This document shows positions 1 to 64,000 of a stretch of DNA of 64,000 nucleotides, piece by piece. The stretch is from Opitutales bacterium (lineage in GTDB: Bacteria > Verrucomicrobiota > Verrucomicrobiia > Opitutales > PNEW01): contig CBDANS010000007.1 of assembly GCA_965197745.1 (NCBI GenBank), positions 1,184,001-1,248,000 on the forward strand, in the 5' to 3' direction. A model generated the notes under the pieces. That model worked only from the letters and a program-made list of their open reading frames with translations, ran no database searches and was not told the DNA's origin. Within the stretch, counting starts at the first letter, position 1, and each line of letters starts with the position of its first letter. The position numbers and the translations under genes were made by a program.

Positions 1-16
1 AGGAATAGAGATTATT

Positions 17-721
17 ATGAGTGAATCATTCTTTGGCCCGGATAGGGAAATGGGCACACCCGAGTTGCAGTTGCCCGATAATTTAGGAAAAGAGCTACGC
101 GAATATCTCGAAAATCTGCGGGAACATTACCTGGCGATGGACTGGGCGCGTCGCGTCGGTTTCGGCGAGCGTCCAGCGGTCGTAGTGATTGACCTGGCAC
201 TGAATTGGACACAGCCCGATACACAGATGGGCAGCAATGTCGACTCGGTAGTAGAGGCCACGTGCCACGTCCTGGAGTCAGCGCGAAGAGCCCAGATTCC
301 TGTCTTCTTTTCGACCTTAAATTTTGATCCTGATGAATTGCCGGGTCTTCGATCGAAAAAGGTGCAATTGGAACTAAAGCATAAGGACCTTCCCCTCCTT
401 GCACTGGATCCCCGACTTGAACGGAGACCCAATGAGAAAATCATACATAAATACTATGCGTCGGTATTTAAAGGAACGAATTTTCAAGAGATGCTGACCG
501 CGCTGGATGTGGATACCTTAATCATAACCGGAGTGAGCACCAGTCATTGTGTGTATGCCACCTGTCGTGACGCCTGCGACAGTTTTCGCGTTATTATCCC
601 ACGCGAAGCAGTAGGGGAACGCTGTCAAATCATGCATATGGTTAACTTGCTGGATATGGACATAGACCTCGGTGATGTGATGCCGACAGAAGATGTCCTT
701 TCCTATATTGAAAAGATATAA
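17..721 (+). CDS. Isochorismatase-family cysteine hydrolase (N-carbamoylsarcosine amidase/maleamate amidase-like)
   Basis: RVGFGERPAVVVIDL, K-YYASVF and GVSTSHCV give the Asp-Lys-Cys triad of the family. Confidence 0.85.
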   Translation: MSESFFGPDREMGTPELQLPDNLGKELREYLENLREHYLAMDWARRVGFGERPAVVVIDLALNWTQPDTQMGSNVDSVVEATCHVLESARRAQIPVFFSTLNFDPDELPGLRSKKVQLELKHKDLPLLALDPRLERRPNEKIIHKYYASVFKGTNFQEMLTALDVDTLIITGVSTSHCVYATCRDACDSFRVIIPREAVGERCQIMHMVNLLDMDIDLGDVMPTEDVLSYIEKI

Positions 722-743
722 GCATTTCGCTGAATTATGATTG

Positions 744-1199
744 ATGAAGAAGCTTACGCATGAAGAATTTGACGTAATTTCTTTTCATGATAACCGCCTG
801 TGGGGGATTAAATTTCTTGTTAACGATGAGGCCATGGAAAGCGATATCAAACTCGATATCGATTACATCACAAAATGGATAGGGCAGTGCTCGGAGGGCA
901 ATTACAGTTGGGAAGTGGCGCCGGCGGATTTAATATTTCATGGAGTTACCGGTCTTAAGTTAGGAATAGACTGGCAGGATGATGAATATCGTAACGCGAT
1001 TTCCGGGCCCTATATCGTGGATTTAGAAAGATCACTGGTAGATAAACAGTGGGTCCATTTTGACCGATCCTATTACACTTGGAAGTTTTCTTTTAATGAC
1101 ATCTCAACCTTGTCTTTTGGAGCGTGGGGGTTTGATCTCATACTGAGAAAACCACCGGTTGAAAGAGACAATCAGTGTCTGCCATTAAACGAAAGGTGA
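744..1199 (+). CDS. Hypothetical protein
   Basis: 151-aa ORF directly after the upstream gene, with SFHDN and LDIDYI motifs; no function recognised. Confidence 0.65.
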   Translation: MKKLTHEEFDVISFHDNRLWGIKFLVNDEAMESDIKLDIDYITKWIGQCSEGNYSWEVAPADLIFHGVTGLKLGIDWQDDEYRNAISGPYIVDLERSLVDKQWVHFDRSYYTWKFSFNDISTLSFGAWGFDLILRKPPVERDNQCLPLNER

Positions 1200-1311
1200 G
1201 GGGTTTGCAAGGGACAGACGCTACGGGTGGTTGGCGCGAACAGAAAAATCAACCGGAGTAATTCAAGGGATAAGATGAACCCCAGCAATTGGAATTAAGC
1301 ATTTGTTATCG

Positions 1312-2700
1312 ATGATGACAGAATCAAAACCGGAAAACACGATCCTCGTTCTGGATGTTGGAAAGACCAACGTAAAGATTATGGTGATGAGCAAGAATGG
1401 GGCCGTTCTCGATGTCGCTAAGACGGATAATCAGTCCATAGACAGCCCCCCTTATACGCACTTGGATACGGAAGGGATCTGGCAATGGTTATTATCAACA
1501 GTGAATGGTTTAGCCGATAAAGATACGATCCGCGCCATCGTTGCGACAACCCATGGCTGTGCCGCTGCTTTAGTTGATGGGGATGAGCTTGTTCTCCCCG
1601 TCCTTGATTATGAAGAGGATATTCCTGATGAGATATCGGAGGCTTTTGATGCGATCTTGCCTACATTCGCGGAGACCAAGACACCGAATTTACCCGGGGG
1701 GCAGAATCTCAGTCGACAACTTTTCTGGTTTCAGCAGAAGTTTCCACAGGTATTTTCACGAACTAAGTGGATACTGACATACCCGCAATACTGGGCGTGG
1801 CGACTCAGTGGGGTTCCCGCAAGTGAACTCACTTCAATCGGCTGTCACAGTTATTTATATAATCCCCATAAGAGATGCTATTCCACGCTCGTTGATCGAC
1901 AGGGTTGGCGACATCTGTTTCCACCGATCAGACCTGCGTATGATGCGTTGGGTCCCGTCCTCCAGGAAGTGATTCAGAGAACTGGATTATCACCCGAATG
2001 CAAGGTCTACAACGGGATCCATGACAGCAACGCAGCCTACAGCCTTTACCTGAGAGGGCATACGCGGCCATTCAGTCTCGTTTCGACAGGTACCTGGGTT
2101 ATCATTTTCAGCCCGCGATTTCCCCTGGCCAGACTCAATGAACACCGGGACACCCTGGCAAATGTCGATCTCAGAGGCGAACCGCTTCCCACCGGGCGTT
2201 ACATGGGTGGAAGAGAGTTTGAAATTCTGAGCAAAGACGCCGGCAACGAAAGGGACTTTACGGAATCGGATTTACGAAAAGTCATAGCGAAGAAGAGTTT
2301 TCTTTTGCCTTCTTACGCGCCGGGCGGTCCCTTTATGAAGCGCCAGGGATCCACGGTTGGCCCCGAATTAAGTTCAAGGGGTGAAAACCTCGCGCGTGCT
2401 ACCCTTTATATAACGCTCATGACGCTTAGCAGTATGCGCATGCTTGAAGTAGACGGAGACCTGATGATTTCGGGAGGTTTTGTTAACAATTCGTGGTACT
2501 GCCGAATGCTGGCAACACTCGGTGGATGCGAGCGCTGTTACCTCGATCATCAATCAGAGGGTTCAGCGGTGGGTGCCGGCATGTTGGCTTCCTGGAACAA
2601 TAAGGCCATTGAATGGCCGTTAAATTTGACTCTCGTTGAGAAATTCGAAGATCCGGGTCTTACAGATTACGTTGAGAAATGGCAGAATCTATGCGGATAA
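1312..2700 (+). CDS. FGGY-family sugar kinase (rhamnose/fuculose kinase-like)
   Basis: LVLDVGKTNVK ATPase motif, ATTHG, GIHDSNAA, VSTGTW, RYMGGREF; start uncertain (1303/1312/1315). Confidence 0.85.
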   Translation: MMTESKPENTILVLDVGKTNVKIMVMSKNGAVLDVAKTDNQSIDSPPYTHLDTEGIWQWLLSTVNGLADKDTIRAIVATTHGCAAALVDGDELVLPVLDYEEDIPDEISEAFDAILPTFAETKTPNLPGGQNLSRQLFWFQQKFPQVFSRTKWILTYPQYWAWRLSGVPASELTSIGCHSYLYNPHKRCYSTLVDRQGWRHLFPPIRPAYDALGPVLQEVIQRTGLSPECKVYNGIHDSNAAYSLYLRGHTRPFSLVSTGTWVIIFSPRFPLARLNEHRDTLANVDLRGEPLPTGRYMGGREFEILSKDAGNERDFTESDLRKVIAKKSFLLPSYAPGGPFMKRQGSTVGPELSSRGENLARATLYITLMTLSSMRMLEVDGDLMISGGFVNNSWYCRMLATLGGCERCYLDHQSEGSAVGAGMLASWNNKAIEWPLNLTLVEKFEDPGLTDYVEKWQNLCG

Positions 2701-2812
2701 GCGAAAGTGCGTGAATGCGTTATGGGACCTTAATTTTGTTATTAACCCCTTTTAGGGGTCTCATCTTAATGCGTTGAACCTCATAAAAAATATGTCTTTC
2801 CTAACGGCTTGA

Positions 2813-3343
2813 ATGCATTCGATATGCTGTAAGTGGATGAATATCCCAAAAAATACACAAATCATCAGACTCGATCATGGGGATGATCAGGTGTTAAAAC
2901 ATCTTATCCAGTTGTACCAGTATGATTTCAGTGAGATTGACGGTGGCGTGACAAATGAGGATGGCTTGTACTGCTATTTTAATTTTGATCAATTCTGGAA
3001 GCTCGAAGGAGCTGCTGCTTACCTCTTGAAATTTGAAAACCTGTGGGCCGGATTTGTAACGGTAAGAAAAGGCTCTATTCTTCCCTCTTCCCCTAAGGCG
3101 ATGATTATCGATGAATTTTTTATCATGCGAAAATACCGTCGTTCAGGTCTGGGCACCTGTCTGGCACACTCTATATTTGATCAATACCGAGGAAGATGGG
3201 AGGTTTCGGAGACAAAAGATAATATTGATGCACAAAAGTTCTGGCGAAAAGTCATTCGTGATTACACCATCAATAATTATGAAGAAATTCAGTCAGAAAA
3301 TAAGCACTGGACAGGTCCCATACAGCGTTTCATCAATGAATAA
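2813..3343 (+). CDS. GNAT-family N-acetyltransferase
   Basis: LYQYDFSE, EFFIMRKYRRSGLG acetyl-CoA motif, N..AQKFWRKVI. Confidence 0.85.
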   Translation: MHSICCKWMNIPKNTQIIRLDHGDDQVLKHLIQLYQYDFSEIDGGVTNEDGLYCYFNFDQFWKLEGAAAYLLKFENLWAGFVTVRKGSILPSSPKAMIIDEFFIMRKYRRSGLGTCLAHSIFDQYRGRWEVSETKDNIDAQKFWRKVIRDYTINNYEEIQSENKHWTGPIQRFINE

Positions 3344-3371
3344 TTATTTATGAAATCGAACTTCAGGCGTT

Positions 3372-3938
3372 GTGAATAATAAATCGATTTCTCTACTGGC
3401 CCTTTTTATTTTTTGGCTATTTTTCCCGTCTGTCTTCGCCGATTCTGAAGTAAAGCACGACCTTGATTCCGACTTTGGGGCAGTGGCCAGACATGTTCTC
3501 GGTGTAGTGCATGCTGAAGAATATGAAAAAGGTAATTTCAGCAAATGTGTTTCACTCTATACAGAGGATGCAAAATTTTATGGTGAAAATAGAGTCTTTG
3601 CCAGTGGGAAAAGTGAACTTTTGAAATTCTATACTGAATTATTTAATAACGATGGGATTCTGCAGATAAAAATTGGTAAGTTTATTGAAATTCAAAAGTC
3701 GGGAGACATGGGATGGGTGATTTTTAATTACACCAAAAAATATGAGCTTAAGGAAAAGGATGCATCATTAATAAAACAATACCAACTAGAGGGAGAAAAA
3801 TATATATTCGTGAGTAAACTGGGTACCGCCATATTCCAATTTAAAGATGAGGAATGGAAAATTGAGCGAATGATCATCTATGGTCCGGAGCGCTGGAGCA
3901 CTGAGCAGAGGGTAATTAAGATGGTGGAATTTCAATAA
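3372..3938 (+). CDS. Secreted NTF2/SnoaL-like domain protein
   Basis: Signal peptide ending VFA; SLYTEDA...G..E, GDMGW and EEWKI resemble the NTF2-like fold. Confidence 0.6.
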   Translation: MNNKSISLLALFIFWLFFPSVFADSEVKHDLDSDFGAVARHVLGVVHAEEYEKGNFSKCVSLYTEDAKFYGENRVFASGKSELLKFYTELFNNDGILQIKIGKFIEIQKSGDMGWVIFNYTKKYELKEKDASLIKQYQLEGEKYIFVSKLGTAIFQFKDEEWKIERMIIYGPERWSTEQRVIKMVEFQ

Positions 3939-4009
3939 AGATTCCAATTATAGACTGTATATCAGAATTAGTAATTTGCGTGATAAATCTGAGGAAGGAG
4001 AGTATCGAG

Positions 4010-4492
4010 ATGCAATTAGAAATGAATCGAAAAAAAATACTGGATTTCATTGAACATACGATTGTTGTGATTGGCGATTTGCTTCTATACGTGCTATTTT
4101 TTCTTATCGCCTTTAAAGTTCTATGGGGAGTTGTCGCGCTGGGTCTATGGAACCATGTTGGCAGCGAAGTCGTCGGTTATTTTTTGTCCTGGCCTTTGTG
4201 GGCGAGGATGCTTATTGGATTTCCTGTATTGGTAATCATTTTCTCGCCCGTCTTCCTCATTGGTTACTGGTTATTCGATGAACCCAGGGGATTGAATAAA
4301 ATTATTGAATTGCCAAAAAAAGTATCCTGTCAGGGTTTTCTCGAGATCATTCGCAAGAGTTGCTACTGCCTTGCAGTATTTTCCATTCTCAGGATGACCT
4401 GGTCTGGGTATGAGTGTCTCGGTTCCGATTTTTCGGGTTGGGTAGACTTATTAAAAAGGGTGTTTTTTGTCTTTATCGGGTGGTCCCTGTGA
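4010..4492 (+). CDS. Hypothetical membrane protein
   Basis: Several hydrophobic segments; AAGGAG upstream of ATG 4010. Confidence 0.55.
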   Translation: MQLEMNRKKILDFIEHTIVVIGDLLLYVLFFLIAFKVLWGVVALGLWNHVGSEVVGYFLSWPLWARMLIGFPVLVIIFSPVFLIGYWLFDEPRGLNKIIELPKKVSCQGFLEIIRKSCYCLAVFSILRMTWSGYECLGSDFSGWVDLLKRVFFVFIGWSL

Positions 4493-4555
4493 GGTTAATT
4501 CATTTAGCATATCAATGGGTATTACCCAGACAGTTAATTTTAATCATTAAAAAAA

Positions 4556-4966
4556 ATGAGTTCAGCAGAAAAAAATAATGCCGTATACGGTGAGACGAAT
4601 CCCAGCCTTGAGGAAATTGAAGCGATGGTGGTCAAACGGTTTGGATCAGTGATTGGCTTAAATAAAGAACAGGAAAGCTACTATCGGCAATTGCATGCCG
4701 ACGTATGGGAGGGAGTGATCAAACGGATTAAAGCGTCAAATATCAGAAATTACTCAATCTATATAACAAAGATAGAGGGAAAGCATTATTTGTTTAGTCA
4801 TTTTGAATACACGGGCACAGACTATGAAGCAGACATGAAAGCAATGGCCGAAGACGAATCGACCAGGCGGTGGTGGAAGGAGACTGATCCCTGTCAATTT
4901 CAGCTTCCCAGCAGAAAAGAGGGCGATCAATGGAGCCAGATGGAAATGGTTTTCTGGATGGAATGA
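4556..4966 (+). CDS. rhaM: L-rhamnose mutarotase family protein
   Basis: YRQLHADVW, IRNYSIY, LFSHFEY, RRWWKETDPCQ, W..MEMVF. Confidence 0.85.
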   Translation: MSSAEKNNAVYGETNPSLEEIEAMVVKRFGSVIGLNKEQESYYRQLHADVWEGVIKRIKASNIRNYSIYITKIEGKHYLFSHFEYTGTDYEADMKAMAEDESTRRWWKETDPCQFQLPSRKEGDQWSQMEMVFWME

Positions 4967-5139
4967 ATCCGTGGCGAGGCTAATATGCGTGTGTAAGATA
5001 AAGGAATGAGATCCTCTTTTAACATTATACGATTTTAATTCTTTGTATAAGAGGTTGCAGGAATAGGGATAAATAATAGAGTAAGCATCGTAATAAATTC
5101 GAATATCTAATGAGTGAACAGTATTAAGGAGAGTAAATT

Positions 5140-5421
5140 ATGGCAAAAGCAAGTGCGCGTCACATCCTCGTGGCCGATGAGGAATCCTGTAAAAATCTTA
5201 AAAATAAAATCGAAGCGGGAACAGACTTCGCGACCGTAGCTAATGAACACTCCCAATGCCCATCAGGTAAACAGGGTGGAGATTTGGGTGAGTTCAGCCC
5301 CGGACAGATGGTAAAGGAGTTCGATGAAGTCGTCTTCAGCGCGGAAACAGGCAAGGTTCACGGTCCTGTAAAAACGCAATTTGGCTATCACCTTATCGAG
5401 ATTACGAGTCGAACCGATTAA
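5140..5421 (+). CDS. ppiC: Parvulin-type peptidyl-prolyl cis-trans isomerase
   Basis: ARHILV, HSQCPSGKQGGDLGEF, GQMVKEFD, GPVKTQFGYHLI; SD AAGGAG. Confidence 0.95.
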   Translation: MAKASARHILVADEESCKNLKNKIEAGTDFATVANEHSQCPSGKQGGDLGEFSPGQMVKEFDEVVFSAETGKVHGPVKTQFGYHLIEITSRTD

Positions 5422-5522
5422 AGGCGGTGGGAATTCGTGACCCGTGATCAGTGATGGGTTATTCGGATGGGGGCGTAAGTTTCTATCGCCATATCCACAA
5501 TACAATTGTATCCTTTTTCTGC

Positions 5523-6023
5523 ATGTTGAAGAAAGACAAACCTTGGTACGCGGAGGGATTAAGATTTCAGTGTTCACTGTGCGGAAATTGCTGTAGTGGA
5601 CCGGACGGAGAAATACCCTTGCAGGAACAGGATAGCCGCCGATTGGCGAAGTATCTGGGGCTGTCATTGCGTGCTTTTAAAGTGTCCTATACGATAATAT
5701 CCGAATCGACGAATAATCGGGTCCTTAAAATGAACCCGACACCAGGGGATAAGGAGGGGTTAGATTGTATTTTTCTCGATCGTGAACAGATACCAGGTAA
5801 AGCCGTGTGTAAAGCGCACGCCGCTAAACCAAAGCAATGTCAAGCCTGGCCATTCTGGCCTTCATCCTTAGAGAGTCTTGAATCCTGGAAGGAGGCGAGT
5901 AAGCACTGTCCGGGCATTGGGCAAGGAGATGGAATGTTAACCCGAAAAGAAATTGAGAAAAAACGGCGTCTGATAAAAGGACCCGAGAAAAAATTCGGCC
6001 CCTTCGAACGTGGCTGGGAGTGA
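5523..6023 (+). CDS. YkgJ-family CxxCxxCC cysteine-cluster protein
   Basis: PWYAEGLRFQCSLCGNCC, CIFL, P.QCQAWPFWP, CPGIG; ATG 5523 preferred over GTG 5451. Confidence 0.85.
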   Translation: MLKKDKPWYAEGLRFQCSLCGNCCSGPDGEIPLQEQDSRRLAKYLGLSLRAFKVSYTIISESTNNRVLKMNPTPGDKEGLDCIFLDREQIPGKAVCKAHAAKPKQCQAWPFWPSSLESLESWKEASKHCPGIGQGDGMLTRKEIEKKRRLIKGPEKKFGPFERGWE

Positions 6024-6121
6024 ACTTAAAGTAAAACATCTCGAACTACCGTCTGTAAGGATGGAACGCGTCCTGCGATGAGCTATGTCGAATCGTGTCC
6101 CTGGCGCGTTATTATCAAGCG

Positions 6122-6937
6122 TCACCAGGCTGTCCATCCGCCATCGATGGTAAGATTCTGACCGGTCATGTAACTGCTGGCTTCACTGGCGAGAAAAACA
6201 ACAGCGCCTTTGAGTTCAGATGGTTTTCCCATGCGTCCCATGGGTGATTTTGGTTCGAGATTTGATATCAGTGCTTTTCCCGCAGATTCCGATGGAAACG
6301 GGCCGGGTGAAAGACAATTGACACGGATATTATCCTTAGCCCAGTAGACAGCCAAGTGCCGAGTCAGATGTATAATGCCCCCTTTCAGCGCGTGATAGGC
6401 GACAGCAGAGGCAGGACAAACACCAGCATAAGTGTCGGGGTAGGAACCTACCTGTCCATACATTGAGCCCAACATAATGATACTTGCCGGAGCTTTTCTT
6501 TTTATGACATGCTCACGAAGCAACCGGGCTAAAAGAAAATAGCCGGTCGCGTTTCCTAACTGGCGCGTGAATTGTTCACCGCTGACATTTGTCCAATCAT
6601 TTCTTTCAAATTCGTGGCCATTATTTACGAGAACATCGACGTGGCCCATGCGGTCAACTATCTTCTGAAAAGCTGTTTCGATAGCAGTTTCCGTATCCAT
6701 CTGGTCTAAGACCATGCCACAATGCCCGCAATCATTGGGATCAGGCAAGTCACCCGCGGCCGATTCTGCGCGTTTTTCATCGCGGGAGGTAACAATAACC
6801 TGGCTGCCTGCTTCGGCTAATGCGTGGGCCATGGCGCGGCCGAGGTATCCACTGGCTCCGGTGATTAATGAAGTTTTTCCCTTGAGGTCGAAGAGCTGAT
6901 GGATGGTTGGATCACTATCTGTTTTTTTGTCAGTCAT
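6122..6937 (-). CDS. Short-chain dehydrogenase/reductase
   Basis: TGASGYLG, YHALK catalytic motif, YMTGQNLTIDGGW. Confidence 0.9.
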   Translation of the reverse strand: MTDKKTDSDPTIHQLFDLKGKTSLITGASGYLGRAMAHALAEAGSQVIVTSRDEKRAESAAGDLPDPNDCGHCGMVLDQMDTETAIETAFQKIVDRMGHVDVLVNNGHEFERNDWTNVSGEQFTRQLGNATGYFLLARLLREHVIKRKAPASIIMLGSMYGQVGSYPDTYAGVCPASAVAYHALKGGIIHLTRHLAVYWAKDNIRVNCLSPGPFPSESAGKALISNLEPKSPMGRMGKPSELKGAVVFLASEASSYMTGQNLTIDGGWTAW

Positions 6938-7935
6938 AAGGTTTGCCAGCTGGATGGATTACGGGTTGCAGCAAGAATGGCAAGATTGCATTCAAGGGTG
7001 TGGCGCGCTTCGGATAATTTACAGTGCATCTCCCCTTTGCCGTCGATAACGTCAAAAAATGTATTCGCCTGAGATATGAATCCATGATCGCGCTCAAAAT
7101 CCGGCCAGGATTCTTCCTGCCACTCGGTTTCAGGTTCCATCATCCAACGCATGCGATTATGATGAAATTCGGATCGCAAGGTGCCGCGTTCACAAACCAC
7201 GGTGATCGTTCCTTCATTTGGAGCTTGATGTTGATTTAAGCTGAAAGAGGCGAGGACGTCCCCGTGACGGGTCAAGACGTTCACGGTGTCTTCGACATCG
7301 ACACCATCGAGAACCTGATGCGCGCAGTCGGCAACAAGGCGGTCGACTGGTCCGGCGAGCCAACTAACGGCATTTATGAGATGAGTCAGCCCATCCTGAA
7401 TCGCGCCTCCACCCGTGGTATGGCTGGTGTAATATATTTCCCGGTAAGCTGGCCGGTAGGTGGGAAAATGTTGGCCTGAGGTAACCGTTATATGCAAGGG
7501 TCGCCCAAAGCGTCCACTGTCGATGGCTTTCTTCATGGCGGCCAGCACCGGGTATAAGCGAAAGACGTAAGCGACTCCAACAACGAGCTTTCGCTCACGG
7601 GTCGTTTTATCAAGATGATCAATTCCTTCACAACTGACCGACAATGGCTTTTCAATCAGTAAATGAAGATTAGACTCCGCCGCTTGTTGAGCCATGGGGA
7701 CATGCAAATGCGCGGGTGTAGCGATTACAGCTGCGTCGTGTCCCTCACCAATAGCCGAAGTAAAATCGGAATAGCTTTTGTTAATTTTATATTTATCAGC
7801 TACTTTTTGACGAAGAGTATCATTGATATCACATATTGACACTTCAGCGCGTTTTGTCGCCAGGATGCAACGTGTATGACGTTCACCGATCGAGCCCGCT
7901 CCTACTACAAGAACCCGTTTCATTGTGACTGGCAT
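6934..7935 (-). CDS. Gfo/Idh/MocA-family oxidoreductase
   Basis: VGAGSIG, IATPAHLH, IEKP; 4-nt overlap with the SDR gene suggests translational coupling. Confidence 0.9.
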   Translation of the reverse strand: MPVTMKRVLVVGAGSIGERHTRCILATKRAEVSICDINDTLRQKVADKYKINKSYSDFTSAIGEGHDAAVIATPAHLHVPMAQQAAESNLHLLIEKPLSVSCEGIDHLDKTTRERKLVVGVAYVFRLYPVLAAMKKAIDSGRFGRPLHITVTSGQHFPTYRPAYREIYYTSHTTGGGAIQDGLTHLINAVSWLAGPVDRLVADCAHQVLDGVDVEDTVNVLTRHGDVLASFSLNQHQAPNEGTITVVCERGTLRSEFHHNRMRWMMEPETEWQEESWPDFERDHGFISQANTFFDVIDGKGEMHCKLSEARHTLECNLAILAATRNPSSWQTL

Positions 7936-8161
7936 CGTTTAGTTAATGAAAAGATAATAAGAATTTATCAACACATAAACCAGAGAAATAAGAATGGATG
8001 AAAGCTTTAAATTGATATGAGCAAAATAGTATTAAAATTTCTGATAGAAAAAACAGAACGAAATTCAGGGTTCAAAGGGTAATCTTGACAGTCCAGAGTA
8101 GCCATTAATAAATAGAACAGCATAAACAAAAAAAATTAATCCAGATTTAAATAAATTAATT

Positions 8162-8686
8162 ATGAAAATATATAAATATGTCATTATGAGTTTGGTCGTA
8201 ATTTCGGTTTTGGGATTAAGTTTATCAGCCCAGGAAGAGAATCCGTATGTGGGTTCAAAGGCATTCGAGCGTTTAAAGGATCTTGTTGGTTCATGGGAAG
8301 GTGTGATGGATATGGGGGAGGGCCCCATGAAAATTACGGCCTATTACAAAATCACATCCGGTGGCAGTGTAATTGTGGAGACCGTATTTAAAGGAGGGCC
8401 CCAAGAGATGGTTTCAGTTTATCATGACAATAACAAAGGTAAACTGAACATGATACATTACTGCATGTTGCACAATCAGCCTAAAATGGTATTGAAAAAT
8501 GCAAAGAAGAACGTGCTGAAATTCGATCTTTCCAAAGATTCAGATATAGATGTAGCTAATGAGACACACATGCATTCACTGACAATCAGGATCGATGGAA
8601 AAGACAAGATGACTCAATCCTGGACGAATTACGAAGAAGGCAAAGAGCATCAAAAAGTAGAAATTGCCTATACGCGTGTCCAGTGA
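8162..8686 (+). CDS. Secreted hypothetical protein
   Basis: Signal peptide; AFERLKDLVGSWEG and HYCMLHNQP look like a conserved uncharacterised family. Confidence 0.7.
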   Translation: MKIYKYVIMSLVVISVLGLSLSAQEENPYVGSKAFERLKDLVGSWEGVMDMGEGPMKITAYYKITSGGSVIVETVFKGGPQEMVSVYHDNNKGKLNMIHYCMLHNQPKMVLKNAKKNVLKFDLSKDSDIDVANETHMHSLTIRIDGKDKMTQSWTNYEEGKEHQKVEIAYTRVQ

Positions 8687-8779
8687 TTGTTAGCCAAAAG
8701 GGGTTATGTGCATTAGCGATTATGCGTGCATGCGATAAGGGAGAGGCTGGTAGAACATTGACCAGTGAAAAGAAATCAG

Positions 8780-9050
8780 CCGCTGTCGATCCAAGGTTGC
8801 TGGACACGGCATGAAGATACCGTAACCGCAGTAATCATGTGTGGGGGAGACACTGACACCTTAGGCGCGATGATGGGCGCGGTAACCGGGGCAGGGGGGA
8901 ATTCCCAAAAAGTGGCTACAAGAGATAATTGATTATCCTCACGGAATTTCTTTTATCACTGAGCCAGGTAAAAGTCTGTCTGAAAATCGTCACCAAACAA
9001 TAAAATTCTCACCCTTTTTCCTCCCTATTAATAGGATATAATAATGTTTA
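8780..9050 (+). pseudogene. ADP-ribosylglycohydrolase (DraG-like) C-terminal remnant
   Basis: Hand translation: PLSIQGCWTRHEDTVTAVIMCGGDTDTLGAMMGAVTGA, then a frameshift in the G-run near 8894-8899 to GIPKKWLQEIIDYP; no start codon or N-terminal part. Confidence 0.75.
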
Positions 9051-9760
9051 AAGAATACACGACAGTTCGTGTCGTTAAACTTATCCATACAGACCGCTGG
9101 ATCGATGCTGGAAAACCTTCAATTGGTGACCAAGGCACGATTGTAGATATTGATACTGTAAATGATGATGTCTGGTACACGGTAGAATCATTTTCCCCTG
9201 ACGGTAAAACCCCATGGCTTGCGGAATTTACTGAAGATGAGCTGGAACTTGGTAGCGAAGTCGAAATTGGCAGCGATCTCGTGCTCGAGCCAGTTAGTAA
9301 TGACAACCCAGTAGGAAACTCTGAGGAAAAGCAAAGAGAGGAAACTGAGGTACTTGGCGTTAAGAAAGTTAAGATATCGTCAGAACAAAAATTGGCTCAA
9401 ACAGAATCAAGGCGCGGAAATAAAGACAATCTCAACAAAAATAAAAAAGGAGAGATTTATTCAATAATCCTATCTGGATTTCTTGGGGGTTTAATCTCCA
9501 CCCTGGTCGGATCGATCTTTTTCCCTGATCATAGCGCCCTTATCCCTGCAATTGTAGGCTGTCTAACGGGTACAGCTGGTGGATATCTAGCAGGAAATAT
9601 TGGAGAAGCAATTGCATTTATATTTATATTCTCCTTTGTGACTGTTTGTTTTTTTAGTGTTGTATCCAACGCAATAGGGCGTGAAATTTTTTTATCTTTT
9701 GTCATTGGCTTATCCGTCGGTAATTTGTGTTCAGGTATTTATAATGAATATAGTAGATAA
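9044..9760 (+). CDS. Hypothetical membrane protein with small N-terminal beta domain and C-terminal TM helices
   Basis: GDQGTIVD..YTVE N-domain, charged linker, about 4 Gly-rich hydrophobic helices. Confidence 0.65.
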   Translation: MFKEYTTVRVVKLIHTDRWIDAGKPSIGDQGTIVDIDTVNDDVWYTVESFSPDGKTPWLAEFTEDELELGSEVEIGSDLVLEPVSNDNPVGNSEEKQREETEVLGVKKVKISSEQKLAQTESRRGNKDNLNKNKKGEIYSIILSGFLGGLISTLVGSIFFPDHSALIPAIVGCLTGTAGGYLAGNIGEAIAFIFIFSFVTVCFFSVVSNAIGREIFLSFVIGLSVGNLCSGIYNEYSR

Positions 9761-9806
9761 TCATTCAATTCAGTTGATCAAATAATGAAAGCGGGCGTTT
9801 AATTTT

Positions 9807-10397
9807 ATGAAAAGAATCTGTGTCTTTTGTGGCTCCAGTCCAGGCCTTCTTTCTGAATATGCGGAGACTGCGGTTTTATTGGGCTGGGAACTGGCGAGTC
9901 GCAATATCGAGCTGGTCTTCGGCGGATCCGATGTGGGATTAATGAAGCAGGTCGCTGATGCTACTTTAGAAAAAGGGGGGAAGGTAATCGGTGTGATTCC
10001 TGAATCTTTTGCGAAAAAGGTGGCACACAAAAACCTATCCCAACTCCACGTCGTCAATTCAATGCACGAGCGAAAGAAAATGATGTACGATCTTTCGGAT
10101 GGGTTTATCGTTCTTCCCGGTGCCTTTGGCACACTTGAGGAAATTCTGGAAATCATGGCGTGGACTCAATTGGGATTGAATACTAAGCCATTCGGATTTT
10201 TAAATGTTTGTGGGTACTATAATAAATTTTTTGAATTTGCAGATCACGCAGTTTCACAGCAATTTCTCAAGCAAGAGTACTTGGACATAATTCTCATAGA
10301 AACAACAATCGAAATATTATTGAAAAAATTCGATGAGTTTAATGTTCCGGTTGTCAATAAATGGATAGAGAGGAAAGAGGGTATAACAGGCAGATAA
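9807..10397 (+). CDS. LOG-family nucleotide 5'-monophosphate nucleosidase
   Basis: ICVFCGSS, GGSDVGLM, MHERK, PGAFGTLEE. Confidence 0.92.
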   Translation: MKRICVFCGSSPGLLSEYAETAVLLGWELASRNIELVFGGSDVGLMKQVADATLEKGGKVIGVIPESFAKKVAHKNLSQLHVVNSMHERKKMMYDLSDGFIVLPGAFGTLEEILEIMAWTQLGLNTKPFGFLNVCGYYNKFFEFADHAVSQQFLKQEYLDIILIETTIEILLKKFDEFNVPVVNKWIERKEGITGR

Positions 10398-10448
10398 AGC
10401 AATAAGCAATTATGTGAGAGGCCATACGCTGAAGTGGATTGGCTAATT

Positions 10449-11471
10449 ATGAGCAAAATTAAAACGAGAAAAATTGGAAAATCAAATGCGACCGTAACCG
10501 AACTGGGTCTCGGTGGTGCTCCTTTTGGAAACCTTTTTCATCTCTTGAGCGATGATCAGGTGGAGAGAGCATTGCAGACGGCATGGGATTCTGGAGTGCG
10601 CTATTATGACACGGCGCCATACTATGGTTACGGGAAAAGTGAACACCGTGTCGGGCGATTCCTTCGCCGGCAACCACGACAGGATTTTGTTATTTCGACA
10701 AAAGTGGGTCGTGTCTTAATACCTGCTCGCGACCCGGAAAATTTTGTCAGCGAATTCTGGGCGGGGGGGCTGCCATTTGAAGTTAAGGTCGACTACAGTT
10801 ATGATGGCATCATGCGTTCCTATGAAGACAGTCTTCAACGGCTCGGATTACCATCAGTAGATCTGTTACTCATTCACGACCTTGATTTCTGGTTCCACAA
10901 AACGGAAGCGCGAGTCAGCGCATACCTGGCGCAATTGTCAACCAGCTGTTGGCGCGCGCTCGATGAGTTAAGATCGAGTGGAGAAATCAAAGGTGTGGGC
11001 GCAGGTATTAACGAAATGGGTATGATGCCGCGGTTCCTCGACGTCGTAGATTTAGATTTTTTTCTCGTCGCCCTCCCATACACCCTGTTGGACCAGGAAG
11101 TATTAGACGCAGAGTTTCCCAAGTGCGACGAACGCAGTGTCGGTGCCGTCATCGGAGCCGTGTTTGCCTCGGGTATCCTCGCAACCGGTCCGGTAGAAGG
11201 GGCCTATTATGCTTATAGTCCGGCGCCCGAAGAAATCCTCGAAAAGACCCGACGTATCGAAGCGGTGTGTAAAAGACATAATACACCGTTGGCTGCTGCA
11301 GCCATGAAATTTCCGCTCGCGCATCCGATTGTAGCTTCGATCATACCGGGAGCGCTTGAATCGGAGCATGTGATTTCGAATGTAAAATTATTTGAACATC
11401 CAATCCCGGCAGATCTCTGGACCGAGTTGAAGCATGAGGGGTTGATACGAGAGGACGCGCCGACGCCTTGA
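10449..11471 (+). CDS. Aldo/keto reductase (D-threo-aldose/L-fucose dehydrogenase-like)
   Basis: LGLGGAPFGNL, YYDTAPYYG, STKVGR, DYSYDG, SLQRLG, LLIHD. Confidence 0.88.
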   Translation: MSKIKTRKIGKSNATVTELGLGGAPFGNLFHLLSDDQVERALQTAWDSGVRYYDTAPYYGYGKSEHRVGRFLRRQPRQDFVISTKVGRVLIPARDPENFVSEFWAGGLPFEVKVDYSYDGIMRSYEDSLQRLGLPSVDLLLIHDLDFWFHKTEARVSAYLAQLSTSCWRALDELRSSGEIKGVGAGINEMGMMPRFLDVVDLDFFLVALPYTLLDQEVLDAEFPKCDERSVGAVIGAVFASGILATGPVEGAYYAYSPAPEEILEKTRRIEAVCKRHNTPLAAAAMKFPLAHPIVASIIPGALESEHVISNVKLFEHPIPADLWTELKHEGLIREDAPTP

Positions 11472-11474
11472 AGA

Positions 11475-11536
11475 AGTGAACAGTGGACAGTGAACAGTGA
11501 ACAGTGGACAGTGAATAGTGAACAGTGAACAGTGAT
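11475..11536. repeat. Heptamer tandem repeat (AGTGRAY)x8 plus a partial unit
   Basis: Units read directly: agtgaac agtggac agtgaac agtgaac agtggac agtgaat agtgaac agtgaac agtgat. Confidence 0.95.
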
Positions 11537-11566
11537 AGACAGTATATCGAAAATCTTCGGCTTCGC

Positions 11567-11601
11567 GACCTTCGTCCCGCAGTCGCGGGACTACGGCGGT
11601 C
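11567..11601. repeat. GC-rich REP-like hairpin between convergent genes
   Basis: GTCCCGC-agtc-GCGGGAC core (11574-11591) in a ccttc...tacggcgg context. Confidence 0.6.
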
Positions 11602-11652
11602 AGACAGTTCGCTCCACCTTGGAATGCAAGATCTAAATCCATTCCATTCTTA

Positions 11653-12465
11653 TCAATGCGCTTCCATGAGAGGCATCAGGTAGCGATAAGTAGAGGCGAC
11701 GGCCTCATGAACGGTTTCTACCGAAGGCCAACCCTTGTCATCGAATTCCATTTCGATACTCAGGGGACCGGTAAATCCTCCATCATCCAGAATTTTCAAG
11801 ACACGTTTAAAATCGACCTCACCTGACCCTGCTGGTGGGAAATTCCAAACTCCTTTACCACCGATCTTGTCCTTTAAATGAACGAATGCAATTTCCGGCA
11901 GGGCTAACTCCAGGTCTTCATAGGGCCAGGCATCTCCGTAGAAAACACAGTTCGCGGTATCATAGGCTATTTTCACGTTTGGATGATTGACCCGGCGAAT
12001 GACCTCAAGGCTGTCCTCTCCATTTCCAGTGTGAGTGCCGTGCACTTCGATGCCTATTGTCTTACCGTGGTCGCGGGCGTAATCGGCCACTTCTCCTATA
12101 TGATCCAAAAACTTAGTCATGTCTTCGTCGTGGCTGTGTGGTCCGGCAATTGAATTGACCACGCCCACGGCATCCAGCTTAACAGCAAGGTCGATCGTCT
12201 GTTTTGCCAGGGATATTCCTTCTAATGACATCAATCCGGTATGAGCATTGAGGGATGACACTTTCAAGTTGTGGGCATCAAGTTTCGAACGAAAGGCTTT
12301 AATTTGCGCTTCGTCCATATTAAGTTGAGCATGTTCACATAGTCCGGGACTGGCCGTGATATCAATATATTTGTACCCTGCGCGGCTCGTTCCCTCGATC
12401 GCATCATCCACTGCGTAGGGCATGTAAGAGACGCTGCTAACGGAAATTATTTTTGTTAACCCCAT
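11653..12465 (-). CDS. Sugar phosphate isomerase/epimerase (xylose isomerase-like TIM barrel)
   Basis: IEVHG, YDTAN, VHLKD, GSGEVDF, LSIEME metal ligands. Confidence 0.88.
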   Translation of the reverse strand: MGLTKIISVSSVSYMPYAVDDAIEGTSRAGYKYIDITASPGLCEHAQLNMDEAQIKAFRSKLDAHNLKVSSLNAHTGLMSLEGISLAKQTIDLAVKLDAVGVVNSIAGPHSHDEDMTKFLDHIGEVADYARDHGKTIGIEVHGTHTGNGEDSLEVIRRVNHPNVKIAYDTANCVFYGDAWPYEDLELALPEIAFVHLKDKIGGKGVWNFPPAGSGEVDFKRVLKILDDGGFTGPLSIEMEFDDKGWPSVETVHEAVASTYRYLMPLMEAH

Positions 12466-12526
12466 CAACGTATAGCGCGCAAAACTTATACATTTATTGG
12501 CACTTAATTATTTGAATGAGCAAGAT

Positions 12527-12892
12527 TTATTCGATGAGTGCCTTTACTGCCCTCATCATTTCTTCGAGAGAAAAAGGTTTATGGAAAATATAGGCCGCGC
12601 CTAAATCAGATGCCGCATCAAGGCAGTCGGGAGCAGCTATTTGACTGCCTCCACTCATGGCGATTATTTTTATTTTCGGATAATTTTCCCGAATATTCAT
12701 AATCACTTCAACCCCATCCATCTCAGCCATGAAAATGTCGGTAATAACCAGCTCAGGCGATTCGTCTTTAAGAATATTCAGCGCATTTTTCCCATTAGCA
12801 GCTTCAAGCACCCGGTAATCGGCGTCGTCAAAAAACTGCCTTAATGCCTCTCTCAGCTTTGTGTCATCGTCAATGATAAGAATACTCTTCAT
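12527..12892 (-). CDS. Stand-alone response regulator receiver protein
   Basis: ILIIDDD, ITDIFMAEMDG, IAMSG, KPF; no output domain. Confidence 0.92.
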   Translation of the reverse strand: MKSILIIDDDTKLREALRQFFDDADYRVLEAANGKNALNILKDESPELVITDIFMAEMDGVEVIMNIRENYPKIKIIAMSGGSQIAAPDCLDAASDLGAAYIFHKPFSLEEMMRAVKALIE

Positions 12893-13006
12893 TATAAGAT
12901 TTTATCGATTTATATTATTAACAAAAAGTAGAGGTTTGATGGCTGTCAATTATTTCAAATTCTCAGCTCGACGATGTAATATATATTGATTAGCTATAAA
13001 AACCAA

Positions 13007-13789
13007 ATGAACACGCAACTATTGCAAGCATTTAAAGCCAAACTCAAAGAGGCTCCAGTTTTTGGCACTTTTTCCAAGACCTCTGACCCGGGTATCATTG
13101 AGACAATGGGTCATGGAGGATTTGATTTTGTCATTCTCGATATGGAGCATGGGCCCAGCTCCATGGAGACGATCCAGAATTTGATTAGAGCAGCTGAATT
13201 ATCGGGAGTTCTGCCCCTGATCCGTGTTCCTGAAGGCAATGATGAAATAATTGGGAAGACATTGGACGTAGGTGCCTATGGCGTTCAAGTGCCCCAGGTA
13301 ACCAATCCTGATACGGTAAAGCGAGTTATAGATACGGCCCGGTTCCATCCAGAAGGGTCCCGCGGAGTATGTCGATTTGTTCGCGCCGCGGGATACTCCT
13401 CCATGGATAAAAGCAATTATTTTCGCGAGGCGAATGAACCGGTTATCGTGATACAATTGGAAGGCCGTTCCGCCCTGGATAATTTAAATGCTATTCTTGA
13501 TGTGGAAGGATTTGATATTGTTTTTATCGGTCCCTATGACCTGTCCCAGTCGCTGGGCGTCCCCGGTGAAATAGAACATCCCACAGTGGTCAGCACTATT
13601 CGTGAAATTGTGACAGCCTGTCTGGCGAAAGGGATTTACGTGGGCACATTCACTGATACGCCAACGCAGGCAGGAAAGTGGATAAAAGAAGGGATGAAAT
13701 ATATCGCCAATTCCGTAGATATGGGAATTTTCTATGACGCTACCTCAAAACTGGTCTCTGAGCTCAAGAGCTGTGGCAATGAAAAATAA
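13007..13789 (+). CDS. HpcH/HpaI aldolase family protein
   Basis: GFDFVILDMEHG, LIRVP, IQLE, FIGPYDLSQSLG. Confidence 0.9.
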   Translation: MNTQLLQAFKAKLKEAPVFGTFSKTSDPGIIETMGHGGFDFVILDMEHGPSSMETIQNLIRAAELSGVLPLIRVPEGNDEIIGKTLDVGAYGVQVPQVTNPDTVKRVIDTARFHPEGSRGVCRFVRAAGYSSMDKSNYFREANEPVIVIQLEGRSALDNLNAILDVEGFDIVFIGPYDLSQSLGVPGEIEHPTVVSTIREIVTACLAKGIYVGTFTDTPTQAGKWIKEGMKYIANSVDMGIFYDATSKLVSELKSCGNEK

Positions 13790-13828
13790 TAAATTGATGC
13801 GATTGAAAACAGGCTGCTAAATTTAGAG

Positions 13829-13858
13829 TGGCATTTTTTTATAAAAAAATGCTATACT
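13829..13858 (+). promoter_or_regulatory. Putative promoter with a 22-bp perfect palindrome (candidate operator)
   Basis: GCATTTTTTTATAAAAAAATGC (13831-13852) abutting an extended -10 TGcTATACT. Confidence 0.45.
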
Positions 13859-13944
13859 ATAGGGTTTAATTGCTGAATTGTGCATTCACACCATTAAAGA
13901 CCCGTAGAATGAACGTGTGTTTTGCCCTTAAACAAATTTAAAAG

Positions 13945-14454
13945 ATGAATGTTGAAGAGCGCATTCAACGCTTGGAGCGACAAAATAACCGACTAAAGGT
14001 AACTTTAATCGGAATGGGGATAACTGTCCTTTTTACCGTCATTTTTGTCTTGGATTCGCGGATAGCCCCGTCTGAAGAAAAGGGAGTTAAGATTAAAGCT
14101 CACCCCCACGTCGTTGTAGAGAAAGATGAAACACTCGTTGAAGGGGACACATTAGCAGGGGAAGGGGCTGAGATTGTCCGAACAAAAAAAGTGGAGTTTA
14201 TCGATGACGACGGTCAGGTGATAGCAGCCCTGGGTTCAAATGAGGGGGGAGATGGATTGGTTATGACTTATAATAATACGGGGGTAAGTTTAGCGCAATT
14301 ACATGCGATCTTTAGTGAAGATGGGTTGGTTGCCGTATACAATGTCGATGGTCAAAGGTTAATTATGGTGGAAGCATTTGAAGGCAACCATGATGGGATA
14401 TCATTAACGAACGGTAAAAGCCTGGCCCTTGTCGCCGGTCAGCTATTACCTTAG
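13945..14454 (+). CDS. Hypothetical membrane-anchored protein
   Basis: N-terminal coiled coil EERIQRLERQN, one TM helix, repeated G-L-V-x-x-Y-N beta units. Confidence 0.65.
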   Translation: MNVEERIQRLERQNNRLKVTLIGMGITVLFTVIFVLDSRIAPSEEKGVKIKAHPHVVVEKDETLVEGDTLAGEGAEIVRTKKVEFIDDDGQVIAALGSNEGGDGLVMTYNNTGVSLAQLHAIFSEDGLVAVYNVDGQRLIMVEAFEGNHDGISLTNGKSLALVAGQLLP

Positions 14455-14489
14455 ATATTGTTTAGTAATTTGATACAACAGGTGCTTCG

Positions 14490-15185
14490 ATGAGGTCATG
14501 GAATCCTGAAGATTTTGATCCCGATTGGCCTCACGATTTATTTTCTACGCATTTTACCCTTGTTCCTGAATCAACGGCATTACTGGTCATTGATATGCAG
14601 GTGAGTCAGTTTGTAATAAATGCTGACAGTAAATTAGCCCAGCAATATCCGAAAATCGCTCAGTATATGGATCATCGCATCGAAAATGAGGTGTTACCGA
14701 ATATCCAACGATTGATCTCATGCTTTCGTAAACAAGGGCGAAAAATCGTTTATACGCGCAATGGCAATGTTACCCCGACTGCGGATGAGGTTACCGAACG
14801 TCTTAAGGCCAAGAAGACCAGGGACAGTTCAGGTGCTGTGACTTCGCATCGCGGGACCACGGATTATCAGATCGATTCACGTCTGGCCCCGACAGATGCC
14901 GACTTAGTCATTGATAAAATCACATCGGGGGGATTTACCGCTTCCTTTCTTGAGCATGCCTTACACAATATGAATATTCGCACCGTGGTGCTTACCGGGG
15001 TTTTGACCGATGCCTGTGTTTTCGGCACCGCGCGTTCCGCAGCGGAACTTGGTTTTAACAGCTTGATCTGCGAGGACGCTTGTGCCACCTATACCCAGCG
15101 AGCGCATGAAGATGCCTTGCTCATGCACGCGCGCATGTTCGGATGCGTCGATACGACTGAAAGCGTAATCGTGCAAATGACGTAA
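14490..15185 (+). CDS. Isochorismatase-family cysteine hydrolase
   Basis: ALLVIDMQ, IDKITSGGF, GVLTDACV. Confidence 0.9.
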   Translation: MRSWNPEDFDPDWPHDLFSTHFTLVPESTALLVIDMQVSQFVINADSKLAQQYPKIAQYMDHRIENEVLPNIQRLISCFRKQGRKIVYTRNGNVTPTADEVTERLKAKKTRDSSGAVTSHRGTTDYQIDSRLAPTDADLVIDKITSGGFTASFLEHALHNMNIRTVVLTGVLTDACVFGTARSAAELGFNSLICEDACATYTQRAHEDALLMHARMFGCVDTTESVIVQMT

Positions 15186-15437
15186 ATCAGTTCCACCCCC
15201 AACCCACGGCTTACTTCAAAAAAAGGGGTAAGAGACTGCAACGACGCTCAAAATCCGGACTGTGAAATTCCAAAAACAGACGATTTTAACCCGGTGATTG
15301 TTCATTCAGTCTCCACCTTCCTCTTCATTCCATTACCGCTGTTCGAATAATTAGTGTTGAAGATTAGTGATAAAATTAAACAACCTGTATAGTAAACATG
15401 ATCGATTATCACATTCACATGAAAATATACTATACCC

Positions 15438-16181
15438 ATGTCAAAAGATAGACAATTACTGGAAGGAAAAATCGCCGTAATTACGGGTGGTGGAAGAGGT
15501 ATTGGGAAATCAATCGCCTTGGCCTTTGCGGAGGAAGGGGCGGATATCGCGATTACGGCGCGCACTGATGCTCAGTTACAGGAAGTGGCAGACGAGATCA
15601 GATCAGTGGGCAGGACCTGTCTTACGGTGGCCGCCGATATCTCGGTGGAAAATGATATTGAGCGTGTGTTCAAGCATGTCTTCGATGAATTTGGTAGAAT
15701 TGATGTCCTCGTAAATAACGCCGGTGTCGCCATTGATGGATCTTTCATCGAGATGAAGATGGATGATTGGGACCAGACGCTGAATGTTAATTTGAGGGGA
15801 GCCGTTCTCTGTGCCAAGGCAGCACTGAGTGATATGCTGAAACGAGGTGAGGGGACTATCATCAATATTGCCTCCGCAGCGGGGTTGAGGGGGTTACCCG
15901 GAAACGCGGCTTACAGTGCCTCGAAAGGAGGGATGATTGCCATGAGCCAGGCAGTGGCTGATGAAGTGAAAGAATCGGGAGTGCGGGTTAATGTTATCTG
16001 TCCGGGACCGATTGAAACAGAGATGTTGATGCAATCCAAACTCAAAGATGTCATATTAAAAAATAAAGGAAGTCTTCTTCCTCCTGATGATATTGCCGGC
16101 GCAGCATTGTATTTGGCTTCTGATTTATCAGGGGGGATAAATAGCCAGGTGATCACGGTAAGAAATACTAACCGATGGTAG
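15438..16181 (+). CDS. Short-chain dehydrogenase/reductase (FabG-like)
   Basis: TGGGRGIG, NNAG, YSASK. Confidence 0.92.
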   Translation: MSKDRQLLEGKIAVITGGGRGIGKSIALAFAEEGADIAITARTDAQLQEVADEIRSVGRTCLTVAADISVENDIERVFKHVFDEFGRIDVLVNNAGVAIDGSFIEMKMDDWDQTLNVNLRGAVLCAKAALSDMLKRGEGTIINIASAAGLRGLPGNAAYSASKGGMIAMSQAVADEVKESGVRVNVICPGPIETEMLMQSKLKDVILKNKGSLLPPDDIAGAALYLASDLSGGINSQVITVRNTNRW

Positions 16182-16255
16182 AACTTTTAATAAATTAGCT
16201 TCTTTCTCCCGAAGGGAAATCCCCGAATGATAATCTTGAGACATACGACTCGAAA

Positions 16256-16999
16256 ATGAATCATTTTCGTAATTTCGATCGAATTCTATATGAGATACGG
16301 TCTATTTCAGTAATGATCGCCCTGGTGCTTTCATTAATGTGGCCTCTCAACTCAATCTATGGAGATAGGTTGACCTTTCAATCAAAAGGGGGACTTGCCA
16401 AGGGGAAACTTCTTATCGCCAGTCACTATCTCAAAGATCCTTATTTCTCGCAAACGGTTATTCTGCTATTGGATTACGGGGCATACGGAGCGATGGGTCT
16501 TGTTCTCAATCGTCCCACGAAGGAATACCTCTCCACTGTATTTAACGAGATCGAGGAACTGAAACAGCGAAAGGAAAAATTATTCTGGGGTGGACCTGTG
16601 GGGGAGGACCTCATACTGATGCTCATACGTACAAGCAGCAAGACTAAGAATAATTATCACGTGTTTGCCAATACATACGTAAGCTCAAACCTTGCTTTGC
16701 TACAAGCCATAGCCGGTAACCCAAGAGCGAACGACAGTTTTCGTATCTACACTGGATTTGTAGGTTGGGCACCGGGACAGCTCGACAGCGAAGTTTCAAC
16801 AGGCAGCTGGCAAATATTGTGCGGTGATTCAACTATCGTATTCGACAAAACAGCTTCGGAGATCTGGCCGGATTTAATCCGATATAATTCCGTTCAGATG
16901 GTCCATGCATATGAACCTATAAGAAATCTGAAACTGACCCCGGGACATCGTCACATCGCCCAGACTGTCGGTACCGATAGCTTGCAATCAATGCGTTGA
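16256..16999 (+). CDS. YqgE/AlgH-family protein with N-terminal extension
   Basis: GKLLIA, DPYFSQTVILL, GAMGLVLNRP, GGPV, GWAPGQLDSE; start uncertain. Confidence 0.88.
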   Translation: MNHFRNFDRILYEIRSISVMIALVLSLMWPLNSIYGDRLTFQSKGGLAKGKLLIASHYLKDPYFSQTVILLLDYGAYGAMGLVLNRPTKEYLSTVFNEIEELKQRKEKLFWGGPVGEDLILMLIRTSSKTKNNYHVFANTYVSSNLALLQAIAGNPRANDSFRIYTGFVGWAPGQLDSEVSTGSWQILCGDSTIVFDKTASEIWPDLIRYNSVQMVHAYEPIRNLKLTPGHRHIAQTVGTDSLQSMR

Positions 17000-17054
17000 T
17001 GACTGTCGGTCTTTTACCGGAAATAGAGAAAAATCAAATGAGGAATAAAAAGCA

Positions 17055-17714
17055 ATGGATTTCAAAGAAATAAAGCAACGATTGTCCGCTCTCGATACGG
17101 CCTGTGTAAGTGATGCGAATAAAGAACTCCGCGTTATGGATCCGGCTATTCGACCGCTTCAAACAGGGTTAAAACTTATAGGACGTGCCCACACCGTATC
17201 CTGCCATGAAGACTTCCTCATGGTCATCAAAGCGCTCAGAGACGCGGAGCAAGGGGAGGTTATTGTAATAGATTCCCAGGATAGTCGCAGGGCCTTAACG
17301 GGTGAAATGTTTCCCACCGAAGCTATGCGTAAAAATTTAGCAGGTATAATAATTGATGGTCCTTGTCGGGATACGGCTGCGATAAGACGCCTGGCTATTC
17401 CGTATTATGCCCGATCTGTATCTTGCCTGGCTGGAACAAACAATAAGCTGTTTAAGACACAAATCCCGATTACCTGTGGGGGGGTAACGGTAAATCCCGG
17501 TGACATAATTTTCGGTGATGATGACGGGTTAATCGTTGCCACCAATGAAGAACTTTCGGAGATCATTGAGACTGCTGAAAATATCCAAAAAAAGGAACAG
17601 CGAATGCTCGAGGAAATGGAAATGGGGGTAAGTCTGCTTGATATGATGAATTTTGATGATCACTATAGAAAGGTAAGTGATAAAGAAGACAGTAAATTGG
17701 AATTTTTAATTTAG
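17055..17714 (+). CDS. RraA-family protein / HMG aldolase-like
   Basis: TACVSDA, GRAHTV, IDGPCRD, GGVTVNPGDIIFGDDDG. Confidence 0.88.
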   Translation: MDFKEIKQRLSALDTACVSDANKELRVMDPAIRPLQTGLKLIGRAHTVSCHEDFLMVIKALRDAEQGEVIVIDSQDSRRALTGEMFPTEAMRKNLAGIIIDGPCRDTAAIRRLAIPYYARSVSCLAGTNNKLFKTQIPITCGGVTVNPGDIIFGDDDGLIVATNEELSEIIETAENIQKKEQRMLEEMEMGVSLLDMMNFDDHYRKVSDKEDSKLEFLI

Positions 17715-17799
17715 AGCATCGATGAATATTTCACTATCACCCGCTGCGAATATAAATTTGATTGCGGTGTCATGAATTAATTTACAAAGGTAATGATAA

Positions 17800-18996
17800 A
17801 TGTTGGAACAAATTGAAAAAGCTCCCCCCGACCCCATTTTTGGGCTTACGGATAAATTTAAAAAGGACCCCAATCCCGAAAAAGTAAATTTAGGAGTGGG
17901 AACTTTCCAGGATGCGCAGGGGAAAGTTGCCATTTTGGAATGCGTAAACAGGGCCGAATCATTACTTCTGAAACAAGAAGAAAGTAAAAATTACCTTGGA
18001 ATTGAAGGAGCTCCGGAATTCGCGCGCTGTGTGCAACATCTTCTCTACGGAAAAGAACATGAATTTATTCAATCACAGCGAATCGTCACCGCGCAAACGC
18101 CGGGGGGAACGGGATCACTTCGCATTGCCGGGGAGTTTATTAAAAAGTTTTGTCCCCATGCGAAAATCTGGATGAGTGATCCTACCTGGTCCAATCATAA
18201 TGGTGTTTTTGAAGCGGCAGGTTTTGAAATCGGCACCTACCCTTATTATGATTATGATAATAAGTGTCTTCTCTTTGATCAAATGATTGAAGCTTTAAGT
18301 GAAGTCCCTAAGGGAGATGTGGTTCTTTTTCACGCCTGTTGTCATAATCCAACGGGGATGGATCCCACGCTCGAGCAGTGGCAGACCTTAGCGAAACTGA
18401 CACAGGAAAAAGGTTTTCTCCCGCTTCTCGATTTTGCCTACCAGGGATTCGGGCGCGGGCTTGATGAAGATGCCATGGGCCTTCGCGCTTTTGCCTGGGA
18501 AGGCTGCGAAATTTTCGTTTCCAGTTCTTATTCAAAAAATTTTGGCTTATACAATGATCGCATCGGTGCGCTTAGTATGGTCTGCGCGAACAATAAGGCC
18601 GCTGATAATGCATTAAGTCATATAAAAGCGGCTATCCGTGCCAATTTTTCTAACCCACCGGCGCACGGATCGTTAATTGTGACAACGGTTATTGGGGACC
18701 CCCAACTTAAAGCATTATGGATACAGGAGCTGGCCTCGATGCGTGATCGTATCAATGATATGCGCATGCTTTTTGCGAAAACATTAAAGGATTTTAATGT
18801 TAAAGAAGACTTTAGTTTTATCACTCAACAACATGGTCTGTTTTCATTTACAGGTCTGAGTAAGAAGCAAGTCGAAATCTTAGGAGATAAATATTCCATA
18901 TATATTGTCGGCACAGGCAGGATCAATGTTGCGGGTTTGACTTCTGGTAATATTGACAGAATATGCCGGGCTATTGCAGACGTATTATCTGATTGA
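17800..18996 (+). CDS. aspC: Aspartate/aromatic amino acid aminotransferase
   Basis: PPDPIFGL, QTPGGTGSLR, HACCHNPTG, DFAYQGF, SYSKNFGLY (PLP lysine), GRINVAG. Confidence 0.93.
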   Translation: MLEQIEKAPPDPIFGLTDKFKKDPNPEKVNLGVGTFQDAQGKVAILECVNRAESLLLKQEESKNYLGIEGAPEFARCVQHLLYGKEHEFIQSQRIVTAQTPGGTGSLRIAGEFIKKFCPHAKIWMSDPTWSNHNGVFEAAGFEIGTYPYYDYDNKCLLFDQMIEALSEVPKGDVVLFHACCHNPTGMDPTLEQWQTLAKLTQEKGFLPLLDFAYQGFGRGLDEDAMGLRAFAWEGCEIFVSSSYSKNFGLYNDRIGALSMVCANNKAADNALSHIKAAIRANFSNPPAHGSLIVTTVIGDPQLKALWIQELASMRDRINDMRMLFAKTLKDFNVKEDFSFITQQHGLFSFTGLSKKQVEILGDKYSIYIVGTGRINVAGLTSGNIDRICRAIADVLSD

Positions 18997-19118
18997 TTCA
19001 TGATCGTGCTTTTCCTGGATTGATTAGAACTTAGAAACTGATGATCTTGATCTAAGAAGCCACGTGGGTGCTTAATTTTAAAGATCGAATGCCTCACCAG
19101 TTATGAATAATAAGTAAT

Positions 19119-19697
19119 ATGAGTATCACCTTAGATACTGTACTGGAAACAGAAAGATGTATTTTGCGCAGCGTCTCTGAGGGGGATGCGGATTCTTATT
19201 GGGAGGCTATGCAATATCCTGGTTTTACCGACGGATTACTTATCAATCCGGCAAAATCCAGGGAAGAAGTAAGCGAATGGATTAAAATTGATAGAGTAGC
19301 CTGGGGAAAATCAGAAAAATTTGCGTTTACGATTCAAAGAAATAATCAGGAAATCATAGGCCGAATTAATTTACGAGCATCACAAGATATAGGCCGATGG
19401 CATATGGGATTTTGGATTTTGCCGAAATATTGGGGTAACGGCTATGCTGCGGAAGCAGCTATCAAAGTAGTAGAATTTGCTTTTAGATTTTTAAAAGCGA
19501 GGAAAATCTGTGCTGCCCACACCCGGTTAAACCTTCAAAGTAAAAGGGTGATTGAAAAAATGGGCATGCACGTGGTGCAAAATAACGATAAGGGGTTTTT
19601 AAATAAGGGGAAGTGGGTGGCCAATATCCGATATGAAATAACGCGGGATGATTGGTTAAAGAAGAATGTAACGAAAGATGTGATGGAAGAGGTCTAA
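19119..19697 (+). CDS. RimJ/RimL-type GNAT acetyltransferase
   Basis: LETERCILR, GFWILPKYWGNGYAAE, NLQSKRVIEKMGM. Confidence 0.88.
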   Translation: MSITLDTVLETERCILRSVSEGDADSYWEAMQYPGFTDGLLINPAKSREEVSEWIKIDRVAWGKSEKFAFTIQRNNQEIIGRINLRASQDIGRWHMGFWILPKYWGNGYAAEAAIKVVEFAFRFLKARKICAAHTRLNLQSKRVIEKMGMHVVQNNDKGFLNKGKWVANIRYEITRDDWLKKNVTKDVMEEV

Positions 19698-19888
19698 AGC
19701 ATCTGAAATGGAGAAATGCGGGAAGGGTGACGCAATTGGGCAATACACGCCGTTGACCGAAGATAATTTATCCAGAACAACAGTGCCTCCTGTTGAATCC
19801 GTGGCGATACACGGTTGAGCTTAATTCTATTCTAAGAGAAACTGATTGCTGAACTCAATTCAGTGGCATCCAAAATGAAAAAGCCAAA

Positions 19889-20257
19889 TTAATTGCCCAT
19901 TTTTTCGGTAAATCTCTTTTTCAGGTAGTATTTTAAAGATTCCAGCTGTTCCTCATCAAGGCGTCCTGCTAAATTGGCTTTTGAAATCTTTTTTTTCACT
20001 GAATCGGGACAACCTTTTACAGACAATTTGAGATATAATTGTTGTTGCGTTTTTAGATCTTCCGAGACTGGCTCTTTAAGAATCTTGGCTTTACCATAGT
20101 AAATCTTTTCTCCCCTTTTATAAGCATCCATATTTGTATCGGTATAGCGATACTTTTGCATATGTTCCGGCTGCCCCATACTGTAAGTTAGGGGTAGCAG
20201 AATACCGATGCCGATCAGCGAAATTAATGTTTTAAGCTTCATTTGATTATGTGTCAT
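19889..20257 (-). CDS. Secreted hypothetical protein
   Basis: Signal-like N-terminus, basic 122-aa ORF, only long ORF in the gap. Confidence 0.6.
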   Translation of the reverse strand: MTHNQMKLKTLISLIGIGILLPLTYSMGQPEHMQKYRYTDTNMDAYKRGEKIYYGKAKILKEPVSEDLKTQQQLYLKLSVKGCPDSVKKKISKANLAGRLDEEQLESLKYYLKKRFTEKMGN

Positions 20258-20623
20258 TAAGTTAGTTTAAGATGAAATGGATCATCAATTAATAGGATAA
20301 TTCTGTAAGTTGCTTTAGAAAAATAAAGCGGTTATCGGTTAAAAATCTAACTTTCAAAAGGGGCGTGCGCTATTTATTGAATACCCCCTCTGATAGAAAT
20401 AACTGGCAATATACCAGAGTCAAAAAATAACCGTAAGCGTCAATATCGGTAAATTCTCAACAGGCGTCAAACAATAAAAAAAATTAGATATATCCATTAT
20501 AAGGTATTGTTTATCGGTCGTCACTGGCTCTTATGCCTGGAGTTAATTGATGGGCAAGTTCCCAATACCCGGGTTCATAAAATGTCAATTATAGAGCCAC
20601 TCACAAAATAATCATTATCCCTA

Positions 20624-21814
20624 TTGTATTACTGCTTCAAACTTGACATAATCATCTTCAATGAAAGGATTCCCGAAAATATCATCCCATCTTGTAGAAA
20701 TCTATTGAAATTCTATCTCAAGCTCTCGTTCATCTTCATTTTGCTCTACCTGTTTTTGCTTAGTATTGGAATGATGGGGACATCATTTAAAATGCTGGGT
20801 GCAGACTCCTCTGAAGGTATATTACGCACGGCAACAGCGAATCCGTTCATTGGGCTACTGATTGGGATTTTTACCACAAGTTTAGTTCAATCGTCATCCA
20901 CGGTCTCGGCAATGGTTGTAGCTATCGTAGCTAGTGGCTCACTGGATGTTGGCGGGGCAGTACCCATCATAATGGGTGCTAACATTGGGACTACGGTAAC
21001 CAATACCCTGGTATCGCTAAGTCATGTTAGGCAAAATCACGAATTTCGCCGCGCATTTGCCGCCGCTACGATTCATGATTTATTCAATCTCTTTACCGTT
21101 GTCATATTATTTCCCCTCGAAATTACCACCCATTTTATTGAAAAGACGGCTTCTTATACCGCTACATTTGTACAGGGGGCGGAGGGTTGGAAATTCAGCA
21201 ACCCGGTAAAAGCAATTACCAGGCCGATAATAAATTTGTGTAAAGATACTTTGAATGTGCTGACCGGGAACGAATATATAACAGTATGGATACTCCTGGC
21301 TCTTTCCTTGCTCCTTTTATTTGGATGCCTGGTGCTTCTTACCAGGACTTTAAAATCGATGATGCTCGATAAGCTGGAGCTTCTTTTTGACCGCTTTATT
21401 GGCAGAAGCGCTTTGATCGGGATGGGTTTAGGGGTGGTAATGACTATTCTCGTGCAATCTTCATCGATCACCACCTCACTCCTGGTTCCTATGGCAGGGG
21501 CAGGGCTTTTAACCTTGCGGCAAATATTCCCGGTTACGCTGGGCGCTAATATAGGAACAACGATAACCGCACTTTTGGCAACCTTAGGGACCACAGAACT
21601 CGCGAATGCAGCGCTCACCATTGCGCTCTGTCACTTATATTTCAATATCTTTGGAATAGGTATCATTTATCCCTTTGAAAAAATCCGGAATATTCCCTTG
21701 TATTCTGCTGAACGAATAGCAGATTTAGCTGTGAAATCTAAAAAAATAGCAGCTATTTATTTAATCGGTATATTTTTTATGATTCCAGGACTTATTGTAT
21801 TAATTACCCTGTAA
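20624..21814 (+). CDS. Na+/phosphate cotransporter (NptA/SLC34-like)
   Basis: Two QSSS motifs and two GANIGTT repeats; start uncertain. Confidence 0.92.
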   Translation: MYYCFKLDIIIFNERIPENIIPSCRNLLKFYLKLSFIFILLYLFLLSIGMMGTSFKMLGADSSEGILRTATANPFIGLLIGIFTTSLVQSSSTVSAMVVAIVASGSLDVGGAVPIIMGANIGTTVTNTLVSLSHVRQNHEFRRAFAAATIHDLFNLFTVVILFPLEITTHFIEKTASYTATFVQGAEGWKFSNPVKAITRPIINLCKDTLNVLTGNEYITVWILLALSLLLLFGCLVLLTRTLKSMMLDKLELLFDRFIGRSALIGMGLGVVMTILVQSSSITTSLLVPMAGAGLLTLRQIFPVTLGANIGTTITALLATLGTTELANAALTIALCHLYFNIFGIGIIYPFEKIRNIPLYSAERIADLAVKSKKIAAIYLIGIFFMIPGLIVLITL

Positions 21815-21835
21815 CTTAAGCGAAAGGACAATCTG

Positions 21836-22504
21836 ATGCTGAAACAACTCCTCTCAATCTGGCAAGAAGACAACCTCCTCTCAAAATCAGATGAGCAATT
21901 CAATGGGATGTTAATTTCTCTGCGGACGATGTTCGATTCGACGATGGAATACATATGGAAGTACGAAGAGGGAAAATCGGCGCAGGGAATTTATGATGAA
22001 GATATCGAAATCAATAAATCCGAGCGAAAAATTCGAAAGCGGATTATTGAGCATCTAAGCATTCAACCCGGTGTCGGTGTGAGCCAGTGTCTGATATTGA
22101 TGAGTATCGGAAAAGATGCTGAGCGCATCGGAGATTATTGTAAGAACCTGTTGGAAGTAGTCGTTAACTATGGGAAGCCTTTCAAGACGGATAGCTACAC
22201 GGATGCGCTTAAAAAGATGCAAATTGAAATCGATGAAATGTTCACTAAAACAATTGAATGCCTGCGTAAAGACAGCCTGGAAATCGCCAATGATGTTCAT
22301 GAAAAGGCAACAGGGCTGAACAAGGAATGCGAACAATATATTTTAAAGCTCTATGACAGTGAAGGGCTGGATGTTCGTTCAGCGATATCCTATGTGCTGA
22401 TTTTTCGCTTCTTAAAGCGTATTATCAGTCATCTTGGAAATATTTCTACTTCTGTGTCGATGCCCGTTCACAAGCTCGACTACTTTGATGAGAAATTACT
22501 GTGA
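21836..22504 (+). CDS. PhoU-domain protein
   Basis: DIEINKSERKIR, KDAERIGDY, FLKRI..H; follows the Na/Pi transporter. Confidence 0.88.
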   Translation: MLKQLLSIWQEDNLLSKSDEQFNGMLISLRTMFDSTMEYIWKYEEGKSAQGIYDEDIEINKSERKIRKRIIEHLSIQPGVGVSQCLILMSIGKDAERIGDYCKNLLEVVVNYGKPFKTDSYTDALKKMQIEIDEMFTKTIECLRKDSLEIANDVHEKATGLNKECEQYILKLYDSEGLDVRSAISYVLIFRFLKRIISHLGNISTSVSMPVHKLDYFDEKLL

Positions 22505-22561
22505 TTGCCTTCAGGATAAAATTTTTTTTACAGCGTTGAGAAATAGATAGCGGAAATAGTA

Positions 22562-23320
22562 ATGATCGTATTTATAGCAGGTATGCCTCGTTCAGGATCA
22601 ATGTGGGTCTATAATGTGACAAGGGCCTTAATCAGGTCCTGTGGAAAAATACCAGTCCCCGAAAATATGCCGCCTGATGACGAAAGTCGCATTAATAATG
22701 CATTTAAGATCCAACTTGGAGATAATGAAGTTTATATAATAAAAACGCATAAGGTGCTGAAACCAGGCTTACCCGGAGTGAAAATAATTTACACCTATCG
22801 AGATGTACGGGACGCGATGTTATCCTATATGTGATTTATGCATTGTGGGTTTGATCGGGGTATTAAAAGTGTGAAAGGGAATATGCAATTAACCGATTTC
22901 TATTTTGAAAAACACTCCCAAAATATAGTCCGGATCAGATACGATGAAATTATATTAAATCCGGTTAAGGTCATTAATGAAATTGGAGAAGTAATAAATT
23001 GTGTTGTTGGAAAAGAGAGGGCTGAGACTATAGCCGATCAACATTCCAGGGAAAACGTGAAAAAGATTATAAAATCACTGGAGGACGTAGCGATAAGTGA
23101 TTCGGGCGATTTTCAAGATTCCCGGCAAAGTAGCGAATTTGAGGCAGTTAAAAATCTGGATGGTGGATTTCGTATAATCGATAAAAAAACCAGATTTCAA
23201 ACTAATCATATAACCTCTAAGAAAGAAGGGGAGTGGCGTGAGTTTTTATCTGAAGAACAGAAAGAGATACTTATGAATACTTCCTCTGCATGGTTAAATC
23301 GCTATAATTTTCCTCTGTGA
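22562..23320 (+). pseudogene. Sulfotransferase-domain gene interrupted by an in-frame TGA (22832-22834)
   Basis: ORFs 22562-22834 and 22838-23320 share a frame; GMPRSGS and RDVRDAMLS PAPS-binding motifs precede the stop and RYDE follows it. Confidence 0.8.
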
Positions 23321-23747
23321 TGGTGGAAGATAAGCGGCTTCAATGACCCTCTTTCCAGGGCTAGAAACAAGACAGCTCGATTTTTTTCTTTAACGGGCGC
23401 GTTTCTTTTTGGGAGTGAAAGTCAACTGTTTTTCTGAGTGCTTTGTCTGCAAAGTCAGGTTTTGATCTATATCGAAATAAATGGTGTATTGAAAGTAGAC
23501 GATATCCGTAGATGACATGAAAAATATATTGGACAAGAACTTTCCTCAATATTGGAAGCATTACCTACTGCAAAGTTTTTATGCGACGATAGCAGTATCC
23601 ATTGTCTTGCTGGTATTGGAGATGCAGAATGTCGTTGTCGTAGCGTCCATCGGTGCAAGCGCTTTTATAATATTTTCGGTAATTAATAGATTAGGGCTTG
23701 ACAAAATGGATAAGATTCACAAGCTTAGGATAAAAGGAGAAAATAAA

Positions 23748-24617
23748 ATGAACCTAATATCCGTATTAAAAAAATATCCTACTCAACAAGCTTGCATCGA
23801 CCATTTAGAGGTTGTCAGGTGGAAAGGAAAACCGTGTTGTCCGCACTGTGAAAGCGATCATGTAGCGCGTAAGAAGGAAAAAAAGAGAGTTGGCCGATGG
23901 AACTGCCACGATTGCCAGAACAGCTTTAACGTGCTTTCAGGGACAGTATTTCAGGGAACTCACGTCCCGCTTCAAAAATGGTTCCTTGCAATTGCGTTGA
24001 TGGTAAATGCAAAGAAAAGCTTATCGAGTTGCCAGTTGGCTCGCGATCTGGAACTAAATCAAATGTCTTGCTGGTATATGCAACAGCGTATTCGTGCGGC
24101 TATAGCAAGCAAGGAGCGTCGTTTCCTGAATGGTGTAGTTGAAATGGACGAAACTTATATCGGTGGGAAGCCACGACGCAGTAAGGACGATGATGACCTT
24201 CCAAAGCGTGGTAGGGGAACCAAGAAAACTCCTGTTATAGGCGCGGTAGAGCGTGGTGGTAAAGTTATAGCCAAAGTTGTCGATGATCTGAGCAGATTTG
24301 GTGTACTACGTTTTATTAACAGCGCAACCGATGCTGATGAGACTATCTTAGTTACCGATGAATTTCCCGCATACAAGATTCTCGATAATCTCTTGGCTAG
24401 GGTCACTATCAATCACAGTGAGAGCTATGTAGACGGTGATGTTCACACCAACTCAATAGAAGGGTTTTGGTCTCACTTGAAACGTGCTTGGTTTGGTCAG
24501 CACCACCATTATAAAAAGCTTTACATGCCTTTATACATCGCTGAGGCATGCTGGAAGTATAATCAACGGGAACGCAATGACGGATTCAGTGCATTCCTTA
24601 ATATGGCGATGAATTGA
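23748..24617 (+). CDS. IS1595-family transposase
   Basis: Zn ribbon CPHC..CHDC; EMDETYIGGK, VTDE, HTNSIEGFW.HLKR; SD AAGGAG before ATG 23748. Confidence 0.95.
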   Translation: MNLISVLKKYPTQQACIDHLEVVRWKGKPCCPHCESDHVARKKEKKRVGRWNCHDCQNSFNVLSGTVFQGTHVPLQKWFLAIALMVNAKKSLSSCQLARDLELNQMSCWYMQQRIRAAIASKERRFLNGVVEMDETYIGGKPRRSKDDDDLPKRGRGTKKTPVIGAVERGGKVIAKVVDDLSRFGVLRFINSATDADETILVTDEFPAYKILDNLLARVTINHSESYVDGDVHTNSIEGFWSHLKRAWFGQHHHYKKLYMPLYIAEACWKYNQRERNDGFSAFLNMAMN

Positions 24618-24631
24618 AAGGAATTAATACA

Positions 24632-24951
24632 ATGACAGAAGAAGAGAAAGATCGTGAGATTGGTAAAATGTATCGCGAACATGGAGAACAAAAAAATCAC
24701 TTGAAATGCCTTAGATCAAAGGCAAGATCAATGAAGCAAACTATATAGATGGGGTTAGCAATCTGCTTGACGAGCGTCCCTTTAATTACGCCGTGGGAAG
24801 AGGGAAATTATTGTATTTCGTGCCAGGAACAGGTGGGGCGCGTAAGGAAATTTCTTGGGCTTCCGAAGAAGAACTTTGCCAGCTAATAGAAGAGATTGAT
24901 TCGACGAAGCAGAGAATTGATGAGCTTAAAAATGAGTTGGGTCTAGATTGA
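24632..24951 (+). pseudogene. Frameshifted passenger ORF inside the IS
   Basis: MTEEEKDREIGK...MKQTI* (stop 24746-24748) continues in another frame as DGVSNLLDERPF...ELKNELGLD*; removing one TA from CTATATAGAT gives 105 aa. Confidence 0.6.
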
Positions 24952-25352
24952 AGCGCGTATTAAACATCAAGCCCAAATCTATTAATTACCATATTTTCAA
25001 TGCCTAATAGTATAACCGCTAAACCAAGAAATTTAATTGGTGGACACATGATCGGCCTCATCTGCGGTTCATTATTCGCCCTTATTCCTCACGCCTCTTT
25101 CATCGTATTTAACATTGTATACGCATTGGCCGTTGGATCTACTTTTTTTCTTATGGTGACAACTGATACCGAACATCCACCAGCTGCAGGCACCGCCCTG
25201 GGCATAGCACTTGCCGGGTTTTCATTTGATCTCGCTCTAGCTTTGATTACAAGTGTGGCGATACTTGCATCTATCCATTATTTTTTTAAACCGTATTTAA
25301 AAGATTTAGTGTGATCTAAGAAATATAAATTATAAACGTAGAAGGAGACAGA

Positions 25353-26129
25353 ATGAAAACGCTGATATCCATTGGGGCTTTTTATTTTATTACTGGTTGT
25401 GTCATAGCTGCAGTCCATACCCAGGAATTAGATTACGAGCAGGGTGAGACGCAGCTTCGTGGTTATCTTGCCTATGACGACGGTAATGATAAAAAACGTC
25501 CTGGTGTTCTCGTTGTTCATGAATGGTGGGGCTTGAATGATCACGCAAAAAGAAAGGCAGAAGCGCTCGCTAATGAAGGTTATATTGCTTTCGCCCTCGA
25601 TATGTACGGCGAAGGTAAAAACACGGTTCATCCTGAAGAAGCTGGAGAATGGGCGGGTTATATCAGGCAGAATATGGAAATAGGTAAGGAGAGATTTTCA
25701 GCGGCATATCGGTTGCTCCAAAGCCAGGCCTATACAGATGGAAAAAAAATTGCAGCCATCGGGTATTGCTTTGGCGGGACTGTTGTTCTTACCATGGCGC
25801 AATTGAATATTGATTTAAAAGGGGTTGTCAGTTTTCATGGCGGTTTACCAACCGAGAAAATTGCGACAGGTCCGATAAAAGCTAAAATTCTTGTCTGCCA
25901 CGGAGCAGATGATCCCCTTATCTCTCAGGAACAAATCCAGATATTTCAAAATAATATGAGAGAGGCCGGTGCCGACTGGCAATTTATCGCATACGGAGGG
26001 GCAAAACACAGTTTTACCAATCCCGACGCAGACAAGCGGGAACTATCAGCGCTTGGCTATCATCGATCTGCTGATAAGAGATCCTGGAAAGCGATGCTCA
26101 CTTTATTTCAGGAGATTTTTTCGTATTAA
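25353..26129 (+). CDS. Dienelactone hydrolase family protein
   Basis: VHEWWGLN, GYCFGG nucleophile elbow, HGADD, HSFTNP; SD AAGGAG. Confidence 0.92.
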   Translation: MKTLISIGAFYFITGCVIAAVHTQELDYEQGETQLRGYLAYDDGNDKKRPGVLVVHEWWGLNDHAKRKAEALANEGYIAFALDMYGEGKNTVHPEEAGEWAGYIRQNMEIGKERFSAAYRLLQSQAYTDGKKIAAIGYCFGGTVVLTMAQLNIDLKGVVSFHGGLPTEKIATGPIKAKILVCHGADDPLISQEQIQIFQNNMREAGADWQFIAYGGAKHSFTNPDADKRELSALGYHRSADKRSWKAMLTLFQEIFSY

Positions 26130-26193
26130 TCTATTTTGTTTTAACAAGTATTTATAAACATCAAAGGGAAAATAATATGATTATAATGAATTC

Positions 26194-27561
26194 ATGAATA
26201 GAAGTTACGATATTATCGTCATAGGCACAGGTCCCGGCGGCGAAGGAGCAGCGATGAAAGCATCGAAAGAAGGGAAAAATGTCGGCGTAATTGAAAAGTA
26301 CCCAGCAGTTGGTGGCAATTGCACGCACCTAAGTACCATTCCCAGCAAATCCTTGCGTCAATCTGTTCAGCAGCTAAGCGAGCTTGGAAAAGGTAATAGG
26401 GTAAACCACCAGGATCTATTAAAAGCCGCAGAAGCTATTGTAAAGCGTCAGGTTGAATTGCGTAGGGGGTTTTATGAAAGAAATTTAATCGAGGTCTGCC
26501 ATGGTCAAGCTGTGTTTGTGGATGATCATACAGTAGAGGTAAAACTTAATGGAGGGGAGAGTGAGCAGTTAACGGCCGATGGTTTTATTATAGCTACCGG
26601 TGCTCGACCCTATCATCCCGAAAATGTTGATTTCTCTCACCCACGCATTCTCGATAGTGATACGATATTAAGACTTAAAGAAAACCCCCGTTCCCTGACA
26701 ATATATGGCGTCGGAGTGGTGGGGTGTGAATACGCATCCATCTTCAGGAGACTGAAAGTCAAAATCAATTTAATCAATAATCGGGATCAATTGTTGTCCT
26801 ATTTGGATGATGAAATTATTGACGCGTTAAGCTATCAATTGCGTGAACAGGGGGTATTAATCCGACATAACGAGAAGTACGAAAAAGTCAAAGCGGACGA
26901 GGATGGGGTGAGGCTTTTTCTTAAATCTAATAAGCAGATACAGAGCGATTACATACTATGGGCGGAAGGGAGAACCGGTAATTCTGATGGCATGGGATTG
27001 GAATCCATGGGCATTGAAACCGATGAACGTGGTTCAATCGTTATTAATAATAACTACCAGACGTCGAAGAATAATATCTACGCGGTCGGCGATGTCGTTG
27101 GTTATCCCAGTCTCGCCAGTGCGGCCTATGATCAGGGCCGATTTGCCACGACACACCTTATTTATGGTGCGTGCGAAAATCAACTGGTTGAGGATATACC
27201 TACAGGCATATATACTATACCGGAGATCAGCTCCGTCGGTATGAACGAACGCGAGCTCACGGAGAATAAAATATCTTATGAAGTGGGCCATTCATTCTTT
27301 CGCCATTTGGCGAGAGCACAGATTACCGGTCATACTACCGGAATGTTGAAAATTCTATTTCATCGCGAAACTTTAGAAATTCTGGGGATTCACTGCTTTG
27401 GCGCTCAAGCATCGGAAATTATTCATATTGGTCAGGCGATTATGGCACAAAAAGGTGAAGCCAACACCCTTATGTATTTCATTAATACCACCTTTAATTA
27501 TCCGACCATGGCAGAAGCCTACCGCGTTGCTGCCCTGAATGGTCTGAATCGTCTCAGATAA
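26194..27561 (+). CDS. sthA: Soluble pyridine nucleotide transhydrogenase
   Basis: [59 protein letters not shown]. Confidence 0.95.
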
Positions 27562-27677
27562 TTCCCCCATCGCTGAATGTGTATTCTTAAGAATTAAGCG
27601 GTGTTCTAAAATATTATCTGATATCAGAGTGGAAGGAGTGGGGGAATAGTCTTAACCGAATTACCCGTTGTTGTGAA

Positions 27678-28406
27678 ATGGCTGACCGATTTAACACGTG
27701 TATTACAAAAAAGCTTAATGCGCTGCATTCGTTACAAGAGAAGGTAAGGACCATTGGCTATGTGAATAATTTTCCTTTTTACTTTATTCACATTAAAGGG
27801 AATACCGAAGCTCGGAAGAACATATTAATTTCAGCAGGTATCCATGGAGATGAGCCCGCAGGGCCCGCGGCAGTTTTCCAATTTTTAGAAAGAAACAACA
27901 CACATCTTTATGCAGATTTTAATTTCTATATCTTGCCTTGTATTAATCCATTTGGTTTTGAGCATAATAAAAGAGAGAACGCAGAGGGCTTAGATCTCAA
28001 TCGATCACTGGAAAAAGACGATATTACCGAGATCATTTTTATCAAAAATGTGCTCAGGGATCTGCACTTCGATTTCATCATCGATTTTCATGAAGATTGG
28101 GAAGCGGTGGGCTTTTATCTTTATGAAGCGAAGCGCGATGAAGTTTGGATTGGGCCGTCGATTATTGAAAATGTTGAAAAAATAGGGGCCATTGATGAAA
28201 CAGCTTCGGAAAGCGACATTCCTATCTATAGGGGAGGGTCGAAAATCGATCCTTCTTGGGGAACACTGGGGTTTGCTTCTTATTTATACCACTATCATTC
28301 TGATCATGCCATCATCAGTGAATCTCCCACCAGTTGGGACCTCGATAAAAGAACCAACACGCATTTAGCGACATTGGATACCTTAATCGGGAAAGAGCGT
28401 AATTAG
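27678..28406 (+). CDS. M14-family metallocarboxypeptidase / succinylglutamate desuccinylase-like
   Basis: AGIHGDEPAG, PCINP.G, DLNR, IDFHED. Confidence 0.88.
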   Translation: MADRFNTCITKKLNALHSLQEKVRTIGYVNNFPFYFIHIKGNTEARKNILISAGIHGDEPAGPAAVFQFLERNNTHLYADFNFYILPCINPFGFEHNKRENAEGLDLNRSLEKDDITEIIFIKNVLRDLHFDFIIDFHEDWEAVGFYLYEAKRDEVWIGPSIIENVEKIGAIDETASESDIPIYRGGSKIDPSWGTLGFASYLYHYHSDHAIISESPTSWDLDKRTNTHLATLDTLIGKERN

Positions 28407-28449
28407 TAGAGGTCGTTACCGGTCGTTTGGGCCTTCTTGTATATGAGTT

Positions 28450-28474
28450 ATAAATGCAAATGACTTGCATTTAT
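28450..28474. promoter_or_regulatory. Fur/Zur-family-like operator
   Basis: Perfect 10-5-10 inverted repeat ATAAATGCAA-atgac-TTGCATTTAT overlapping a TTGCAT-17-TATACC promoter upstream of the MerC-domain gene. Confidence 0.65.
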
Positions 28475-28577
28475 TTTCAGAATTATCTATACCCTCACGA
28501 TTATACTCTATATCAGAAATGAAATAAGACGAATAACAATATAGTTTCATATTCTCTTTTATTTATTGATAAATTAA

Positions 28578-29015
28578 ATGCACGGTAAAACAGACACGCT
28601 ATATTGGCCAAAATTAGATGGGATTGGAATAGGGCTTTCCTTTATTTGTGCCATTCATTGTCTCATAACGCCATTAACTTTGGCTCTCCTGCCGCTAATG
28701 GGTATTCATACTCATGATAATAAATCAATTGAGGCTATAATGGTATTGCTGATAATCATGGTGGGCATTCTTGCCTTGATGAGAGGTTATCTCAATCACA
28801 AGAAATGGCAGGTATTTATTTATTTAACGCTGGGTATTGTCATATTTGTTTTCATAAGGCCTGTGTTCGATAATACCGCATATAATCTTGCCACCCTATT
28901 AGGTGGATTTTCTTTTATGGTTGGGCACTTATACAATTGGAATTGGTGCCGCGCGTGTCCGCTTTGCCGTGAATCAAAGGATCATTGCCAATTATCGAAT
29001 CATCCTCACCGATAA
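28578..29015 (+). CDS. MerC-domain membrane protein
   Basis: LDGIGIGLSFICAIHCLITP, GYLNHK, 4 TM segments, Cys/His-rich tail. Confidence 0.85.
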   Translation: MHGKTDTLYWPKLDGIGIGLSFICAIHCLITPLTLALLPLMGIHTHDNKSIEAIMVLLIIMVGILALMRGYLNHKKWQVFIYLTLGIVIFVFIRPVFDNTAYNLATLLGGFSFMVGHLYNWNWCRACPLCRESKDHCQLSNHPHR

Positions 29016-29092
29016 GATTAAGACATAGAACCTGTGGGTATGGTGATTAAGAAGATACTCAATAATTACCCGATATAAGAAATCAGACAGTC

Positions 29093-30448
29093 ATGGGTCA
29101 ACTATTACAGAAGCTTGCTGCACGTGCGGAGTCGGATAACCCGCTCAGGATAGGGCTCATTGGCGCCGGTAAATTTGCAACAACATTTTTGACCTTGGCA
29201 CGTAATCTCAATGGATTACACATCCTGGGAATTGCTGACCTCTCAGTTGATCGCGTATGCAGGGCATTGAGAAATGCTGAGTGGCAAGCAGAACAGTACG
29301 CGGCAACAAGCTTTGATCACGCGCTGAAAACAGGCACAACCTATATGACTGAAGATACAGGGGCTCTTATTGCGGCCGATGGGCCTGAGATAATAGTTGA
29401 AGCGACCGGTAATGCAATGGCTGGAGTTCGACATGGATTGAAGGCGATAGATGAAGGACGGCACCTGATTATGGTCAATGTAGAAGCTGATGCTTTAGCC
29501 GGTCCCCTCTTGTCCGAAAGAGCGAGCGCTTCCGGAATTGTATATAGTCTGGCTTATGGGGACCAGCCAGCATTGATTTGCGAACTGGTAGACTGGGCTC
29601 AAAGCTGTGGATTTGATATCGTATGCGCGGGAAAAGGGACCAAGTATTTACCTGCCTATCATTATTCTACGCCGGATACGGTGTGGGATCACTTCGGGTT
29701 GAGTGAAGAAACAATCCAAGGCGGTGAATTAAATCCAAAGATGTTTAATTCTTTTCTTGATGGAAGCAAATCGGCTATCGAAATGGCGGCGGTGGCCAAT
29801 GCCACGCGCTTACTGCCACCTGAAAATGGTCTACAGTTCCCTCCCTGTAATATTGAGAATCTGCCTAATATATGTCGACCGCAAGCTAAGGGGGGAGAGC
29901 TGGCGCACAGTGGAACGGTTGAAGTGGTCTCATCTTTGGAGCGAGACGGTCGACCAATAGAAAACCACTTGCGCTGGGGTGTTTATGTTACTTTTGAAGC
30001 ATCGAGTGAATATGTAAGACGCTGTTTTTCCGAGTATGGCCTTCTTACCGATACCACCGGATGTTATGCGACCATGTACCGCCCCTACCATCTCATTGGC
30101 TTGGAGTTACAGATAAGTGTACTAAATGTGGGATTGCAAGGTGAAGCGACGGGTTCAGCAGTTGCCTTTAAAGGAGATGTTATAGCGACTGCAAAAAGGG
30201 ATCTTGTGGCAGGAGAAATTTTAGATGGAGAAGGCGGTTATTGTGTTTACGGTAAACTCACGACGGCGGAAGCGGCCCTTAAGACAGAATTGCTTCCCAT
30301 CGGATTAGCGCATAAAGTAAAACTAAGAAATGGGCTGTCATCAGGTCAGCCTTTGCGATGGTCAGACATCTCTATTGATGAAAATGACACTGTTGTAAAA
30401 TTTCGTAGAGAGATGGAAAAAAGAGCAGGAGCAAATACAGACAAATGA
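29093..30448 (+). CDS. Homoserine-dehydrogenase-like NAD(P)-binding oxidoreductase with SAF domain
   Basis: GAGKF, MVNVEAD, GDQPAL, DGSKSAIEM, AKRDLVAGEILDGEGGY. Confidence 0.88.
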   Translation: MGQLLQKLAARAESDNPLRIGLIGAGKFATTFLTLARNLNGLHILGIADLSVDRVCRALRNAEWQAEQYAATSFDHALKTGTTYMTEDTGALIAADGPEIIVEATGNAMAGVRHGLKAIDEGRHLIMVNVEADALAGPLLSERASASGIVYSLAYGDQPALICELVDWAQSCGFDIVCAGKGTKYLPAYHYSTPDTVWDHFGLSEETIQGGELNPKMFNSFLDGSKSAIEMAAVANATRLLPPENGLQFPPCNIENLPNICRPQAKGGELAHSGTVEVVSSLERDGRPIENHLRWGVYVTFEASSEYVRRCFSEYGLLTDTTGCYATMYRPYHLIGLELQISVLNVGLQGEATGSAVAFKGDVIATAKRDLVAGEILDGEGGYCVYGKLTTAEAALKTELLPIGLAHKVKLRNGLSSGQPLRWSDISIDENDTVVKFRREMEKRAGANTDK

Positions 30449-30482
30449 TTAACCTCACAAATGGATTAGCTAATAATGAAAT

Positions 30483-30890
30483 ATGGACGAAATTATAGCT
30501 AAAATATTCTCTGTATCTATTTTCATTTATGGCGCTTCTCACCTCCTGCAAGCCAATCGGTGGGCAAAAACGTTTTCAGTTTTTCTTAAAAGCGAAGAGA
30601 CGCCATTTATTATAGGGGCATTAACATTACCTGTAGGATTAATTATTGTTATTGGTCATAATATCTGGATCCTGGATTTTCCTCTATTCATCACTCTGTG
30701 TGGATGGGGAATGGTAATAAAAAGTTGTCTATATCTCATATTTCCACGATCTATTTTCATGATCACTCCCAAAACAGAAAAAAATTTACGCTATTCTTCG
30801 AGGGGTGTTGGAATAGTAATGATCGTCGTTGGGCTCATCCTCATTTATGATACATTTTGGCGTGCTTCCAGTGATCCAATCTACTTCTAA
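30483..30890 (+). CDS. Hypothetical membrane protein
   Basis: Four hydrophobic helices, GHNIW and ITLCGW..IK. Confidence 0.7.
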   Translation: MDEIIAKIFSVSIFIYGASHLLQANRWAKTFSVFLKSEETPFIIGALTLPVGLIIVIGHNIWILDFPLFITLCGWGMVIKSCLYLIFPRSIFMITPKTEKNLRYSSRGVGIVMIVVGLILIYDTFWRASSDPIYF

Positions 30891-30998
30891 GCGAGAAGGC
30901 AGGTTAAGGCTGGAGCTATTTACAGGGTTATCATTTAAATTTTATAATCGCATTGTTTCTTGCCATGTTATGGAAAAGAGAGCTAGGTTTGGGTCATA

Positions 30999-31670
30999 AT
31001 GAATCAGTATTCCCTGGACAATTATCAGCGTTCGATTCTTGTAACGCCGAATGGTGAGGATAAAATTCTTTTGCACTCCTGCTGCGCGCCTTGTGCTGGG
31101 GAAATAATGGAAGCCCTTGTCGCGTCAAATATTAAACCCACCATTTTCTTTTATAACCCGAATATTCATCCACGCAAGGAGTACGAAATTCGCAAGGATG
31201 AGAATATTCGTTTTGCCAGGAAATTAGGTCTTACTTTTGTTGACGCTGACTATGACAAGGAAAACTGGTTTGACCGGGTAAAAGGGCTGGAGCACGAACC
31301 GGAACGTGGAGCGCGTTGCACGGTTTGTTTTGATATGCGCTTTGAGCGCACCGCGCTTTACGCCGTGGAAAATAATTTTAACCTTATTTCAAGTACTCTG
31401 GGTATTTCACGATGGAAAAATATGGAGCAGATTAATAGTTGTGGGGTGCGCGCAGCCAATCGATATCCCAAAATGGAATACTGGACTTTTAACTGGCGTA
31501 AGAAAGGCGGCAGTCAACGTATGATAGAATTATCAAAGCGTGAAAAATTCTATCAGCAGGAGTATTGTGGTTGTGTTTACAGTCTTCGAGATACCAATCA
31601 ATGGCGGGTAGAGCATGGTCGACCTCGTATCGAACGCGGGGAAAAATTCTACGGTAGCAACGAAGTCTGA
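30999..31670 (+). CDS. queH: Epoxyqueuosine reductase QueH
   Basis: [40 protein letters not shown]. Confidence 0.95.
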
Positions 31671-31736
31671 TAATACATTTACGGTAAAGGCAATCAGCAA
31701 TTGTAATAAAATCAATTTGCTATGATGCTGATCATG

Positions 31737-31766
31737 TTGACAAAAGAGAGTATATTATCATAGCTT
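31737..31766 (+). promoter_or_regulatory. Putative sigma70 promoter
   Basis: TTGACA (31737-31742), 18-nt spacer, TAGCTT (31761-31766). Confidence 0.5.
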
Positions 31767-31842
31767 AAGAGGATAACGAATAAAGTATTTATTGGTCATA
31801 AATACTCTAATTCAAGTAGTAACCTTAACGAGGAGGTGATCC

Positions 31843-31932
31843 ATGCATAATAGACTAATTTCGAAACCAGGATTTTTAATGAAGAGTTTAAAATGCAAGA
31901 GCGATTTAAAGATGGAGGTAATTCATCTGTAA
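31843..31932 (+). CDS. Candidate 29-aa small ORF (MHNRLISKPGFLMKSLKCKSDLKMEVIHL)
   Basis: ATG 5 nt after AGGAGGT; below the ORF-track length cutoff. Confidence 0.4.
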   Translation: MHNRLISKPGFLMKSLKCKSDLKMEVIHL

Positions 31933-32082
31933 ATTGGTGAAGGGTAATGGATTCTTCCTATTCTGGTGGGAGTCTTGACCAATTTAATTTTAATCGGTAA
32001 GTTTTCAAAACGAGAACTAACCTTATCTTTGTTGGGTGCCTGGTTTAGATCAACCGGCAGTTAAAATTTTTAAACCTTAACC

Positions 32083-32118
32083 AAAGCCTGCGAGACGAAT
32101 CCGTCTCGCAGGTTTTTT
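32083..32118 (+). terminator. Rho-independent terminator
   Basis: aaaGCCTGCGAGACG-aatc-CGTCTCGCAGGT followed by a T-run. Confidence 0.9.
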
Positions 32119-32274
32119 ATATACGCTCAAAATGCTCCTAAAACCTATAAAGACCTCCCGATCCTCAGGTTCATAACCAAGGGGTAGAGGAAATCCAAAA
32201 TAAATTTTAAATAGAACTTTCTAAATTAAAGATCCCTATGTATATATATTTATAATCTTCAAACTTTCCATCAG

Positions 32275-33486
32275 GTGAAAATGTTTTTTTCTAATTGGAC
32301 TCGAGACTTCAGGCTATTGGCAGTAGCCGTTTTCTCCCTGGGGGTCTTTTTCGGCGTGCAGATGACTTTATTTAATAACTTTATCGTTGAACGCATAGGA
32401 ATTGAGGCACACGAATTGGGCTACATAGAAGCCATGCGCGAGGTACCTGGGTTGCTGAATGTTATCTTTATTGCCTTAATGGTACGAGTCGTCGCCCCCT
32501 TATTGGGAGGGTTCTCGCTTATTATCCTGGGGGTGGGAATTATGGGTTATGCGGTATCGAGCACTGTGGTTTCAATCGCGATATTTTCCGTAGTATGGAG
32601 CATCGGCTTTCATGGCTGGATAACACTCCAGCATGCGATGGCCTTGAAATTTTCTCCCGGTTTAGATAAAGGGGTATGGCTGGGGAAGCTCCATAGCGTA
32701 AATAGCTTCGCCTGGTTGCTTACCATCGGTATCTGTATGCTGACTTATCGCTATCTTCATTATGATGGGCTGTTTATTATGGCGGGGATTATTACCATCC
32801 TCGGTGGCGTGGCCATATTTTTTGCCTCAAAAGATAAGCCGGTAGTCCCCGAGAAAGGATTTGTTTTTAAAAGTCGTTACCGCCTCTATTATATTCTTAA
32901 TGTTCTGGATGGCTGCCGCAGGCAGATCTTCATGACTTTTGCCATTTTCGCCCTGGTTAAAGTGCATGGCATGCCAATCACCACGACGATGATCTTAGTT
33001 CTCATAAATAAGATACTCGTCACGCTGGTGGCTCCACTGATGGGCCGTTTAGTTGATAAACATGGAGAGCGATTGATGCTGAGCTTTACTTATTTCGGAT
33101 TGATATTCGTTTTTTTAGGGTACGCCATAGTTGAATTGCGACCTATGCTCTATGTCCTTTTTTGTATTGATAATCTTCTCTTTTTCGAAGGGATAGCTCT
33201 GACAACCTATATTAACAAAATTACACCCACTGAAGAGCTGAAGCCGACACTCTCAATGGGGGTGACGATGAATCATGTAGCCGCAGTCACCGCCCCTTTA
33301 ATTGGTGGTCTGGTCTGGTATTATTTTGGCTATCAGATAATCTTTTTCAGCGGCGCGGTTATCGCCTTGTGCTCATTTCTCGTATCCCAATGGGTTGACC
33401 CCGAAGGTTTATTAAAAGCAGAGGAAGACAGTGATGTCATTGCTCTCGCGGACGGGGTAGTGGTACCCTCTAAAATACCCGGGTAA
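32275..33486 (+). CDS. MFS transporter
   Basis: About 12 TM segments, REVPG, GRLVDKHGER motif. Confidence 0.88.
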   Translation: MKMFFSNWTRDFRLLAVAVFSLGVFFGVQMTLFNNFIVERIGIEAHELGYIEAMREVPGLLNVIFIALMVRVVAPLLGGFSLIILGVGIMGYAVSSTVVSIAIFSVVWSIGFHGWITLQHAMALKFSPGLDKGVWLGKLHSVNSFAWLLTIGICMLTYRYLHYDGLFIMAGIITILGGVAIFFASKDKPVVPEKGFVFKSRYRLYYILNVLDGCRRQIFMTFAIFALVKVHGMPITTTMILVLINKILVTLVAPLMGRLVDKHGERLMLSFTYFGLIFVFLGYAIVELRPMLYVLFCIDNLLFFEGIALTTYINKITPTEELKPTLSMGVTMNHVAAVTAPLIGGLVWYYFGYQIIFFSGAVIALCSFLVSQWVDPEGLLKAEEDSDVIALADGVVVPSKIPG

Positions 33487-33505
33487 TATAGAGCGAGATA
33501 AAGTC

Positions 33506-34510
33506 CTAAGCGTGGACAAATTTTACGGCGTTATGGTAAAAAAGGTCTTCAATTTCTTTTTGACCGAAACCTTCGAATTTTATGGCGCGCCGCGCGGCAC
33601 GAAGGGTTTCATAGACACTATAAGTAGGACGGGGATCGCAATGAGTTATATTTAGCGGAGCAAGTTCTTTGTCCGTTATTAATTCCCAACCATAACCAAA
33701 ACTGACGATAGTCCCTCGAAGAAGATCGCAGGGAATATCACTGCCAAACATTATACGATCCAGTGGCAAATGGCGGAATGCCAGGGTAAAAACATCACTA
33801 TAGGTAACCGATGAAAAGTCGTACCAAAAATTGGGGACATCCTTAATTTTTTCGATGGAACGTTCGAGTGGCCAGGCAATAGAACTGCGAGCCATGTGCG
33901 CGAGATCCCATTTGATCTTTGGATAGCGATTGGACAATCGTAAGAGGTCATTGACATTATCTTCATCGGCGATGCCAAGCTTCTTTCCCAAATGCATCAT
34001 GATAATCAATTCTTTATCGTTGGCCAACTCAATGAGCGGTTCGGGAATCATATCGGTGATACTGCAGTTGACATCATCCTGCGCCCAGAAACGGTAAGGT
34101 TTAAGCCCCCGGAAACCATAGTGATCAATATCATGGGCGACCTTTTCTACGGAGAAACTGGGATGGACGAGCATGAGAGCGCGTGACTGAGGATCATCAG
34201 CTACCTGGGCCGCGGTGAACGCGTTGTGCTTATCGAAATCTATACGTCGGTAAACCCATCCGAATGCGAGGTAATGAACTTCTCTGCCGGGAAATAATAA
34301 TTCATAGGTTTTATTGAGGGCTTCCTTATCGAGGATCGTAAATGGGCAATTGGCAGTCGGGTTATATTCGGGCGGGTCATCATCCGGTTTTGACAGGCAA
34401 TGGGCATTGTTGAAGAAATGCAGGTGGGCATCAAAGATTTTTCCGGGAAGAAAATCTTCAAGCTCTTCCTCCCATATTCTGCGGTCGAGGTCTGTTTGTT
34501 CAAGAGACAC
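33506..34510 (-). CDS. Amidohydrolase-family protein
   Basis: FDAHLH, GLKPY, MMH, LAHM, IMFGSD, LFYHNA. Confidence 0.85.
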   Translation of the reverse strand: MSLEQTDLDRRIWEEELEDFLPGKIFDAHLHFFNNAHCLSKPDDDPPEYNPTANCPFTILDKEALNKTYELLFPGREVHYLAFGWVYRRIDFDKHNAFTAAQVADDPQSRALMLVHPSFSVEKVAHDIDHYGFRGLKPYRFWAQDDVNCSITDMIPEPLIELANDKELIIMMHLGKKLGIADEDNVNDLLRLSNRYPKIKWDLAHMARSSIAWPLERSIEKIKDVPNFWYDFSSVTYSDVFTLAFRHLPLDRIMFGSDIPCDLLRGTIVSFGYGWELITDKELAPLNITHCDPRPTYSVYETLRAARRAIKFEGFGQKEIEDLFYHNAVKFVHA

Positions 34511-34543
34511 AGATTTTAGGGAAGAACGCGGTGAAGTAAATTA

Positions 34544-37500
34544 TCATTCAATTGTAATTTCTTCGGTGGTAACAGGTATATTCTGTCCATCCGCGTTTTC
34601 AAAAGTAGCGGCATTACTTTGTGTTGGTTGTGGGGTCCCATCTGATTTAAAATTATTTTGTAAAATCAAAGTACTGAACCCGGGTGTGCTTGACCCACTT
34701 GGCGCGACAACAATGGCATTTCCATTACTCTGAGAAAGATCCCCTCCCGTTATTCTCAACCCCGGATTTGGTGCCTGGACCGTAAATGAACCCTCACCAA
34801 ACAAGAGGTGCGGTAACGAATCTCCACTGGCATCAATGTCACCAACGGTTATCCGCACCGCTATCGGCACTCCCTCCGCGACGACCCCGGTTCTTCCGGT
34901 GTCAGCGGAAAAAACCGTATTCGATAACTGCATGCCGCCTATCCCTGTGGAGTTGGTGACTTCCACGAGGGTTACGTTTGCTTCGGCATTATACACTTCT
35001 CCTTCTGGGAATAATGCCTGATTGACGGCGTTGATCGATCCCACGGTGAAGATACTAAAGAAAGTACTGGAGTCGGCTCCATCAATGAGCACACTGGGAC
35101 GTCCGGTTACATACAATACTTCCTGATTGTATTTCGTCGGAAAAGCGGCGGGGAGAAAAGTCCCCGGGTCGAGCGTTATCGTAAAGCTCCCATTGCCGGA
35201 AAATTCTACCTGGACGATATCCTCATTTTCGTCGAGAAAAGAAACCCGGGTAATCTGGTTAACTTTAGCGCGCAGACTTATATTTTGACCGGTGAGCAGA
35301 ACCTGGTCGAAAATATTTCCACTCGGATGCATGATATCTTCACCTACCACCTCACCGGATCCGCTTAGGACCAAACCTATTTCAACCAGGGCAACATTGT
35401 GATTACCCCCGGCTGCAAGTAAGGAAACATTAGAAACCCCTGAGGGTATATTGAGTTGACCGGAGGAATTGTCCCCCCAGCCCTCGACGGATCCTTCATT
35501 ATCAAGAGCAAGGCTGTGGTTTAACCCGGCAGCAATAGAAGTCACGGCACTGGCGTTAAAGGCAACAGTCAATTCGTCTTTAGCTTTAAAACTGGAGGCG
35601 ACAACCAGCCCGATTTCACCAAATTCCAATTGATTGAATTGATTGTCTCCCCAGGCCGCAACCTGGCTGTCGTCAGTTAAGGCCAGGCTATGATTGCCAC
35701 CTGCGGATACCTTTATGACGTCGGACAATCCAGCTGGCACATCAGTCTGGCCAAAATTATTTCGTCCCCAGGCAATAACTGTGCCGTCACTTTTCAGAGC
35801 TAAATTATGAAATCCACCGGCATCTATAGCTGTAATATCCGAAGGATTTCCCGGGGGCACTGAAGCCTGTCCGTCTGAATTATTACCCCAACCGATAACT
35901 GTTCCATCAGATTTTAAGGCCAGGCTGTGAGTCGATCCAGCGCTTACGGCAATAGCATCGGAAAGTCCGTCGGGTGGTTGTGTCTGCCCGAATTCATTAT
36001 TTCCCCAGCCAACCACGGTGCCATCACTCTTTACTGCGAGGCTGTGATTATGTCCGGCCGCGATGGCTATTACATCAGTAAGATCTCCGGGCACATCGAC
36101 CTGTCCCAAGTTCATCCCTTCCCCAGCCGACAACCGTTCCGTCAGCCGTCAAGGCGATATTATGATCCAATCCGGCAGAGATAGCAATCACTTCCGGACT
36201 ATCGTCGGTACTGACGGCCTCGGGTAATTCCTGCTGGGCAAAATCATTATTGCCCCATGCTTCAACCTCTATAATTTCATCGATAAATGGAGGTTCATCA
36301 TCAATAATCGGAGGTTCCTCATCCGGCGGCACTTCAATCGGCGTAAAACTGAAATCGTCGATACTCGTTATACTGGTGCCTATAGACGAGAGCAATGCTT
36401 CATTATCGCTTAATTCAATTTTACCAATTCCGCCCGGCGCCCCCAATTCAAGGGAGTTAAATCTAAAGTATATTGGGTTTACTATCTCATCGGGATTAAT
36501 ATTGTCGGGCAACATGGGAACGGAGGTGATGAGGTTGCCCTCAGTATCGAAAACATCAATATTACCATCATCGAGGGCTAAATTAGCTGCGTAAAATTGC
36601 ACATCGCGAGCGGGAGTTTCAAAATTAATGGTTGCGGTGAGTCCATTGGTAATGGACCAGAAATTTTCGGGAGAGTGATATAACTGTGTAAAGGATGTGA
36701 GCCCGCCCACGCTGCCACCAGTAAAAGTGGCGCTCCTGGATGACTCTCCAATGGTAAAGCTCCCGACAAATTGATCGGTTCCATCGGCGAGAATATCTTC
36801 AAAATCTGTAAACACCTCAAGGTTAGGGGGTGGTGGGAGAGGGGTAATATCTTCCAGTAAGACTGGAATTGGCTCTAAACCCCGATTGCTGCTGGTAAGA
36901 ACGACGTCATAGCGAAATGTTTCAGCACTGCCATCAGAAGCTGTATATGTCTCGTCAAAAGTAGATTTTACTATGCCGAGATTACGGGCCAACCATAAAG
37001 TTTCGAGAATGCTGCCATCTTCGGTATAAGACACCCCTTCCTCTACACCAGTCTCACTGTAGTCACGAACAACGACAACCTTGAGCGTTTCATAAATACC
37101 GACCGGTGTATCAACAGTTTCAATCCCTTCGACGAAAACACTGATACTTACCGACCCCTGCGCGGTAAAAGCGACACCAAAATCGATCCCGCTACTAGAA
37201 TAGGCGGCAGTCGAAGAAAAGCTGTCCCCGATATTTATAAATCGAGGAGTAATAAAAAGGGGGCTTCAAATAAGCTGATATCTGATTCATCAGTACCGCC
37301 GTGATCTTCACGGTGGACCGCGAATTCGAATTCATCCTGGCTGTAATAGATACCTCTAAATAAATCCAATATTTCTCCACCAACAGAAACGGTGGAAGTA
37401 GCAAGATCAAAAGCGAGGGTTGTCTCCCGGCCGTTGATAACACCGCCGGGCAGGTTCAGGCGATTTACGTTTAATCCTAACGATATACTGATAGGAGACT

Positions 37501-37657
37501 CAGGTGTCGTTACCGAAAATAAACCCTCATAGTTCCATTCGGACCCTATATCGAGGGGGAAAAAGTCAGCGATATCCAGAGGTGGAGCATAAGCCACTCC
37601 ACAAGCGAAGAAGGAAAAAACGCATGCGAAAATCCTGGGCAACTGTTTAAACAACAT
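34544..37657 (-). pseudogene. Large secreted RCC1/BLIP-II-repeat surface protein (~1037 aa) broken by two frameshifts
   Basis: Three ORFs join by adding a base at the run 37254-37263 and removing a base at 36105-36107; signal peptide, ETVDTPVG..W.A...GIVK domain, 7 RCC1 blades, C-terminal domain. Confidence 0.8.
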
Positions 37658-37927
37658 TTCTGGATGTAATATCTCTGTATCAATGTTTCATATATAACTT
37701 TGCTCTCCTTAACAATTTAAAACTTAAAAATACTACCTGTCCTGGGTGGGGTTAATACTCCCTGTTTAGCAATTGACTTAGATAAATAGTTACAGGGTGA
37801 AATACCCGATTTAAGTATAAGTTAAATAAGAGGCAAAGTATTATCGAAAGACTACTCCAGACCGCATTTATATTGTCGTAAAAAATGGAGTCACTTGAGT
37901 ATATTATCAATGAGAATAGGTTAATCT

Positions 37928-38332
37928 ATGAAAGGGAATCCTGTAATACTTTTCGATGGGGTTTGTAACCTCTGTAATGGGATCGTAAAATTTATAATAA
38001 AAAATGACCCTGAGTCTTATTTCAGATTTACGCCACTGCAATCACCCACCGGGCAGAGCTTACTTGAAAAACATGGCTTTAATCGCGAAGTTATAGATAC
38101 TTTTGTTCTTATAAATGAAGATACCTGTTTGACGAAAAGCGATGCCGCCTTGTACATCGTTCGGTGTCTCCCCGGACTATTATGGTCTCTCTTAGGAATA
38201 TTTTCTATAATTCCAAAACCCATTCGAAATTGGGGTTATGATATGGTAGTGCGCAATCGTTACCGTTGGTTTGGGAAAAAAGAAGAATGTCTGGTCCCGA
38301 CAAATGATATTCTCAATCGGTTCCTGGATTGA
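37928..38332 (+). CDS. DCC1-like thiol-disulfide oxidoreductase (YuxK-like)
   Basis: LFDGVCNLC, FTPLQS, RNRYRWFGK. Confidence 0.92.
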   Translation: MKGNPVILFDGVCNLCNGIVKFIIKNDPESYFRFTPLQSPTGQSLLEKHGFNREVIDTFVLINEDTCLTKSDAALYIVRCLPGLLWSLLGIFSIIPKPIRNWGYDMVVRNRYRWFGKKEECLVPTNDILNRFLD

Positions 38333-38375
38333 AGCCACTATTCCCTGAATTAATTACGGGAATTTAAATTATGAT

Positions 38376-39695
38376 TTAATAATTCCGTGCGAAGTCAGAA
38401 GTATAGGTGGGATTGTCACCTACTACGCTATTAAGGTCTTCATCGTAATGAAAGTCATAGTCCCCCTGGAAGATTACATCTTCGGCGACAATCGATCCAA
38501 ACATCTCTCCGTCCGCTTGCATAGTTACAACCGCGCGTGGGGCGTATATCGCTCCATAGAAATCCGTGCTTTTTCCAATGTAATAAGAGGGGGTGTAAGA
38601 TCCCGTGTCCGTCGAATAGATGAGAAGGTTGCCTGGATCTCCCAGGTTGCCCGGATCTCCAGAAAAATTTTCAACCTTGCCGTCAGCATGTTGCACGGTG
38701 AAATCATCATTGATATACAGTTTCAATTTCTTGCCATCGGCAATCTTCAGCGTCCCATCGATATGCACATCGTCCTGCACTACAAGGGTCATGTCTTCGG
38801 TGATCGTCAGGGTTTCAAAATCATCGATATACAGGTCTCCCGTGACCAATCGGGCGCTCGCTCCCGCTCCGGGTAAGGTGTCGCTTCCTCCGGGAAAACT
38901 GTAGACACTGGTCACCCCTGGCGGGACCGGCACATCCTGCATGCTCGGTTCGAACCCGTCGGCTATCCGGCTGTCATCGACATTTATCTCTATCGGGGTG
39001 CTCGCTCCGTAGACCTTGCCATTCATCCCGATAGTGTGGGGTGCTACCCAGGTTGATATATAACCGTAGACTTCACCTTTCGCAAACTCCGACGCTATTA
39101 CTTTACCTCCAACCAGGGTGCCGTTGTCGTTGCGGTTGAAGAATGGATCGTAAATGCCCAGGTTCACCGTCGGATCAGAGGTGTAACTGTCAACGGTTAC
39201 GGTCCCCGTGGAGTTGAAGGCGATGTCATCATGAGTGGTGATCCCGTTGGGGAAAACCTTGCGCTGCCTCAGGTCGGAATAAAAACTTTCCTGCACCATC
39301 TCTCCATTGGCTAAGTATAAATAGACGATGCTATAGATGCGGGGTTGATTCGGTGATTGATCGAGGACATAAAGATACATCGTAGCGGTATCGCCGTTGC
39401 CCATATCCAAATTGTATAAAGCCTTTATCGTCCAGGGTGGTGAAAAACTCCAACCCGTCCAATCGTCTTCATTGAGCGCCGAGATGGCTAGCTCCGCACC
39501 AGCGTGCGTTACATTGACAATGTTTCTTCGATTGAAATTTCCTTCCGCGATTTTTAACTCGGTGACTGTCGAGTTTAAAAAACTGGTTGTCACAAATCCA
39601 AATATTCCCGCGATCATTAAGGCAATGAGGAGGACGGATCCACGCTGCGCGGAATCTCTATATTTTAATGGGTTCTGGTTGTGTTGTGACTGCAT
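38376..39695 (-). CDS. PilX-like prepilin N-terminal protein with beta-rich C-terminal domain
   Basis: QRG|SVLLIALMI class III signal, AGAELAI, VDSY.S, FYGAIYAP, FHYDEDL. Confidence 0.75.
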   Translation of the reverse strand: MQSQHNQNPLKYRDSAQRGSVLLIALMIAGIFGFVTTSFLNSTVTELKIAEGNFNRRNIVNVTHAGAELAISALNEDDWTGWSFSPPWTIKALYNLDMGNGDTATMYLYVLDQSPNQPRIYSIVYLYLANGEMVQESFYSDLRQRKVFPNGITTHDDIAFNSTGTVTVDSYTSDPTVNLGIYDPFFNRNDNGTLVGGKVIASEFAKGEVYGYISTWVAPHTIGMNGKVYGASTPIEINVDDSRIADGFEPSMQDVPVPPGVTSVYSFPGGSDTLPGAGASARLVTGDLYIDDFETLTITEDMTLVVQDDVHIDGTLKIADGKKLKLYINDDFTVQHADGKVENFSGDPGNLGDPGNLLIYSTDTGSYTPSYYIGKSTDFYGAIYAPRAVVTMQADGEMFGSIVAEDVIFQGDYDFHYDEDLNSVVGDNPTYTSDFARNY

Positions 39696-40256
39696 CTTTA
39701 ATTTTCTAAGCAAGAATATTAAAGAGCGTAGGTATTTATAGCAAGAAAAATAGGTTAATTTACCTATAAATAATATGTAAAAAATGTTTATCGCCCCTTA
39801 ATACCCCTCATTAATTCCCAACATAAAAACACCCTCCCTCTTGCAGTACGTAAGCTATTGATTAATAAAATATTGTACTATCAGAATGGCTGCATAATGG
39901 GGTCGATATATGGCTAAAATTGAGAAATTATTATCAAATTTTACTACAATAAAGACCCCAGAAACCTATCTATTTGCAAAATAATTGTAAAAAAAGTAAA
40001 ATTCGAAGGGATAAAGGAGAATAAAAAGAGTGAAAATCCGATGAATGAGACTGTATTTTTTACTTCGAGTACAATTAATTATTATTAGAATTAGACCTTA
40101 GAAAAAGGGGGTGAAGAAAGGTAGAAAAAGCAGCCATTAAACAAAGATAAAAGCGATGATGAAACGGGGATCATTTCACAAAGATGATTACATGCTAGCA
40201 AGATCAGGAGAAATTCTACTAGATAGAAAACGAAAGCGAATAGTTGAAACGATACC

Positions 40257-40808
40257 ATGAATAAAAATTTAAAAAAGTATTCTGAATTTTTTAAAGAAGA
40301 AGGGGCGAATGATATCGAACACAGTAAGATTACATACTTCGCCCATGCGATGGGAGTATACCGTGATTTAAAATCTTGGGGATGCGATGAGGATCTTTGC
40401 TTGATGGGAATTTTTCATTCAATATACGGGACAGAATTATTTCAGGGCTTCACCTTACCCCTGAAACGCCGCAGTGAAATTCGTTCATTTATAGGTGAGC
40501 GCGCGGAGCGGCTTGCCTACTTCAATTGTGCGCTTACCTATAAATCCCTTGATGAAAATTTTAATGGTTCTGAAATCAGCTACAAACTGTTTGACCGTTT
40601 TAAAGATAAGGATATGGAAATTACACGAGATGACTTTGATGATGTGTGCCGCGTTCATCTGTGTGATCGGCTGGAACAGGCGGGTCGATCAATGGATTGG
40701 GATTGGCGTCGTGAAAGTTTTCAAGGGATGGCCGAATACCTGGGAGGAATTGCCAGGGAAACATTTGATCGTGTATATATGAAAAAAAAGGAGAAAAACC
40801 ATGAGTAA
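40257..40808 (+). CDS. DUF6817-like protein
   Basis: IEHS..TYFAHAMGVY..L..WG, GIFHSIYGTE, IGERAERLAY. Confidence 0.7.
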   Translation: MNKNLKKYSEFFKEEGANDIEHSKITYFAHAMGVYRDLKSWGCDEDLCLMGIFHSIYGTELFQGFTLPLKRRSEIRSFIGERAERLAYFNCALTYKSLDENFNGSEISYKLFDRFKDKDMEITRDDFDDVCRVHLCDRLEQAGRSMDWDWRRESFQGMAEYLGGIARETFDRVYMKKKEKNHE

Positions 40809-41241
40809 AGTGTTTACGAGTTCAGTAATTCCTGCGCCGATTGGTAAAGTGTGGGCCAGGATCAGAGACTTTAATGCCTTGCCGGACTGGCACCCTGCAG
40901 TTGCGGACAGTAAAATCGAAGACGATAAACCCAGTGATTTTATTGGATGTATTCGAAATTTTAATCTTAAAAACGATGGAGGTAATATTCGTGAAAGGCT
41001 TCTTGCCTTGGATGACAACGAATATTATTGCACCTACTGCATTTTGGAATCACCGATGAATGTGGAAATTTATGTAGCGACCATGAGCCTGCTCCCGATA
41101 ACCGATGGAAATAGAACTTATGCTGAATGGACAGCTGATTTTGAATGTGATCCCAAAGAAGAATCCGAGCTTGTGGATTTTATCAGTAACAGTGTTTTCC
41201 AAGGGGGCTTTAGCGCCTTGAATGACTTATTCACTGGGTGA
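40801..41241 (+). CDS. SRPBCC/polyketide cyclase-family protein
   Basis: VWARIRDFNALPDWHP, IRERLLALDD, EWTADF; overlaps the upstream gene. Confidence 0.88.
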   Translation: MSKVFTSSVIPAPIGKVWARIRDFNALPDWHPAVADSKIEDDKPSDFIGCIRNFNLKNDGGNIRERLLALDDNEYYCTYCILESPMNVEIYVATMSLLPITDGNRTYAEWTADFECDPKEESELVDFISNSVFQGGFSALNDLFTG

Positions 41242-41365
41242 AATAAAGTTCATTGAACAGAGGATTAGGGCGATCATTAGTGATTTATAATCCTGCAATT
41301 GAGGGGTGAGTAATTTATATAATTCGGCTCATTGCATCATCTGAAATTATATTTTAAGAGGGATA

Positions 41366-42361
41366 ATGAGCATGGATAAAGTTCGTTGGGGTGTTCTTAG
41401 CACGGCAAAAATAGGAACAGGGAAAGTCATTCCGGCAATGCAGGACAGTGCCTGCTGTGCTATTACCGCCATTGCATCCCGCCAGCTTGATAAAGCCCGG
41501 GACATAGCAAAAGAATTAGGAATAGCCAAAGCATACGGTTCCTATGATGAACTATTAGCGGATCCGGATATCGATGCTATTTATAATCCACTCCCTAATC
41601 ATCTTCATGTTCCCTGGTCTCTAAAAGTGTTAGAAAAGGGAAAGCATTTATTGTGTGAGAAACCCATTGCCCTGTCATCGAAGGAGGGAGAGCGACTGGT
41701 TATCGCGGCAAGAGAGAAACCGCAGCTGAAAGTAATGGAAGCGTTTATGTATCGGCACCATCCCCACTGGCAGCATGCACGCAAATTGATAAATGAAGGT
41801 AAGATTGGAGAATTGAAAACGATACATTCTCTCTTTTCTTTTTATAACCGGGATCCTGATAACATTCGCAATATCGCCGAATACGGAGGTGGCGGGCTAA
41901 TGGATATTGGCTGTTATAATATTTCATTATCGAGGTTTATATTTGGCAGTGAACCCAAACGTATTTGCAGTATCATGGAAGTTGATCCACAATTTAAAGT
42001 TGATCGTTTAGTTTCGGGGGTTTTAGATTTTGGGAATGGTCATTCCAGTTTTACCTGTTCCACGCAGATTTCACGATTTCAAAGGGTTAATATTTTCGGC
42101 ACTGAAGGTCGTATTGAGCTTGAACATATAAATTACCCGGGAGATCAGCCCGCCAGGTTGTGGCTTGAAAGAGGAGATGATGTTACCGAATTCACCATTC
42201 CCCCCTGTAATCATTACAAAATCCAGGGTGAGTTATTTTCACAGGCGATACTCAACAATACCGAAGTTCCCACCCCAATTGAAGATGCCGTAGCCAACAT
42301 GAAGGTCTTAGAAGCCGTTGTGCAAAGCGCAAAGAGTAGCACCTGGGTAATGATGGATTGA
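41366..42361 (+). CDS. Gfo/Idh/MocA-family oxidoreductase
   Basis: WGVLSTAKIG, YNPLPNHLH, LCEKP, GGGLMDIGCY. Confidence 0.92.
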   Translation: MSMDKVRWGVLSTAKIGTGKVIPAMQDSACCAITAIASRQLDKARDIAKELGIAKAYGSYDELLADPDIDAIYNPLPNHLHVPWSLKVLEKGKHLLCEKPIALSSKEGERLVIAAREKPQLKVMEAFMYRHHPHWQHARKLINEGKIGELKTIHSLFSFYNRDPDNIRNIAEYGGGGLMDIGCYNISLSRFIFGSEPKRICSIMEVDPQFKVDRLVSGVLDFGNGHSSFTCSTQISRFQRVNIFGTEGRIELEHINYPGDQPARLWLERGDDVTEFTIPPCNHYKIQGELFSQAILNNTEVPTPIEDAVANMKVLEAVVQSAKSSTWVMMD

Positions 42362-42374
42362 TCGTCGCTTTAAA

Positions 42375-43367
42375 TTAACGAGCCAATTCGACGCGTTGTT
42401 GTTCTCTCCAGGAGCGTAGACCGGCATCAATAATCTCCATGGAAACGATCGCATCATTCGCCGGACTCTCGGGCTCGCGTTTACCATCGACGGCATCAAT
42501 AAAGGCCCGGTGTTCCAGGCGGTACATATCATCCCTTTCAAAAGCATGTTTTTCCGTAGTTTCGGTGCCGTCGCTGCTATCCCCCAATCGAATTAGCGCC
42601 GAACCTGAGTCATGATTTAACCATTTCCGGTCGCCAATAATTTCACACTCTGATCTACCGGGATTCTGGACAAAATTTAAGTGAATTGAAGTGAGGAAGG
42701 AATCTTCGTAATCACAGAGTATATCCATGACGTTCGGGTTGGATGTAAGCTCCAGGTCACCCCCCTGGATACCGGTTACATAAATGCCCTTGGGGCGCTT
42801 GCCAAAAAACCAATAAAAGAGATCGGGCTGATGGGCATAATCTAGAAAGAGGGCGCCTTCAATATCCCGCTGGTGGCGCGAAATTGAGTTGACGAGAGTA
42901 AGGTAGGTGCCAATACGAAAGTGAGCATGAAGGACCTTGCCCAATACGCCCTCATCGATCAAGGATTTGATGCGTGTATAGGCAGGATGAAAATGGTTCT
43001 GAAATCCAATATTGAGAATCGTTTTGGCGGATAGAGCAGTCTCACGCATCGCTTGAGCGTCTTCCAGATTATCACTCATCGGCTTTTCGCACAGGACGTG
43101 ACATCCGGCCTGTAAAGCTGCGATCGTCTGCTCTTTGTGAAAAGATTGCGGGGTGGCAATGACTACCATCTCGGGTGGATCTGCTAAAACGCTCTCGTAG
43201 TCCCCATGGTTGCGTAGGTCGCCCAGGTCCTTTCGCGCAACCTCCAGTGATACTTCACTCGGTTCGCAGATCTCTACTTCAAGATCATTGCATTCGCTGA
43301 GCAATCGTGCGTGACGGCGGCCTATTGATCCAACACCAATAACAACAATGCGTCTTTTTAGTGCCAT
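42375..43367 (-). CDS. Gfo/Idh/MocA-family oxidoreductase
   Basis: IGVGSIGRRH, IATP, LCEKP. Confidence 0.9.
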   Translation of the reverse strand: MALKRRIVVIGVGSIGRRHARLLSECNDLEVEICEPSEVSLEVARKDLGDLRNHGDYESVLADPPEMVVIATPQSFHKEQTIAALQAGCHVLCEKPMSDNLEDAQAMRETALSAKTILNIGFQNHFHPAYTRIKSLIDEGVLGKVLHAHFRIGTYLTLVNSISRHQRDIEGALFLDYAHQPDLFYWFFGKRPKGIYVTGIQGGDLELTSNPNVMDILCDYEDSFLTSIHLNFVQNPGRSECEIIGDRKWLNHDSGSALIRLGDSSDGTETTEKHAFERDDMYRLEHRAFIDAVDGKREPESPANDAIVSMEIIDAGLRSWREQQRVELAR

Positions 43368-44167
43368 ATACTGAACCCGCCATCGACAACCAGGTTCTGG
43401 CCGGTGACATAGTCAGAAGCAGAAGAGGCGAGAAACAGGGTCGCGCCCTTAATGTCAATTTCGTCTCGACCCATATGTCCCGCCGGGGTGCGGTCGCTGT
43501 AAGCTGTTTTGAATTCTTCAATCATGCCACGGGTGGGGCCGGTGAATCCACCGGGAGAGATTGCATTTACACAAATACCCATGGGAGAGAGGACTCCTGC
43601 CAAATCTAAAGTCATCCCAATCACCCCGCCCTTTGCTGCGGCATAATCAACGGGTTGGCCTTTCATATTGAGGCGTTCGTACATCCGCCGATCACGACCT
43701 AAAATACCGGCAATCGAGGCAATATTAATAATTTTCCCGGATTTCTGTTTTGCCATGAGTTTTGCCGCTTCCTGGCAGCAGTGAAGCGAACCTATGAGGT
43801 TTATGGTAATCAGGTTTTCTGCGTCTTTGGGCTCGCGTTCAAGAATGTGGCAGGGGCCCGAACCTTCTGATCCCCCGGCATTATTAATGAGAATATCTAA
43901 ATGACCTTTCCATGCGTGCGCTTTGGAGAAAAGAGCGCTTACCATGCTGTGGTCACTTAAATCGAGTTCCAGCGCGAGGACGTCAATACCACGCTCCTTT
44001 TTTAATTTTTCAGCTGCTGCTTCAGCGCTGGAGAGCGTCCGTGAGGTAATCACTAAATCCGCACCTGCTTCACCCAGGGCATCCGCCATATCATATCCCA
44101 GGTGTCTGGCTCCTCCCGTTATAAGCGCCACTTTGCCGTCGAGTTTAAACATATCCATAACATTCAT
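43358..44167 (-). CDS. Short-chain dehydrogenase/reductase
   Basis: TGGARHLG, NNAG, YAAAK, YVTGQNLVVDGG. Confidence 0.9.
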   Translation of the reverse strand: MNVMDMFKLDGKVALITGGARHLGYDMADALGEAGADLVITSRTLSSAEAAAEKLKKERGIDVLALELDLSDHSMVSALFSKAHAWKGHLDILINNAGGSEGSGPCHILEREPKDAENLITINLIGSLHCCQEAAKLMAKQKSGKIINIASIAGILGRDRRMYERLNMKGQPVDYAAAKGGVIGMTLDLAGVLSPMGICVNAISPGGFTGPTRGMIEEFKTAYSDRTPAGHMGRDEIDIKGATLFLASSASDYVTGQNLVVDGGFSIWH

Positions 44168-44255
44168 TGAAGACTACTACTTAAAAATTACTTTCTTCAG
44201 GCAATCTTAAAATGGAAAGAGTAAGGGGACAAAGGATGAACCTGAAGCAGTGGAC

Positions 44256-45095
44256 CTATACCCCGGCCATCTCTTCACGGGCTACTCTTAAAATCTCATC
44301 GTCGGAGACTTTATGCAGAGGCGTATAAAACGGGCTTTTACCATCTTTCCTGTAGGGCTCATTGTCAGCCCGGTTATAGGTGCATACGAGCAACCAGCGA
44401 TGATATTGAGATTCATTGGCCGAGGATGAATGCAGAAGATTACAATGAAAAAACAATGTATCACCAGGTTCTAATTCACAATAGATAAGCTCATGGCGTT
44501 TGATCGCCTCTTCGACCCGTTCGGGATCCGTTCCCGTCTGGACATCGGGATTGTGTCCTCCCTTTGCAAAAACCTGTAAAGTCTTTAATAATTTAGAATC
44601 ACTCATGCCTTCGGTGCCTCTCATCGTGAGATCAATTCGCCCCATTTTATGCGATCCTTTCAGTACCTGCAGGCATCCATTTTCTCTATTGGCTCGCTCG
44701 ATTGCGATCATACAACTGATTGCGTCTGGTCGCAAGAGACCGCCTTTATACCAATAGGGATAATCCTGATGCCATTCAACCGCGCCTCCTACTTCAGGTT
44801 CTTTATACATGATCTTGCTGTGCCAATTGTAAACTTCGCCCTCGAGTAAAGCTTCCACGGCATTGACCAGGCTTTCGCTGCGCGAAATCACACCGTAAAG
44901 ATCGTCGCACTCCTCGGTCCAGGAAATACGTTTGCTAATTCGCCCCTCACTATCTACCTGGGTAAGGGGGGTATCCTTCATCTGTCTGTCGTGACGACAT
45001 TTTTTACTCAGTAGTTCCATTACCTCATTATTAAAGAATGAGGGTATGATCAGATAGCCATCCTCATGGAATTGCTTTATTTGCTGTTTATTCAT
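44256..45095 (-). CDS. PhyH-family Fe(II)/2OG dioxygenase
   Basis: FHEDGY, WHQD, NGCLQVLKGSH, PGDTLFFH..LLHSS.AN...HR. Confidence 0.9.
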   Translation of the reverse strand: MNKQQIKQFHEDGYLIIPSFFNNEVMELLSKKCRHDRQMKDTPLTQVDSEGRISKRISWTEECDDLYGVISRSESLVNAVEALLEGEVYNWHSKIMYKEPEVGGAVEWHQDYPYWYKGGLLRPDAISCMIAIERANRENGCLQVLKGSHKMGRIDLTMRGTEGMSDSKLLKTLQVFAKGGHNPDVQTGTDPERVEEAIKRHELIYCELEPGDTLFFHCNLLHSSSANESQYHRWLLVCTYNRADNEPYRKDGKSPFYTPLHKVSDDEILRVAREEMAGV

Positions 45096-45171
45096 TATCT
45101 GTGGTATCCCGCATCAACCCTATGAATCGTGGTTTAAAGTAATTTTGATTTCTGTATATTTCAAATCAATA

Positions 45172-45987
45172 TTATGACTTCACCGGTTCGATAAATGCGT
45201 AGTTCTCTAACCATTCTATCCATTGCTGGCGCTTAGCGCTTCCCTCGACATTCTCCAACCAATACGGATGGAATTGAGGATTTTTAAATGGAGCCTGATT
45301 TTTTTTATTTATGACCGCTAACTCTTTAGCCGCAGCTATTTCTTCTGCCTTCTTCGGGTTTTTATAATAATTAAGCGAGCACATCCGGCGATCAGTCGTG
45401 CCGCCCCAGGCTGCGTGCCATAGGCGAAAGTCAAAGGCTATGACATCGCCCGGTTCAGAATTACAGATGTGAGCGGGAATATCATTTATCTCATATCCGG
45501 AGGCATTAAGATAGGGTGAATCAGGGCCCCGCAATTTGATCTCGAGTAACTTATCGTGAAGGGGATTTTTATGCGAGCCGGGGATGACACGCAATGCGCC
45601 ACTTTCCCCATCAACAGGTTGCAGGTAGATAAGAAATTTTATTCCATGAAAGTGGATATTTTCCACATCAGGATGCCATTCCGTGGAATTTCCTGAGTAG
45701 CGGTTGGCATTACAGAAAACTCCGACGACATCCTCACCGTAAATTTGCTCCGCTACACCAAGGAAGCGGGGATCTTCCTGTAATGATCTGAGAAATGGTG
45801 ATTCGGGTCCCATGTCTGACCATTTCAGCAGCATTAGATGATTATCAGGCCGGTCATTTAGCCCGGCCAGAATCATGCCGGCTTCAAACTCGGTGTTGAT
45901 TATTTCAAGTTCGTTCTCGCTGAAATATTGATTAAATTTAAGAAAACCAAAGGTGCAGTAAAAATCGATCTGGGTCTTTGTGAGCAT
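45172..45987 (-). CDS. PhyH-family Fe(II)/2OG dioxygenase
   Basis: WHPD, GALRVIPGSH, PGDVIAFD.RLWHA...RR. Confidence 0.88.
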   Translation of the reverse strand: MLTKTQIDFYCTFGFLKFNQYFSENELEIINTEFEAGMILAGLNDRPDNHLMLLKWSDMGPESPFLRSLQEDPRFLGVAEQIYGEDVVGVFCNANRYSGNSTEWHPDVENIHFHGIKFLIYLQPVDGESGALRVIPGSHKNPLHDKLLEIKLRGPDSPYLNASGYEINDIPAHICNSEPGDVIAFDFRLWHAAWGGTTDRRMCSLNYYKNPKKAEEIAAAKELAVINKKNQAPFKNPQFHPYWLENVEGSAKRQQWIEWLENYAFIEPVKS

Positions 45988-45993
45988 CTTTTA

Positions 45994-46821
45994 CTAATCT
46001 CCCATATACCCGACTTCTTGCATCCAGTTAATCCAGCGTTGGCGTCGCGGGTCATTTTCCGTGTTTGCCGTCCATTGGGGATCATACTCGGGGCCGGGTG
46101 ATTCGTAGGTATTCCTGGCCAGATTTTCCCGGGTACTGCGAGAGAGCGTCACATCAATGGAGGTGGCTTCCTTTTCTTCAGGTGATTCTGGAACGCGATT
46201 AAAGATTAAGGTAATCAATCGACGATCTAAAGATCCGCCTGCACTGGCATGCCATAGCCTCGCATCAAAGACAATAACATCACCCGGTACTACAGCACAA
46301 CTGTAGGCGGCGACATCACCAATGCCAATACCCGCTTTTTCAATGTAAGAATCTTTTTTAAATCCACTCAATCCTATATTCAAGAGCATATCGTGAAAGG
46401 GATTTATGTGTGAACCCGGAATAAACCTGAGGGCCCCGTTATTCGCCGCTAGGGGCTGGAGGTAGCTGGCAAATTTGAGGCTATGAAAGTGAATATGTTC
46501 TGAATCGGGGTGCCAGCTCGTATCGCTAACAAAGCTACCTGAGTTGCAGGATATCCCGATAATTTCACCTTCTAAAAGTTGTGCAGCGATTTCACAAATT
46601 CTTGGATCCTCCAGTAATCCACCCGTAAAAGGAGTCTCTGGACCCAGGTTAGGCCAACTCACATACTGATGATTTCCGGTACGGGTAGTTGAACGCAGGG
46701 TATTTGACAGTTTAGATTCAAACTCGGTGTTGATTTTACTGATTTCATCAGGCTTAAGAAAATCTCGAAGGATTAAAAAGCCGAAAGTCTGATAATGGGT
46801 AAGCTGATGTTCTGTAAGCAT
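45994..46821 (-). CDS. PhyH-family Fe(II)/2OG dioxygenase
   Basis: WHPD, GALRFIPGSH, PGDVIVFD.RLWHA...RR. Confidence 0.88.
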   Translation of the reverse strand: MLTEHQLTHYQTFGFLILRDFLKPDEISKINTEFESKLSNTLRSTTRTGNHQYVSWPNLGPETPFTGGLLEDPRICEIAAQLLEGEIIGISCNSGSFVSDTSWHPDSEHIHFHSLKFASYLQPLAANNGALRFIPGSHINPFHDMLLNIGLSGFKKDSYIEKAGIGIGDVAAYSCAVVPGDVIVFDARLWHASAGGSLDRRLITLIFNRVPESPEEKEATSIDVTLSRSTRENLARNTYESPGPEYDPQWTANTENDPRRQRWINWMQEVGYMGD

Positions 46822-46900
46822 GGTTAATTAATAGAATTATAGCTTATAGTATCAAAGTTCTGAATATATTCAATCCCTGCATCTGCCATAATGATAGATA

Positions 46901-49753
46901 TTACAGTTCGAATGGATTCCCTTGAAGAAAGGCCCATTCTATGCGAACTTCGTAAAGCCTGGGGGAGCCACAGCCATAGGGGGATACAAGGATAGCTTTG
47001 TACTGTAACCAGCGGGCATTAAAGGGAATACCGTAAAGTCTTTTTCCAGACTTGTGATAAAAGGTGTTCGAGCCGCTCCATCCATGCCATTTTTCATATT
47101 TTAGGTCCTGTTTTGTTTTAGCCCAACGAACTTGAAATTTTATTTTTAAAAGATCCGTCTCGTCAGATACCCAGTGAATACGACGGGCTCGTCTCACCCC
47201 AATTTCCATGGGAGCAGATATATAATATTCTTCCGGCTTTCGATTGAATGCGTTGCCCCGATCAAAGCTTGTCATCCCGTGGGGGCCCAATCCAGGGAAA
47301 CCTGTTCTATTCGCATTGGAATAGCCTTCAGGACTTCCCCAATAGATAAATGAATTCACCTGATGCCCCAGGTCATTGCGATGACAGCCTAATGCGATAT
47401 CAATCCAGCCGTCACGGTTTAGATCTGACTGCATGACCGCACCTGAGGCGTAACTCTCAAGATTTACGGGATTACTAAAATCAAATTGTTTACCATCGCC
47501 ATAAAATACCTGTGCCGGTGGGGTTCTCGAGGTTGGGTTGGCATAAGCGGTCGCCAGCAAATCGAGGTTGTCATCATTGTTAAAATCTGCGATCGCGGTA
47601 GCCCCTGAGCTGTACCCGGCGAGTAATTCCTGTGAATTTTCAGGGTAATATCCATCAGGGCTTCCAAAGAGAACACGAACCGTGTCTGCGTGACGGCGGC
47701 GGTGTCCAAGAATACCGACCACAATATCCAACCACCCGTCTTTATTTATGTCTGCGAGATTGGGGATCGCCGAGTCCTCCATCCCATGGCAGGGGATTTT
47801 CCAACGATTATCAGATGAATAGCCAACTGAGCTCCCCAGATATATTAATATATAATTTCTCTTATCGTGAAAGAGAACATCGAGGTGGCCATCATTGTTG
47901 ACATCGCCGATGGCCGATGTGTCCCCTCTCGACTTAAATAAATTAATAGAATTTGAAATGGAAAAGCCATTTTTTGAACCTAAAAGGACCAATGATGTTT
48001 TGTCGGGATCATCAATACCAATATCTGACCCCGCGGCCACGGTCAGCAAGTCCAGGTACCCGTCTCGGTTAAAATCGAAAACTTCCAGGTCGAAATGAGC
48101 CTGATCAGTAATGACATCGGTATATAAATCATTGTTCGGGCCATCGGGTGTTCCCTTGAAGATACGTATACCTTTCGGAATGGTGAAAACCGTTTCCGGA
48201 TAGCCATCCAGATCGAAGTCAGCGATAAGTGACTGGCTGCTGTGCTTTGTAAATAATTCAATTCTATTTTCACTATTGTAGTCAGCATTCTCATTACCGT
48301 AATAAATGTAAGAGGGGATACCGCTGAGATGTCCCAGCTTAGTATTGTTGAAGACGATCTCCTGCTGACCGTCGCTGTCGAAGTCTCCAACAGTATTACC
48401 CATCGCTCCCATCGTTGGGACCCAGCTTGCTTTGTCTGGAGAAAATCCCGAAGGACCATTCCAATAAATGGGCGATTGGGTTTCATATAGATTATCATCA
48501 TTATACTTACTTATGACAAGGTCCAGATAGCCATCACCATTAAGATCCGCGGCGGTAGCCCAACGGGCATTGGGCATGGCGAGAAAAGATTGAGTAACGA
48601 GCAAATCCTCGCCCGAACGTATTTGCACCCCCTCTGAAGTAGCTAATATGAGATCATTGACGGCGTCATTATTAAGGTCGGCAATCTCTGTTCGGACGGC
48701 ATTTGAGACAAACTCGGTGCTGTGCCCGGTAGCTTTAATAATAAGTTTTCCATCCGCTCTAAATTTGCCATTGGCATTCCAATAAATTCGAACCTCCCCA
48801 CTACCGCTGAAAATGATGTCCTCCATTCCATCCTGGTTGAGATCTTTCAAAATTACCTGACGCGCGCCGTAGGTGGGGAGAATCAAGGAGCTCTTTTCAT
48901 CGACACCCTTTTCCGCTCCCCAATAAAGAATAGAATTTGTTTCCAGGTTGCTCTGACCCTCTCGATAACTGGCCAATACTATATCTAAATAACCATCATG
49001 ATTAAGATCTTCTGCCGCTATGGAAAGCGCCCCGATGGCCATGATTTTATTTGAGTCACCGGCAATTTCAAAGAGACGATTTTCACTCTGAAGATAAATG
49101 ATGACCGTCCTCGGTATTGCGGGATTATGTGTATCTTTCCAGGCGGAGGGGAAGAGGAGATCGAGTTTGCCATCACGGTTGAAGTCTACTACGGCAACAT
49201 CGTAGGCACCTGTTGTGGGCAGATCAGTCCGACTGACTTCAGGACCCTCGGGTCCCCCCCAGTAGATATAAGAGTTCAACTCAGAGGTCACACCATTATA
49301 CGAATTTACGGTTACAAGATCGGTGTAACCATCATTGTCAATGTCGACCGCCCGACTCATCCAACCACTGTCAGCGGACAGCGTTTTTTTCTTCCAATTG
49401 ATGCCTTGTCCCTGGTCTGGCGTATATACCAAGGTGGGACCGCGTTCGATTTGATCATGTGAATTCGCCAATACCAGATCGACGTAACTGTCATTGTTAA
49501 CATCATAGCTATTGATCATTTCAATAGCTCCATTGGCATTCACGTAAATGTTGGCGCCGCCGTTGCCGAACTGCCCCCGTGAGAATTTACCAAACCCGCG
49601 GTGAACCCATACCGTTTCGACTTCCTTTTTCTTTTTATTTTTCGGGAATTTAGGCCATGAGTATAATGGCGCGTTTAAGAAAAATACCATGAGCAAAGAT
49701 GCCAGGAGCATTTTTATTCTTCGTGTGCGATATGATGCGCTGAGTTTTTTCAT
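46901..49753 (-). CDS. Secreted FG-GAP/VCBS-repeat protein
   Basis: Signal peptide; many DxNxDGxxD Ca-binding repeats with IYWG motifs. Confidence 0.88.
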   Translation of the reverse strand: MKKLSASYRTRRIKMLLASLLMVFFLNAPLYSWPKFPKNKKKKEVETVWVHRGFGKFSRGQFGNGGANIYVNANGAIEMINSYDVNNDSYVDLVLANSHDQIERGPTLVYTPDQGQGINWKKKTLSADSGWMSRAVDIDNDGYTDLVTVNSYNGVTSELNSYIYWGGPEGPEVSRTDLPTTGAYDVAVVDFNRDGKLDLLFPSAWKDTHNPAIPRTVIIYLQSENRLFEIAGDSNKIMAIGALSIAAEDLNHDGYLDIVLASYREGQSNLETNSILYWGAEKGVDEKSSLILPTYGARQVILKDLNQDGMEDIIFSGSGEVRIYWNANGKFRADGKLIIKATGHSTEFVSNAVRTEIADLNNDAVNDLILATSEGVQIRSGEDLLVTQSFLAMPNARWATAADLNGDGYLDLVISKYNDDNLYETQSPIYWNGPSGFSPDKASWVPTMGAMGNTVGDFDSDGQQEIVFNNTKLGHLSGIPSYIYYGNENADYNSENRIELFTKHSSQSLIADFDLDGYPETVFTIPKGIRIFKGTPDGPNNDLYTDVITDQAHFDLEVFDFNRDGYLDLLTVAAGSDIGIDDPDKTSLVLLGSKNGFSISNSINLFKSRGDTSAIGDVNNDGHLDVLFHDKRNYILIYLGSSVGYSSDNRWKIPCHGMEDSAIPNLADINKDGWLDIVVGILGHRRRHADTVRVLFGSPDGYYPENSQELLAGYSSGATAIADFNNDDNLDLLATAYANPTSRTPPAQVFYGDGKQFDFSNPVNLESYASGAVMQSDLNRDGWIDIALGCHRNDLGHQVNSFIYWGSPEGYSNANRTGFPGLGPHGMTSFDRGNAFNRKPEEYYISAPMEIGVRRARRIHWVSDETDLLKIKFQVRWAKTKQDLKYEKWHGWSGSNTFYHKSGKRLYGIPFNARWLQYKAILVSPYGCGSPRLYEVRIEWAFLQGNPFEL

Positions 49754-49999
49754 TAAGATTTAATTGATGAATACCAATTCCTGAACCGCAGATCCCGGGG
49801 ATTGTAATTGAGATTTATGTGTTTGTTAGGGAAAAGAAAAATAAGGTTTAGTAATATATGCCTTTATATGTGTGATCTAATAGTAAGGCTGAACCAGCAG
49901 GAAATCAATTAATAGATAGTGGCAAGGTAATCATAGTTCCTGTTTATGGAATACATTATTAATTGACACCATTTGTAAATCTTCGAAAAGATCAATTTC

Positions 50000-51712
50000 A
50001 TGGATAATCTGGGTTCATATTCCCCTCGCGGGGATCAGAGAATTATTTATATCAGCGATCCTTCCTCTATTGTTCGCAGTTATCTGCCGGAAGAACCTGG
50101 AGAAGAGGATTTGAGAAATTGGGTTGACGAATTGGCTGACGCCGGGGTGGACACTTTTATTCAGGAAGCTTATACTCAGGGATGGACTACTTATTGGCGC
50201 TGTGACCGCTTCGAGTATGATAAGCGCCCACAACATCGGTGTTTTCTCCCCCTGATGGAAGTGGGGATACAGCCGCTGGAAGTGCTCCTCAACCAGAGTC
50301 ATAAACGGGGTATGCAGTTTATAGCCGGGTTGCGTATCAACGATGACCACGGACATATATCAGCTCAACAAGGTGTGGGATCGGGTTCGCGATATATTAC
50401 CGAAAATCCCCAATGGAAAATTAATGAATTTCCACCGGGAGACGCCTATAAATTAAGTAACTTTATTGATTTTACGTTTCCGGAAGTAAGAGACTATGTT
50501 ATTTCCGTAGCAGAAGAAATGGTGAAGCGCTTTGACCTGGACGGTCTGGAACTCTGCTTCAGGGACAGGATCTATTTCCCCGCAGGCAAAAGCCGAGAGC
50601 GACAATCGCTAATGACTGACATGGTGAAGCAGGTTCATGATGTGCTTAAAAGCGAAAGCCAGAATAAAGGCAGGAACCTCAAGCTTGGGGCAAGAGTTTT
50701 TCAGACGATTGAAGAGTGTCATAACATGGGACTTGATGCTCCCACGTGGATTGCCAATGGCTATCTCAACTATATATCGCCAAGCGATCAAATGAATTCA
50801 GACATTAACGCTCCCTATGATGAGTTTACCGCGTTAACCCGTGCTCAGGACAGGTCCTTCAACGATGCTCAGGGCAGGCCTTGTTACCTGTATCCGGCTA
50901 TCCTTCCCTGGATGAGCAACCGATCGGAGCGCAGGTTAAACCGCATGCCGATTTCTATAGAACAACAGCGCGCCATTGCGCAAAACTACTATGGTGCCGG
51001 CGCTGATGGTATCTCCATTTATAACAATTTTGTTTCCAATGACTGGGCGCCATTCTATCCTATGCAGCTTTTCGAGTTAGACGAATTACGTGATCCCGAT
51101 CGTGTTGCCAAAGGGAGAAAACATTACGTTTTTGAACCCATTTGGGGAGGGTGCACTTACACTGAGTTGGATTGTGCCGTCACCGGTAGTGTCAAAGCGG
51201 ACAAGATTGTCCTCAAACGAAGCGAGATTGAAAAGAGTGGAAGTTACCGATTTCGTATTTGTGAAGATGTGAGCAAGGCCCGCAAAGCCTCACTCTTATT
51301 CCGTGCCGGTTATATGACCCTCGAAGATCAAATAAAGGTGTGCATCAATGATCAGGAGATACCTCAATCTGCAATAAGACGCACCGATAGTGAAAAACGC
51401 ATTAGAGCAGAGCCTATGGAAACCGCAACGGATAGGGCCATTCGCATGCTGAAAGAGGGAGGTGACACAGTAGTGGTACATGACAGCACGAAAAAAGGTG
51501 ATACTTTTCTCCATGACCCGGTGAGCACAGGCAAGGGACACCCCATCATACAAAAAGATATCGATCGTCCTTCCACAACCTGTTGGTTCGAATTGAAGTC
51601 CCCACCCGAAATCTACGGCGATAACTGGCTGGAAGTGATATTGACAACGGGTAATCCACAATCTAGCGAAGACATCATTATAGATGAAATTGAAGTATGG
51701 GTCTATTATTGA
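50000..51712 (+). CDS. Glycoside-hydrolase-like TIM-barrel protein (GHL10/DUF187-like)
   Basis: LRINDDH, DFTFPEVR, FDLDGLEL, GADGISIYN. Confidence 0.7.
   Translation: MDNLGSYSPRGDQRIIYISDPSSIVRSYLPEEPGEEDLRNWVDELADAGVDTFIQEAYTQGWTTYWRCDRFEYDKRPQHRCFLPLMEVGIQPLEVLLNQSHKRGMQFIAGLRINDDHGHISAQQGVGSGSRYITENPQWKINEFPPGDAYKLSNFIDFTFPEVRDYVISVAEEMVKRFDLDGLELCFRDRIYFPAGKSRERQSLMTDMVKQVHDVLKSESQNKGRNLKLGARVFQTIEECHNMGLDAPTWIANGYLNYISPSDQMNSDINAPYDEFTALTRAQDRSFNDAQGRPCYLYPAILPWMSNRSERRLNRMPISIEQQRAIAQNYYGAGADGISIYNNFVSNDWAPFYPMQLFELDELRDPDRVAKGRKHYVFEPIWGGCTYTELDCAVTGSVKADKIVLKRSEIEKSGSYRFRICEDVSKARKASLLFRAGYMTLEDQIKVCINDQEIPQSAIRRTDSEKRIRAEPMETATDRAIRMLKEGGDTVVVHDSTKKGDTFLHDPVSTGKGHPIIQKDIDRPSTTCWFELKSPPEIYGDNWLEVILTTGNPQSSEDIIIDEIEVWVYY
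50842..50882 (+). repeat. Intragenic 24-nt-period direct repeat of REP-like type
   Basis: TGCTCAGGACAGGTCCTT (50842-50859) and TGCTCAGGGCAGGCCTT (50866-50882), read in frame as AQDRSFNDAQGRP. Confidence 0.6.
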
Positions 51713-51751
51713 TTAAATTAGTTTTTTATAATCCTGGAATTAATTAATAAA

Positions 51752-52534
51752 ATGAGTCCAGTAGAACTGATTCTCGATCAAGGTTATTGTGTGTTGGAAG
51801 GGATCATCCCTGATAAAAAAGTAAGTTCCGTAAAAAATGACATAATTGAGGCGGCGGATAAATTTGGAAGAAAAAGCCCAAAAAATACTTATCTGGCAAC
51901 GACTATAAATCATACTCAGTCCTTTGTCCCTTACGTGGCTGATCCACGCATGATGGCTATCGTTGAATCATTTTTTGGGTCCCATGCACGGGTATCGTCC
52001 ACTTCGACCCAAATCAGTGAACCGGGAAACGAACGCGGGGATTGGCACTCGGATTGGCCCTTTTGCCCTTTTAACGCCGGGCATATTCAAAAACCCATAC
52101 CGGACACGGTAATGCATTTAACCACGCTCTTTATGCTTGTTGATTTTACGGAAAAAAATGGGGGCACCCGAATGAGACCCGGCAGTCATAAGTGGGGCAC
52201 TAATCCTACTTACGATAATGAGTATAAATATGATGACTATGAGGATCAAGTGCAAGGAGAGGGTCCGGCTGGTAGTGTTCTCATCATGGATAGCAGATTG
52301 TGGCATTCCATTGCTGTAAACAGATCGAATGAACGACGAGTAGCCCTGGTCGTACGTTATGCGCCCTGGTGGTTGAACCTGGATGTCTTGATGCCAGGAA
52401 CGATGGAGCGGAAAATAATTGTCGATGAACCGGGCATTTACGGAAGTTCTTATCCTGCTTTGTCGGAAGAAGCTTATAGTCGCATAATTGATGTTGCCAA
52501 ACCACTCTTTCGACACTGGATTCAAGCTCACTAG
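51752..52534 (+). CDS. PhyH-family Fe(II)/2OG dioxygenase
   Basis: WHSD, NGGTRMRPGSH, AGSVLIMDSRLWH...N.S..RR. Confidence 0.9.
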   Translation: MSPVELILDQGYCVLEGIIPDKKVSSVKNDIIEAADKFGRKSPKNTYLATTINHTQSFVPYVADPRMMAIVESFFGSHARVSSTSTQISEPGNERGDWHSDWPFCPFNAGHIQKPIPDTVMHLTTLFMLVDFTEKNGGTRMRPGSHKWGTNPTYDNEYKYDDYEDQVQGEGPAGSVLIMDSRLWHSIAVNRSNERRVALVVRYAPWWLNLDVLMPGTMERKIIVDEPGIYGSSYPALSEEAYSRIIDVAKPLFRHWIQAH

Positions 52535-52562
52535 AGAATATTTTCATAATCTGTAAATCATT

Positions 52563-53492
52563 ATGAAATACAACAAATATGGAAACACGGAAGTGGAAGT
52601 CAGTTCTATCGGTCTGGGCTGTGTTACTTTCGGTCGCGAAATCGATGAGAAGACTTCGTTTACTATCCTCGATCGTGCGTTAGAACGTGGTATCAATATT
52701 TTGAATACATCCTACTATTACGGAGAGGGATCATCTGAGCGGGTGATGGGCAATTATTTTTCCGCGCGCGGAAACCGGGACAAATTCGTAATCGTCACAA
52801 AAATTCACGGTAATCTATCACCTCCCGTGGTTGCCAGTTGCGCGGAGGGTAGTCTCCAGCGTCTGAACACCGATTACGTCGATTTTTTTGAGATTGCTTA
52901 CGATGTGAATACCCCGTTCCAGGAGACCCTTGTAGCTTTGGAAAAGCTGGTAAAAGAGGGGAAAGTCCGGCATGTCGGCTGTAATAATTACAGTGACTTG
53001 CAAATGGCGGAAGCGGTGAAAATTCAGAAAGAAAATGGATTTTCAACTCTACAATCACTGGAGGCAATCTACAACCTCGCGGTTCGTGGCATTGAAAAAA
53101 CGGTGATCCCTTACTGTGTTAAGGAAAATATAGGCATCATTTCTTATAGTCCTCTCGGTGCCGGGTTCTTAACGGGCAAGTACAAAAAAGGAAAAGCGAC
53201 ACCCAAGGGAACGCGGTTTGATGTTAAACCTGGACATAAAAATATTTATTTTAAGAAACCGCTATTGGAACTTGATGGGAAATTGGATACAATATCAGAA
53301 AGAACAGGATTTTCGCGGGTCCAACTTGCACTGCGATGGGTTCTGGAGCAGCCCGGTATAACAAGTATGCTTGTTGGCGCGAGGAAAACGGATCATGTGG
53401 ACCAGGCTTTAGATGCCGAAGCCTGTGATATGCCTGGGGAACTTATTGATGAGCTAAGCGTGCTGACCCAGGCTAATATGGATACCCTTTAA
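52563..53492 (+). CDS. Aldo/keto reductase
   Basis: IGLGCVTFG, YGEGSSE, SLQRLNTDYVD, GKVRHVG, YSPLGAGFLTGKY. Confidence 0.9.
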   Translation: MKYNKYGNTEVEVSSIGLGCVTFGREIDEKTSFTILDRALERGINILNTSYYYGEGSSERVMGNYFSARGNRDKFVIVTKIHGNLSPPVVASCAEGSLQRLNTDYVDFFEIAYDVNTPFQETLVALEKLVKEGKVRHVGCNNYSDLQMAEAVKIQKENGFSTLQSLEAIYNLAVRGIEKTVIPYCVKENIGIISYSPLGAGFLTGKYKKGKATPKGTRFDVKPGHKNIYFKKPLLELDGKLDTISERTGFSRVQLALRWVLEQPGITSMLVGARKTDHVDQALDAEACDMPGELIDELSVLTQANMDTL

Positions 53493-53550
53493 TTGAATTG
53501 AAGCTGTATCCTTTGCCTCAAAATAAGAGCAACCCACTCAGTAGCTAGAG

Positions 53551-54339
53551 GTGAGAGAAAATCAACGTGTGCCCATCCTCGTGTATCATCATGTTTATGA
53601 TGATCAATCATCCGAATTAAGAAATGCCACGTTTGAGACAGGGGCAGGTATCATCGGAGAAAAAGAATTTTACCGACAGCTGCAATATATCACTGATAAT
53701 GGATGGACTGTAGTGACGACGACACAGGTAGTTGATTGGCTTACCGGGGGCATGGCCATACCTGAAAAATCGCTTGTCTTACATTTTGATAACGGATGGC
53801 TCGACACCGTGACGGTGGCCTTACCGCTACTGATTCAATTTAAGATGACCGCCACCTGCTTTCCGATTACCGATGGTCTCGAAGCAGCCTCGCATGGGAA
53901 AGTAACAACGGTGCGGACACTCACCGAAGGTTACATTGAAAAACCTTTCATGACTTGGGCCCAGGTGAGTAGTTTACTTGAAGCGGGTTGGGAGGTTGGG
54001 GCGCATACCGCGTCTCATTGTAAGTTAGAAGAAAAGATTGCTGAGGAAGGTGATGAAGGTGTCCTCGGTGAAATTAATAAATCGAACGCCCTCTTTAAAA
54101 GAAATCTGAATATAACACCGCAGCATTTTGCTTATCCCAGCGGTTCCCGCAATGAGTCAACAGATAAGATATTATCGCGATTCTATCGTTCTTTGCGGCT
54201 GTGGCATTTTGAGTGGCCTGTTCATTGGTCGTATACCGATAATACTACATTACCCACGGCTCTAGATTGCCAGAATATTGATGTGCGTGTGTCATTTGAA
54301 GATTTTACACGCATCTTCAGTAATGCACGGTCAAGTTAA
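53551..54339 (+). CDS. Polysaccharide deacetylase (CE4) family protein
   Basis: PILVYHH, HFDNG (variant of TFDDG), GAHTASH, FAYPSG. Confidence 0.85.
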   Translation: MRENQRVPILVYHHVYDDQSSELRNATFETGAGIIGEKEFYRQLQYITDNGWTVVTTTQVVDWLTGGMAIPEKSLVLHFDNGWLDTVTVALPLLIQFKMTATCFPITDGLEAASHGKVTTVRTLTEGYIEKPFMTWAQVSSLLEAGWEVGAHTASHCKLEEKIAEEGDEGVLGEINKSNALFKRNLNITPQHFAYPSGSRNESTDKILSRFYRSLRLWHFEWPVHWSYTDNTTLPTALDCQNIDVRVSFEDFTRIFSNARSS

Positions 54340-54347
54340 TTTACTTA

Positions 54348-55679
54348 CTATTCCTCCAATCGAGAAGTGGGCACCTTTAAGCCACGACTATAAGGTATTG
54401 ATGCGCATACGGTCACAATCGATAAGGTGATTACAGGAGTTAATCCCGCAATATCTGAAAGATAACCACCCAGCGCGGGAAATACTGCGGCAATCCCTAA
54501 TATTGTATTACTGATGCCTATATATGTGGGGCGTCGATCTTCAGGAGCAATACTCAATAAATAGCTGCTGGTTCCCACCCATAAACCTGACATTGTTCCT
54601 CCGACTAAAAAAAAGATTGGAGAAAATGCTGCGGTTACTAACCAGGGAGGACTTATCAATAACCATGGCCCTAATCCTAAACTTATGAACAAAGCGTAAA
54701 TAGGGATCAATGCTTGAAAAATGAGTGAAAAGTAGATGACCTGGCGATCTCCTCTATGGGAAGAAATATATTTCCAAAGAACATTAAAGATAAGGACACC
54801 CAGTGTCTGCATGGCGATAAAAGTGCCAGCCGTGCTTATCGTAGATCCAAATTTCTCCTGAGCTAGAATTATATAAAAAGGGAGTGAAAAACTTATCCCC
54901 GATGCCAGAAGCTGAACGATGATCAAGCGACGATAATTTTTATCCCTTCTTAATATTCCCGGTATTTCTTTTAACAGCGAAAAAAAAGTTCTCTGGGTTG
55001 AGCTGATCTTACTGGGCGGTTCGCGAATAAATGCGTAAACAACAATCCCCAGCGTCATAAATAACGCGGCCAAGGTAAAAATAATTATAAAATTTTTGGG
55101 GAAGGGGAAAACCGTTTCCTTACCGAGAATATATTTTACAATCAGCCCGGCGAAAATACTCATTAAACCCATGCCATAAAATATCCTCGTTGAAAAATAT
55201 GAACCCAGGTATTGAGGGGGAATTGTCTTGGCAACCATATCATTCATGGGAAGCCCCGCTATTCCTCCGATAAATGATGCGCATGCGTATAGCAGCAAAA
55301 AGCAAACTAAGTAAAATTCAGGATGGGACAGGCCATAGATAGCGAGCAATGGTATCATGAGCCATGTTAGTAATAACCGGATGGCATTCATGCGTAAATA
55401 AATCCCCCTTTTATAGGGAAGTTTTTCGACATATCCGGCGACAAGGAGCTGAGGCAAGAGCCAACCGGCACGCCACAAAGAGCTGGTGATGCCGACAATA
55501 AAGTCGGAGGCAGTAAAATACTTAATAAATACCGGAAGCACCGTCAACGGACTTGTTAATGCAATGCCAAACATAAAGAGCATTCCATTAAATATACCGA
55601 GATTGTAGTTGAAGCGTACATTTCCTTCTCGAGGAAGATGACTCCCCCAAATTGATGGAAATTTAAATTTTTTTACCAT
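54348..55679 (-). CDS. MFS transporter
   Basis: About 12 TM segments, TVLPVF, GWLLPQL, APEDRRPTYIG. Confidence 0.85.
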   Translation of the reverse strand: MVKKFKFPSIWGSHLPREGNVRFNYNLGIFNGMLFMFGIALTSPLTVLPVFIKYFTASDFIVGITSSLWRAGWLLPQLLVAGYVEKLPYKRGIYLRMNAIRLLLTWLMIPLLAIYGLSHPEFYLVCFLLLYACASFIGGIAGLPMNDMVAKTIPPQYLGSYFSTRIFYGMGLMSIFAGLIVKYILGKETVFPFPKNFIIIFTLAALFMTLGIVVYAFIREPPSKISSTQRTFFSLLKEIPGILRRDKNYRRLIIVQLLASGISFSLPFYIILAQEKFGSTISTAGTFIAMQTLGVLIFNVLWKYISSHRGDRQVIYFSLIFQALIPIYALFISLGLGPWLLISPPWLVTAAFSPIFFLVGGTMSGLWVGTSSYLLSIAPEDRRPTYIGISNTILGIAAVFPALGGYLSDIAGLTPVITLSIVTVCASIPYSRGLKVPTSRLEE

Positions 55680-55852
55680 CTTTCAGTTAGATGTCTTTTA
55701 AAGTCGTTTTGCACAAGTACCGTTTTCAAATGACGAGAGGACTCAACATCTAGAATATCATGGGGAACAGAAAAACACATTCCCTGCCACCCGAAGTAGG
55801 GTGAGTAGCGCTTGGGTTTACCTGCAAAATGTCCCGATCAAGCACGTCGGCT

Positions 55853-56236
55853 TCAAGCTTTCGCAGGAGTCAAGCTGCTTATCGCTGTTGCCATCGCGTC
55901 AATCGAATTTGCAATTTCAACTGGATCTATATGCTCAGCAGTTTCATGATAACCGGCTGTTCGCAACATTTCCGTAATCTGTGTGCGGATTTGATCCAGG
56001 CTCCAGGCCACGGTATCCGGTGTATCCTCTTGAGAAAGATGATGCATCTCATTTTTCCCCTCGGGGTCGTAATGGTAATGCGGGTCATTATCAAAGCAAT
56101 CAAAACGCAGAACCTGGATGGGTTCATTTTCTATATCAGCGTAGACACGAATGGCAGGCCCATGGTCTTTGCCGAAGTTGCGGTACTCAATTTTAAAAGT
56201 TAAACCGCCGGAATCAATGGATATCTCCTTAGTCAT
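55853..56236 (-). CDS. Hypothetical protein
   Basis: 127-aa ORF with LRFDCF..DPHYHY motif. Confidence 0.7.
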   Translation of the reverse strand: MTKEISIDSGGLTFKIEYRNFGKDHGPAIRVYADIENEPIQVLRFDCFDNDPHYHYDPEGKNEMHHLSQEDTPDTVAWSLDQIRTQITEMLRTAGYHETAEHIDPVEIANSIDAMATAISSLTPAKA

Positions 56237-56324
56237 AAGACCTTCAGCCTATGAATTATAAAATATAAGAGCAATATAAATAGTGTGGTTTTCTCATTAT
56301 ATTCAGCGTGGCTGAAATGAATAA

Positions 56325-57785
56325 CTAACACTCTTCGTGCTTATGATTTTCCATTAAAGCTTCAATAGTCAGCTCACCGAGCGATTCATCAGTCATTTTT
56401 TTGATTCTCTGGTGGTAGTAATCAATGAGGGGGTCTACGTTATGGACAAGGTGGGCGCCGATGTTGCTGCCATGATGTTCAAAATTGTTTTTAAATTCAG
56501 ATAGAGTTACTTTATTAAGCGGTTTTGCCGGCTGGTAACATACGGTGTCAACACCCTCTTCACTGGAAAGGGGTATAGCGGAGATCCAGCCTTGATCTCC
56601 CAGGCGATCGAGACAGGTATTAAGTATTTGTCCGGGAGCGCGCACGATTTCACTTATTTCCCTTAGGGTATAGGGTGCCTGGCAGTTCTTAAACCGTCTT
56701 CCGATAAGGAGGTATGCGGCGAGAGTGAGTGTCTCTCGGGAATAGGAACTGATATTATGCCAGGCTTCACGATTGGTTAAATAATTAGCATTTTGTACGG
56801 AGTAAGTGATTTGCCCACCGAGGAGAATAAAGATCCAGAATATGTAGAGTCCAATCATCAAGATGGGAACGATAGCGAGAGACCCATACAAACTTTTGCT
56901 GCTGATAACTTTCTGCACATAAAGAAAGGACAGGTAATTGTTAAATATTAAGAGGACAGCAACAATGACGGAGCCCGTTAAGGCAGCAGTCCACCCCACA
57001 CTGGTATTGGGAATAAAGCGGTAAAATGCCATTAACAATACGACAATTAGTATAAATAATAAGAGGGGAGTCATCCAGAAGATGAGACCTGACAATTGCC
57101 TCCCGTAAGGCAGATCGCTGATGAAGCGAATGATAGAGGGCGCTGATAATACCGTGACGGTGGCAAAGCTTAAGACCGCTCCGAGGCTTATAAATGTCCA
57201 GTAAAAGACTACTCGTTTAAAAAAGCTTCTTCCGCGTCGCACGCCCCAGATTTCATTAAAAGCGGATTCGATAGAGGTAAGCAATTGCATAGCAATTAAA
57301 ATTAGCAGTATAGCGCCGATGATTCCAACCGTTCCAGATTTTGCGCTATCAATAATGTGGTTAATGAGCAAGATAAGCTGAGGATTATATAATGCCTCTT
57401 CATTTTCACCTGCTGCCTTTAATTCCTCTTCCTCAACCCGACTAAATTCTGCGAGCGGGGGTGCCACGAATTGCATAACTCGATTCAGACTGTTTACGGC
57501 AAGATCTGGATTTCCACTTTCCAGGACGAAACTGGAAAACATGACTCCTATTGCCATGAGGGGACCCAACCCGATAAGAGAGGAATAGCTTAAGGCAGCC
57601 GACCGGCTCAGTATTTTATTTTGCGTTAACCCTTCGAAGGTAATTGAAACAATGCGCAAAAATGAATACATCCTGCCTCGAATACTTTTATCGTTTAAAG
57701 AGGTGATATCCCAAATCTCAAGACGAAGCGAATCCTTGGCTTTGCGAAGAATAGCCCGTATCTTTTTAAAATCTGGCGATGGCAT
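56325..57785 (-). CDS. YihY/BrkB-family membrane protein with C-terminal wHTH-like extension
   Basis: SAALSYSSL, IESAFNEIW, YRFIPN, YGSLAIVP, GGQI. Confidence 0.9.
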   Translation of the reverse strand: MPSPDFKKIRAILRKAKDSLRLEIWDITSLNDKSIRGRMYSFLRIVSITFEGLTQNKILSRSAALSYSSLIGLGPLMAIGVMFSSFVLESGNPDLAVNSLNRVMQFVAPPLAEFSRVEEEELKAAGENEEALYNPQLILLINHIIDSAKSGTVGIIGAILLILIAMQLLTSIESAFNEIWGVRRGRSFFKRVVFYWTFISLGAVLSFATVTVLSAPSIIRFISDLPYGRQLSGLIFWMTPLLLFILIVVLLMAFYRFIPNTSVGWTAALTGSVIVAVLLIFNNYLSFLYVQKVISSKSLYGSLAIVPILMIGLYIFWIFILLGGQITYSVQNANYLTNREAWHNISSYSRETLTLAAYLLIGRRFKNCQAPYTLREISEIVRAPGQILNTCLDRLGDQGWISAIPLSSEEGVDTVCYQPAKPLNKVTLSEFKNNFEHHGSNIGAHLVHNVDPLIDYYHQRIKKMTDESLGELTIEALMENHKHEEC

Positions 57786-57880
57786 GGCTCTAAGATTTTT
57801 TCTGTTCAGATTCTAGCGCATTAGAGACAGAGGCTACCGAATTCAAGCCAACTTGTAGCGGGTTGCTGGTATGGCAGCGG

Positions 57881-58669
57881 TTATTGTATAACCGTAAAAT
57901 ACAGATAGCTGCCGACGCCAAGGATACCAAACACGGCAAAACTTGCCATGAGCATAAAGTTAAGCGTCAAGGTGCAAATGAAAATTCCTAAACCAGCGCC
58001 GATGGAACTAACCATGAGATATAAAGACATTGGATCTCCTGTTTGCCAGGCAGCCCAATGCAGAAATCCGAAATAGCCTAACCCAACCATTGCCCTCAGG
58101 CGCAGGAGAGGGTAAATCTCGGTTACTGATAAAAACAGGGATATCGCAAAGAAAAGATCAAGCATCCCGATAAGCACTAACGGGCGCTGAATTAAGAGCA
58201 TATAATCTTCGTCATCAATTACAGTTTTAATGATATCAATACTCGGGTAAATATGCGTGATGGCGCTTAAAATCATAATTACCCCAATTGACGGGATAGC
58301 AAGGGCTGCAGCTTTATCCTGCCACACAGCTTTTTCTTTGATGTGCTTAGTCTCATCTGTATCGCCTTCAGCCGCTGCCAACATGTCAGAAACGGCAATC
58401 ACTTCTTCTTCCTCTTCCTCTTCAACATTCAGAAGATCCATGTCTTCATCAGTCTTAACTTTTAAGCCGAGCTTCTTTTTTTCGGGGAACAGGGTCTGCT
58501 TTAATTCCTCATTAGATTCGAACTCTAACCATTGTTCTTCCTCTTCGTTATAATACAAGGTGTTCGTCTCAATCTGCCCCGCATCTGCCATGCTGATCAG
58601 TTTTGTCACGTTAAAGGGACCACGAGCATTTTCGGCATCGGGTTGACGTATATAATATTCTTCAGCCAT
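57881..58669 (-). CDS. GYF-like domain membrane protein
   Basis: YYIR..ARGPF..L..MA..GQI...TLY....W N-domain, acidic linker, about 5 TM segments. Confidence 0.7.
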   Translation of the reverse strand: MAEEYYIRQPDAENARGPFNVTKLISMADAGQIETNTLYYNEEEEQWLEFESNEELKQTLFPEKKKLGLKVKTDEDMDLLNVEEEEEEEVIAVSDMLAAAEGDTDETKHIKEKAVWQDKAAALAIPSIGVIMILSAITHIYPSIDIIKTVIDDEDYMLLIQRPLVLIGMLDLFFAISLFLSVTEIYPLLRLRAMVGLGYFGFLHWAAWQTGDPMSLYLMVSSIGAGLGIFICTLTLNFMLMASFAVFGILGVGSYLYFTVIQ

Positions 58670-58751
58670 AGCGATCTAGAGGTATCCCATCATTGAATTT
58701 TAAATGCTTTGGGCAAGGATAATTTTATTGGATTCCCGCTATAATATTTCT

Positions 58752-59582
58752 TTAGCCGGAAAAATCACCGGCCCAATTTAATTTGCTGCGCATTAATTTG
58801 AAATGTGAGTAGTCTTCGTGTAGCATAAGTGGAAAACTGTTCTTAGAAAGGGATATTTTCAAAGGAAAGTCTTCTGTGCGATTAAAATTACTTCTCCCGT
58901 CAATACTAACGGTTACATCGTGATCCCGATCATGAAGATAGACTTTGAGGCAAACTTCCTGATCAAATATTACACTGCGGTTACTTAAGGTGTGTGGACA
59001 AATGGGTGTCATCGCTATGACCTTAGCCGACGGATGTATAATGGGTCCCCCGGCAGACATGTTATAAGCGGTAGATCCGGTGGGAGTAGAAAATACGAGG
59101 CCGTCACAGTAATAATCATTAACCGGCTCTTCGTTAGAAAAAACCTCAAGGCGTACTAAGCGGGAGGAATTACTTTTGACGACGACATCATTGAGCGCGC
59201 GAGCGCTTTTATTATCAGCGTTAGTGCAGACAATTACCGATCTTTCAACAATTTGATAACTGCCTGTTATAAGCGATTCAAATTCCTCTTCTGCTTCATC
59301 TGCCGAAAATGTTGCCATAAAACCCAGTTTGCCAAGATTGATACCGATCACCGGCAGGTTACGATTAACAGCTTCCCCAACAACACTAAGCAGGGTGCCG
59401 TCTCCACCTATGACAACACAACATTGAGCATCGCACAGCAAATTATCGGGGAGGGGATAGGCATTCGTTGCTATCGTTGCCACTCCCTGATTTTCCGCTT
59501 TGGCCATGAGGGACTGAGCCAGAGCTTCAGCTCCGGGTTTATTATTGTTTATAACGAAAGCTATTTTGTTAATCGGATTCAC
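58752..59582 (-). CDS. nadK: NAD kinase
   Basis: GGDGT, NLGKLGF, ALND, DGLVFSTPTGSTAY.MSAGGP, PICPH. Confidence 0.95.
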   Translation of the reverse strand: MNPINKIAFVINNNKPGAEALAQSLMAKAENQGVATIATNAYPLPDNLLCDAQCCVVIGGDGTLLSVVGEAVNRNLPVIGINLGKLGFMATFSADEAEEEFESLITGSYQIVERSVIVCTNADNKSARALNDVVVKSNSSRLVRLEVFSNEEPVNDYYCDGLVFSTPTGSTAYNMSAGGPIIHPSAKVIAMTPICPHTLSNRSVIFDQEVCLKVYLHDRDHDVTVSIDGRSNFNRTEDFPLKISLSKNSFPLMLHEDYSHFKLMRSKLNWAGDFSG

Positions 59583-59794
59583 TTGCAGGAACAGGTTAAT
59601 GGATTCTCACAATAATTAAACTAATGTGATACCTGAAAAGTTATAAGGTTATGAGCGTGCACTTTTGCATTGGGATGGCAATAAGTTAAACGTGACCGGG
59701 GTAATCTTTAGAACAATAAAAAACGAATAAAATAACAAATATTGCTTATATTAATATAAATGAATAGTCCTGATTCGGTGTATTTATTTCGAAA

Positions 59795-60970
59795 ATGAAA
59801 TTAACGAGGATTAAAGTATTAGGACAAAACCTTGGCACCGCGTTCATCAGTATTGAAACGGATGAGGGAATATCAGGAGTGGGGGCTACTGCGGCGCCGC
59901 CTCCTGTTATTGATGCAATTATAAATGCCGGGCCTGATAGTCTTTGGGCCTTTCTCGAAGGTGAAGATCCGACCCATCTTAATCGTCTTTGGCGAAAGAT
60001 GTCTATTCAATGGCTGGCTAGGCGAGGCCGAGGTGGAGAAGGGGGTCTCGCCATTAATGCCATGGCTGCTGTAGATTTAGCTTTATGGGATATATGGGGG
60101 AAAGCATATGATCGTCCGATCCATGCACTGCTTGGCGGTTCTTTGCGCAGCGAGATCATGGCTTACGCCAGCAGTCAGGGTTTGGATATGCGTGGTTATA
60201 CATTTGGTAAAAAGATCAACCTCAAACCTGCTGAAGTATTAGTGCGTGAATCTTTAGACCGAGTTAAGGAGGGTTTTAAAGCGATAAAGTTTGGATGGGG
60301 TAATCATTTCCGAAATGAAGATGAATCAGCGATGGCTGCCATTCGTGAAGCCGTGGGTCCCGACATCCGGTTAATGCTGGATTTTGGATGCCCTGCTTAT
60401 CATCAGCCAGGCATGACCGTGAAGGACGCGGTAATATGTGCAAAGATGATGGAGAAATATGATTATTATTTCTTTGAGGAAGCGCTTCATCCTTACAATG
60501 TAGAAGGGTTTCGCGCTTTGACGAATCAGGTAAATATCAAAATTGCCACAGGTGAAAGTCTAACCACCATCGGTGAATTTGAACCATTTATTCGAACCCG
60601 TGCCATTGACATTATCCAACCTGATGTTCAGCAAATGGGATTCACCCAGTTTCTTCGTGTCACGCGTATGGCCGAAGATGCGAATATCCTTTGTATTCCC
60701 CATGGTCCATGGTCTCCGATTCTGATCGCGGCTCATCTAAACGCCTTGGCAACGGTAAGCAATGGGGTCATGATCGAATACCCATCACCGGAAATTTCTC
60801 TGGCGGGCTCGTCACGATCTGAATTTTTACAAATTCTTTTTGATCGCGGTTTTGAAAACTCTATCGAATTGCGAGACGGGTTCCTCCAATTGCCAGAATC
60901 TCCAGGGCTTGGGTTAGGAGACTATAATCTTGATGTCTTTAATGAGCTGAACACTCTGGGCGATAAATAG
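59795..60970 (+). CDS. Mandelate racemase/muconate lactonizing enzyme family (acid-sugar dehydratase-like)
   Basis: VDLALWDIWGK, KAIK, LMLD, FEE, ATGE, IQPD, PHG, PGLG. Confidence 0.9.
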   Translation: MKLTRIKVLGQNLGTAFISIETDEGISGVGATAAPPPVIDAIINAGPDSLWAFLEGEDPTHLNRLWRKMSIQWLARRGRGGEGGLAINAMAAVDLALWDIWGKAYDRPIHALLGGSLRSEIMAYASSQGLDMRGYTFGKKINLKPAEVLVRESLDRVKEGFKAIKFGWGNHFRNEDESAMAAIREAVGPDIRLMLDFGCPAYHQPGMTVKDAVICAKMMEKYDYYFFEEALHPYNVEGFRALTNQVNIKIATGESLTTIGEFEPFIRTRAIDIIQPDVQQMGFTQFLRVTRMAEDANILCIPHGPWSPILIAAHLNALATVSNGVMIEYPSPEISLAGSSRSEFLQILFDRGFENSIELRDGFLQLPESPGLGLGDYNLDVFNELNTLGDK

Positions 60971-61004
60971 GGAAGTATTGATGAATGGCTTACGGATATA
61001 AAAT

Positions 61005-61775
61005 TTATTTTTCGGACGGATGTTTTTTTATTCCGAGAAAGAATTCACGATTACCATCGGCCCCTTTGATTGGAGATTCCATAAAACCAATTTCTTCGTA
61101 ATCTTCGAGATGCTTCTCACAATAATCCCTTATTTCATGTGTGACTCGCTGGTGAACTAATGGATCACGAATAATCCCTTTTGCCATTCCAGCCTCTGTT
61201 TTCCCAACTTCAAATTGAGGTTTTATTAAGAGAATTAAATTTCCATTTAATCTAAGTAAGGGCCAGATAATAGTTAATACTTTGCGTAGTGAGATAAAAG
61301 AGAGATCCATTACAATGAGATCGTAAAGAGGGTGGGGTAGAAGTTTTGGGCTAAGCGTTCTAATATTAATTCCCTCAAGGTTGATAACTTTCGGGTTATT
61401 GCGCAATTTTTGGTGTAGTTGAGAGCGCCCTACGTCAACGCAAGTCACAGAATCCGCTCCACCTTGCAACAGACAATCCGTGAATCCTCCTATTGATGCC
61501 CCCAAATCTAATACGGTGCGCTTATTTACGGGGACAGGATATTTATCGAGAAATCCAGCTAGTTTTAATCCGCCCCGTCCCAGATAGGATTCGGTGACAT
61601 TTATTTTAATATCAATGTCGTGGGCAACTGTTTTACCCGGTTTATTGAGTACCGTAGACCCCGACATTATCTTTCCTTCGAGGATTAAATTTCTCGCCTG
61701 AGTGCGCGATTCGCAATAGCCACGCTGAAAAATCAACTCGTCAAGGCGGGTTTTGGGAGAATTCCTTGATTTCAA
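61005..61775 (-). CDS. tlyA: TlyA-family rRNA 2'-O-methyltransferase
   Basis: S4 domain RLD..SR..A, RGGLKL, DLGASIGGFTD, DLSFISL, KPQFE, SPIKGADGNREF. Confidence 0.93.
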   Translation of the reverse strand: MKSRNSPKTRLDELIFQRGYCESRTQARNLILEGKIMSGSTVLNKPGKTVAHDIDIKINVTESYLGRGGLKLAGFLDKYPVPVNKRTVLDLGASIGGFTDCLLQGGADSVTCVDVGRSQLHQKLRNNPKVINLEGINIRTLSPKLLPHPLYDLIVMDLSFISLRKVLTIIWPLLRLNGNLILLIKPQFEVGKTEAGMAKGIIRDPLVHQRVTHEIRDYCEKHLEDYEEIGFMESPIKGADGNREFFLGIKKHPSEK

Positions 61776-61796
61776 TTTAGCGATGCATTTAAATAT

Positions 61797-62360
61797 TTAT
61801 TCAATCCTATCTGCCAATTGTGCCCTTTCCCTGGTTAATATTTCCAGGAATAGATTTTCCATTCGGGTATTACAACCCCTCAAACCGGTCACAACATTTT
61901 CGGCCCAATCCAGATATTCAACCAGTCTTTCTCGTGGCCACCCTTTTGGTGGTGATGTAGAAATCGTTGATATATTGGCAATTTTATCAGCAAGTTTTAC
62001 CTGCTTAGCCGGAAAGCTTAAATGGGGTGTTTGTTCTATCTGCAGGTGTTTTCTCTCCTTTTTTGGCAATTTTTTATCATCGGTTACTTCCATGACTATA
62101 GAGAGAACCTCTTCTCCAAACATTTCTTTAATTTCCTCTGGGTAAGTATCAGTGTCTTCAATGGTATCATGCAGGACCGCCGCTGTAAGTGTGATAATAT
62201 CAGTTACACCGCCAATACGTGCGAGTAACTCCGTGACCGTAATCGAATGGTTGATATAAGGATCACCGTCTTCGTCTTTTCGTCTTTGTTTGCGATGTTT
62301 TTCTGCGGCGAATTGGATGGCGGCTAAAATCGATGATACCTCTTTTATTTCTTTATGCAT
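61797..62360 (-). CDS. Mesh1-like HD-domain small alarmone hydrolase
   Basis: [36 protein letters not shown]. Confidence 0.9.
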
Positions 62361-62386
62361 AGATAGCTAAAAGTTAATTCAATGGC

Positions 62387-63184
62387 TTACTGAATTCGAT
62401 TGCAGAGCGGCGACCCGTGATTACCCGCTGTCTCCAATTTGGTAATTTCTATGAAAGCCAATATCACCTTTTCTTTATTATAACACCAGTTCTCTTTCCC
62501 GAAATCAGGCGGAGCATAATTCGATGTCACTGGATAATGCCGAAATAGTTTTTCCAGTTCATCGACTGATCGAAACCTGACTCCATGGGTTAGGGGTAAG
62601 CCTTCCTGGTGACAATCAGTCGTTATGAGTAACTTACCTCCCGGTTTCAGGCATCGATACATCTCCTTCACAGCCCTTTCCGTATTTCGAATATGCTCAA
62701 TCACTGAGATGCTGGTTATATAATCAAAAGTGCTGTCAGAGTAGGAAATGTTTAATAAATCGATGTTCTCCATAGAAAGATTGGGAGCACATTTTTTTAG
62801 TAAGGAAGTCCATTTCAGATAAAATAACTCGTTTTTCTTCCTAGGTAAAAGGCCGGTGAATCGCAGTACTGATTTATATAAACGCTGGTACAACAGGTCT
62901 GAGACCACAGGATTTTCGGTATAAGTGGCTAGCCATAAACCAGTGAAGGTGTTGAAAGAACCCGTATCTAATACTTTAATCTTTGTATTGTTAAGGGGTA
63001 TCTGTCGGAGAACCTGATATAATTCCCAATCCCGCTGTCGCGTCGGGTAGGGGAAATTATCCGGCAGCAATCGCTTTATTACTTTATCATATCCCACTAA
63101 ATAATCGCGACACGTTTCGCTGCCTCGTTCAATTTTCCGATAATAGTGGATAGGTAATGGCGGTGCCATAGCCAAGGCTTTCAT
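62387..63184 (-). CDS. Class I SAM-dependent methyltransferase
   Basis: VLDTGS, FDYITSISVIEH, LKPGGKL. Confidence 0.85.
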   Translation of the reverse strand: MKALAMAPPLPIHYYRKIERGSETCRDYLVGYDKVIKRLLPDNFPYPTRQRDWELYQVLRQIPLNNTKIKVLDTGSFNTFTGLWLATYTENPVVSDLLYQRLYKSVLRFTGLLPRKKNELFYLKWTSLLKKCAPNLSMENIDLLNISYSDSTFDYITSISVIEHIRNTERAVKEMYRCLKPGGKLLITTDCHQEGLPLTHGVRFRSVDELEKLFRHYPVTSNYAPPDFGKENWCYNKEKVILAFIEITKLETAGNHGSPLCNRIQ

Positions 63185-63374
63185 TTCACTAAATTTCCAG
63201 CCTCTTTACTCAGGATTTAAGTTATTGGCGATATATAATTCCTGCAGTCACCGATTCGAGCACGCGCTGCTTTATTAACCCGATTGTGATTAGTTTTAGC
63301 ATGACAGCTCTCAACCGCTCGATTTCGCAATAAATCCGGGCAAAAAGTTATTTAAATGAATGATAAAAAAGAGG

Positions 63375-63426
63375 TTGACAAAGTGGGGTGAAATGTCATG
63401 AAATGTCAAATAATGGTGAATTGGGT
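63375..63426 (+). promoter_or_regulatory. mraZ/dcw promoter with probable MraZ-binding repeats
   Basis: TTGACA followed by 10-bp periodic units AAGTGGGGTG/AAATGTCATG/AAATGTCAAA/TAATGGTGAA and TTGGG. Confidence 0.6.
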
Positions 63427-63435
63427 CAATTAGTG

Positions 63436-63885
63436 ATGATAGAATCAGAGTTAGAGACATTATATGTGGGGGAGTTCCGGCATAACCTTGATGCAAAAAA
63501 ACGGGTTACGGTTCCTTCTAAATGGCGTTTTCGCGGGGATGATATAGACGTCTACGTGGCATGGCCGCACCCTAATGGCTATATAGTGGTATATCCTCCG
63601 AGGAAGATCGAGGAATTTCGAGAGAAACTGGGTGATTTGCAGGAGAGTGATCCACGGGGGCAGCGAATGTTACAGAAGCTTTTCGGAAAAGCTCACAATT
63701 TTGGCTGTGATTCCCAGGGAAGGATCAAGCTTCATGAAAAACTGGTAGAAGCAGCTGAAATAGAGAAGGAAGTTGTCCTTGTTGGGTTAGTTGAGAAATT
63801 CACGATATGGAGCGCTGCCCGCTTCGACCAACAGGACGAAGAAGAATTTGATCTGCAGTCAGCGATGAAAGATTTGGGCATTTAA
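63436..63885 (+). CDS. mraZ: Division/cell wall cluster transcriptional repressor MraZ
   Basis: GEFRHNLDAKKRVTVPSKWR, DSQGRI, LVG....TIW; start 63433/63436 preferred over 63388. Confidence 0.93.
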   Translation: MIESELETLYVGEFRHNLDAKKRVTVPSKWRFRGDDIDVYVAWPHPNGYIVVYPPRKIEEFREKLGDLQESDPRGQRMLQKLFGKAHNFGCDSQGRIKLHEKLVEAAEIEKEVVLVGLVEKFTIWSAARFDQQDEEEFDLQSAMKDLGI

Positions 63886-63898
63886 CCACAATCAAACT

Positions 63899-64000
63899 AT
63901 GCACTTAAGAAAAAATTCATTCAACAGCGATATACTAGGGACTGAAGATCCAAGGCATTTTTCAGATTGGAAGTTCCGCAACCTCCACCAACCGGTAAAC
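63899..64000 (+). CDS. Partial ORF downstream of mraZ (rsmH N-terminus or a small upstream ORF)
   Basis: Open frame MHLRKNSF...FSDWKFRNLHQPVN runs off the window at the position where rsmH normally follows mraZ. Confidence 0.4.
   Translation, partial: MHLRKNSFNSDILGTEDPRHFSDWKFRNLHQPVN

Follow-up and report, generated by a model that had tools for sequence, protein, structure and literature searches.

The closest described counterparts of the RNA unit analysed here, which lies at positions 31737–32118 of a 64,000-nucleotide stretch of an Opitutales genome (referred to as the window), are found among the dual-function sRNAs. The named comparison set comprises SgrS/SgrT, AzuCR/AzuC, VcdRP/VcdP and Spot 42/SpfP. 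These RNAs contain ORFs of about 15–45 codons, and translation and RNA function can compete on one and the same molecule (PMC12612679, PMC8915982, PMC8672173, PMC8916003). As in these systems, the unit would join a small ORF and a conserved RNA domain in a short transcript that has its own promoter and terminator (both predicted here). Unlike in the dual-function sRNAs, long-range helices enclose the ORF, a Shine-Dalgarno (SD) sequence of 12–13 nt stands in front of it, and the unit has no sequence or Rfam match. Moreover, the dual-function sRNAs named above stem from Proteobacteria or Firmicutes, whereas the host of the unit belongs to an SD-poor verrucomicrobial lineage. By this comparison, the unit appears to be most like a dual-function sRNA or a small-protein message in which translation competes with RNA folding.

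Three further systems share single traits with the unit. Firstly, the mccA message of the microcin C operon is subject to ribosome-controlled termination and stabilisation, and ribosome binding alters its fold; the operon also encodes an exporter, and mccA has 7 codons (PMC4231749). Like mccA, the unit contains a tiny and strongly ribosome-bound ORF (a prediction in our case), which is followed by an intrinsic terminator that would yield a short transcript. Its ORF is longer (27–29 codons), however, its folds show no upstream sequence that interferes with the terminator, and in contrast to the mcc operon neither an MccB-like adenylating enzyme nor any other gene for maturation is located nearby. 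The exporter of the mcc operon is of the MFS type. Secondly, a small ORF and a terminator located 5′ of a transporter gene are also found in the leader attenuators of efflux and resistance genes and resemble the rnTrpL/peTrpL system, where the terminated leader can act as an sRNA and the peptide can act in trans (PMC7298713, PMC7968998). Unlike leader-peptide attenuators, the unit has no antiterminator in the predicted folds and no run of regulatory codons in its ORF, and a long conserved domain extends from the ORF to the terminator. Thirdly, the STAB-SD of the Bacillus cryIIIA leader is a 5′ mRNA stabiliser with long complementarity to the 16S rRNA, which has been proposed to hold the 30S subunit and thereby protect the RNA, and which is not followed by a start codon. 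The SD of the unit is likewise situated near the 5′ end and has a long 16S complementarity, but here an ATG follows at a distance of 5–6 nt and the ORF is retained. The literature matches listed for small RNAs in Opitutales included none on such regulatory RNAs, and almost nothing is in print on the regulatory RNAs of Verrucomicrobiota.

Organization and distribution of the unit

The feature is real, conserved and unusual. It is flanked by queH and a gene encoding an MFS transporter, all three being oriented in the same direction, and is composed of the following elements (window coordinates):

30999–31670, plus strand: upstream gene queH, epoxyqueuosine reductase (PF02677, E = 9e-67); context
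31737–31766, plus strand: promoter-like site, with TTGACA at 31737–31742, an 18-nt spacer and TAGCTT at 31761–31766
31778–31813, plus strand: 5′-proximal hairpin (helix 1); 15 pairs, 2 of them compensatory, 94% of cells paired
31831–31843, plus strand: extended SD, exactly complementary over 13 nt to the 3′ tail of the genome's own 16S rRNA
31843–31932, plus strand: small ORF of 29 codons (27 codons in the sister genus)
31852–31874, plus strand: 5′ strands of helix 4 (31852–31856) and helix 5 (31866–31874), within codons 4–11
31959–32035, plus strand: 3′ domain, the most conserved block, with the 3′ strands of helices 5 and 4, the motif GACCA, hairpin 9 and the anti-SD mimic
32036–32060, plus strand: hairpin 10; 8 pairs, 4 of them compensatory, directly 5′ of the terminator
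32083–32118, plus strand: intrinsic terminator with a G+C-rich stem, an AATC loop and six T; 13 pairs, 5 of them compensatory
32275–33486, plus strand: downstream gene of an MFS_1 transporter; context, regulation by the unit not being implied

The TTGACA-18-TAGCTT promoter proposed in the initial annotation is present as described there. Its −35 box is perfect and invariant in all seven homologous sequences; the −10 box is weak and varies among the homologues, and a generic promoter scan of the window did not list the site. Transcription would start near position 31772. Directly 5′ of the −35 box, a TGATCA palindrome (31729–31736) is invariant in the same seven sequences and may be the binding site of a regulator. 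Between the upstream gene queH and the unit (31671–31736), no terminator-like hairpin is present, and queH transcripts may enter the unit and stop at its terminator.

BLAST detected the unit in 4 of 41 genomes, namely in the window's own and in all three others of its family, which represent a second genus; the 37 genomes outside the family yielded no match. A pattern derived from the conserved blocks recovered two of the family genomes again and additionally three metagenome contigs. Since two metagenome contigs are identical over the unit, six distinct sequences were used in the comparisons. A covariance model of the core (209 positions) found the same four genomes among 151 Opitutales genomes, with one copy in each, and retrieved nothing from the 147 other Opitutales genomes or from 150 further genomes of the phylum. 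This narrow distribution, within one family of mostly uncultured bacteria, limits the wider impact of the finding.

Across the two genera, the sequence identity from promoter to terminator amounts to 70–90%, and the region right after the terminator is unalignable between them and contains a 60-nt indel. Invariant or nearly so are the −35 box, the loop UGGUC of the 5′ hairpin, the SD together with the ATG, the sequence CGAAACCAGG and the block 31959–32035. The order queH, unit, MFS gene is kept in four of four family genomes, and the unit occupies the same place on the three metagenome contigs.

A search of the whole window against Rfam 15 gave no match at the gathering score; the best relaxed matches had E-values of at least 0.2 and remained far below the gathering scores, and ARAGORN predicted neither a tmRNA nor a tRNA. 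The first reading of the sequence had recognised no known RNA family, and this assessment holds at both Rfam thresholds, which also returned no known riboswitch or leader. Several identities were considered and rejected. The genome's own 6S RNA is located elsewhere (C7:998082–998271). For a RiPP or microcin precursor, a type I toxin, a T-box or a retron, no maturation, reverse-transcriptase or partner genes were identified nearby, no Rfam model matched, and the encoded peptide is hydrophilic. Judged by these searches, the unit belongs to no described family; it qualifies well as a candidate both for a new RNA family and for a new regulatory RNA.

Extended Shine-Dalgarno sequence and small ORF

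The SD sequence AGGAGGTGATCCA (31831–31843) overlaps the ATG of the 29-codon ORF. The 16S rRNA gene of the same genome, which was located with the Rfam model RF00177, ends with ...CTGGATCACCTCCTTTCT, and the 13-nt complementarity initially postulated from the conserved 16S 3′ end is therefore exact in this organism. In the sister genus, the SD is complementary to the 16S rRNA over 12 nt, and the SD, the ATG and their spacing of 5–6 nt (6 nt in the window) are invariant among the homologues. The duplex of SD and 16S tail has a predicted energy of −22 to −26 kcal/mol.

Such long matches are rare in the 4.45-Mb genome. Of 7061 GGAGG sites, two reach 13 nt and three reach 12 nt when the antisense of the rRNA gene itself is set aside. 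Only one of these five non-rRNA sites of at least 12 nt, the one at 31831–31843, combines a position outside any long open frame with an ATG at working distance. The second 13-nt match is found outside the window on the minus strand of contig C7 near position 1700542, where an 8-codon ORF with a GTG start follows it; because this match is inside a long open frame, it is probably due to chance.

The use of SD sequences is low throughout the genome: a 4-mer SD at positions −22 to −4 precedes 18.5% of 2697 ORF starts, which were crudely called, compared to a background of 10.9%. In the related order Verrucomicrobiales, SD sequences are reported to be largely lacking (PMC10798248). The rpsU gene (C6:284295) has an A/T-rich leader without an SD, in contrast to the strong-SD rpsU described for Bacteroidia. 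As rpsU lacks an SD here, Bacteroidia-style control was dropped as an analogy. A conserved RNA carrying the longest functional-looking SD of the genome suggests that the anti-SD tail is still in special use in this SD-poor lineage. The rRNA operon was also searched for further complementarity to, or mimicry of, the element, and the SD match alone stood out. A second SD-like site reported for the unit, GGAGGT at 31914–31919, does exist in the window, but the other genus has GGGAGT or GGGATT at this place, and the proposed layout with a double SD is thus not conserved.

The 29-codon ORF noted at the outset was corroborated by its retention in the sister genus, and the position of its stop codon is kept between the genera through a change between TAA and TGA. 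Within the sister genus, six codons vary only synonymously, one serine codon occurring in all four TCN forms, and the amino acid replacements are conservative. The variable sites are distributed over the three codon positions as 5/3/9 (chi-square ~3.3, 2 df, not significant alone), a bias that is suggestive. Between the genera, only about 10 N-terminal residues are similar (M-x-N-R-x-x-x-K-P-G) and the rest of the peptide is poorly conserved, a loose conservation that would be more in keeping with a regulatory uORF than with a functional protein. Translation of the ORF is likely on these grounds, with an exact peptide sequence that seems only loosely constrained. Searches of Pfam-A and NCBIfam with three peptides of 27–29 residues retrieved no family at E-values up to 10, and tblastn of the peptide against the window's own genome revealed no paralogue.

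A second tiny ORF is present at 31947–32000 in the same frame, with 17 codons in the window and 21 in the sister genus, and five of the six sequences share its stop. It has no SD, its stop is lost in one relative, and the substitutions in it are not of the synonymous type; for these reasons its conservation was attributed to the RNA level.

RNA fold and terminator

The fold of the whole unit has a minimum free energy (MFE) of −102 kcal/mol (z = −5.65), and none of 100 shuffled sequences folded equally well. In the consensus structure, which was computed with RNAalifold from the six distinct sequences of the two genera, 95% of cells pair. Compensatory changes occur in 16 of 97 pairs, compared to 4.8 ± 1.9 in 500 shuffles (0/500 reach 16) and 1–5 in slid controls, the structure having been derived from the same six sequences on which it was tested. 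Covariation is strongest in the 5′ hairpin, in hairpin 10 and in the terminator. The original proposal of a structured unit equipped with a promoter-like site and a terminator thus receives support from conservation, fold stability and covariation alike, and most of its structural details could be retraced. The perfect 9-bp hairpin at 31784–31806 forms the core of the longer covarying helix 1 (31778–31813), and its loop UGGUC (31793–31797) is invariant. Of three further hairpins proposed, those at 31996–32022 and 32037–32059 correspond to helices 9 and 10, but the one at 31930–31986 arises only as an alternative local fold. The heptamer AACCTTA does occur three times, at 31821, 32019 and 32073; its frequency in the entire window is nevertheless at chance level (9 found, 8.9 expected), and what recurs in relatives is only the ACCUU core of copies two and three.

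Long-range helices connect the start of the ORF with the 3′ domain. Codons 4–5 pair with 31971–31975 in helix 4 and codons 8–11 with 31959–31967 in helix 5; each of these helices contains one compensatory pair, and 98–100% of their cells are paired. The anti-SD mimic (32018–32026), an ACCUU stretch, forms a long-range helix with the SD (31831–31839), in which no covariation is found and of which 7 of 9 pairs form in the window. The predicted energy of this internal closure of the SD ranges from −5.5 to −12 kcal/mol. Within the 3′ domain, which also includes hairpin 9 (32000–32017), the invariant motif GACCA (31977–31981) is complementary to the invariant loop UGGUC of the 5′ hairpin, and neither offers any variation by which the pairing could be tested. 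The MFE structure of the window's own sequence, in which AUUGGUCA pairs with UGACCAAU, prefers an 8-bp version of this UGGUC:GACCA pairing.

On the plus strand at 31975–32003, the most conserved block also contains a promoter-like sequence, TTGACC and TAAGTT separated by a 17-nt spacer, that resembles the promoter of the unit. This site might be an alternative explanation for the conservation of the 3′ block, and transcription from it could yield a nested 3′ RNA of about 115 nt with the same terminator end. Its −10 box is weaker in one relative (G003).

The strong terminator assigned to the 3′ end of the unit was recovered at 32083–32118 with its five compensatory pairs, and it was formed in all six sequences under every constraint tried. 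Two sets of thermodynamic predictions bear on its behaviour. When the transcripts were cut before the 3′ arm of the terminator, no consistent partner of the 5′ arm emerged in any of the six sequences, and when the ORF region was held single-stranded, as it would be under ribosomes, the 3′ block rearranged into local hairpins and the terminator stayed unchanged in six of six. Because the 5′ arm lacks a partner and blocking of the ORF leaves the terminator unchanged, we take the terminator to be constitutive and the unit to stand alone and to be gated by translation, insofar as modelled folds can indicate this.

Proposed translation gating and competing explanations

In our best reading, the unit is lineage-specific and constitutes both a message for a peptide of 27–29 residues and a self-closing structured RNA. 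That it forms a stand-alone small-ORF RNA that is gated by translation and extends over about 345 nt, from approximately 31772 to 32118, has in our estimation about an even chance of being correct. This reading draws on the observed conservation, the covarying helices, the length of the SD, the preserved ORF and the lack of a terminator alternative in the folds, and it is limited by a supporting structure that comes from only six distinct sequences of two genera. Transcription, translation, the switch between a closed and an open state, and the output are steps that we infer. Once the transcript is complete, the conserved 3′ domain would pair with the SD and codons 4–11, the SD being closed by the anti-SD mimic (32018–32026) and the codons being covered by helices 4 and 5, and through this pairing the RNA would shut off its own translation. 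A 30S subunit could win the competition during transcription or whenever the fold is opened, since the predicted energy of its pairing with the SD (−22 to −26 kcal/mol) surpasses that of the internal closure (−5.5 to −12 kcal/mol). Translation would then unzip the domain, whereupon the conserved 3′ block would refold locally. The terminator is predicted to form in both states, and for this reason position 32118 should be the end of the unit, with the MFS gene probably being transcribed from a promoter of its own. Either the peptide or a trans-acting 3′ domain could be the output, or the two together, as in the dual-function sRNAs. An SD that pairs with an anti-SD mimic inside the same RNA and is wrapped around a small ORF would provide a compact and testable model of ribosome binding versus folding.

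A bolder version of this scheme, which we regard as rather improbable, sees the unit as a ribosome-gated RNA switch of an SD-poor lineage, whose SD of 12–13 nt docks the free 16S 3′ tail with high affinity. Binding of the 30S subunit and translation would open the self-closed domain of about 200 nt and expose a conserved 3′ module that consists of the anti-SD mimic and the loop-complementary block. The RNA might in this way report translational capacity, or how many 30S subunits offer an accessible anti-SD tail, and relay this information to other targets. If true, a ribosome-gated switch would represent a new class of regulator, distinct both from ordinary small-protein messages and from attenuators.

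The shared orientation and the constant location ahead of the MFS gene, seen in four of four genomes, suit a leader equally well. We consider it unlikely, but a serious contender, that the unit is a leader-peptide attenuator or another type of cis leader of the MFS gene, in which translation or stalling decides between a stop at 32118 and read-through. Parallels would be the leaders by which efflux and resistance genes respond to antibiotics, and the MFS protein is weakly similar to drug-efflux families. Directly 5′ of this gene and in the same direction, a strong SD precedes a small ORF and an intrinsic terminator comes after it, an arrangement kept throughout the family (4/4), and a peptide that is poorly conserved apart from its N-terminal R-x-x-x-K-P-G is to be expected if the act of translation itself matters. 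The MFS gene, moreover, has no SD, and no clear −35 box was seen in front of it. The folds, however, argue against attenuation, as the 5′ arm of the terminator remained partnerless in 6/6 truncated transcripts and the terminator persisted in 6/6 ORF-blocked ones, giving no sign of an antiterminator. Besides, the ORF stops approximately 155 nt before the terminator, and the highly conserved structured domain lies in between. The terminator is in turn followed by a poorly conserved spacer of 110–160 nt before conservation resumes near a TATAAT-like box 16–22 nt upstream of the MFS start; this box is the conserved part of the spacer and fits an MFS gene with its own promoter. Orthologues of the MFS gene with 52–59% identity in four other Opitutales families are preceded by short unrelated upstream regions from which the element is absent. 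As for an action on the gene through base pairing, the duplex energy of the element with the MFS start region, the sole target region tried, was no better than for shuffled sequences, by a method that is poor for long sequences.

It is distinctly improbable that the unit acts as a riboregulator without any coding role, with a long SD that binds the 30S subunit as a ribosome-binding stabiliser or sponge and an ORF that is incidental. The conserved complementarity of 12–13 nt is well above the need of initiation, the predicted SD:16S energy of −22 to −26 kcal/mol would suit such a binder, and RNA-level conservation of the 3′ domain exceeds the conservation of the ORF. An incidental ORF is, however, difficult to reconcile with an invariant ATG at 5–6 nt from the SD and with 27–29 codons in both genera whose stop is kept despite the exchange of TAA and TGA. 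The element has no complementarity to the rRNA operon beyond the SD, and a single-copy RNA would presumably be a poor stoichiometric sponge for ribosomes. The earlier suggestion of a CsrB/RsmZ-like sponge for a GGA-binding protein such as CsrA, inspired by several GGA triplets in the window's copy, can practically be dismissed, because no csrA was found (PF02599 is missing from the detected families of the window's 92%-complete genome and of the three other carriers, 4/4), and, moreover, the second GGAGG site is not conserved and the conserved GGA triplets are placed in helices or in the SD rather than in repeated hairpin loops.

Two observations concern the genomic surroundings. One MFS orthologue, L019 (G003:C4:49037–50227), has an in-frame TAA within the match and is devoid of the GTG start of the other sequences, an ATG three codons upstream possibly serving as start; the gene may be broken, or the assembly of this 82%-complete genome may contain an error. 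Further downstream in the window (34544–36133, minus strand), a protein of 529 amino acids with RCC1 repeats is encoded, a member of a eukaryote-like repeat family in a verrucomicrobial genome.
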